A stretch of 64,000 bases of DNA from Bugula neritina. Lineage: Eukaryota; Animalia; Bryozoa. Position 1 is the stretch's first letter; the number at the start of each line of letters is the position of its first letter. The position numbers and the translations under genes were made by a program. The notes under the pieces are model-generated. The model had not been told where the DNA came from and searched no databases. It was given only the letters and a program-made list of their open reading frames with translations. The stretch spans positions 277,751-341,750 of the forward strand of contig OZ037773.1 in the NCBI GenBank assembly GCA_964035545.1. Direction: 5' to 3'. Below, in pieces: positions 1 to 64,000 of this stretch.

Positions 1-2
1 TA

Positions 3-221
3 ACAAGGAATGTTGCTGTTACCGTAGCAACAAGTGAAGATGAGATATTCTATGAACCTGGAATAACCCAAGACAACATTTGCTACTACTACGATGGCAT
101 ATTGAACCAGAAGTACACAGTAATCAGGTGCAACAGGCCAGTGTATGGCCGATATGTGCAAATACAGCTGCTAGTTAATGATCCCCTTCACTTGTTTGAG
201 GTGGAGGTGCATGTGAGATAA
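3..221 (+). CDS. 3' end of an F-type lectin (fucolectin/FTP, F5/8-like) domain protein; gene starts before the window
   Basis: Frame from nt 3 reads TRNVAVTVATSEDEIFYEPGITQDNICYYYDGILNQKYTVIRCNRPVYGRYVQIQLLVNDPLHLFEVEVHVR*. The C..GRYV.I..L.L.EVEV pattern is typical of the FTP domain end. TAA at 219-221, AATAAA near 566. Confidence 0.7.
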   Translation, partial: TRNVAVTVATSEDEIFYEPGITQDNICYYYDGILNQKYTVIRCNRPVYGRYVQIQLLVNDPLHLFEVEVHVR

Positions 222-634
222 CTCCTTATCAGATTCAAACAATCACTGCTAGTTGGAATGCAAAGCTAGCAAAAGCATGTAGTGTTTTGTGTAAGAGATG
301 TTGTAACATACTAATTAATAACTCTATTAGTACAAAAAAAAGTAAATCCTTAAAGGACAAAAGCCAATAGTTTTATTATAAGAAATATTAGTGCATTTTG
401 TGTTGAATGTTTCTGTATATTTGTGTAGGTGTGCAAATATAAACAAATGAAATTGACACAGCGTAGCGTAACGTAACATCCTATATGCAGTGCTTCAATA
501 GTATTTCTATTATATTCGAACAATGAATTTTGTTTATATTAGTGATCTATGTTTTAATTTGAGGCAATAAAATCAAATCATTTAAAATAGTAACATATTC
601 ATAACGCATAAATCAAAATATAACTTTGGAATTG

Positions 635-833
635 CCACTAAACACTCCTACACTACCCATAGCCACTAAACACTCCTACACTACCCATAGCCACTAAACA
701 CTCCTACACTACCCATAGCCACTAAACACTCCTACACTACTCATAGCCACTAAACACTCCTACACTACCCATAGCCACTAAACACTCCTACACTACTCAT
801 AGCCACTAAACACTCCTCCACTACTCATAGCCA
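635..833. repeat. 28-bp minisatellite (gccactaaacactcctacactacccata), about 7 copies, in the GTF3A 3' region
   Basis: Direct tandem copies visible at 28-nt spacing. Confidence 0.95.
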
Positions 834-851
834 CAGCTGGTAAGACTATTA

Positions 852-1505
852 TTAGTGATCTGAACTGCTATTCTGTAAATTCGGTAGAGTGGGCGGAGTC
901 AACATACCAGAGGAAGATGTGGCTGCACAAAATACATGTGAAGTAGTGTTACAGGTGGGTAGATTGAGGTGAACAGTTGCCTGGAAAGTTGGAATAGTAT
1001 CGGGTGGAGCAATATTTATGTTGGGTGGAGATTCATTTAAGGTGGGCGGAACTACGTTGGTGGGTGGGGCTTCTTTGGTGGGTGGAGATGCATTGGCTGT
1101 AGCTGCAGTTACATCTTCCCCAGTCACTAGAGCAACAGATGGAGAGTTTATGATGGCCCCAGACACACATGCAGCAGGTAGAGGCTGAGCTGCTCCACAG
1201 TCAGAAGGGAGGATAACTCCTGCTAACCTATTGATTACAGGCACCTTGCGATGTGCTTTGGCTGGATATTGCTTCTTGGTCTACAATAATATAGTATGGC
1301 TGCTGAACTGATTAATTCCAATGCTGAAGTACCGGACATCTAGTATCAACATTTACCAATACTACTACCGCTGCTGCTACTACTACTACTACTCCTATTA
1401 TTACTACTACTACTATTACTACTGCTACTACTACTACTACTACTATTACTACTACTACTACTATTACTACTACTACTACTACTACTACTACCACTACTAC
1501 TACTG

Positions 1506-1539
<34 letters not shown>

Positions 1540-1609
1540 CACTACTACCACCACCACTACTACTACCACCACCACTACTACTACCACCACCACTACTACT
1601 ACCACCACC

Positions 1610-1641
<32 letters not shown>

Positions 1642-4600
1642 CACTACTACTAGTACTACTACCACCACCACTACTACTACCACCACCACTACTATCACTA
1701 CTACTACTACTATTACCGCTACTACTACTAATAGTCTAATACTACTACTACCAATACCATTATTACCAATACTACTCATATCAATATTACTTTTATCAAT
1801 ACTGATCTTATAACCCTACCGTTGCAGCCTGGGTACTGTGAAACTTGACATGTCTGTTCAGGTTAACCTGAAAAATAAATTTAAAATCACATCACTCTGC
1901 CCTACAGCAGACAACAGGAGAATAATTTGTTAACTAATATCCTGAACACAACGAGAACCATGAGTAGTACAGTACATACAGGTGTCACTACACAGACAGG
2001 TGTCACTATACAGACAGGTGTCACTACACACTACACAGACAGGTGTCACTATACAGACAGGTGTCACTACACAGACAGGTGTCACTACACAGACAGGTGT
2101 CACTACACAGACAAGTGTCACTACACAGACAGGTGTCACTACACAGACAGGTGTCACTATACAGACAGGTGTCACTATACAGACAGGTGTCACTATACAC
2201 ACAGGTGTCACTATACAGACAGGTGTCACTACACAGACAGGTGTCACTATACAGACAGGTGTCACTATACAGACAGGTGTCACTACACAGACAGGTGTCA
2301 CTATACAGACAGGTGTCACTACACAGACAGGTGTCACTATACCGACAAGTGTCACTACACAGACAGGTGTCACTACACACTACACAGACAGGTGTCACTA
2401 CACACTACACAGACAGGTGTCACTACACAGACAGGTGTCACTACACACTACACAGACAGGTGTCACTACACAGACAGGTGTCACTACACAGACAGGTGTC
2501 ACTACACACTATACAGACAGGTGTCACTATACACACAGGTGTCACTACACAGACAGGTGTCACTATACCGACAAGTGTCACTACACAGACAGGTGTCACT
2601 ACACACTACACAGACAGGTGTCACTACACACTACACAGACAGGTGTCACTACACACTACACAGACAGGTGTCACTACACAGACAGGTGTCACTACACACT
2701 ACACAGACAGGTGTCACTACACACTACACAGACAGGTGTCACTACACACTACACAGACAGGTGTCACTACACACTACACAGACAGGTGTCACTACACACT
2801 ATACAGACAGGCGTCACTACACAGACAAGTGTCACTATACCGACAAGTGTCACTACACAGACAGGTGTCACTACACACTACACAGACAGGTGTCACTACA
2901 CACTACACAGACAGGTGTCACTACACAGACAGGTGTCACTACACACTACACAGACAGGTGTCACTACACACTACACAGACAGGTGTCACTACACAGACAG
3001 GTGTCACTACACACTACACAGACAGGTGTCACTATACAGACAGGCGTCACTATACAGACAGGTGTCACTATACCGACAAGTGTCACTACACAGACAGGTG
3101 TCACTACACACTACACAGACAGGTGTCACTACACACTACACAGACAGGTGTCACTACACAGACAGGTGTCACTACACACTACACAGACAGGTGTCACTAC
3201 ACACTACACAGACAGGTGTCACTACACAGACAGGTGTCACTACACACTACACAGACAGGTGTCACTACACACTACACAGACAGGTGTCACTACACACTAC
3301 ACAGACAGGTGTCACTACACACTACACAGACAGGTGTCACTACACACTATACAGACAGGCGTCACTATACAGACAGGTGTCACTACACAGACAAGTGTCA
3401 CTACACACTACACAGACAGGTGTCACTACACACTACACAGACAGGTGTCACTACACACTACACAGACAGGTGTCACTACACACTACACAGACAGGTGTCA
3501 CTACACACTATACAGACAGGCGTCACTATACAGACAGGTGTCACTACACAGACAAGTGTCACTACACAGACAGGTGTCACTATACAGACAGGTGTCACTA
3601 TACAGACAGGTGTCACTATACAGACAGGTGTCATGATACTTGTTATTGGTACACAGTATGCCAAAAATTTAATTAATCTGTACTAGTTGGTACGTTCTCC
3701 ATGCATTAACAATAAGGATGAATTAGACTTTAGACGTATTATAACTAACAAACAATTCCATGTCATAAAAACAATGAATTTGAATGAATGAAAATTCCAT
3801 CATTTGATATAAGGTTCACTCTAAATAACCAGTAAGCTACGTCAACTATAAACTACAAATCACAACAAGTATCCCAGAATGCCCTGCTTACCAGATGTGG
3901 GAAGGTAGCTGGACATTGGTCACACTTGTACGGCAGCTCCCCGTGATGTTGAGCTTTGATGTGTTTACGTAAAGTAGCCACTCTGTCATAAGATTTGGAG
4001 CAGCCTTGGTGAATGCAAGTGTACATTTCCTTGAGAGAGGCGTGCGTCAGCTCATGTCGGTGGAGGTCACAAGGTCGTTTAAAGGTCTTTGAACATGATG
4101 AACAGCTATGGACTGCAACAGAACATCCAACTGTTTAATCAAGTAAGTTTCTTAGGCTAATGAGGAATGAGCTCAAGTAACTCAAACCTGCGAGTCACAA
4201 GCATAGTCAAAGTGAAAACACAGAAATGTGAAAACAATACAGAGAAATTGGAGAGCATTGTCTGGTTACTTTTCTTATGTTGTGAAGCAACGTGTGCTCG
4301 GACATCTGTCCACTTGCTAAACTTCTGGTCACACTCCTTGCAGGTATAGCCTTCGTGGGACTTCAAGTGACGCTTCAACCTACTGCTGAAAGTGAAGGTC
4401 TGGTTACATCCCTCAAATGTGCAGCTGTAATATGCAGAACCAAGACTAATATAGAATACTTAGTGAAGGCAAAGAACAAAATAGGTTTTAAAGGATTGCT
4501 CTATCTTGTCTAATAAATGGCCATTTAGGTCAAACACACATAATATTGTGTTTTTTCAAGCATGCATTGACAAAAAGCATTTGACCAAAGGTAGAAAAAG

Positions 4601-7600
4601 TTAGTTGAAGTTGAGGGTGTAGATTGGTAACAGCCAAAACGCCGATTTTGAAATGAGCTGGGAAATGTGACGTAACAGCGCCAGCATTCCTGCTGGTCAC
4701 GTGACTATACAAATGAATAACTATAGAAATATGACTGTGAGATGTGATCTTTCAGCTCGTAATTTGTATATTTATAGAAGTGCAAATGTGAATTATCTCA
4801 ATCTATAGTTTTTTGACATGTTAAATAACATGTATGTGATAACATTAGGCCATATTTTGCTTGAAAACATTAGAAAAAAGCATTGCAAAAACATGCATCC
4901 TTTAGGATGAATGCCTGCGATCGATCTAAACTAGGTCAGATTGTGCAATATTACGGGCACACCAAAGCTGTAACTGCTTGAGCGTTATTGGTTGATGCTG
5001 TGCTCAGCAACCTTGAATACTAGCGTTATAGTTAGCACGTGCAGCATGGTTACTGGCGTTCACACGTCAGGTATTAGGCTATTCTTTTTCATGGCTGAAA
5101 ATTTTACCTCCCTCAAAATTGGAATTTTGAAAAGCTGTTTTCTAGGCACATATCCCTTTGCAAAGTCACAATTGTTTGCATACACATTAGATTATAGTTC
5201 ATAATTATAATGTGATTGTAATAAACTAAGATTGAGCAATCCTTTAAACTCAACAAAGATGGACACAGACACATCTTCTAATAGTGAAACATAATTTATT
5301 ATGCCATAGTAATACCATACCATAGACTAATATATTACAACACACCATTAATATAGTACAACACACTACCAATATATTACAACACACTACCTATATATTA
5401 CAACACACTACCAATATATTACAACACACTACCAATATACTACAACACACTACCAATATATTACAACACACTACCAATATACTACAACACACTACCAATA
5501 TATTACAACACAGCACTGATATAGTACAACACACTACCAATATATTACAACACAGCACTGATATAGTACAACACACTACCAATATATTACAACACAACAC
5601 TGATATAGTACAACACACTACCAATATAGTACAACACACTACCAATATATTACAACACACTACCAATATATTACAACACAGCACTGATATAGTACAACAC
5701 ACTACCAATATATTACAACACAGCACTGATATAGTACAACACACTACCAATATATTACAACACAACACTGATATAGTACAACACACTACCAATATATTAC
5801 AACACAACACTGATATAGTACAACACACTACCAATATATTACAACACAACACTGATATAGTACAACACACTACCAATATATTACAACACAGCACTGATAT
5901 AGTACAACACACTACCAATATATTACAACACAACACTGATATAGTACAACACACTACCAATATATTACAACACAGCACTGATATAGTACAACACACTACC
6001 AATATATTACAACACAACACTGATATAGTACAACACACTACCAATATATTACAACACAGCACTGATAGAGTACAACACACTACCAATATATTACAACACA
6101 ACACTGATATAGTACAACACACTACCAATATATTACAACACAGCACTGATAGAGTACAACACACTACCAATATATTACAACACAACACTGATATAGTACA
6201 ACACACTACCAATATATTACCCTTGTAATAATTCACTACGCCATATCACTGACCCGAATATCCAAGAATATTGAAACCTCACCGAAAAGTAGCTCTCTTT
6301 TCATGAACCATGACTTTATGATTGTACAAATTAGATCTCCTTCTAAAAGACTTCCCACAACCTTCTTCTGTACACTAAAGTAAATGGTGATAGTTAGCTA
6401 ACATCAGAACTTAATTTCATTTACTAAAACAAACTAGATAAAAATATAGTTGAAACAGTAACCCCTGCCTTATATTTGTGTTCACTAAAGCTACATGGTG
6501 TATTAGAGCTGCGCTGGTTAGTTAGGTTTGCATCTTCACCAGAGTTATTGCGTGCAGAACCATTCTGACCAGAGACACTGCAAGCACCACTTGTAATAAG
6601 AGATATGCCGGACACCTGGTGTACTAAGCCATGGTCAGTTGGGGTGGAAGGTAGCTCTCCCGGTGTCCCTGTAAGATGGAACCAGGAGAAAACCCTCATA
6701 AAAGAATAGTGTATAACAGCCAAACTGAAAGATACTAGACATACGCTAATAATTTAACACCTACTTTTATTACAGTTAAGTAAAGACAAATGGATTTCAG
6801 TTGAAAAGTAATCAGAATTATAGAGAATCTAAAAGTTGTTTGGGAGAATTAAGTTTTGTGGGATGATCAAAATATAATTGAGTCATCTGGGGAGAGAGGG
6901 AGGCCATTCAGTTAGCTGAAACAGAAAACTGGTCATTATACATAGATCTCCAATAAAGGTGTCTTTACCTTACTTCTATACTATTTAAATGTTTAATTCA
7001 AACACCAAGTAAACCACTAGCGGTTTCTTCAATCAGGACAAAACATTCATCAAAAATACTGTAAACAAGTCCAGTTCTAGTTTCTACAACCTGTTTTGAC
7101 TAATTTTAGAACAAATTGTCATTTTTATGTCAGCAAGATTTTCCTCCCTAACTAAACAACATTATCAAAATATTTCATCCAATCAAATTATTTCTTTGTC
7201 TCCGAATTTCGCATGCAAAAGACTCGTCTGAGTAGATGAAAAACAACTAGAAAATCAGGTACAGCTTACTGAGAGATATGAAACCTTACTGAGCTACAAT
7301 TGTATAAGGGGTTTCAGTCGCTAGAAATATTCTAGAATAAGCTAACTTTTACATTTAGTATAAACTTATCTCGCCATTACTTAGTCTAAATTATTATTGT
7401 GAAATATCTTCACTGGTGTTCAGAATTATTAATTTTTTTAATTTGCCAATGATATACGGCCTTGTCAATAAGTGCCGAAACAATTTGGTAGACTTTGAAA
7501 TTATCAACTGGTAGTTGTACTTTAGGGATGAAATTTAACTTATCTACAGATTTAGTTTACTTGCACTAATTTAGCTTTTTAGTTATAACAAAAAATAAAA

Positions 7601-10600
7601 TCACAGCCTCAATTATGAGAAAAACATATTTGGATGAGGGTCCTAAAATGTGTCAATATAGAAGTATACAATACATAGACACTTTAAGATTGGTATCAAA
7701 AGTAGTGAACAACCAAAAGGAGTCTCGATTTAAAAACATTTTCGCTGAAACGATATGTTTTAATTGTTAAGCTTCAACTGCATAGAACCAAATTTTTAAC
7801 ACTCTCTTCTTTGGGATTGCTGATACAATTACAGTAATTATTAAAGCATATCACTGAAGCAATAGAGATAGAGTCACAGAGTATAGAAGCAATAGAGATA
7901 GAGTCACAGAGTATAGAAGCAATAGAGATAGAGTCACAGAGTATAGAAGCAATAGAGATAGAGTCACAGAGTATAGATGCAATAGAGATAGAGTCACAGA
8001 GTATAGAAGTAATAGAGATAGAGTCACAGAGTATAGAAGCAGTAGAGATAGAGTCACAGAGTATAGAAGCAATAGAGATAGAGTCACAGAGTATAGAAGC
8101 AATAGAGATAGAGTCACAGAGTATAGAAGCAATAGAGATAGAGTCACAGAGTATAGAAGCAATAGAGATAGAGTCACAGAGTATAGAAGCAATAGAGATA
8201 GAGTGACAGAGTATAGAAGCAATAGAGATAGAGTGACAGAGTATACCATTTATGAGCTGAGCACCACCAGAGGTGACCTTGTGAAAAGTCTTTTGATGTC
8301 TCTTGAGTTTAGTAGACGTAGCATAAGCCTTTGTGCAGTTTTGTATCTCACATTTATATGGTTTCTAAAACAATTGGCGGTGATATATATAAATATGCAA
8401 TCAGATTAGACCACACTTATTTTGTTATCAGACATAAATCAACAAAACACAGCATTGAAATAGTATTTTTTGGTCTCACAGTATCTTAATTAGTTTGTAT
8501 GTTTTGGGATTGACTTATTAACCAGTTGGACTTCAATTTTGAGTATAGCAGTCTTAATCTGAAATCTACAGCAATTAGTAACATATGGTTTTATATAAAT
8601 ATTTAGTCTAAAATTCACTGAATCAGTTATACTCACACTGATGTGTAAACCTATGGTCAAATAATTAGCATTCAGTCCTGTATTCATAGTTTGGAGTACT
8701 ACAGTTGATCACAGCAATACTTATTGAGCTACTGCTTTGTAGTGATAGTTTGGTAATAAAGTTAATGGAACTAATGGATACTTATTATTACATCGAGTGT
8801 AAATGTTATGGCTAGTGTCATTACTGTGACATCTACTGTTATATTATAGCATTATAGGTCAAAAAATTCTTACAGCATTGGCTGTTCAGATTTAAATATT
8901 TGTAGTAATAGTTACAGACTAAACCTGAAAGACATGCATAGTATTATATTAGTCTATTCTCAACAAAGAAATCTCACACAACATTTTCTATAAGCATAAT
9001 GGCCATCAACACATCAAACCATCATTAGATTAAAAACTGGTTGAAAGCTTTAAGGGCATAGTGCCTACTACTATTAGTATAAATATAACTAAAAATGGTT
9101 AATACAAAATAAAATTGACTGTGAAAAATAGAACTGATGCCTAGGTAGTTGTTATAATGTCACATAGAGTTCACATCTTATTAGCTATAATTAGTAGATA
9201 TATGACTTCTATGTGAATCATGCATTTTCTTATTATTGTCATAGTCAGCATCTATATATAATGCTTGTGTAGTTATTGCTAAACAGTCAGTTAGTTGCTA
9301 GATTCCAAAGTGTTATTATCATTTTATATTCATAGTAGTTGTACCAAATAAATCAACATGTAATACATTACAAGTCAGCACCACCCTGTCATACACCACC
9401 AAGCATACCATTATAACAGTAGTACTTTGATACTTACATTCACAATGATATGTAGGACTATGACTTTGTGAGTATGGTATAATCTACGAGCCCATTAAAA
9501 TAAAACAGAAAAAAAGTTTAGTATGTAACTCAGTTAATTGTGATCTAAACTGGACTAGGTGAGTAGAGTTGGGTATTAATAGTAATAAAAACATCAGTTG
9601 CCTTCTACTAGTAATAGCACTAATACTTATTACATAAGTTGTAATAATGCAATAATAGCTGACATAATTTTTGAGCCTAACACTAAAAAGAAATCCCATT
9701 AGTGTTAGTATAGGTATCATTATTTGAAAGAATACGAACACTAATAGTAATACTTTTAACATTATACTGAGAGTTACAATAATACTAAAAGTAGTGCAAA
9801 TAATACTTATATTGTTATTGTTGAAACTTTAATAATTACTATAAGTATAACTATTAATAAAGAGTGTGACTAGAATGGGTGGCCACCCATTTTAGTCACA
9901 CCCATTAAATTTAATAAAATATAACTGCTATGTAATGTAACTAATAGTAATATACCCATAACTATAAAAATAAATATAAAAAATAGCATACGTAATTTAA
10001 TAAATATTTCTAAGTGAAATCTAATCACTTTGATTTAATGCTAAATTCTAATTTAATAGCAAAACTAAATCTAAATGCATTTGTAATAGACTAAACCTAA
10101 TAGTTTTAACATTCAATTATAGTTAAAGTTATAATTGCCAATAATAATAATAATAATAATAATAGTAATAGCCACAGAAGTTAATGTTATAACTTATAAT
10201 TAAGACTTACAGCTAAAATTATAACAATATTAATAATTAATATTAAGACTTACAGCTATAATTATATTTATAATAATATTAATAATTAAGATTCGCAGCT
10301 ATAATTAATAATTATAATAATAATTATTAGCGTTATGCTTATACTTTTAGCTTATTAGTTTTATTAGTCACCTTCGTTTATCAGTTTAACTAGTTATCAT
10401 TTATTACCAAGCAGCAATATGAATATCAATATGAATATTTACTTTTACTTTTACAAATTTACTGATTTACCTCTCCTGTGTGATATCTCAAATGCCATTG
10501 TAATCGACTAGGTCGGTCAAACTTTAGAGAACAGCCTTCAAAGGTACAATAATAGTGATTCTTTTCAGCTCTACTTTTATTTTTTGAAGCCAAAACATCA

Positions 10601-10728
10601 ACTTCGAGTTCAACGCCATGGTCATAATTAATATTATTATAATGATAGTCATTATGATTATTATATTCATTATGAATATGATAACCAGAATGGGACCGGT
10701 GACATTCATTGCTATTTTTAGTGGCCAT
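852..10728 (-). CDS. GTF3A: Transcription factor IIIA (C2H2 zinc-finger protein), 8 coding exons, about 506 aa
   Basis: Exons 10728-10471, 8364-8247, 6668-6469, 6374-6283, 4424-4270, 4112-3892, 1867-1820 and 1280-852 join in frame (1521 nt). TFIIIA-like signatures: LKRHLKSHEGYTCKECDQKFSKWTDVRAHV, CSSCSKTFKRPCDLHRHELTH, CIHQGCSKSYDRVATLRKHIKAQH, and post-finger VINRLAGVILP (resembles vertebrate SLASHLSGYIP). Confidence 0.85.
1360..1780. repeat. (TAC/CAC)n trinucleotide microsatellite in the last GTF3A intron
   Basis: Long tac/cac/tat run; explains the poly-Val and poly-Tyr/His ORFs. Confidence 0.95.
1978..3632. repeat. About 1.65-kb satellite of an 18-bp unit (acagacaggtgtcactac/t) interspersed with a 25-bp variant; intronic
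   Basis: Tandem units visible; source of the HYTDRC/QTGVTT/RQVSLH ORFs. Confidence 0.95.
5325..6220. repeat. 21-bp minisatellite arranged as a 42-bp dimeric higher-order repeat; intronic
   Basis: Alternating caatatattacaacacagcac / tgatatagtacaacacactac units. Confidence 0.95.
7856..8244. repeat. 30-bp minisatellite directly after the GTF3A exon 2 donor
   Basis: gaagcaatagagatagagtcacagagtata, about 13 copies. Confidence 0.95.
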
Positions 10729-11830
10729 GTTTAAACAACGCGTACCCAAATTAGTTTTGGAACAGTAACGTTAAAACAGTAACATTTTAAATAACTTCAA
10801 CATATTATTTCTAGAAACAAACTCATGATCACAAGCAGAAAGTTAGCGAGGAAATGAAAAAGAAATATATTTAACGGGCCTTCGGAATATTGCTCCGTCC
10901 CCCTCACTAACGCTGCGAAAAAGTATTAACTCTCAGGCAACGTGACTGTGTACAGCAGGTTGCGGTTTTCAAGTTAGGTATGGTTGGTCTATAAAACCAT
11001 TCCAATAAAGCGCGCTAGCAAGAAATGATTAGCTTCTGTCAATGCTTGTAAGAGCCAAATTGCACCTCATAATTCATTCATATTATTGCAACATAAATTG
11101 ATATACTGGAAATCTCTATATTGAAAGACAAATGATTTAATGCCCTAAGGCCTAATATTATATTGATTAGGTGTGCTAGTACAGCTATAGGGTAATAGGA
11201 GTACAGGATATTTGCCTCTCTGTATATTGTTATGATTTTCAGATTTAGGGTCGATGTGCCACCAAGAGAGTCTATTTATCACTAGAGAAACTTCACCGAG
11301 TTAAGTCGAGTAGATATCGTTATATTTGAATACAAGAATACATAATAAAATCTAATATACAACAGTAATAATACGCACGTCTATTTAATTTACAGCACTA
11401 TCCTCAACTGAGCTAGTAGCGCAAAGCTGCTACTATTACTCATAAACAGCCTAGCTAATTGGCTAATACATTGTTCCGGGTCAATACGCAACCTTGCCTA
11501 TTGTGTTGCTGGTAGCTCCACGAGCCACCACACTGCCCCCTCCAGCAGAAAGCCCTCTTTCTGATAAAAATATAATTCACATAAAAAAAACGTATACTTC
11601 GTTGTGGAGAGAGAGAACAGTATAAAAGTATATACAAAAAACAAACAACCGATAAAATATACAGGTATATATATAAAACGTGCACAATGTGTAATATGTA
11701 AGAGAAGATCCTATTTACATGTAGAGTACGTGCCACCATAACGGTAGGGAATGCCACAGAGAGGTAGGGGAAGAGTAGTATGGAGTTGGAGATAGACTCA
11801 TGTCAACTGCGGGCCGCACGCTTCATGCGT

Positions 11831-12469
11831 TTAATAGACTCCTTCATAGACGTGTCCTTGATAACACTGCATAGTGCGTTGGTGATGCAGTAGGTAATCA
11901 CTATTGTAACTATATTCTCCGCAGGGGCAGAACGTGGTGATGTAATGCTGCGGCAAGTGCACTTTCAGCCTGCGGTGGGTTGTAAATCGCTGCTGGCAGA
12001 GGTTGCTTTCGCGGTTACCATCACCTCCTTGATGAGTCTTAATCTCTCTCTCTGTGGCAGGGGTAATCCAGTTGGAGGTTGCTTCCAACTGGGGTGGCAG
12101 TTGCCTGGTTGTAGAAGTTGTTGGGGCCGGCTCTGGGTCCCACGCCATCTCTAGAGAAGGCATGCCCGGAGAGACGGGCGCGAGTGTGTCTACAAAAGTA
12201 GAATTATTGTTAGATCGCGGTGGATCTTTACAACATAATTCTAGTGACTGTCGACTGTTTCTAGCCTGAGAGTCACAGCTTTTGGAATGCACTCGAGGAA
12301 CCGATGAATCATGTGTGGACTGACCAAGAACAGTGTCTAGCTCCAGGTCTAACAGACCGTCGGCCATTACAGTGTCCTCATCGTCATTCACATGAAACGT
12401 GGTTCCCAGTAATTCTGATTCAATTTGCTGAATTAGTTCAGAATTTACTGGCATCGAGCTCGTTTCCAT
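11831..12469 (-). CDS. Accessory ORF3 of element A: acidic N-terminus plus C2H2-like zinc-finger module
   Basis: 212-aa ATG-initiated ORF 17 nt after the pol stop. CQQRFTTHRRLKVHLPQHYITTFCPCGEYSYNSDYLLHHQRTMQC is homologous to the C-terminal extension of element B Pol. Confidence 0.7.
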   Translation of the reverse strand: METSSMPVNSELIQQIESELLGTTFHVNDDEDTVMADGLLDLELDTVLGQSTHDSSVPRVHSKSCDSQARNSRQSLELCCKDPPRSNNNSTFVDTLAPVSPGMPSLEMAWDPEPAPTTSTTRQLPPQLEATSNWITPATEREIKTHQGGDGNRESNLCQQRFTTHRRLKVHLPQHYITTFCPCGEYSYNSDYLLHHQRTMQCYQGHVYEGVY

Positions 12470-12486
12470 GAATAGGAATACAAGAC

Positions 12487-15400
12487 TTATACTGGCTTAC
12501 CTGGGAACTCGGTATTAATGTCCATACTCAACGTTCTTGGTAAGATTGGAGCTGGTTGTGAGATACGTCTGCCTTTGGCGATGTCAGCGTAAGAAAAGGC
12601 TGAGCATCGTTTCTGAGGCACGAGGTCGGAACTATTTGTTTTACGCGCATTAATTCCTCCCACTATTCCGCCCTCGCAAAAGTTGATATTTGCGTGGGGT
12701 TCACAACTCCAACATTTTATCGTACGGTTTTCCCCTAGACTTTCATGCGCGCCGCTTCTAATGCAGTCACATACGAAGTCTTTTAAATATGGTGGGGGTT
12801 TCCTCGTACGCTGTCCCCGCTCTAGGGGGGGTGACACGCTCGCCGGTTCGTTAGTAGGGGCCTCTAATGGCGTCTCTACTTCACCGTTAGCGGTCACCTC
12901 TTCTTGTTCTCCGGATGGAGCCCCTCCCTCCGTGGGGGTTTGCACTTCCGGAACCGGCTCGGTTTCTGGAAGTGATGGAATTAGACTTGGCGGTGGCGGA
13001 CACGCTTCTGTTGACAAAAGCTGCCGCTCCTCTCTCACCAAGTTTTCTTCCCGCGGTATGACCACTTCGTATTCAGGTCCATGCCGCCGTCGCCCGCGCG
13101 TTGTTGTCTGCCTCCTGGGCTCCAACAACGGAGGGGCTTCTCCCACTCCGTCGGGGCTAGCCCAATACGGTTTCAAGCGAGACTCATTCTGGATAGACAC
13201 CTGTCCTGAGCGCTCAATCTTGTACGTATGATTGGGCATAGCCTCGACGATCACGTAGGGTCCTACGAACTTAGGCTTCAGTTTATCAGCCTGTCCGCGA
13301 CGCCTACGGTAATTGACCATCCACACCTTATCTCCCGTTTGGTAGAGAGGTGGTTCATCGGAATCTTCGTGCCACACCTTCCACTGCTGTTCGCGCAGTA
13401 TATCGTGTGCGGCCTTCATCCGTTCCACTAGTTCACTGGCATACTCGTGAACCGAGTTGTCTTGCTCTGGAACGTGGTAGGTGATATGGTCAGGGACACG
13501 AGTCTCTCTCCCGAGCATCAAGAGGTTTGGGGTCTCACCAGTACTGGTGTGTGGGGTGCTACGGTATGCCCGCATGACTTGCGGCAACACCGTATCCCAT
13601 TCCTCTTGACCTCGTCCAAGGAGGAGACTCCGGAGCGCATCACCCAGCATCCGGTTGTTGCGCTCCACCACTCCATTACCTTGAGGGTGGTAGGGGGTGG
13701 TCCGGCTCTGATTTACTCCCCAGAGGTGACAAAGGTCGCTCATCAGTTGAGACTGGAATTGAGCGCCTTGATCAGAGTGTATCTGTTCGGGAAGCCCAAA
13801 ATAACAGAATACATGTTGGTCTAGTGCCCTGGCCACTGTTGGGGCTGACGCATCTGGAATAGCCAGAGCATCCGCCCACCTAGTAAAGTGGCCGGTTAGT
13901 ACTAAGATCCAATTATTGCCTCTGGGGGTCAGGGGCATGGGTCCGACCAGGTCTACAGCGACTACTTGCCAGGGCCTACCAGCATATAGCCTCCGCCGTC
14001 CTGCTTCACCAGGGGGGCGGCTATGCTTACTGGCCTGGCAGATTTCACACTGTTTGACTCTGAGTCGGACGTCACGCTCCATTTGTGGCCAATACCACCG
14101 GAGTCGTAATTTGGATATCACTCTCTTGACCCCTGCATGGGCCTGTTTGTGAGTATCCCAAATCAACTCACGGCGGATGGCCGTGGGGCAGACTACCCTC
14201 TTCCTCTCCGGGTGTCTGTCGCTGGCGGCTAGAGAGATGGTTAGTAACCCATCCTGCCCGATCCGCAGCGAGTCCCAACGCTGACAGTATAGCCGGAACT
14301 CGGCGCATCCCTGTCGTATGCGTTCCTTGCTGGGTCGTCGCCCTTCCCTTTTAGCCCGATATATGTCTGCCACGACTCCAGGCAGCTCTTCTTGGAGCTT
14401 CTTCAGCTCTCGAACATTACCGGCCAGTACAGGGTTGGCGCGGAGGTTTTGTACACCCTCCGGGGACTCATCAACTCCCTGCCTGAGTTGACCCTGGTCC
14501 CAGTCAAACGGTGCTCCGTGGTGAGCCAGCGTCTCTAGCTCACATCGCGGGGGACCTCCATCCCTCCTCTCGATGTTGAGACACTGCTTGCAACCTCCGT
14601 CAGGTCGGCGACTCAACCCATCCGCATTGCTATGTCTCTTGCCCGGTCGATGTTCGATCCGGTATGAGAATTCAGCTAGGATTTCGAGCCACCGGGCGAC
14701 CTGACTAGAGGGCTCTGCTCTCTTGCACAACCAGATCAGCGAGGCATGATCCGTACGCAGCCGGAACTTCCTGCCGTATAGGTATGGTCTGAAGTGCTTC
14801 ACTGACTTGATTACTGCCAGCAGCTCCTTGCGGGTAGTGCAGTAATTTCGTTCAGCGGGTGAGAGAGACTTGCTGTAGTAGGCTACTACTACCTCTCGGC
14901 CTTCCTGCACTTGTGACAGCACAGCGCCAACATTTTGGTCACTGGCGTCCGTGTCGAGGATGTACTCCAGAGTGGGGTCTGGGTAGGCCAAGATGGGCGC
15001 CGTTAGTAGGCAGCCCTTGAGGCGGTCGAACGCTCCTTGTTCGACTGGGGTCCACTGCCACGTCACTCCCTTTGCGGTGAGCCGGTTTAACGGCTGGGCT
15101 ATGCCCGCAAAGTCCGGTATGTATTGCCTGTAATACCCTACCAGCCCCAAGAAAGCCCGGAGTCCGGTCAAGTCTTGGGGGGTGACCCAGTCTTCTACCG
15201 CCCGTACCTTTTCGGGATCCGTTGCCACGCCGTTTCGACCGACAACGTGCCCCAGGTACTTGACCTCCGGCTGCAATAGAGCGCACTTGGAAGGTTTGAG
15301 CTTAAGACCGGCACCTCGGAGTCTCTCGAAAACCTCCTGCAGACGACTGACATGTGTCTCGAAGTCTGGAGAGATTACGATGACATCATCGAGGTAGACC

Positions 15401-17116
15401 AGCAGTGTCTTCCAATGGAGTCCGCTAAGGACTTGTTCCATCAGCCTCTGGAAGCTGGCTGGGGCGGAGGTTAACCCGAAGGGCAGCACCTTCCACTTCC
15501 ACAGCCCGTCCCGTGTGATAAACGCCGCTTTCTCCTCGGCGTCGGGACTCAGAGGGACTTGCCAATAGCCACTCAGCAAGTCTAATGTACTGAAGTACTT
15601 GCTGCCGGCTAGGGCGTCCAAGGACTCGTCAATACGAGGTAGAGGGTAGGCGTCCTGTATGGTTACGCTATTGAGTTTACGGTAATCCACACAGAACCGC
15701 CAACTGCCGTCTTTCTTCCGGACCAGTACGACCGGTGAGCTCCACGCACTATGGGCGGGCTCTATGAGGCCGCGGTCCAGAAGATCCCGTACTTGTCGGC
15801 TAACCTCCTTCTCTTTTTCCGGCCCCAGCCTACGTGTGGGTTGCCGGACAGGGACTGTCCCCGCAGTCAGCGGTATTTCGTGTCTGACAACTCCAGTCAG
15901 CCCCACGTCATGATCTCCGCTACTGAACACATCACCGTAGTCGCGTAGCAACTTCGCCATAGCTTGGCGTTCCTTGTTGCTCGCGCAGCCGCCACAGGCT
16001 GTTTCATATAACTCCCGGAGATGTGTTGGGACTGCCCCTCGTCCCTGAATAGGGTGTCGAGGGGGTGCCTCCGTCGCGTCACCCAGCGACGGGCCCACGT
16101 CCTCTTCCTGGACGAAGTGGAACCGGCCCAGCATTGACCCAGCTGGGAGCTCAATGGGCTCAGTAAAGGGGTTGACACACTGCACTAAGACCTCCCCTCG
16201 CTCAGTTAGTCGGTTTAAACTACTGGCGAGTTGGATCCTTTCGTGCGCGCCTTCAACGACCCCGAGCCTGGCTATCCGGTTGCTGTTCACTCGGCAGTGG
16301 ATAGTAGCTCTGGAGCGTCCGGGCACGGTGCAGTTTCGAACTACCTGAACACCGCCCACCAGAGGACGCCCAAACTTATCCACACAGGCGAGTTCTCGCT
16401 CGCCCATCAGCACCACCGACTTGCTAAAGTCTATTCAGCACTGGTGTTGCTTCAAGAAGGGCATTCCGAGGATAGCGTCTTCCTCCAGTTGGCTTATGAC
16501 AAAGGTCTCCTGTACAGCCTGGTCTCGGACACGCCCAGGGAGCTCGATAATCCCATAAAAGGGAATACATGATCCGTCTGCCAGGGTGCCATGTTCCCCA
16601 GTATACGGTCGTACTCTATCCCTGTCCCGGCGGGGCAGTGCCTCAAAGACTCTCCGACTGAGAAGGTTGGTAGTACAACCGGAGTCGAGCAGGAAAGTGA
16701 CGGCGTTGCCGGCCACCTTTCCGGGTAGAAAATAGCTCTCTCCATGTGGTTGTACTTTTACCCCCCCTCCCCGCATGAGCTATCCTGGATTGGTAGGACG
16801 GCGGGGGTTTCACCCGTGGTTTACGGGGTTTCCGGCGGCGAGGTTGGTGCCGGCGGGGTTTGGGGCTCTCCACTGGGCCTTCTGGCTCCATTTCAGTGGC
16901 GGGCTCCTCTTCCCGAGGTAACCGGTGGAACCGGTTGGCGAGTGGCAGGGAGAAGGTACTTGGCCGTTGTGCGGGCCTACTAGTCCTGCGTGGTACCTGC
17001 CACTCGGGTGGAGTGTTCCGTCGTGTCCGTACGGACAGACGACGGCGTGTCCCACCATACTCCTTCAGTTGCGGCCCGCGGGGAGGGAGAGTGTCCGCAG
17101 GCCGTGACAGTTTAAC
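12487..17116 (-). pseudogene. pol: pol of element A (PR-RT-RNaseH-IN), broken by a frameshift near the G-run at 16761-16773 and an in-frame TGA at 16435-16437
   Basis: LLDSGC protease, YLDD RT, DASD RNase H, HAG..CEIC and D,D35E integrase motifs. HQC*IDFSKSVV aligns with element B DQCHMDFQKSVV. Confidence 0.9.
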
Positions 17117-17931
17117 GCCCCCTGGTATTGGGGTCGTCCTTTCTGTCCCTGGTCCTGACCAGCACTACTCCAGCCCTGCCCCACAGGCGTTGGGGGCACC
17201 CGCAGGGCCTGACCGGGGCTAGCACCGGCCAGAATGGTTACCAGTTGTCCCAGCATCTCTACCATACGGTCCACTTCGGCTTCCAGCGGGAGGGCTTCGG
17301 GACCTGTCGTAGCCCTGGCAGCGCTGACTCCAACTACTGGTGGGTTCCGTTGTGCTCGATGCATTTGGGTAGCCAACAGGTAAGCTTCTCCAGCCTTCAG
17401 GGCATCCTCTATTCTGGTTATCCCTTTAGCTCGTAGTTGATGGTGTAGGCCCAGGTCGTTTAGTGACTGGACAAAGGCGTCATAGGTGTAACGCTCTTGG
17501 TGTTGTGCTGGCAGATCGCTATACGCAATCTGCGCCAGCTTCTTCACCGTCGCGGCATGTTCTTGCAGCGAGGTCCGCGGGGTGCGGCACAATCTCTCTA
17601 GCTTGGTCCTAGCGTCTATTGCGGAGATGCCAAAACGGGCCCGCAGCGCAGCCAGTATCCCGTTTACGTCTGTTCCCACTCCGTACGGCTTGGCTTGTTT
17701 CGTCACCGCTCTCCGCAATTGAATAAGGGCCACTCTATGCGGCCATTGAGCAATCTCCATTACCTCTCTAAATTCTTGTATAAACTGTTCGACATCCTCT
17801 GACCCAGTAAAGGTGGGAGCTTTCAAGCAATATCTATAAGCTTCTTCTCCCTCACGATTCACAGGATTAACATCATTTCTACGCTCACCTTCTACTGGGG
17901 GTGGTTGCATTCTAGCATTTTCAGTCTCCAT
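17065..17931 (-). CDS. gag: Gag of element A
   Basis: 288-aa ORF right after the PBS, homologous to element B Gag (PTF.G..DVEQFI.EF, ALRARFG). No CCHC knuckle seen. Confidence 0.85.
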   Translation of the reverse strand: METENARMQPPPVEGERRNDVNPVNREGEEAYRYCLKAPTFTGSEDVEQFIQEFREVMEIAQWPHRVALIQLRRAVTKQAKPYGVGTDVNGILAALRARFGISAIDARTKLERLCRTPRTSLQEHAATVKKLAQIAYSDLPAQHQERYTYDAFVQSLNDLGLHHQLRAKGITRIEDALKAGEAYLLATQMHRAQRNPPVVGVSAARATTGPEALPLEAEVDRMVEMLGQLVTILAGASPGQALRVPPTPVGQGWSSAGQDQGQKGRPQYQGALNCHGLRTLSLPAGRN

Positions 17932-18833
17932 CTTTGATGTACACTATCCCACCGCTGCCACCACTGTTATGATTTTCAGATTTTGGGTCGATGTGCCACC
18001 AAGAGAGTCTATTTATCACTAGAGAAACTTCACCGAGTTAAGTCGAGTAGATATCGTTATATTTGAATACAAGAATACATAATAAAATCTAATATACAAC
18101 AGTAATAATACGCACGTCTATTTAATTTACAGCACTATCCTCAACTGAGCTAGTAGCGCGAAGCTGCTACTATTACTCATAAACAGCCTAGCTAATTGGC
18201 TAATACATTGTTCCGGGTCAATACACAACCTTGCGTATTGTGTTGCTGGTAGCTCCACGAGCCACCACAATATCAGATAGATAACATTTTTTATGGGGAA
18301 AAGCAAAAATTATAAAATGGAAAATAGAAAAACAGCTACAATAAATCATAAGTGGTGAAGCGCAACGTTTTGTTTATCTCTGGAGTAGAAGCACAAACAG
18401 GGTGATAAATTTGCTCACATATCTATTAATGGTATGATGTTATAATGCATGATCAATTAATTTTTATTTAAACTGTGCCAACTGCACTGAAGAAATTAAA
18501 CTACCTGACAGTACTTTCTTTGCAGTGGTTAAAAAATGAATTATGATAATTTTATATAATTTGAAAATAAGTGAACATTATTTGCAATCAAGTTTGAACG
18601 TAGATAATTGAAACTATGTTTATAAAAATTATTTTAATTTGACCAAATTTATTTTTGGTAATAGCTGTCTGCATTCAAAGTGCTTTGCAGTGAAAATATG
18701 TAAAAAATATTTTCTCATCATGGCGAATTATTGAACGCTATGGAAGGAAAATAGCGCCAGACAAAGAGAATGCTTTACTAGAGCAGCTTTATAAGGTTTG
18801 TCACATTTACTGTAAACATTGATAAGATATAAT

Positions 18834-18990
18834 AGGGAGCAGCCGTGGTCTAGGGGTTAGAGCGTTTGGCTTAGTAAACAGGAAGTCATGGGTTCGAGCC
18901 CGACAAAGGCCATTGGTGATGTTAGGAAAAGCATCCAGTCATAATTGCTCCTGTGCCTCATTTAAATAAGCCCTTAGCCCGCTTTAACAA
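18834..18990 (+). mobile_element. tRNA-derived SINE
   Basis: A box TGGTCTAGGGG and B box GGTTCGAGCCC at tRNA-like spacing, but no intact cloverleaf or acceptor stem; followed by a non-tRNA body (ggtgatgttaggaaaagcatccagtc). Confidence 0.65.
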
Positions 18991-19029
18991 AAACCCTTTC
19001 CATCAGAAACTTATCACAGAGATAGCGAC

Positions 19030-19260
19030 TATAAACTTGCATGAGTTTTTATTGTTACGACATAATGAGTCATGATACGATACGTTATGGTATTATGAAT
19101 TACGATCTGATGAGTCATGATATCATGATGAGGTTTTATTGATACGATATAATGAGTTACAGTATAATGGGTCATGATATCATGATGAGTCATGACATGA
19201 TGAGTTAAGCCATGAGTTATGATAAGATGAGTCATAAACTTATAAAATCATAAACTTACC
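19030..19260. repeat. Degenerate short repeat (catgatgagt-like units)
   Basis: Many imperfect tcatga/tgagt units. Confidence 0.7.
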
Positions 19261-19864
19261 TGTTTGCATCAAATTGACGCTGCATGCTAAATAGGTTGAA
19301 ATAATTTAAAATATGTTATATGATTATAATATTAGTTTAATGGATGTTATGTGGTTATATTAATGTAATATAATTATGTTATAATTGTAGTAACCCATAA
19401 TTTGCATTTGGATAGTAAGGTAGTCAGCACCATAGTTCTGCACAACCTTTTTGTTTTTCTATCCCAAGTTTTTTACTTTTCCACGCATCTTTCTGTGAGG
19501 TTCAACAAATGCCTCCCCTGTTTGTAGCTGAAAATGGATACTCTCTTGCTTTTTCAATCTGAGCATCAGTCAGAAGAAATTTGCTTTTAAAATGTTTAAA
19601 GTACTGAATTGCATTTAGTTATATGTTGTCAATAAAAATGCATGTGCACTCGGTGATATATTTTATGGGAGAGAGAACTCTGGTTTATAACCTCAAAGTT
19701 ATAAGTTGCTGCAAGGCTCATGTCACAAATTCTGAGTGTACATATACCTACAGACTTACGGGGTTTTTCCTAATGATTATACACGAATGTTCATAAATAT
19801 TCTAGACTGATCAAAGGGATGGGTCGTTGTTCATTGTTATTGTTTTCATTAGCCATGTTAATTA

Positions 19865-20207
19865 GCCTAGGGCCACACGGTGCGTATTTTCGCATGCGAA
19901 AATTAAAATCACAAGTAGCAAAGGTGTCCACTGTAGCGTCAGTGATGCGTGATAAATAAAGCGTTCATTTTTAAATCGCACTCGCTTTCAATAAAACGCA
20001 ATTTACTGGAATATAGCACTAAATAAAGAAATTGGGCTCGCTGAATAGCTACCAGCCAATTAGGTGACGACGACAGAGACGATTTGCACTTGCGTTGAAA
20101 ATGCAGAGCGACAAGTGCGAATGTTTTCTCAACGCGCACAGTGGACACCTTTGCTACTTGTGATTTCAATTTTCGCATGCGAAAATACGCACCGTGTGGC
20201 CCTAGGC
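19865..20207. mobile_element. PIF/Harbinger (Tourist-like) MITE, copy 1
   Basis: About 70-bp terminal inverted repeats starting GCCTAGGGCCACAC; TTA target duplication on both sides; second copy at 36848-37189. Confidence 0.85.
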
Positions 20208-20313
20208 TTACTGCACAGCAATGTAAACGAGGTGTTGCGCAATAATTGCAAAATAACCATGGAAATTTCAATGTTTTGTTTTGTTTTGATTTTCTATCTA
20301 AATAGTATTGGTA

Positions 20314-20730
20314 TGTGGGGAATGTTATCTACTAGAATTTTCTATACTAGAATGCTTGAGAATGTTCTAGAGTTTTTTTGTTTACTATAAATACTGAGGC
20401 AGTTGTGTTTACAAGTTAGTTCATTTTCATAAGTTCATCTGTGCATATCTTACTGGAGAAATAAAGTCTACTTATATTCACAACTCTATTTACTCTCAAC
20501 TGAGCAAGCTGTATGCTACTTGTCTATACACTTCTGACTACCAGACTTTTCGAACTCATCACACTGCTACCAACAGTTTTGTGACAGCTCACTTAGTGCA
20601 AGGAACTATAAGACTGCAGCATCTGCAGAGAGAAACTCGCAGAAAAGTACCTGCAGCAGTGACATGGCAAAGAATGTTGTGTGCCTAAAAAGTTGACACA
20701 TAAAACTCTGAGAAAGCATGGTTTAACACC
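20314..20730 (+). mobile_element. Probable solo LTR or LTR remnant with HSE-like motifs, TATA box and AATAAA; right boundary uncertain
   Basis: TGTGG start, AGAATTTTCTA and AGAATGTTCTAGAG motifs (20334-20372), TATAAATA 20386-20393, AATAAA 20460-20465. No TSD confirmed. Confidence 0.4.
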
Positions 20731-23071
20731 ATACTAAAGGAAGTATAGAAAAGAATAGGGACAAGCTTGCAAACTGTAATTTTATAACATATAATGAGTG
20801 TTGAATGACTGTAATAGATATCACCTAGTCTGACTTTTCACATATGATTTTAGTGCGGCTGCCTGGCCACACAACATGAATAAAGTCACTATCCTCCTCA
20901 ACTTGTGGCTTTAGAGCTTAGACCATTAGCAAATATATTTTGCTCTATGGGCTGTTTACGGGTTTCTCATTAAATTACTAACTGCTGAATGGTGACGCTC
21001 CAACAATAGAATTTAGGCTGTAGCAGAGCTGTGGCTTTTTCTTTTTCATGTTAGTGAATTGTATTTAAAGATCTTCAAATAACATGTGGCCCTTTTCTCT
21101 ACTCTAGTTTTTTTAAAACAAACTTCCTAGTATTTTTCTGCATCACATGATTTTCCCTAAACTTCCTACATGTGAGCCAACAACAGTGTTTAGTTTAGTA
21201 ACCATGCTAACTGTTGCAGCTATTATAGTAGCCATAGTGACTGTTGCAGCTAGTAGCCATGGTAACTGTTGCAGCTAGAAATTATAGCTTCAAGCAACTG
21301 AATAACAGGCCTTTACCTATAGAAGACGACTAAAGTACAAAGTCTACTGAATTATGCAATGAAAGGTAATTATAGGTACTTACACTAGATACTTATCAAA
21401 GACAAGCTTACTGCACTCAGCTTTACTATGTTACTAAAGCAAACAATAAGCATAACTTCTAAGAGTTGAAGTCAAGTCTAAGAGAAGCTGAATATGTGAT
21501 CACGGTTTTACACTAAAAATCAAAATGGGTTTCGAGGGACCACTATAATAATTTTAGGATTTTGCCAATATGTATTTTTTCAAGGCTAGCACAATTAGTG
21601 AAGAAGCAGTTTTTGACCAATAATGCCTAAAAAATAGGCAGTTTTTTGAGCTTATAACAGAATAAAAATTGGAGCAAAATCAAGTCTAAAAAAGCTAAAA
21701 AAAGCATGAGAAGATACACAAGATGTTTTTTAAATTTCGTTTTTAGTCTACATATTGTTGTAAATTAAAATTACTAAGATGAGAATTCAGTAGAACCAAT
21801 GCCTAAACATTATCTCTTTGCAATTATGGGAGAGGAGGGCATAAAAGTTGTCCATCAATCAGAGCGTATTCTAGGCTTGCTATGTCAAGAACTCAAGCCT
21901 AGCTCTTCACAATTGGTAAAGAAAAATGTATGTAATGAGTATTAAATACAGAAGCGTGAATCCAAATGCAACGCGTCACTGCAATTCATCTGATTTATCC
22001 GCAGCTTCCGGTCCCATTTTGGAATGTTGTTTCCTGTTGCGGGGCCAACACTCCCCACTGCAGCCGAGCCGGGAAAGGCGGGAATATCTGTCGCGCCATA
22101 TGGATTGCATCATCCTTGCAGTTAGTCAGTAGGCAGTGCACTTGTGTGCGCATCACACTTGTTGAGTGTAAGAACAAGAAGATAGTTTATCTCCATGCAG
22201 CTACTGTACTAATGAAGGGTCACAGGCTAAGTTCCTGGCCATAATATAGTCAATAGAGAACAGAATATGCACTTGCTAATTATAATAGTAAAACGGTCAG
22301 ACTGAATACGTGTACAGTAGACTTGCACATAAGTAGGGAGAGTCATAAGCTAAGCTGGGGGAAGCATGATGTATTGTGATAGTTTTGTGGATTGTGAATG
22401 AAACTAGTGCTGTTACATGCTTGTATGAGAAACAAGGCGAGAAATAAGGTAAAAGGTAGATAATCTTTATTGTAGTATAGTCCGAGTGAATCAATGGTCT
22501 TTATCCAGCGAGCTCCAGTAGTAGACTGAACTATACTGGAACTCGCTGGCTTTTATATACATGCAGGACAAAGACATTCCTTTGTTTGCCGAGATCGGAG
22601 GCCCGAAATACCGAATATCGGTACTTCGGGAATCCGAAATGCCGAATCCGGCATTTCGGTACTTCGGTATTCCGATATGCCGAGAATCGGCATATCGGTG
22701 TTTCGGAGGACCGAAGTACCGATCTCGGTAACAAAGGACACACACACACAACATAATTTTACCACACACACCCCCCATCGGAAAGCATGCTTTCCGATAA
22801 AGAGGCGTACACAACACAAACACACAACAGGGAATGACACGACAATAAAACACACAGTTGAAAGTAACACACAGAAAAAAAATATGGTAAACATGCAGTG
22901 ATAGTAATAATACAATGATAGCAACAAAAAAAAACAGGGAAGATTTGTGCACACGCAAGAAAAACAGAGCATGAATAGGTACATGCATTACATGAAGAAC
23001 TTACACATATATAATAAACAAACAAAGAATAAGAGTAGAAAAAAAAAAAAAAAAAAACTATACAAATAGTC

Positions 23072-26000
23072 TCAGCGGCGGTCGCCAGATCGACCCCGCT
23101 CCAGGCGGCTAACTCGTCTCCGGAGTTGCCCCAGCTCCTCTTCATATCTGCGGAGCTGCCGGCGTAACTGGTGGACCTCCTCTGCCAACTGAGCTGACGT
23201 CTGGTGCCTAGGGCGGTCGGTAGTACCACGGGCAGGACGTCGCTGGCGGTGCGTCTGCTTCTCGCCCGCCGCCGAGGGTCGGGGGCCCAGGTCCGATGAA
23301 TCGGCCCTGGCACCTGGTCCGACCCGTGCCAGCATGACCCGAAGTGGCTGGGTGGCTGCCGGTTGGGGTGTCGCGGCGGGCTCCCCTTCTTCCTCCCGAA
23401 CAGGCCTACACGCGGGGAATCCCAGGGCGAGAGCAGCCCGTTTGTGGGGATCCGCCACGTGTGGCAGCACCAGGTCCCGAAATTCGGGAAAGGAGGCCTG
23501 GTCTACAGCAAACGTGTAGCCCGTGTGGCAGTGAGCTATGCGTTGATGTCTCAACACATAGTCTCTCTGGTAGGAGAACTCCCCACACGGGCAAAACACG
23601 TTGATGTAGTGCTGTGGGGCGTGTACGCGCAACCGCCGTGCAGAGGAGAATTTCCTCTTACACTCATGGCAGATGCGGTTGCCCGGCTCACCGCAAGCAT
23701 CACCAATTTTTAGGTTGGTGGGTCCAGTCACCCAATACTGGCGGGCGACCAGGGCCTGAGGCAGGGCCAGTATTGGGGAGGTATCTTCTTCTGCTGGCAG
23801 GTGGTCGCCGTGTAGGATGCCCTGCTCCTCCTTGGCCGTGAGCTGAAGCTCGACCGGTTTGGGGTCAGGGCCAACCATGGCGGAACACACCTCTGTGGAG
23901 GAGGTGGCGGCCTGCTGGCTGGTAGAAGCCGAAGCAAGGGCCGGTGGGAGAGGGGAGTCGGACCGACTGGCCTCCTCAACGTCCATTCGCTCCTCTAGAA
24001 TAGATAGTAGAGGCTGTGAGAAGCCGGTCTCACTATCGCCGAAATTCGGCACAGGTGTGTATGGAGATAAGTTAAAAACCGAGGGCCGAGGTGTATCGCA
24101 GAAATTGACTGAGCCTACATCGTGATTCAACAATGTATCAATGGCAGAGTCATCTCCAAGATCCATCTCGGCCTCCGGTTCTAAGAGATCAGAACCAAGT
24201 AAGTCTAGTAAAGACCAGTCTACTGTAATTTGACTAGACTCCGCAACTGGAGGATCTAATCTAGAAGAAATACCTGATTGTGTATCTGGTAGAGTAATTC
24301 CCATAGCTGCTGATAGCGTACGGAGAACAGTGGTAAAGTCAAAATGAGTATTAGAATCAGAATTTAGTTTGAGTTGCAACTGCCGTGCGAGCTGTGTGAA
24401 GTCAGAATGAGAAATGGCCGAACCTCGTGCTTCAGAAGTTTTACCTGCTGAAGCCCGAGTCGCGTGGCTCGTGGGAATTTCCCCCGGATTTTGAGAAGAC
24501 AACTCGCGTGATCGAGTGTCTTCCGAAATTCGGTCGGCCATTTCTTCTTCTTGGTGGAATTCTCCGGGGTGATGAAGGAAATTTCCAACCAAGATGGGGT
24601 GGCAGTCAGTGTGGGGGGGGTCTTCCTCAGGAGGGGGCCCCTCCAGGTGTCCTACAGCATAGTCTGCCAGGTACCTGGGAGGTCTTCTTGGCCGCTGGCT
24701 CCTCTCAAGTGGAACAGACTCTGGTGGTGTTGGTGGCTCCTGGGCTGCCCTGGTAGGGGGGTCCCCGTCTTCACCCCGTACGGGGGTGGGGGTGTCCTCC
24801 CCCGGGAAGGGTTGTGAGCCAAGGGCTTGCTGCTGTTCCTGCTCCCGCTCCGCTCTCTGCTGTCGCTCCAGCTGCTCTATCAGGGCAGCCTGCTCCTGGT
24901 CCGCCTCCCTGGGGACCATAATCTCCACCTCACGGGGCCGGGTGGCCCGTCCACGACGGTTGGGCTGACGGTGGGGCTCCAAGAGGGGTGGAGCCTGACC
25001 CACCGCGTCCGGGCTGGCATGGTAAGGTTTGAGGCGCTGCTCGCTCTGGACAGAGACCTGTCCAGAGCGCTCCACACGGTACGTGTGGTTGGGCAGCACC
25101 TCTACTACGCAGTAGGGGCCGACGAACTTGGGCTGAAGCTCAGCCGACTGTCCGCGCCGCCTACGGTAACTCACCATCCAGACCCAGTCTCCCACTTGGT
25201 ACAACGGGGGCTCCTCTGAGTCCTCTGTGCGGGTCTGCCACTGCTGGGTGCGCAGCGCATCATGAGCTTTGCCCATGATGTCCATCAGACCCTCCACATA
25301 TTCGTGTACCGGTGACTCGGGGGCAGGAACATGGTACGTCAGGTGTTCCGGGACCCGCGTCTCTCGGCCTAACATCAGGAAGTTTGGGGTCTCCTGCGTG
25401 GCGGAGTGTGGTGTGCTGCGGTAAGCCCGCATGATCTGCGGCAGCACCACGTCCCATTCTTCCTGACCTCGACCAAGCAGCAGGCTCCGGAGCGCGTCAC
25501 CCAACATCCTGTTGTTCCGCTCGACGACTCCGTTCCCTTGTGGGTGATATGGGGTGGTCCGACTCTGGTTCACCCCCCATATCCGGCAGAGGTCTCCCAT
25601 GAGCTGGGACTGGAACTGGGCACCCTGGTCTGTATGTATCTGCTCGGGCAAACCGAGGTAACAGAATACATGTTGGTCCAGGGTCCGGGCCACCGTGGGG
25701 GCGGTGGCGTCTGGAATAGCCAGAGCATCCGCCCACCGGGTAAAGTGGTCCGTGAGCACCAGTATCCAGGTGTTCCCTCTGGCGGATAACGGCATAGGCC
25801 CGACGAGGTCTACCGCCACTACTTGCCACGGTCGACCAGCGTACAGCCGGCGTCGACCAGTGGTTTCCGTGGGGCGGCCATGCTTACTAGCTTGGCAGAC
25901 CTCGCATTGCCGTACCCGCAGTCGTACGTCCCGAGTCATTCCGGGCCAATACCAACGTAGCCGCAGACACCTGATGACCCGACTGACTCCAGCATGAGCC

Positions 26001-29000
26001 TGCTTATGGGTGTCCCAGATCAGTTCCCGCCGGAGGGCGCGTGGACAGACGACGCGGTCCCTCTTCTGCTGGCGGTTGTCTGCTGCTAACGTTATCATCA
26101 GGAGGCCATCGGGACTGACCTTGAGGGCATCCCAGCGACGACAGAGGAGTTGGAACTCAACGTCCCCCTGTCGCTGCTGTTCCTCGCTAGGCCGTCGGCC
26201 CTCCTTCTTGGCCCGGAAGATGTCTGCTACCGCGCCGGGTAGCGTCTCCTGGAGTCGGCACAGCTCCTTGACGTTCTGGTGCAGAGTAGGGTTGGCGTAG
26301 AGTGCCTGGACACCGTCCTGGTGGGTTTCGGTCCGAAGATGGCCGTGCTCCCACTGGTAGGTGGTGCCCTCCACTAGTCCTGCTTCCACGTCAAGGCGAG
26401 CGGGTCCCCCGTCCCGCCGTTCAATGTGTAGGCATTGCTTACAGTCCTCTACCGGCCGGCGGCTCATGCCGTCGGCGTTCCCATGCTTCCGGCCTGCACG
26501 GTGCTCTATCCGGTAAGAGAACTCAGCAAGAATCTCTAGCCAACGAGCCACCTGGCTCGAGGGCTCTGCACGTTTACACAGCCATATCAGTGATGCATGG
26601 TCTGTTCGCAGACGGAACGATTTCCCATACAGATATGGCCGAAAGTGCTTGACCGCCTTGACTACTGCTAGGAGTTCCTTCCTAGTGGTGCAGTAGTTCT
26701 TCTCGGCGGCCGCGAGAGTCTTGCTATAGTAAGCCACGACCACCTCACTTCCACCCTGGACTTGAGACAAGACGGCTCCCACGCTGTGGTCGCTGGCGTC
26801 GGTGTCCAGGATGTACTCCTTGGCTGGATCAGGATACGCCAGGATTAGCGCTTCCATTAGCCGTTGCTTGAGGTGGTCGAATGCCTGTTGCTCCTCCTGT
26901 GTCCACTGCCACCGGACTCCCTTCGCGGTCAGCCGATTTAACGGTTGAGCCACTCCTGCAAACCTAGGTATGTACTGCCGGTAGTACCCTACTAGGCCCA
27001 GGAAAGCACGCAACTCAGGGAGGTCACGGGGAACAGTCCACTCCTTCACAGCTTGTACTTTCTCTGAATCGGTAGCGACCCCATCACGGCCAACCACATG
27101 GCCCAGGTACGTGACTTCTGGCTGCAGGAGTGCACACTTGGAGGGCTTCAGCTTCAGTCCAGCAGCCCGGAGACGGTCAAAGACCTCCCGCAGACGGCTG
27201 ACATGAGTCGAGAAGTCTGGGGAGATGACAATGACGTCGTTCAGATAGATGAGGAGGGTCTTCCAGTGTAACCCACTGAGTACTTGCTCCATGAGTCGTT
27301 GGAATGTTGCCGGAGCGGACGTCAGTCCGAATGGCAGTACTTTCCATTTCCAGAGCCCGTCGCGAGTAATGAATGCTGCTTTGTCCTGTGCATCAGGGCT
27401 GAGGGGCACTTGCCAGTACCCACTAAGCAGATCCAAAGTACTGAAGTACTTGCTACCCGCGAGGGCGTCTAGAGACTCATCTATCCGGGGGAGAGGGTAG
27501 GCGTCCTGGATGGTAGCGTTGTTGAGTCTGCGGTAGTCCACGCAGAATCTCCAGCTACCATCCTTCTTCTTGACCAGGACCACTGGGGAGCTCCACGCAC
27601 CGTGGGCAGGCTCAATCAGATCCCGGTCCAGAAGATCCTGTACCTGTCGGCTCACCTCCTTCTCCTTCTCCGGGCCCAGACGTCGGGTAGGCTGCCTGAT
27701 GGGAGTGGTGTCGGCTGCCAGGGGTATCTCGTGAGAGATAACCTTAGTCAGCCCCATGTCTCTATCGCCACGACTGAAGACATCACTGTACTCCGCGAGT
27801 AGTTGAGCCAGTACTTGGCGTTCAGTACTACTCGTACAGTTTCCGCATGCTCCGCCATACAGGTCAGCCAGATGCTCCGGGACTGCTTCTCGTCTGGTGT
27901 GAGGGGGGTTTCCCTGGTTGTCGGCCACTGTCTCCAGTGCCGGACCCACATCCGCTTCCTGGATGGAGTGGTACTTCCCCACCAGCGCTCCGGCCGATAA
28001 TTGGACAGGTTCCGTGAAGGGGTTGATGCACTGCACGAGGAGCTCTTGCCGACAATCTAGCCGATTCAGGCTGTTTGCTAGTCGGATGGCTCCGTGCGTT
28101 CCTTCAACCATCCCCAGGCCGGCGATCTCCTTGCAGTTGACTCTGCATCGGAGAGTCGCCTGGGACCTCCCTGGAACTGTGCAGTCCCGAACTACCTGGA
28201 CTCCGCCCACCAAGGGCCTGCCAAACTTGTCAACACAGACAAGTTCCTTCCCAGCCATCACCACCACTGACTTCTGGAAATCCATGTGGCACTGGTCTTT
28301 CTCCAGGAAGGGCATTCCCAAGATGGCGTCCTCCTTCAGCTGGCTGACTATGAACGTCTCGTGAACTGCTTGATCACGGACGCGTCCAGGTAGTGAAATG
28401 ACGCCGTAGAAAGGAATGCATGATCCGTCCGCCAACGTACCATGCGCACCTTCATACGGCTCGAGGCTCGCCCGCTCTCGTGCACCAAGGGTGTCAAAGA
28501 GACGCCTACTCAGCAGGTTGGTAGTGCACCCAGTATCCAGTAGGAATGTGGCAGCTTTACCCGAAATCTTTCCGGGCAGGAAGTAGCTGCTTCCATACGG
28601 CTGGGTGCTCCTGGAGCGGTCAGTCTCTGGGGGAGACACGACTTGGGTCCGCACAGCGGGCCTCCTCTTCGTCTTAGAGACAACGGGGGTTTTCTGAGGT
28701 CGGTAGGGTAGCTTGGGATACTCTTGCGAGTAAGCTGAATCCTCCTCCACAACCTCCTCGGGCAACCCCGCGAACCGGTTACGGAGTGGCCAGGCTGGAG
28801 GATCGGGTAGACCTTGCGGCCTCCGAGATCTCTGAGGTGCCTGCCATCCGGTTTCTTCTAGTTCCATCCGGGTATCGAGTGGCAGGGCAGGAGGATCGGG
28901 TAGGCCTTTCGGTCTCCGAGATCTCCGGTTTGCGTGCCACTCGATGTAGGTCGATTCTGGAGAGGTCTCTTCTGTTGTCTTCCGAGTCCTACCCCGGACC

Positions 29001-29056
29001 GGATTGGCGTGGGGCCCACGGGTGGCGGAATTCACTGTGAGCCTCGAGTGTTTAAA
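23072..29056 (-). CDS. pol: Pol of element B (PR-RT-RH-IN plus a long C-terminal extension with zinc fingers and a coiled coil); probably reached by -1 frameshift
   Basis: 1987-aa ORF; LLDTGC, YLND, DASD, HAG..CEVC, D,D35E and GPY motifs; slippery TTTAAAC at 29056-29050. Confidence 0.92.
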   Translation of the reverse strand, partial: FKHSRLTVNSATRGPHANPVRGRTRKTTEETSPESTYIEWHANRRSRRPKGLPDPPALPLDTRMELEETGWQAPQRSRRPQGLPDPPAWPLRNRFAGLPEEVVEEDSAYSQEYPKLPYRPQKTPVVSKTKRRPAVRTQVVSPPETDRSRSTQPYGSSYFLPGKISGKAATFLLDTGCTTNLLSRRLFDTLGARERASLEPYEGAHGTLADGSCIPFYGVISLPGRVRDQAVHETFIVSQLKEDAILGMPFLEKDQCHMDFQKSVVVMAGKELVCVDKFGRPLVGGVQVVRDCTVPGRSQATLRCRVNCKEIAGLGMVEGTHGAIRLANSLNRLDCRQELLVQCINPFTEPVQLSAGALVGKYHSIQEADVGPALETVADNQGNPPHTRREAVPEHLADLYGGACGNCTSSTERQVLAQLLAEYSDVFSRGDRDMGLTKVISHEIPLAADTTPIRQPTRRLGPEKEKEVSRQVQDLLDRDLIEPAHGAWSSPVVLVKKKDGSWRFCVDYRRLNNATIQDAYPLPRIDESLDALAGSKYFSTLDLLSGYWQVPLSPDAQDKAAFITRDGLWKWKVLPFGLTSAPATFQRLMEQVLSGLHWKTLLIYLNDVIVISPDFSTHVSRLREVFDRLRAAGLKLKPSKCALLQPEVTYLGHVVGRDGVATDSEKVQAVKEWTVPRDLPELRAFLGLVGYYRQYIPRFAGVAQPLNRLTAKGVRWQWTQEEQQAFDHLKQRLMEALILAYPDPAKEYILDTDASDHSVGAVLSQVQGGSEVVVAYYSKTLAAAEKNYCTTRKELLAVVKAVKHFRPYLYGKSFRLRTDHASLIWLCKRAEPSSQVARWLEILAEFSYRIEHRAGRKHGNADGMSRRPVEDCKQCLHIERRDGGPARLDVEAGLVEGTTYQWEHGHLRTETHQDGVQALYANPTLHQNVKELCRLQETLPGAVADIFRAKKEGRRPSEEQQRQGDVEFQLLCRRWDALKVSPDGLLMITLAADNRQQKRDRVVCPRALRRELIWDTHKQAHAGVSRVIRCLRLRWYWPGMTRDVRLRVRQCEVCQASKHGRPTETTGRRRLYAGRPWQVVAVDLVGPMPLSARGNTWILVLTDHFTRWADALAIPDATAPTVARTLDQHVFCYLGLPEQIHTDQGAQFQSQLMGDLCRIWGVNQSRTTPYHPQGNGVVERNNRMLGDALRSLLLGRGQEEWDVVLPQIMRAYRSTPHSATQETPNFLMLGRETRVPEHLTYHVPAPESPVHEYVEGLMDIMGKAHDALRTQQWQTRTEDSEEPPLYQVGDWVWMVSYRRRRGQSAELQPKFVGPYCVVEVLPNHTYRVERSGQVSVQSEQRLKPYHASPDAVGQAPPLLEPHRQPNRRGRATRPREVEIMVPREADQEQAALIEQLERQQRAEREQEQQQALGSQPFPGEDTPTPVRGEDGDPPTRAAQEPPTPPESVPLERSQRPRRPPRYLADYAVGHLEGPPPEEDPPHTDCHPILVGNFLHHPGEFHQEEEMADRISEDTRSRELSSQNPGEIPTSHATRASAGKTSEARGSAISHSDFTQLARQLQLKLNSDSNTHFDFTTVLRTLSAAMGITLPDTQSGISSRLDPPVAESSQITVDWSLLDLLGSDLLEPEAEMDLGDDSAIDTLLNHDVGSVNFCDTPRPSVFNLSPYTPVPNFGDSETGFSQPLLSILEERMDVEEASRSDSPLPPALASASTSQQAATSSTEVCSAMVGPDPKPVELQLTAKEEQGILHGDHLPAEEDTSPILALPQALVARQYWVTGPTNLKIGDACGEPGNRICHECKRKFSSARRLRVHAPQHYINVFCPCGEFSYQRDYVLRHQRIAHCHTGYTFAVDQASFPEFRDLVLPHVADPHKRAALALGFPACRPVREEEGEPAATPQPAATQPLRVMLARVGPGARADSSDLGPRPSAAGEKQTHRQRRPARGTTDRPRHQTSAQLAEEVHQLRRQLRRYEEELGQLRRRVSRLERGRSGDRR

Positions 29057-29931
29057 GGCTTCTGTCCCTTAGGGCAGTGCCTTCTCACATGTCCTGGCAT
29101 CCCGCACTCCCAGCAAGTGGGCATAGGGGGGCGGACAGGGTCGTCCCGCGAGCGGGGAGCCCGCCTGTCCGTCTGGTTGCGCTGCAACTCCGTCACCGTA
29201 GCCTGCAGGCCTTTCATCATGCTCATCAGCATGTTGAGCTGCGTCTGCTCAGGCGACGGGGTAGCTGCTGCTGCCACTTGTGGGGTTGGGGGTACCTCTT
29301 CTGCATCTCCGGCCACCTGGCGAGCTGCGTAGTTCGCCCTCCGTGGCTCTTCCACCTGGAAGTAGGCCTTCCCCATCTCTAGTGCTTCGTCCAGGCTCTT
29401 GACTTTTGCGGCTAGCCAGTACCGCTTGAGGTCCGGGTGGTTCACACTCCGGAAGAACGCGTTAAAAACGAGGCGCTTCCGATCGTCGCCAGTGGCGTGA
29501 CCGAAAGCAGCCTGAGCCAGGCGCTCTACCTCGTTAGCGTGATCTTCCAGAGATGTCCTTCGGTCTCTCCTCATCACTTGTAGCTGGTCTGACGCCTCTT
29601 CCGTGGTCAACCCGAACCGGGCCCTAAGAGCCCGCATGATGTGGGCTTCGCCGGGTCCCAGTGCGAAGTTCCTGGCCCGGCCTGTCAGACAGGCCCGGAG
29701 TTGGAGGACGCGCACCCGTACTGGCCATTCAGCGGTGGCGGCCACGTCCTCGAACTCCTTGATGAACTGTTCCACGTCTCCATCTCCTCCGAAAGTCGGG
29801 GGCTGGAGGCGATACCTGTCACCAGGTGCTGCCTGTCCTTGCCCCCGCAATCCCTGGAGGGCTGTGACCAGCGCCTCAATAGTGAGGGCTGGTGGTGCTG
29901 CTGCCTCAGGGGCTGGGTCCCCTGGGGCCAT
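29032..29931 (-). CDS. gag: Gag of element B with CCHC zinc knuckle
   Basis: 299 aa, with CWECGMPGHVRRHC. Confidence 0.9.
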   Translation of the reverse strand: MAPGDPAPEAAAPPALTIEALVTALQGLRGQGQAAPGDRYRLQPPTFGGDGDVEQFIKEFEDVAATAEWPVRVRVLQLRACLTGRARNFALGPGEAHIMRALRARFGLTTEEASDQLQVMRRDRRTSLEDHANEVERLAQAAFGHATGDDRKRLVFNAFFRSVNHPDLKRYWLAAKVKSLDEALEMGKAYFQVEEPRRANYAARQVAGDAEEVPPTPQVAAAATPSPEQTQLNMLMSMMKGLQATVTELQRNQTDRRAPRSRDDPVRPPMPTCWECGMPGHVRRHCPKGQKPLNTRGSQ

Positions 29932-30640
29932 CCTATTTCTCTTAGCAACTAGCTATTCGTAGAATCCCACCGCTGCCACCAATGTGATAGTTTTGTGGAT
30001 TGTGAATGAAACTAGTGCTGTTACATGCTTGTATGAGAAACAAGGCGAGAAATAAGGTAAAAGGTAGATAATCTTTATTGTAGTATAGTCCGAGTGAATC
30101 AATGGTCTTTATCCAGCGAGCTCCAGTAGTAGACTGAACTATACTGGAACTCGCTGGCTTTTATATACATGCAGGACAAAGACATTCCTTTGTTTGCCGA
30201 GATCGGAGGCCCGAAATACCGAATATCGGTACTTCGGGAATCCGAAATGCCGAATCCGGCATTTCGGTACTTCGGTATTCCGATATGCCGAGAATCGGCA
30301 TATCGGTGTTTCGGAGGACCGAAGTACCGATCTCGGTAACAAAGGACACACACACACAACATAATTTTACCACAGTATGCCCAAAGTCATTACAATATTT
30401 TTTGTTTTTACTTGAGGAGTATTTCAAATATATCAACAATAGAGAAAGTGTGTAATGTGCATGCAGTTATGTAACCTGTTTTATAAATATTAATATAGTT
30501 GTGCTTTGTTCCTTTGTGTTCTAAATCTCTTTATCCTTGTTGTTTGTATATATTGTCAGTTTTAGATATGTGTTCGTAGTGATCAGTTGTGCTTTCCAAA
30601 TAAAGATATTTTAGTGAACTTTAAGTATAATACTATTACA

Positions 30641-30652
30641 AGCTATTTCGGC
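30641..30652 (+). promoter_or_regulatory. Primer-binding site complementary to nt 1-12 of tRNA-Phe(GAA)
   Basis: AGCTATTTCGGC directly abuts the 5' LTR. Its reverse complement GCCGAAATAGCT is the 5' end of vertebrate and insect tRNA-Phe (recalled sequence). Confidence 0.75.
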
Positions 30653-30671
30653 ATTTATCAGTGGTAAAAAT

Positions 30672-31415
30672 ATGGCAGTCAGGGTGTCGGATCTAGTGAA
30701 AAATTATGAGGACAGTTCAGTTAGTGGAGACTTTACTGAGTGGTGTGAGAAGCTGGAGCTAGTAGCAAAGTTGCAGAAAGTAGAAGATCTTGCATCGTTC
30801 CTGCCATTATTCTTGGCAGGTCCAGCATTTGCTGTGTATAAACAGTTTTCAGAGGATGTTAAATCAGACTTTCCAACGTTAAAGGCTGAGCTGATGACGT
30901 CATTTTGCGAGAGCAGTTACAGCGCTTATGATCAACTTAGATCAAGAAGTCTAAAAGAAGGTGAAGCTGTAGATGTCTATGTGGCTGACTTGAGAAGGCT
31001 AGTAACACTAATAGGTCAGAAAACTCCTGAGCCTTTATTGAAATGTGCATTTATTGCTGGTTTGCCAGTGGATGTTGCTACACAAATAAAATCCTTAGAA
31101 GAATTGGTTGATAGAGCTAGAGTAATGTTATCAACAGCAACTGTAGACACTTTGACACCCTGTGCTGTTGGTAGGAATGTTACTAGAAAGTGTTTTAAAT
31201 GTTTTTCACCACACCATTCAGCTTGGAACTGTAACACTGAGAAAAGTCAAAATGGGAACATGAATGCTAATCGAAATGCCAATAATCATCAGCAGTACAG
31301 AAGATGGAGCGTTCAGTGCTATACCTGTCAGGCTTGGGGGCATATTAGTAGGAATTGCCCACAGGGAAACGGCGCTGGGGCAGTGTCAGCACCGGATGCT
31401 CACCCCAACAACTAA
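30672..31415 (+). CDS. gag: Gag of element C with two CCHC knuckles
   Basis: CFKCFSPHHSAWNC and CYTCQAWGHISRNC. Confidence 0.9.
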   Translation: MAVRVSDLVKNYEDSSVSGDFTEWCEKLELVAKLQKVEDLASFLPLFLAGPAFAVYKQFSEDVKSDFPTLKAELMTSFCESSYSAYDQLRSRSLKEGEAVDVYVADLRRLVTLIGQKTPEPLLKCAFIAGLPVDVATQIKSLEELVDRARVMLSTATVDTLTPCAVGRNVTRKCFKCFSPHHSAWNCNTEKSQNGNMNANRNANNHQQYRRWSVQCYTCQAWGHISRNCPQGNGAGAVSAPDAHPNN

Positions 31416-34390
31416 ATTGCAATTCGGTGCTACCACTAATAACTTTAAATGTAAACAGTGTGAGCATAAAAGCACTAGTAGATAGTGGTTGTGAACAATC
31501 AGTAGTGTTAGAAAGATTTTGTAATCAAATAGGTGTTGCACCATGTGGTCCTGAACGGAGGATTTTAATGCTAAATGGACAAATAACTAAATGTAGGGGT
31601 GAAGCTCAATTAGCAGTGCAGGTTAGAAATCGTCGTCTCTCTGTAAAATGTTTAATAGCTCCAATGTTAGTAGGTGGTTGCTCTTTAATTTTGGGAATGG
31701 ATGCTATTAGCAAATTAGGTGGTGTGACAATTACTAGAAATAAGCAAGTGATGTTTCCTGCAGTTGAACCAACAACAGAAGTAGGTAAAGTTAGTGCTGT
31801 TAGTGTAGGCGTAGGAGTAGATAGATTTGATAAGACATTAACTAGTGATAGTAAAAGTGAACTTTTTGTTAGTGACATTGACTTTAATGCTAAATTTGAT
31901 GGTAAAAAATGGACAGTGAGGTGGAAATGGGAAAATGGTGAGCCGATATTACAGAATCAATGTGGTCAGTATGCTGTAAAAGACAAATTCAAACAGAGTT
32001 ACCATGAGCAGATTCAGCAATGGATTAATGATGGATGGCTACAATTGTATGACAATAAATTGCATGGTACAGTCACTGGAATTGTACCATTGATGGCTGC
32101 TGCCCAGCCAAATAAACCAACCCAGGTCCGACCTGTTATGGATTATAGTAGAGAACTCAACAAATACATCTACAGTAAGCCCAGTGGTGACACTGCCATT
32201 TGTCAGGATAAATTGAGGAAATGGAGGTTACTTGATGACAATGCCAGTTTGCTAGATCTAAGAAAAGCTTACTTACAACTTCATGTGGATAGTGATTTGC
32301 AAAAGTTCCAAGCTGTACGGTATGAGGGTAAGATCTATGTAATGACTAGGTTAGGTTTTGGTTTAAATGTGGCGCCTAAAATCATGTCAAAAGTTTTATC
32401 TACAGTCCTGGCTCAAGATGACACTATACGCAAAGGTACTGATAGTTATATAGATGACATTATAGTTGATGAGACTGTTGTTTCGGTAGAAGTAGTTCGA
32501 AATCATTTGTTGAAGTTTGGTTTGGTAACTAAAGAACCAGAGAAACTGAGTAATGCTAGAGTTTTAGGGCTAAGGGTTAGAGAGGGGTGGAGAGGTGGCA
32601 TGTCATGTTATAGCTGGCAGCGTGATGGTGAGCTCCCATCTCTTGAGTCAAATAGCAACATAAGCAAGCGAGAGCTGTTTTCGGTGTGTGGTAAACTGAC
32701 TGGACATTTTCCTGTAGCAGGGTGGCTTAGGGTAGCATGCAGTTTTATGAAAAGGTTAACACAATCAGATATGTGGGATAGTGCTGTGTCTGACCACGTC
32801 CAAAAAATGTTGTTAGAGACATTAGATAGAGTTGCAAAATCTGATCCTGTGAAAGGAAAGTGGCATGTGGCTAATACTGATACAGGCACTGTATGGTGTG
32901 ATGCAAGCAGTTTGGCAATAGGGGTGTCTGTGCAAATAGATGGCCAGATAGTGGAAGATGCTTCGTGGATGAGAAAACCCGATGATTGCACCCACATTAA
33001 TGTAGCAGAGTTAGAAGCTGTGGTAAAAGGCCTAAACCTGGCTTTAAAATGGAATCTATGCAACATTGTAGTGAAAACCGATTCAATGTCAGTATTCAGG
33101 TGGGTCACATCTGTAATCAATGATAGTGTCAGACCAAAAGTTAATGGCATGAATGAGATGATTGTGAAACGTAGGTTAGGTGTTATAGCAGAACTGATAG
33201 AAGAGTACAAGCTGTCATTAAAAATACATTTAGTGAAATCAGCTGAGAATTGGGCGGATGCTCTGACACGGGTGAGCTCAGCATGGCTTAGTAAGCGAAT
33301 AACCTGTGCAAGTGCAGGTGTGACAACTCCTGATGTAGCTCACCTGAAGGATGAAATAGCCAAGCTGCATGGAATGCATCATTTGGGCATTGAAAGAACA
33401 TTTTATTTAGCTAAATGTAAATTCGGAGGAGGCATAGACAAGGAGTCAGTTGAAAGAGTAGTCAAGGAATGTGCTGTGTGTAGGAGTATTGATCCTTCTC
33501 CAGTGCAGTGGGAAAGAGGAGTTCTGGAGGTCAATGAGAATTGGTATAGGCTGGCAATGGATGTGAGTCATTATAATCGTGTACCATACTTGACTATTAT
33601 CGACTGTGGCCCAAGTAGATTCGCTGTGTGGATAAAGTTGCAGAATGAGACTGCTGACTCTGTGGTAAATCAGCTACTAAAGGTGTTTCAGCAACGTGGT
33701 CCACCAACAGAGTTACTGTCAGACAACGGACCATGTTTCAGAAGTGACAGATTGAAACAGCTACTTAGGCAATGGGATGTACAGCACATATTTAGCTGTG
33801 CTTATAGAGCATCTGGGAATGGTGTCATAGAGCGCAATCACAGGACTATAAAAAGAATGGCAGCTCGAACTAGATCTTCAATAGAAAATATGGTATTTTG
33901 GTACAACAACACCCCAAATAGTAACAATGTAGTACCCTCACAAAGTTTATACAGTTATGATGTAAAGCTGCCTAAAGTATCACCATCAACAATAGGCAAG
34001 CCCACAGACATTACAAAAAACCCCTACAATGTAGGAGACAAAGTTTATGTAAAACCTGTGAATTCTAAATGCACAACTGCATGGCCACAGGGCATGATTA
34101 CCAGGGTTGTGTCAAACACTGCGGTGATGGTAGATGGTATGACACGACATATAAGTGATGTCCGACTGGCTAATGCAGGGAACAGGGAAAGTGGTGACGT
34201 TTCATCCAGTACAAAACAACAATCTCAGGTACATAGAGACATTGAAATTAACCTGAGCCTAGATAATGCTGATGAGGATGCAGATGCAAATAGAGTTGTG
34301 GATGGTGAAAGTGTAGACGAAGTGATTGATCGACCAGTAAGAGATAGACGGCCACCTAGGTGGTTAGCAGACTTTTATGTAGATGACTAA
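31364..34390 (+). CDS. pol: Pol of element C (about 1000 aa); -1 frameshift at GGGAAAC
   Basis: LVDSGC protease, YIDD RT, WCDAS..INVAELEAV..TDS..ADALTR RNase H, HHLG..CAVC and MD/SDNG/IER integrase motifs. ORF uninterrupted. Confidence 0.92.
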   Translation, partial: GKRRWGSVSTGCSPQQLNCNSVLPLITLNVNSVSIKALVDSGCEQSVVLERFCNQIGVAPCGPERRILMLNGQITKCRGEAQLAVQVRNRRLSVKCLIAPMLVGGCSLILGMDAISKLGGVTITRNKQVMFPAVEPTTEVGKVSAVSVGVGVDRFDKTLTSDSKSELFVSDIDFNAKFDGKKWTVRWKWENGEPILQNQCGQYAVKDKFKQSYHEQIQQWINDGWLQLYDNKLHGTVTGIVPLMAAAQPNKPTQVRPVMDYSRELNKYIYSKPSGDTAICQDKLRKWRLLDDNASLLDLRKAYLQLHVDSDLQKFQAVRYEGKIYVMTRLGFGLNVAPKIMSKVLSTVLAQDDTIRKGTDSYIDDIIVDETVVSVEVVRNHLLKFGLVTKEPEKLSNARVLGLRVREGWRGGMSCYSWQRDGELPSLESNSNISKRELFSVCGKLTGHFPVAGWLRVACSFMKRLTQSDMWDSAVSDHVQKMLLETLDRVAKSDPVKGKWHVANTDTGTVWCDASSLAIGVSVQIDGQIVEDASWMRKPDDCTHINVAELEAVVKGLNLALKWNLCNIVVKTDSMSVFRWVTSVINDSVRPKVNGMNEMIVKRRLGVIAELIEEYKLSLKIHLVKSAENWADALTRVSSAWLSKRITCASAGVTTPDVAHLKDEIAKLHGMHHLGIERTFYLAKCKFGGGIDKESVERVVKECAVCRSIDPSPVQWERGVLEVNENWYRLAMDVSHYNRVPYLTIIDCGPSRFAVWIKLQNETADSVVNQLLKVFQQRGPPTELLSDNGPCFRSDRLKQLLRQWDVQHIFSCAYRASGNGVIERNHRTIKRMAARTRSSIENMVFWYNNTPNSNNVVPSQSLYSYDVKLPKVSPSTIGKPTDITKNPYNVGDKVYVKPVNSKCTTAWPQGMITRVVSNTAVMVDGMTRHISDVRLANAGNRESGDVSSSTKQQSQVHRDIEINLSLDNADEDADANRVVDGESVDEVIDRPVRDRRPPRWLADFYVDD

Positions 34391-36269
34391 ACGTTTTTTT
34401 CTTTTTGTTTTATTATATATCTGTTTGATCTGATAAGATCAGGGGGAAATGTAATGTGCATGACATTGCATCATGCAGTTGTGTAACCGTTTTGTAAATA
34501 TTATTATAGCTGTTGTGTGGTTTTCCTTTATGTCCTAAATTCCTTCATCTTTGTGGTTTATATAATATATGTTGTCTGTCTTAGAAATGTGTTCGTAGTG
34601 ATTAGTTGTGCTTTCAAAATAAAGATATTTCAGTGAACTTTAAGTATAATACTATTACACATGTTATGTATTTGTATACAGAATTAAAGCAATGCGACTC
34701 ACCTACAAGGTTTGTGACAAACCTAAACACACCATCAATTCCAAAAAGAAAGTTTTCAACTATGACAAACTCCTCTGACGTGAGGGTAGTTACTGCAAAA
34801 GAACAGGAAAGCTACCAAAACATAATTACAGTATCATCAGCCATAAATAACATGAGGTTAAAGATGCACATGAAAGAATTTGCTTATAAGAACTTACTAA
34901 TTGCCATATTAGTTGCAGATGTTGTATTTGCAGAGCTGAGCACCTCCATGTTTCAGTGATGAGAACAAAATGAATGCAGAGAATGTGGAGATAACAACAG
35001 TAATATCGCAGTTCGACATATTTCAGGCACGTATATAGGCAGGACATTGCCCACTACCAGCAATTAGGATGATGAATGTGGTTAGAAATCTCATTCTAAT
35101 CGTTATTATTCATATCTGCTGCAATATATATTTTGCACGCTAGCATAGTTTATATGGTTAGTCTGACGTGTCTGGAAAAGTTGAGTATCATGTCACCATT
35201 ACATATTGCCAGTGGAGATGGATGGACACCTGGTTCTCTCGGAGTATAACCAACACTTCCACATCCTGTGTATTCATTCACTAAATGCTCAAACTCGCTA
35301 ATTTGAAAGGCAAAGTTTGCTCTCCCAAGAAGTGAAAGATCATTGGATACTTTAGTAGGCTTACCTGTAACAGGATGTCATCAGAAACCTTGTAAGATAT
35401 GTGTATAGGCTGGTGTATAGGCTATTTGATATTTAGTTTATTGCCACACATCTAGTACATATATACATGTATGTGCTGGTGACATAACAAAAATTTGTAA
35501 TCATGTAATAAGATATAATAACAAAGCATTCTACTCAATTATAATGGCAAATAGTAACACAAAACATTGTTTAAAACCACTATACAGCTGTAAGTTTGAG
35601 CATAAGACAGAGAACAGCGAGAGTGAACTTTTAACAAAGAAAGCAGTACTTAGTAATATTGACTAAATTGATACAGGCAATATTGTTAAATGTACTTACA
35701 AATTATTAACCAAATCCTGATGTAACAGCTTACATAATAGTTATTCTGTTAAAAGTTTCAGTGATGCATATATGTATGTATGTAAAATTTAGAATACAGT
35801 ACAAACACAAGGTGCTCCTAGTAGGGCTGCTAGAAGCTTACTAAATATGTTTACGAAATTGTTAGTTACAGAAATGTATTAATGTGGGTTTACAAAGGTT
35901 GTTTGTTTGATGAAAAATTGCTTGATTATTGCCAGTGTCGGTGTATCTCATTATAGTGGTAGGTTACAAGCTAGTATGTTGGGTCAATGCCATCCTAGTA
36001 CAGTACCTCACTCAGTGTCTTCAAGTATGTTGTAAGATTTTGTCTAACAGCTAGAACATAAGCTTATCAAAAATGACAGTTTACTATTAACATCTTTTGA
36101 AGCAGCATGGCTATAAATTTCATTCTATATCATTTGGTTTGAGAATACTGTGACAAGCACCAATAAAACTTCATCTGTGGAATCACTAGTTTATTTGCCA
36201 GTATGAAAATAAGATGCTACAGTGTAATATATAGAAGTCAAGAGTATTAATATATAACTGTGTATTCAA

Positions 36270-41982
<5,713 letters not shown>

Positions 41983-43205
41983 GATGTTGTGGAAGAGGTC
42001 AATTCTGCAACTACTTGCTAGTACGCTGTCTAATATACTAGAGCTCTACGCAGAGTTGTCTGCCCAAATGAAGTTTAGGATTTAGTAAAGAAATATCTCT
42101 GTACCTATGTTGCTGTTTTAACCCAAACCATTTGAAGCTAACTATAATTATCAAAATGTTAACTTTTAGTGTTTTGGTTTACACTGTGCTTAGGTATATC
42201 CTTTCCATAGCAATAAGTCATTTAGAAACAGCTGCCTGAAAATAAATAAAATATTAAATTAAATAGAGCAACAGGAGACTGAGAATAAATTGAGTGTCCA
42301 AGTAGTTGCAATAAGCTGCAGGTTAATTTTAGTTTGTAAAGCCACTTATCTTGACTGGCAAGAACTGGGTTATTAATGTGAGGTCTGATGAGTGAAGTAA
42401 AAACAAATAACATTTTTACGCACTTAGAGATACACTGATTTATTAACTAAATTACATCAAATATCAAATAGGAAAACTGAGAGAAAACCTTGCAGAACTT
42501 GCCTAATGCTTGGAGTACATATATGTTTAGGTAAAACAAAATTATCGTGAGTGATTCATTACAACTGCATGTTATAATTGAAGATGAGAAGTAAAAGGAG
42601 CTGATCAAGCTATACGCACTATCATTAATAACTCCCTATATGTGCATGTATGTGCTATTCAGCCAGACAAAATAAACTAACAATTACTGTTCAAACTGAT
42701 ACCAACATATAACAGCACATATACACCTAAAAAGATATGGATCTGATATATTAGCACAAATAATATGCTTCGATTTTTATATCATTTATTACAACTTTAA
42801 GCCTAATAATTTAAGCAACACTAAATATTAACTTAATAACTGATATCAAAATTTAAATTTATTTTAAAACTTAAAATACAAATAACTAAATTACAATGCA
42901 CAAGCCTGAGGAGATTAAAAACCTAAGATTACCAGTTGATAGAGAACTTAGATAACTTACTAAAATTGAAATTTCAATATTTTTAAACACTTGAACCACC
43001 CAAAACTTAGAATATTTTGGGTTATTTAGGTTATGAATAGCAATCTATACTACTAGATAATGGTCTATTGCCTAAAATCTATCCCAACAGCTTAAAGCAT
43101 TACCATTCCCATTAGTTGAGCAATGTATTGAGTACTTGGTATGATTACAAAGTTTTTTTGACAACCTCTAACATCATTGTCAACCCTATTACTATAAACC
43201 GTTCT

Positions 43206-43742
43206 ATAGACCCTTTTCACAAGTCCTTCTAAGGGCATTTGTATTTTGAAGTTGTCTCCTCCCACCGGCCGAGGGGCAGCCTTCATGATATATAAGCTGC
43301 ACATAAAATCAGTAAAAATTTAAGGTTTGTGTGAAGGCTATTGCTTGTAGGAGTTTCATTTTTTCTGAGATTAATATTTTGGCATAAGCACACACATTAG
43401 CAGTTTCAGAAAATGAAAAAAGTCTCCTTGATCAATTTGACAAAACATGAACTTCAAAGCATTTTTGTGGTATTGGTTATTGAGCGATGCTGAAGCTTGC
43501 AGCTGGCATATAAATAAAGAAATTTTCTTTTTTAATTTTTTGAAACTGCTGACGTGTGCTTATGCCAAAATATTGATCTCAGAAAAAATGAAACTTCTAC
43601 TAACAATAGCCTTCACACAAACCTTAAACTTTTACTGATTTTATGTGCTGCTTATTTATCATGGAGACTGCTCCTCGGCCCGGTGGAAGGGGACAACTTC
43701 AAAATACAAATACCCCTAGAGGGACTTGTGAAAAGGGTCTAT
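43206..43742. mobile_element. About 540-bp MITE with long inverted arms
   Basis: atagacccttttcacaagtcc... and ...ggacttgtgaaaagggtctat form inverted arms of roughly 200 bp. Confidence 0.8.
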
Positions 43743-44899
43743 TAAATAAATGTTTATGTGGAATTGTTAGTCAAACGTCATAGTGTGTTCAAGCCTAAAA
43801 TTGCAGTTCATTATAGCTATTGTCATTATTTACTGGAATAGCTTTGCCAATTAGCAGTTTTTGGGATTGTCTAATATTCTCAGATTCATATTTTTTTTGA
43901 TTCTGGAAATATCAAGTTTATAGAGCAAATTTTTTTAAAAAATGTAACTTTTTTGCAAAAAACCTCAACAATAACCTGATGGCTGATGTAGGCTTGTCCA
44001 GGTAACATCATCAAGTGAGCCTATATACTAAAGATTTGACAAGTTGATTTCTTTACAAACTTGAAGAAATTAAAAAAATACAAATATAAAATTTGATAAC
44101 ATTATTTAGTTCATTTCTTATGTAATCACAAGCGTTCATCTTTGAATTTTTTAACTTTAACTAATTTAAAAGAGCAACACCAACAGTAACACTGACTATA
44201 ATTATATCAGTATAACTACAAGACTAAAACTGTGAAAAAGAGTCACTAAGACTTATTATAATAGCTATAACTTATACTTAGCATTTGTAATAAAAGTATC
44301 AGCAGTAACGATACTAATACGAGTAATACTAATATTAATAGTAAGGCTAGTAAGGCATACAGAGAAAAAGCATACATAATTCTAAGAAGTAGAACAGTAC
44401 CAGGAAAAAGAAAAAGTGCAAGATTGTAGATCAAATAGGTATTGCATAAGGTTAGGTAAAGATAAAAAATGCTAATGGATACACATATTGATATCTACAC
44501 TAGCTTTTCCCCGAGCAGGTAGGTGTCTAATAGTAATAGTAATAGTATTGGCCGAATGCAGGAGAAACAAATGTTGTCGCATTTAACACAATGGTGTGAG
44601 TGACAGTGGTGGGTCGCAGTTGGAAAATAATGTAACTGAAAGTATAGTAGTACTACTAGTAATACCAATAGTATTAATACTATTACCAATACTAATAGTA
44701 GGCCTATTAGTAATACATTAATATTAACAGTAATACACTAAATGAAAATATAACACTAAATACATAGCCTTACTTCTTATACTTATACCGATGTTCGTAA
44801 TATAAGTTTAGTTATAGTTATAGACAATACTCAATAGTAATAGTATTACTATTAGTAACAGCAATACTATAATATAACTATAAGCAGACTTGGGAGTCA

Positions 44900-46140
44900 G
44901 AGTTTTGGAAGGAAGCTGCTGTAGTAGGCTGCAGATTTTGCTTGATGCCCTAGTAGACTTAGTATTTTGGGTTTTACTGTTCATCAGCTCAACATAGGAG
45001 TTGGTTAGATAGAAGTCGCAACAGTAACTTGTGCCTCAGCTTGAAGTGTCTGTCGGCGAGAGTTTCTAGGTTTAGTTTGCCACGTGCCTCAGGGATAATG
45101 TCTCTGCCTTTCAATTTAGCAATGAATATGATTGCATTATTTTGCACCTGTTCTATATCTTTGATGAGGTATTGCAAACTGGGGTCCCTAACTGCTGCTG
45201 CATATTCTAGTTGTGGCTTACATAGTGAGGTGTACGCTAGAAGTTTGGCTTTTGCAGGTGCATTAAACAAGGCACGCTGAATCATACCCAGTTGTCTTTT
45301 AGCTTTGCTTATTTTGTTATTAATTAATATGATTAATGAATTTTAGGTCTGTTTGTATAGTAACACCCAAGTACTTCGTTTCTTGTACAACTAAGAGAGA
45401 TTTGTGGGCAATGGTATATTCAGCATCAGGAGTTTGTTGCTGGCGGCTAAATACCATAACGGCACATTCATCAGCATTAAAGGACATGCCTGATGACCTG
45501 GCCCAATTCTCTAGTGCATTAATGTTGGCCTGGAAGGCTCGTCTGTCTTGTAGAGTGTTGACTACTTGGTAGATTAGTGTATAGTCAGTGAAAAGGCTTA
45601 TATTACAGTTTACGTACTTTGGCAGGTCATTTATATAAGCCAGGAAGAGAACTGGACCGAGAACAGAGCCCTGAGACACTACAGACGTAACTGCCAGCTC
45701 TGATGATGCATGACCTTTGATGACCACTTTTTGCTTGCAATTGGAAGCTTAGAGCTGCGTAGAGAAACGTTGCAGATAGCAGTGAGACACTTGGCTGTTA
45801 AGCTGGTGTCAATGGTAAGGTCTTCTTTACGAATCTCATCAGGACCAGGAGATTTGCCACTTTTTAAGTTGTTCATTAGATTGAGAATACCTTGGTAGCT
45901 AACTGTTACTGACACTTGGACTGTATCGCTGTAGGTGGGTGTGGGGTTATGAAGTTGGAGTTGGGCCCAAAATTGATTAATACAGAATGAGTTCCGGATA
46001 TTGGCACATTCTGATGGATCTTCAGTATGGGAGCCCTCAGGTTTTATGAGTTTCATGGGAAGTTTGGACGTTTTCTGTGTCTATTTGAGGTGTCGGTAGA
46101 AGGGCTTGCTGTTGCCAGTCTCGAGTGGTTTACAAATCTT
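44900..46140 (-). mobile_element. Decayed LINE (CR1/L2-group-like) reverse-transcriptase fragment
   Basis: KSPGPDEI, SQGSVLGPVLFLAYINDLP, FTDYT (degenerate FADD), KYLGVTI and AYTSLCKPQLEYA, spread over broken frames. Confidence 0.85.
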
Positions 46141-47064
46141 ATGAAAGTATAATTAGCATCACTATGACTATGAGTATGTCTAGTCAAATTCTTACTATAA
46201 CTATAATTATAACTATTAGAACTTTAAAAAATAGTGTCATTAATAGTAATACTAATAGCATTGGTATAAGTATTACTATTACTAGTAGTATTAGTTATTA
46301 CTAATAGTAATACTAATATATTTAGTATTTACTAATAGTAAAACTAAAACTACTAGAAATTTGAATTTTGTGGGTCTGAGCCAGCCATCAGGGCTTGATT
46401 TGGCTAATTACTGTAATTAGTCTATCAAAATCAATCTAGTGTAGTTATAATAATAATTTATACAATAAATGAATGATAATATTATTTCAAAATGAATAAG
46501 TATAATTATTAAATTTAATATTTGTAATATTAACACTAATAGTAAATGTAATAGCATTAGTATTACTAATTCTGATTCAAATTGTATTCATATTAAATTC
46601 AATTGATTTGAGTTTCTCTGTTAGTGTTACGACCTAGACCAAAGTTTGACCAGCAAAAAGGATTGCTAATTTATAATGATTTGCACAATTATTTTTACAC
46701 GGGCTAGTAAACAGTACAAAGTGAAGATAAGTGAGAACACAATACTTTAACTACGTCTCGACTATTGTAGCAAGTTTACACATTGGTGTAACCGCACGAG
46801 TGAAAGCTAGCTAGCTAATTCAGAAGTTTGGTAATAGTAAAAATTATCCGCAATTGCGATATTTGACATTCATCCTTGCATATTATAGTCGGTTTCGTTA
46901 GAACAGAACGGATAGATACTTTGTTTCCGTTTCTGGGTTACTTTTAGTTGAAATTGTGTTGTAGGTTCTAATGATTAATCGCCTATTATTTCAGTTACTC
47001 ATTGTTCAGCGTTTGGGTCACTCAGTTTAGGTTTTAGCTTTTGGTTGAACTGCTAAGAATCAAA

Positions 47065-57311
<10,247 letters not shown>

Positions 57312-58599
57312 ACTCTTTCTTATACATTTCCTGTTCTGTTCCATCTACCATGTTTTACCTAGTCTAAATGCCAAAACAATCTGTAATATGTATCGACAAC
57401 ACTAATGACTACTTTAAGGCAGTGCTCTCATCATAACCAACAATTGAGTGATACTTTAAGCAGGTGCTCTGTCAGACTCATGGGGCTACTATCTTTGACA
57501 TTCGGTGCCTCCTACCTATCTGGCAGGTGACACTCGAGTGTAGGTACTTGCAATCTATGATATTGATATAGCTCACCTGCTTACTAGTGACAGATCATAT
57601 GGACACTCTCATACAGTGCTTGTCTACAATACCTGTTAGTCATGGTATTAATTGTATCTTGTAAGGCAAAAGCTGACCCTTCATATACCCAACAATAATA
57701 TCTAACTATGGTTTATTTTATTACTTTTTCATTGTTATAACAAATTTATTTATAATTTTTTGTTGTCTGAATTTAGCCTTAGCTCAGCAATTTTCTTTGC
57801 TCAAGCTTTCACAATGCTCTTCACAATTTCAATACAAAGTTGAAATCTTAGGCTAGAATGAAATCATTGAATCACATTATTTATGTTTAGTAAGAATTAG
57901 CTTCCACAGTCGATCCACTTTGTGTATTCTAGTCTCACTAGTTTGGTGCGTGCTTCTCAAAAACTAACTGATTGAACTTCTGTTTCTCATATGTTATGAT
58001 TTGTATTTCTTATGTAAACTTTTCGGGTGGTTTTTTCAAAATCGAATTTTGTGGCTCTGTAAACACGGCTGAGATATGTATCAACTGTTATACATATCTG
58101 TCGAAGTTTTCTCCTGTACTGACGAATAAATTCTCAGCACAAGTTCGTATTACTGGTTTTTAAGCATGAATAAATATGTTTACAAATTAGAACTTTTGTG
58201 AAATTGATTTTCTCAATTGCATCACTATATACAATACCACCACTATGTGCTGCATTGTGTAGAAACATTGAATTAAGTCAAATTTTGACCACCTGACTGA
58301 ACGAAAGAATATACGACCCGCACATTCTCTCTAGATAATATATAGGGAGTTGCTAACATCTGCTGCCTGAATATTCTAAACTTGCAAAATTTCAGAGGAG
58401 TTAGGTGTAAAATTTTACTTCTTGTTTGCTCATACAAATAATACAAATTCCTAGTTTCATGAATCTCTAATTACTGTAATAATTTGTATACAGATAGAGA
58501 GTTGTTTCATACTTGTAGTTGCTACACACATCCGTGCATGGTTGCTGCTTTCACTTTGGTAAACTCTAGCTGAGCAGCTGTTACATTGTCATTTCCATA

Positions 58600-58765
58600 T
58601 CTGCAGTAATACTTCTGCAGATGCTGTAGTACTTCTGCGGATGCTCTAATACTTCTGCAGATGCTGTAGTACTTCTGCAGATGCTCTAATACTTTTGCAG
58701 ATGCTGTAGTACTTCTGCAGATGCTCTAATACTTCTGCAGATGCTCTAATACTTCTGCAGATGCA
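58600..58765. repeat. 20-bp minisatellite
   Basis: tacttctgcagatgctctaa and tacttctgcagatgctgtag units. Confidence 0.9.
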
Positions 58766-59439
58766 GTGCAATTTCTTCAGTCTTATTAATTGCTGTTAGA
58801 ATAAAAAATAAGCTCTGATGAACCAGCTCACCATATCTCTGATCAATCATGTCATCAGAAAGGAACATTCTTGAAACCATTTTCAAAGTTGTGAACGATA
58901 TGTATTTCATATGCTAGATTAATTTTGTAGGCAACTTCAATTTAATTTAATTGTTTCGCTTTGTGAAGGTCTTTGGATTAGAGACTATTATATTATATTG
59001 CAGTTTTTGCCTGCTTAACCTGTTGGCAATCTATTTCTTAATTTGAAACGTTTATAAAGCATTTTATGCGCAAAAACTTTCCAACTTCCCTTGACATTTC
59101 ACAACAATTAGTTTTACAACTCAAAAGGTTTATTTAATTTAGGTTAAAGCAAAAATTCTATTTTGTTGCATCAGAATGACACAAAAATAAATTGCATTTC
59201 ATCACTCTCTAAGAATAATAGCATTTTTTGTTACTATTTTAATATTATTAATTAATTTGCTTGACCTGGAATAATCCAATAAGTTGTCACTGTGACCCAC
59301 AATTATTTTTTGACAATATTTATTAGCTCGTTGACACCTCAGCTGCTCTATATAAACATATAAAAAAATTATAAACTATAATATTGGCAACTTATTTAAA
59401 TAATTGATATTAAGTATTTTAACTGTGCTCATTAGCTGT

Positions 59440-59872
59440 TTGCTAAACTGTGTACATTAAGCTATGTGCTAAACTGTGTATATTAAGCTGTGTACTAAAC
59501 TGTCTATATTAAGTTGTGTGCTAAACTGTGTACATTAAGCTATGTGCTAAACTGTGTACATTAAGCTATGTGCTAAACTGTGTATATTAAGCTATGTGCT
59601 AAACTGTGTACATTAAGCTGTGTGCTAAACTGTGTACATTAAGCTATGTGCTAAACTGTGTACATTAAGCTGTGTGCTAAACTGTGTATATTAAGCTATG
59701 TGCTAAACTGGGTATATTAAGCTATGTGCTAAACTGTGTACATTAAGTTGTGTGCTAAACTGTGTACATTAAGCTGTGTGCTAAACTGTGTATATTAAGC
59801 TATGTGCTAAACTGTGTATATTAAGCTATGTGCTAAACTGTGGGCATTAAGCTGTGTGCTAAACTGTGGGCA
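59440..59872. repeat. 26-bp minisatellite
   Basis: gtgctaaactgtgtacattaagctat units. Confidence 0.92.
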
Positions 59873-60302
59873 TCCTTCTGTTTGCTAATTAAAGGTAAAG
59901 AAAACAATTTTTAAGCACAATCTCATAATACACTCCCAGTGCCGAGGTATAAGAGATATGCTAGGCCACTAAGAGCTGATGAGATATATTCTCTATAGAC
60001 AGAGCTATATTGTCAAATTCACAGCCAACTATTCTATTATATAATAATATAACATAATCATTAAATTATAATAATATTATTATGCTCCTAAAGGAACATG
60101 ACTTAGCTAAGAAGTTGGTTCATCATAACAGAAAATAGTCCTTCACTGCAACTTTGATTTTGTGATGAGTTTATAATCTGGTTCATCAGTAGAAACTCAG
60201 TGTGATGTGATGTCTGTGTAGCACTGTTTAAGCAGTGGTTTAGAGTAGAATAGGATAAGATAGTGCAGCATTGTGTGATCCAAGTGACGGCAAGAGCTCA
60301 CT

Positions 60303-61436
60303 TCATCCGCACACTATTTTGCAGACATTTCTGCAGTTTCCCCATCCGCCAATACGTCTGCCGTCAGAGGCAGATCTTTTCTTTGCAATCTGTGATAATA
60401 TAGTCATGTTATATATCATATAGAGCTGGTATAATATAGTCATGTTATATATCATATAGAGCTGGTATAACATAGTCATGTTATATATCATATAGAGCTG
60501 GTATAACATAGTCATGTTATATATCATATAGAGCTGGTATAATATAGTCATACTATATATCATATAGAGCTGGTATAACATAGTCATACTATATATCATA
60601 TAGAGCTGGTATAACATAGTCATACTATATATCATATAGAGCTGGTATAACATAGTCATACTATATATCATATAGAGCTGGTATAATATAGTCATATTAT
60701 ATATCATATAGAGCTGGTATTACATAGTCATGTTATATATCATAATATAGAGCTGATATAACTTAGTCATGCTATATATCATATAGAGCTGGTATAACAT
60801 AGTCATACTATATATCATATAGAGCTGGTATTACATAGTCATGTTATATATCATAATATAGAGCTGATATAACATAGTCATGCTATATATCATATAGAGT
60901 TGGTAGTTGGCTGTCGTAAGGCTTATAAAGTAATAACAGATGCTAAAGGATGGGTATCCTGGGAGTACTACACCAAGGTTAATGCATTGAACAAAGCATT
61001 GCTTTCCATTAGACTAATATTATAGAATTATTGTATTTTCTGAGTGCTTCAACTTACTCTTAGAATGTAAAGCAAGCCTTAAACTTTTAATAAGTTTTTG
61101 GAACAAAGTATATCATGCAGCTACGTTGCTCCTGCAACTTACCACGACATTTTTCTGTTTAGACTTCTGTATTATTTCTTTCACAACTAGATTATTAAAG
61201 TTGCTCTTTAATTTAGGTTCCTTAGTAGTAACACTGCTAAGTGAGTCTGGACAAGTATGCCCCCTGTGCGCCAGCCACATCCATGCAAAACAGGTAGATT
61301 GTAGAAGGAGAACCAAGGCCAATATAAGAGAAAGATATCGAAAGATTTGGGAGGTTTTGCAACCCGTTCCTTGCTGAATGTTCAACTTGTTATATGGTTC
61401 TGAGGGAAGCAGTTTATATGAGTCCAAAGAAGCCAT
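60303..61436 (-). CDS. Orphan 126-aa protein: signal-anchor helix, spacer, dibasic sites and a short Cys-containing C-terminal peptide
   Basis: Exon 61436-61143 (acceptor ttttgcag just before the ATG, donor GTAAGT) joins in frame to exon 60389-60303 (IAKKRSASDGRRIGGWGNCRNVCKIVCG*). Hydrophobic stretch YLSLILALVLLLQSTCFAWMWLA. Confidence 0.6.
60395..60905. repeat. 36-bp minisatellite abutting the acceptor of the orphan gene's last exon
   Basis: tatatcatatagagctggtataacatagtcatgtta units. Confidence 0.92.
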
Positions 61437-62084
61437 CTTTCTGCAAAAGTAAATATAAAGTTATATTAATATTATGAACAGGTAAACTAATAAAACATAA
61501 GTTGTGTTGTTTGAACAGATCTGAAGTAAAGAAGCCAAAGGAATACTTACAATGTTCTGCATTGAACTGAAAAGATGACATCTTTCAGATGCTATGTATA
61601 AAATTCCACCACCCTTACTACTTTCATACACACCGAGCCCCTGTTGTCACAATTATGATAGGCTTGTTGTTTAGTTGCTATGACAACAAAGGAATTTATC
61701 AACATGAATACTGCAGGTCTCCTGTCGTGTTAAATCTGCTATCAACTCCTGTAACTGCAGGCTATATGTTATGTACTCATTAGCCAATTGTACTCAAAAA
61801 AATACGACTGAATTCTTAGTAGTTGTGATTCGATATGCTGAAAGGGGTTGACTTGAGAGAAGTTGCATAATTATACCTAAAATACAAATTAGTAAAAGAA
61901 TATAATAATACATTAATCTACAATTCCAATTAATATTTGGAGTGCTTCCATATCATTCTTTTGTTATGTGAATACTGACTCAGCATTTTGCTATCAACAA
62001 AACAAACTAGTGTATTAATTAGTCTCGCCAAAACTTTCCAATTTCTAATTCATTGTATTTGCAAGCATCATCTATAGGCTGTCT

Positions 62085-62308
62085 TATTATTTATACATGA
62101 CTTACTAGCTAGCTATATTATTTATACATGACCTACTAGCTAGCTATATTATTTATACATGACCTACTAGCTAGCTATATTATTTATACATGACCTACTA
62201 GCTAGCTATATTATTTATACATGACCTACTAGCTAGCTATATTATTTATACATGACCTACTAGCTAGCTATATTATTTATACATGACCTACTAGCTAGCT
62301 ATATTATT
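62085..62308. repeat. 31-bp minisatellite
   Basis: tattatttatacatgacctactagctagcta, about 7 copies. Confidence 0.92.
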
Positions 62309-64000
62309 TTAAAATACTGCACAAGTTCATAAGAAAGTTCTATATGTTGTCTTCCCAATACCTGCTGGTATGCATTACAGAGAACAGATTTTGTACTGCA
62401 GCTTTACATTATATTTTGAATTGTCAGAAATACACAACGTAGAGGTATGGTACAGTCTCACAGAATCTTCTCTTGCACCCTGCAGTAGCTATATATCATT
62501 TACTATCTGAGTTCTAGGTTAACTAGGTTTGGTAGATCTCAGGGTGGTGCAACATTAGATGAGTCTCCTCTCTGGTGCTGATTGGAAGGCTGCACTAGGA
62601 GAAAATTTGCTCGCCCTGTGTGGATGCCATGTTGTGAAATTGTTGAACGGTCAGTTTGGAAAGTTTCTGCAGATGTAATCTAAGAGGCTGATTATTATTG
62701 AATAAGGCCACTTTCACGTTTCGCATATGCATTTTTAACACTTTTTGATAATTTAGTTTTTCATCTTTAAAGTGAGCAAAACACAAATGCATTCAACAGA
62801 TGCTGCAAGGAAGCGGAGACGTAACTGGGGAAGCAAAAGCTCTGTAGGCCAGCATGCAGTAAAGTTAAATGCATTAATGTCATTAGCTAGTAAATTTCCA
62901 CTCCAGCTGACAAGGCATTGTGTGGAAGGGGTAGGTAGTTCCTGCAGCAGATTGTCATGCCATCTGTCTAATTTGAATCCCCGCCAAGACCTACCTTTCA
63001 CCAGACTTTCTGACAATATAAGTAATTAAGCTTGATGAGTTGCCAAAGGGCAGATAAGTCTAACCTGTATACAGCTACTAACCTGCCTATTCAGGAGTTG
63101 TGTGTTCTGTAATATTTTGGTATGGTTTATGCCAGGGATGTAGTGGCAAAAATATTCTTGGCCATACTCTCAGGCCGGGGGTCCAGGGGGCCGCCTAGGC
63201 CCCCGGCGGGGTCCGGGGCAGCGCCCCGGCCGCCGAAGCCCTCAGAGCGCTTCTGATGCAAATTTATGCAATTTAAAGCCATTGTGAATTCTAATTCTAC
63301 TGAAAAAAATCTGTGTTGAAATGTGCACCTCACTATTATTTTCATACCATACCAGCTACATGACGACTGGGCATTGCTGCAAACTATATAAATATTCAGT
63401 ATTGTCCCATACCTGTTGACTGTAATTTTAAATGTAGTCTTACTCAATTGACACTAAGTCCAACCTGTACAGAAAAATTGCTGAAGATCTCAAAAAGATG
63501 GAAGGATAGAGACAGGTAACAAGTGCTCTTCAAATGTAACCTGATTACTTCAAATATCTAATACACTGACGTGCACAGAAAAAGAATTATAGAACAGAAC
63601 AGAGGAAGATTGCAAATTAGAAAATGTGTGTTGGTTATTTATAAAGAGCAATTTGAATTGATAACTCATTGGCAAGCAGAAATTGGTTGAAAACCTAGTT
63701 GGAGTTTATTAGAGTATACTAGTCTAATCCATAAGGAGATACCACCGCACCTCCTTGCACACAATAAAGCACACCAAAGAAGAGTATGTTAACTTGGTTT
63801 TAAAGTAAAACCCCTGAGCTTTCACTAGACACATCAAGGAAATATACCCAAAAGAACAAATTTGACAGGTTCAATATGTGTTAACCTAGAAGATGATTAA
63901 ATGTAAAGCCAGACGTTAGTACAATCAAACATAAAAGATTACTTATGGTGGTGTACAGTTTGCAAAACCTCATTGCATTGATAATTAACATGGAATAACA

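Follow-up and report, generated by a model that had tools for sequence, protein, structure and literature searches.

A 12-nucleotide sequence directly behind the 5′ LTR of a compact Bugula neritina retrotransposon is complementary to the 5′ end of host tRNA-Phe and is a candidate primer binding site

Primer choice and primer use by LTR retroelements are a textbook part of reverse transcription. The 3′-OH of the primer abuts U5, and the PBS copy carried by the plus strand is templated by the primer RNA (PMC5371799, PMC4600332). The analyzed stretch of 64,000 nucleotides of B. neritina DNA (the window) contains a retrotransposon, element C, whose 5′ LTR is followed by a 12-mer complementary to the first 12 nucleotides of a host tRNA. 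This raises the question of which RNA primes minus-strand synthesis of this element and by which of its ends.

The limits of element C were derived from a direct repeat (30547-30640 versus 34566-34659), which end alignment extended to two full LTRs, both of the form TGTAATG...ATTACA. The identity of the two LTRs stops exactly behind ATTACA, at 30640 for the 5′ LTR and at 34659 for the 3′ LTR. The plus strand at the junction (30630-30674) reads ...ATACTATTACA / AGCTATTTCGGC / ATTTATCAGTGGTAAAAAT / ATG, the last triplet being the start codon of gag. The preliminary description had let the 5′ LTR end in ATTACA with the 12-mer following without a gap, on which the LTR alignment and the genomic copies agree. 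It had also seen no TGG-type PBS beside the LTR, and this was borne out by the junction sequence and by the relatives described below: no such site adjoins the 5′ LTR, and the sole TGG of the 19-nt leader is unconserved in the relatives. In these relatives the gag ATG lies 0-26 nt behind the 12-mer, so that there is no space for another, canonical TGG PBS.

Table 1. Features of element C in window coordinates.
Feature	Position	Strand	Basis or remark
Target-site duplication, left half (AAGTG)	30446..30450	+	differs from right flank
5′ LTR, 190 bp (TGTAAT...ATTACA)	30451..30640	+	LTR-LTR alignment and genomic copies
TATA-like sequence TATAAATA	30482-30489		inside 5′ LTR
AATAAA	30599-30604		inside 5′ LTR
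Putative PBS AGCTATTTCGGC	30641..30652	+	complement of host tRNA-Phe(GAA) nt 1-12
Leader, 19 nt, PBS to gag ATG	30653..30671	+	unconserved among relatives
gag ORF, 247 aa	30672..31415	+	weak Retrotrans_gag match
Putative -1 frameshift site G_GGA_AAC	31364..31370	+	in register with gag frame
pol ORF, 1011 aa, -1 frame	31355..34390	+	Pfam, PDB profiles, structure model
Polypurine tract AGGGGGAAA	34441..34449	+	abuts 3′ LTR
3′ LTR, 210 bp	34450..34659	+	subfamily differs from that of 5′ LTR
Target-site duplication, right half (CATGT)	34660..34664	+	partner at 5′ LTR of inverted copy

Element C is a compact LTR retrotransposon of 4.2 kb with gag, a -1 frameshift and a pol gene of the order PR-RT-RNase H-IN (Table 1). 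Within the 5′ LTR, the TATA-like sequence TATAAATA is the putative promoter and AATAAA the putative poly(A) signal. Gag contains one CCHC zinc knuckle recognized by Pfam and a second one found by direct reading of the sequence. Pol comprises an aspartic protease, RT, a thumb (DUF7047), a cellular-type RNase H, and an integrase with H2C2 and rve domains. The heptamer G_GGA_AAC is located 52 nt upstream of the gag stop codon, and its position in register with the gag frame fits -1 frameshifting. Of 18 relatives, 16 have an in-frame slippery heptamer (GGGAAAC, AAAAAAC, GGGAAAA or GGGAAAT) near the end of gag. Element C has no ORF, and hence no env gene, between pol and its 3′ LTR.

The two LTRs of element C share 167 matching positions, with 22 mismatches and 22 gap positions, corresponding to about 88% identity over aligned bases. 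This low value and the lack of a matching target duplication are due to an inversion of about 83 kb. An inverted copy (L126, contig C9:391050-395290) lies about 83 kb from element C. Whereas element C shows the order AAGTG, 190-bp LTR, 210-bp LTR, CATGT, the copy shows CATGT, 210-bp LTR, 190-bp LTR, AAGTG, and is thus the reciprocal chimera of element C. Such an arrangement is what recombination between two copies in opposite orientation leaves behind.

With respect to its classification, element C is a member of a widespread lineage characterized by the Pfam domain DUF7047. All 20 members of the clade analyzed with Pfam contained PR, RVT_1, DUF7047, RNase_H (PF00075) or RVT_3, and rve, and 12 of them H2C2. 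In these 20 members there was no match to the gypsy-type domains RT_RNaseH (PF17917) and RT_RNaseH_2 (PF17919), nor to the BEL/Pao domains Peptidase_A17, DUF1758 and DUF5641. Features of Ty1/copia were likewise absent, the integrase being C-terminal and the RT matching RVT_1 rather than RVT_2. The order PR-RT-RH-IN is that of Ty3/gypsy elements (Metaviridae). In an AlphaFold model of the RT-RNase H region (mean pLDDT 87), DUF7047 (pol residues 438-495, window about 32666-32839) is predicted to be a three-helix RT thumb that runs directly into RNase H, without a retroviral connection or tether domain. The best structural matches by Foldseek were the RTs of HIV-1, foamy virus, MLV and cauliflower mosaic virus. 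The integrase was nearest by sequence profile to the integrases of MMTV, RSV and HTLV and to that of Ty3, and PDB profile scores were similar for retroviral and Ty3 proteins. LTRs with TG...CA ends, 5-bp duplications in nine sibling copies and in two complete relatives (L161 and L162, see below), the gag knuckle, a full pol gene and a polypurine tract mark these elements as integrase-bearing LTR retrotransposons (order Ortervirales). We filed element C as an LTR retrotransposon with a Ty3/gypsy-like gene order, at a level above the families Metaviridae, Belpaoviridae and Retroviridae.

The 12-mer was compared with the tRNA genes of the host. A pattern search of the 216-Mb assembly revealed five loci starting with GCCGAAATAGCTCAGTTGG, and ARAGORN identified all five as tRNA-Phe(GAA) genes that are identical to each other. 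Their first 12 bases, GCCGAAATAGCT, are the exact reverse complement of AGCTATTTCGGC. The first base of the 12-mer pairs with U12 and the last one with G1, so that the paired region covers the acceptor stem on its 5′ side, U8 and A9, and three bases at the start of the D-stem. The preliminary description had given the tRNA-Phe 5′ end of vertebrates and insects as GCCGAAAUAGCU, and this held for five out of five host genes. Its claim that the match spans tRNA nt 12 at the LTR edge to exactly nt 1 proved true for every element with the same 12-mer (TTC type, see below), where the match always runs from the LTR edge to nt 1 and never extends to nt 13. The match to a host tRNA-Phe was seen for the TTC type only, directly in this genome and via published probe sequences for insect and human. 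The host tRNA-Phe gene is presumably identical to the human one. A second conserved box complementary to tRNA-Phe, as in a bipartite PBS of the Ty1 or Ty3 type, was absent among the relatives, and other matches to this tRNA were only scattered 8-10-mers at unconserved places. One sequence, AGATCTTC, recurs near the gag start, where it forms part of the coding region and probably reflects a conserved gag peptide.

The host genome contains about 40 sequences that match the LTR-gag segment, and the element C family accounts for about 20 5′ ends. Conservation of the 12-mer in family copies and in distant relatives from other hosts, on which the preliminary description had staked its proposal, was evident on both levels. 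Every copy of the 5′ LTR has ATTACA followed by the 12-mer, including subfamilies that are only 80-89% identical. Single changes within the 12-mer occur in decayed old copies, A to G in L008 and C to T in L022. The 3′ and solo LTRs diverge directly behind ATTACA, and in total about 30 genomic copies show this LTR edge. Of the 11 full copies, nine are flanked by perfect 5-bp target duplications, and their two LTRs, 205-211 bp long, differ by 0-2 mismatches; in all 11 the PBS is present and the polypurine tract AGGGGGAAA identical. The near-identical LTRs, the target duplications and the PBS together indicate that the family has transposed recently with the 12-mer site. Logan contigs from sequencing runs labelled or guessed to be RNA span the whole element with 95-99% identity; their loose ends at 30641 run into unrelated sequence, so that they may equally stem from DNA or read-through.

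The 14-mer composed of the terminal CA and the PBS, CAAGCTATTTCGGC, is present in 103 copies in the 216-Mb genome, for which the chance expectation is about 1.6 (2 x 216e6 / 4^14), and the reversed control sequence was found 0 times. As 103 sites are opposed to about 20 5′ ends of the element C family, the host genome probably harbors other families that use this PBS.

Relatives in other organisms were gathered by Pol similarity, and the 12-mer was not used as a criterion. Hundreds of Pol homologues with 40-58% identity were obtained, mostly on metagenome or Logan contigs of about 4 kb; the named sources were the bryozoan Watersipora subatra and the leafhopper Macrosteles quadrilineatus. On many of these contigs of about 4 kb, the relative consists of just one unit and one LTR. 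In about 45 distinct junctions from elements with 38-58% Pol identity and unrelated LTRs, the LTR end (usually ...ACA) is followed by AGCTAT-NNN-GGC. Among 83 loci, all those that include an LTR-leader junction carry this type of 12-mer, and those without it are fragments, such as a copy truncated within the site (L062) or a contig ending within the LTR (L054). In L037, which has 55% identity and an unrelated LTR, the 5′ LTR ends with GCTACA followed by AGCTATTTCGGC, and the 3′ LTR has the same end and then diverges. The leafhopper element (L039) reads ...AATTACA / AGCTATTTCGGC / ATA ATG. Upstream of a partial gene model from Watersipora (L163), no PBS was detected. In three metagenome contigs (L042, L050, L056), the LTR, PBS and gag start repeat behind the 3′ LTR, reflecting either tandem elements that share an LTR or a circular assembly path.

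The variable triplet, which pairs with tRNA nt 4-6, was TTC, CAC, CGC, CTA, CCC or ATC, for example CTA in L056 and L063, CGC in L053 and CAC in L047; rare variants also occur at the last three bases of the 12-mer. The bases facing A7 U8 A9 G10 C11 U12 are constant and those facing G1 C2 C3 nearly constant, where the columns of positions 1-6 do not count as independent evidence, as the junctions in the conservation table were chosen by a pattern fixing them; an earlier junction search had tolerated any two mismatches. At position +13, as well as upstream of the terminal TACA of the LTR, conservation is no higher than background. The corresponding form of the partner RNA is GCC-NNN-AUAGCU with variable acceptor-stem bases 4-6, and variation confined to this triplet is the pattern that would be expected of tRNA 5′ ends. 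Variant sites were not restricted to fragments. L161 (CCC), which lies on a 753-kb contig, and L162 (ATC) are complete insertions with a 5-bp duplication, a polypurine tract, TG...CA ends and a 12-mer abutting the LTR. Their LTRs are 100% and 99.6% identical, respectively, and in L162 the gag ATG follows directly after the 12-mer. Examples of assemblies with variant sites are ENA ERZ25067901, which includes the 753-kb contig (AGCTATCCCGGC), and ERZ26052287 (AGCTATATCGGC). A full-text search with the variant 12-mers gave no useful literature match.

In a Pol tree obtained by a quick maximum-likelihood search, the triplet type switches repeatedly, with at least four changes for TTC. The site therefore tracks something other than the descent of the elements, most simply the host tRNA. 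The related loci themselves contained no tRNA genes. The genome pattern search in the host revealed tRNA-like 5′ ends that include GCCGGGATAGCT and GCCCGGATAGCT, and variant PBS types might pair with tRNAs other than tRNA-Phe.

Based on these data, we consider it likely that the 12-mer is the minus-strand PBS and that its partner is the 5′-terminal 12 nt of a host tRNA, namely tRNA-Phe(GAA) in the case of element C. The anatomy of the element, the match, its conservation, the lack of a self-primer and the recent activity of the family lead us to infer that the RNA of a tRNA 5′ end serves as primer. Several other explanations have to be weighed against this reading.

The 12-mer might have a function other than priming, as a signal for packaging or dimerization, as an element by which a tRNA or a 5′ tRF controls gag translation, or as a target of silencing. 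Being located 0-26 nt upstream of the gag ATG, a paired tRNA could affect initiation, and 3′ tRFs are known to target PBS sequences (PMC7472051). However, a site kept merely as a silencing target would be selected against. Moreover, LTR elements need a start for the minus strand just 3′ of U5, where the 12-mer is the sole conserved sequence, and it adjoins the CA end defined by integrase exactly as the geometry of priming requires. A purely non-priming role is therefore unlikely.

Alternatively, priming might occur from another small RNA that ends with ...GCCGAAAUAGCU-3′, such as a tRNA-derived SINE, a pre-tRNA fragment or another host RNA. Sequences resembling tRNA 5′ ends are indeed numerous in the genome and probably represent repeats; GACACAATAGCTCAG, for instance, occurs at dozens of sites, and the molecule used is not distinguishable by sequence alone. 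Against this explanation, all TTC-type matches stop exactly at nt 1 of the mature tRNA, and the site can be followed by any base (A, C, T or G), as fits the 5′ end of a mature tRNA. In addition, the bryozoan-like host and the leafhopper use one and the same 12-mer; they have tRNA-Phe in common but no SINEs. We regard such a primer as quite improbable.

The preliminary description had named ordinary self-priming as the reading that would overturn its proposal. In a Tf1-like mechanism, the 5′ end of the transcript would fold onto the 12-mer and the match to tRNA-Phe would be coincidental. The 12-mer indeed has the length and position of the PBS of Tf1 and Tj1, which comprises 11 nt directly behind the LTR (PMC4600332). 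However, the LTR of element C lacks GCCGAAAT and holds no complement of the 12-mer. In 44 loci, the best complement to the element's own PBS within the 450 nt upstream reached 7-9 of 12 positions, compared to a mean of 7.7 and a maximum of 10-11 for shuffled sequences. The constancy of AUAGCU and GCC in the partner RNA across unrelated LTRs also fits a tRNA and not co-evolving LTRs. Since the LTR complements are at shuffle level, self-priming was rejected as very improbable.

Chance resemblance or a functionless hitch-hiking sequence, for which only the shortness of the 12-mer speaks, has a negligible probability, being refuted by the 14-mer counts (103 versus 0 in the control) and by an architecture that is kept at 38-58% Pol identity with unrelated LTRs.

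If the 5′ end of tRNA-Phe primes minus-strand synthesis, extension into U5 needs a 3′-OH at nt 12. The tRNA would therefore have to be cut between nt 12 and 13, within the D-stem, or a ready-made 12-nt 5′ fragment would have to be recruited. Minus-strand strong-stop DNA would then be made from the nt-12 end, and plus-strand strong-stop synthesis would copy the 12-nt RNA and run off at the 5′ end of this RNA, thereby remaking the 12-nt PBS for the second strand transfer. Run-off copying at the 5′ end of the primer would explain why the complementarity ends exactly at tRNA nt 1. As the plus strand would copy the primer RNA, the PBS could be reset to the host tRNA in each cycle.

The usual tRF-5a class has a length of 14-16 nt, and a 12-nt fragment ending at U12 is shorter, which counts against the model. 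Tf1 obtains an 11-nt primer when RNase H cleaves an RNA duplex and thereby releases the 5′ end of the element's own transcript (PMC5371799, PMC4600332). We favor the element's own RNase H, acting on a 12-bp RNA duplex as that of Tf1 does on 11 bp, as the possible source of the cut, because the length and geometry of the duplex are near-identical to those in Tf1 and the 12-nt length is fixed across hosts. A host nuclease as the source of the 12-nt fragment would be equally compatible with the sequence data. The broadest reading extends priming by tRNA nt 1-12, with the element's own RNase H cutting the host tRNA in trans and the PBS being rewritten in each cycle, to a widespread lineage whose members occur in insects, in bryozoan-like hosts and in many unidentified metagenome eukaryotes. 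We consider this possible and give it slightly less than even credence.

A tRNA 5′-end primer would have features in common with several known systems. As in Tf1, Tj1 and the sushi group, a short PBS is located directly behind the 5′ LTR (11 nt there and 12 nt here), the primer would be the 5′-terminal stretch of an RNA that has to be released by a cut at the duplex end, run-off to the 5′ end of this RNA would remake the PBS, and the order of pol is PR-RT-RH-IN (PMC4600332, PMC5371799). In contrast to Tf1 and Tj1, which use their own transcript, element C would use a host tRNA and has no complement in its LTR. Furthermore, its Pol lacks the RT_RNaseH matches of Ty3/gypsy, and a cut by RNase H is only deduced for element C.

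In copia and Ty5, the half-tRNA primer is about 39 nt long and generated by a cut in the anticodon arm. These elements resemble the situation proposed here in that a host tRNA is cut internally and primes with its 5′ part, not with the CCA end (PMC5371799). They differ in that they pair with the anticodon arm of initiator tRNA-Met, whereas element C would pair with nt 1-12 of tRNA-Phe and require a cut in the D-stem, and in that their integrase precedes the RT instead of following it. Canonical 3′-end priming, as found in retroviruses, Ty1, Ty3, most Ty3/gypsy elements and BEL/Pao, likewise uses a host tRNA and a PBS beside U5. The PBS length of element C is within the known range of 8-18 nt, and its LTRs, polypurine tract, target duplication and gag-pol frameshift are ordinary. 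Unlike in canonical elements, TGG is absent, the opposite end of the tRNA would be used, the PBS is not bipartite, and no m1A58-type stop would be needed to define the plus-strand PBS copy. Skipper of dictyostelids has a polypyrimidine tract in place of a PBS, and unconventional priming was proposed for it (PMC5006619). Like element C, it belongs to an LTR lineage without a TGG PBS and without a self-primer in the LTR (PMC5006619), but its tract is degenerate and has no identified partner RNA, whereas the partner of the 12-mer can be identified to the base.

Reviews list priming by the tRNA 3′ end, half-tRNA priming and self-priming only (PMC5371799). In a search of open-access full text, no paper was found to describe a PBS that pairs with the 5′ end of a tRNA, and there the 12-mer occurred only as a northern probe for tRNA-Phe. 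A possible precedent is Candida Tca3, for which a review remarks on a 'distinct mechanism'; the primary paper on Tca3/Tcd3 is Goodwin et al. 2003, Yeast 20:493. If the proposed mechanism is correct, it would add a fourth to the known ways in which LTR elements prime their minus strand, and the PBS copy would be defined without a modified-base stop. Retrotransposition would also be tied to tRNA 5′ fragments or to the action of a retroelement RNase H on a host tRNA. Current annotation tools check tRNA 3′ ends only, so that a site for the 5′ end is invisible to them, and such sites would account for a class of LTR elements annotated 'without a PBS'. Being recently active, as judged from identical LTRs, and compact with 4.2 kb, the family is workable for studies of particles, cDNA and enzymes.

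Element C starts only about 75 nt behind the 3′ LTR of another LTR element, element B, whose LTRs (22375-22770 and 29983-30376) are 100% identical. There is no TGG behind the 5′ LTR of element B, where the sequence reads CACACCCCCCATCGG..., and about 140 nt of its LTR (30200-30340) are rich in CCGAAAT/ATTTCGG inverted repeats. Further downstream, the window contains tandem repeats (37849-38008, 40770-40911 and 41291-41563), in which an 18-nt unit forms two arrays separated by about 2.9 kb and a further repeat has a 28/34-nt unit.
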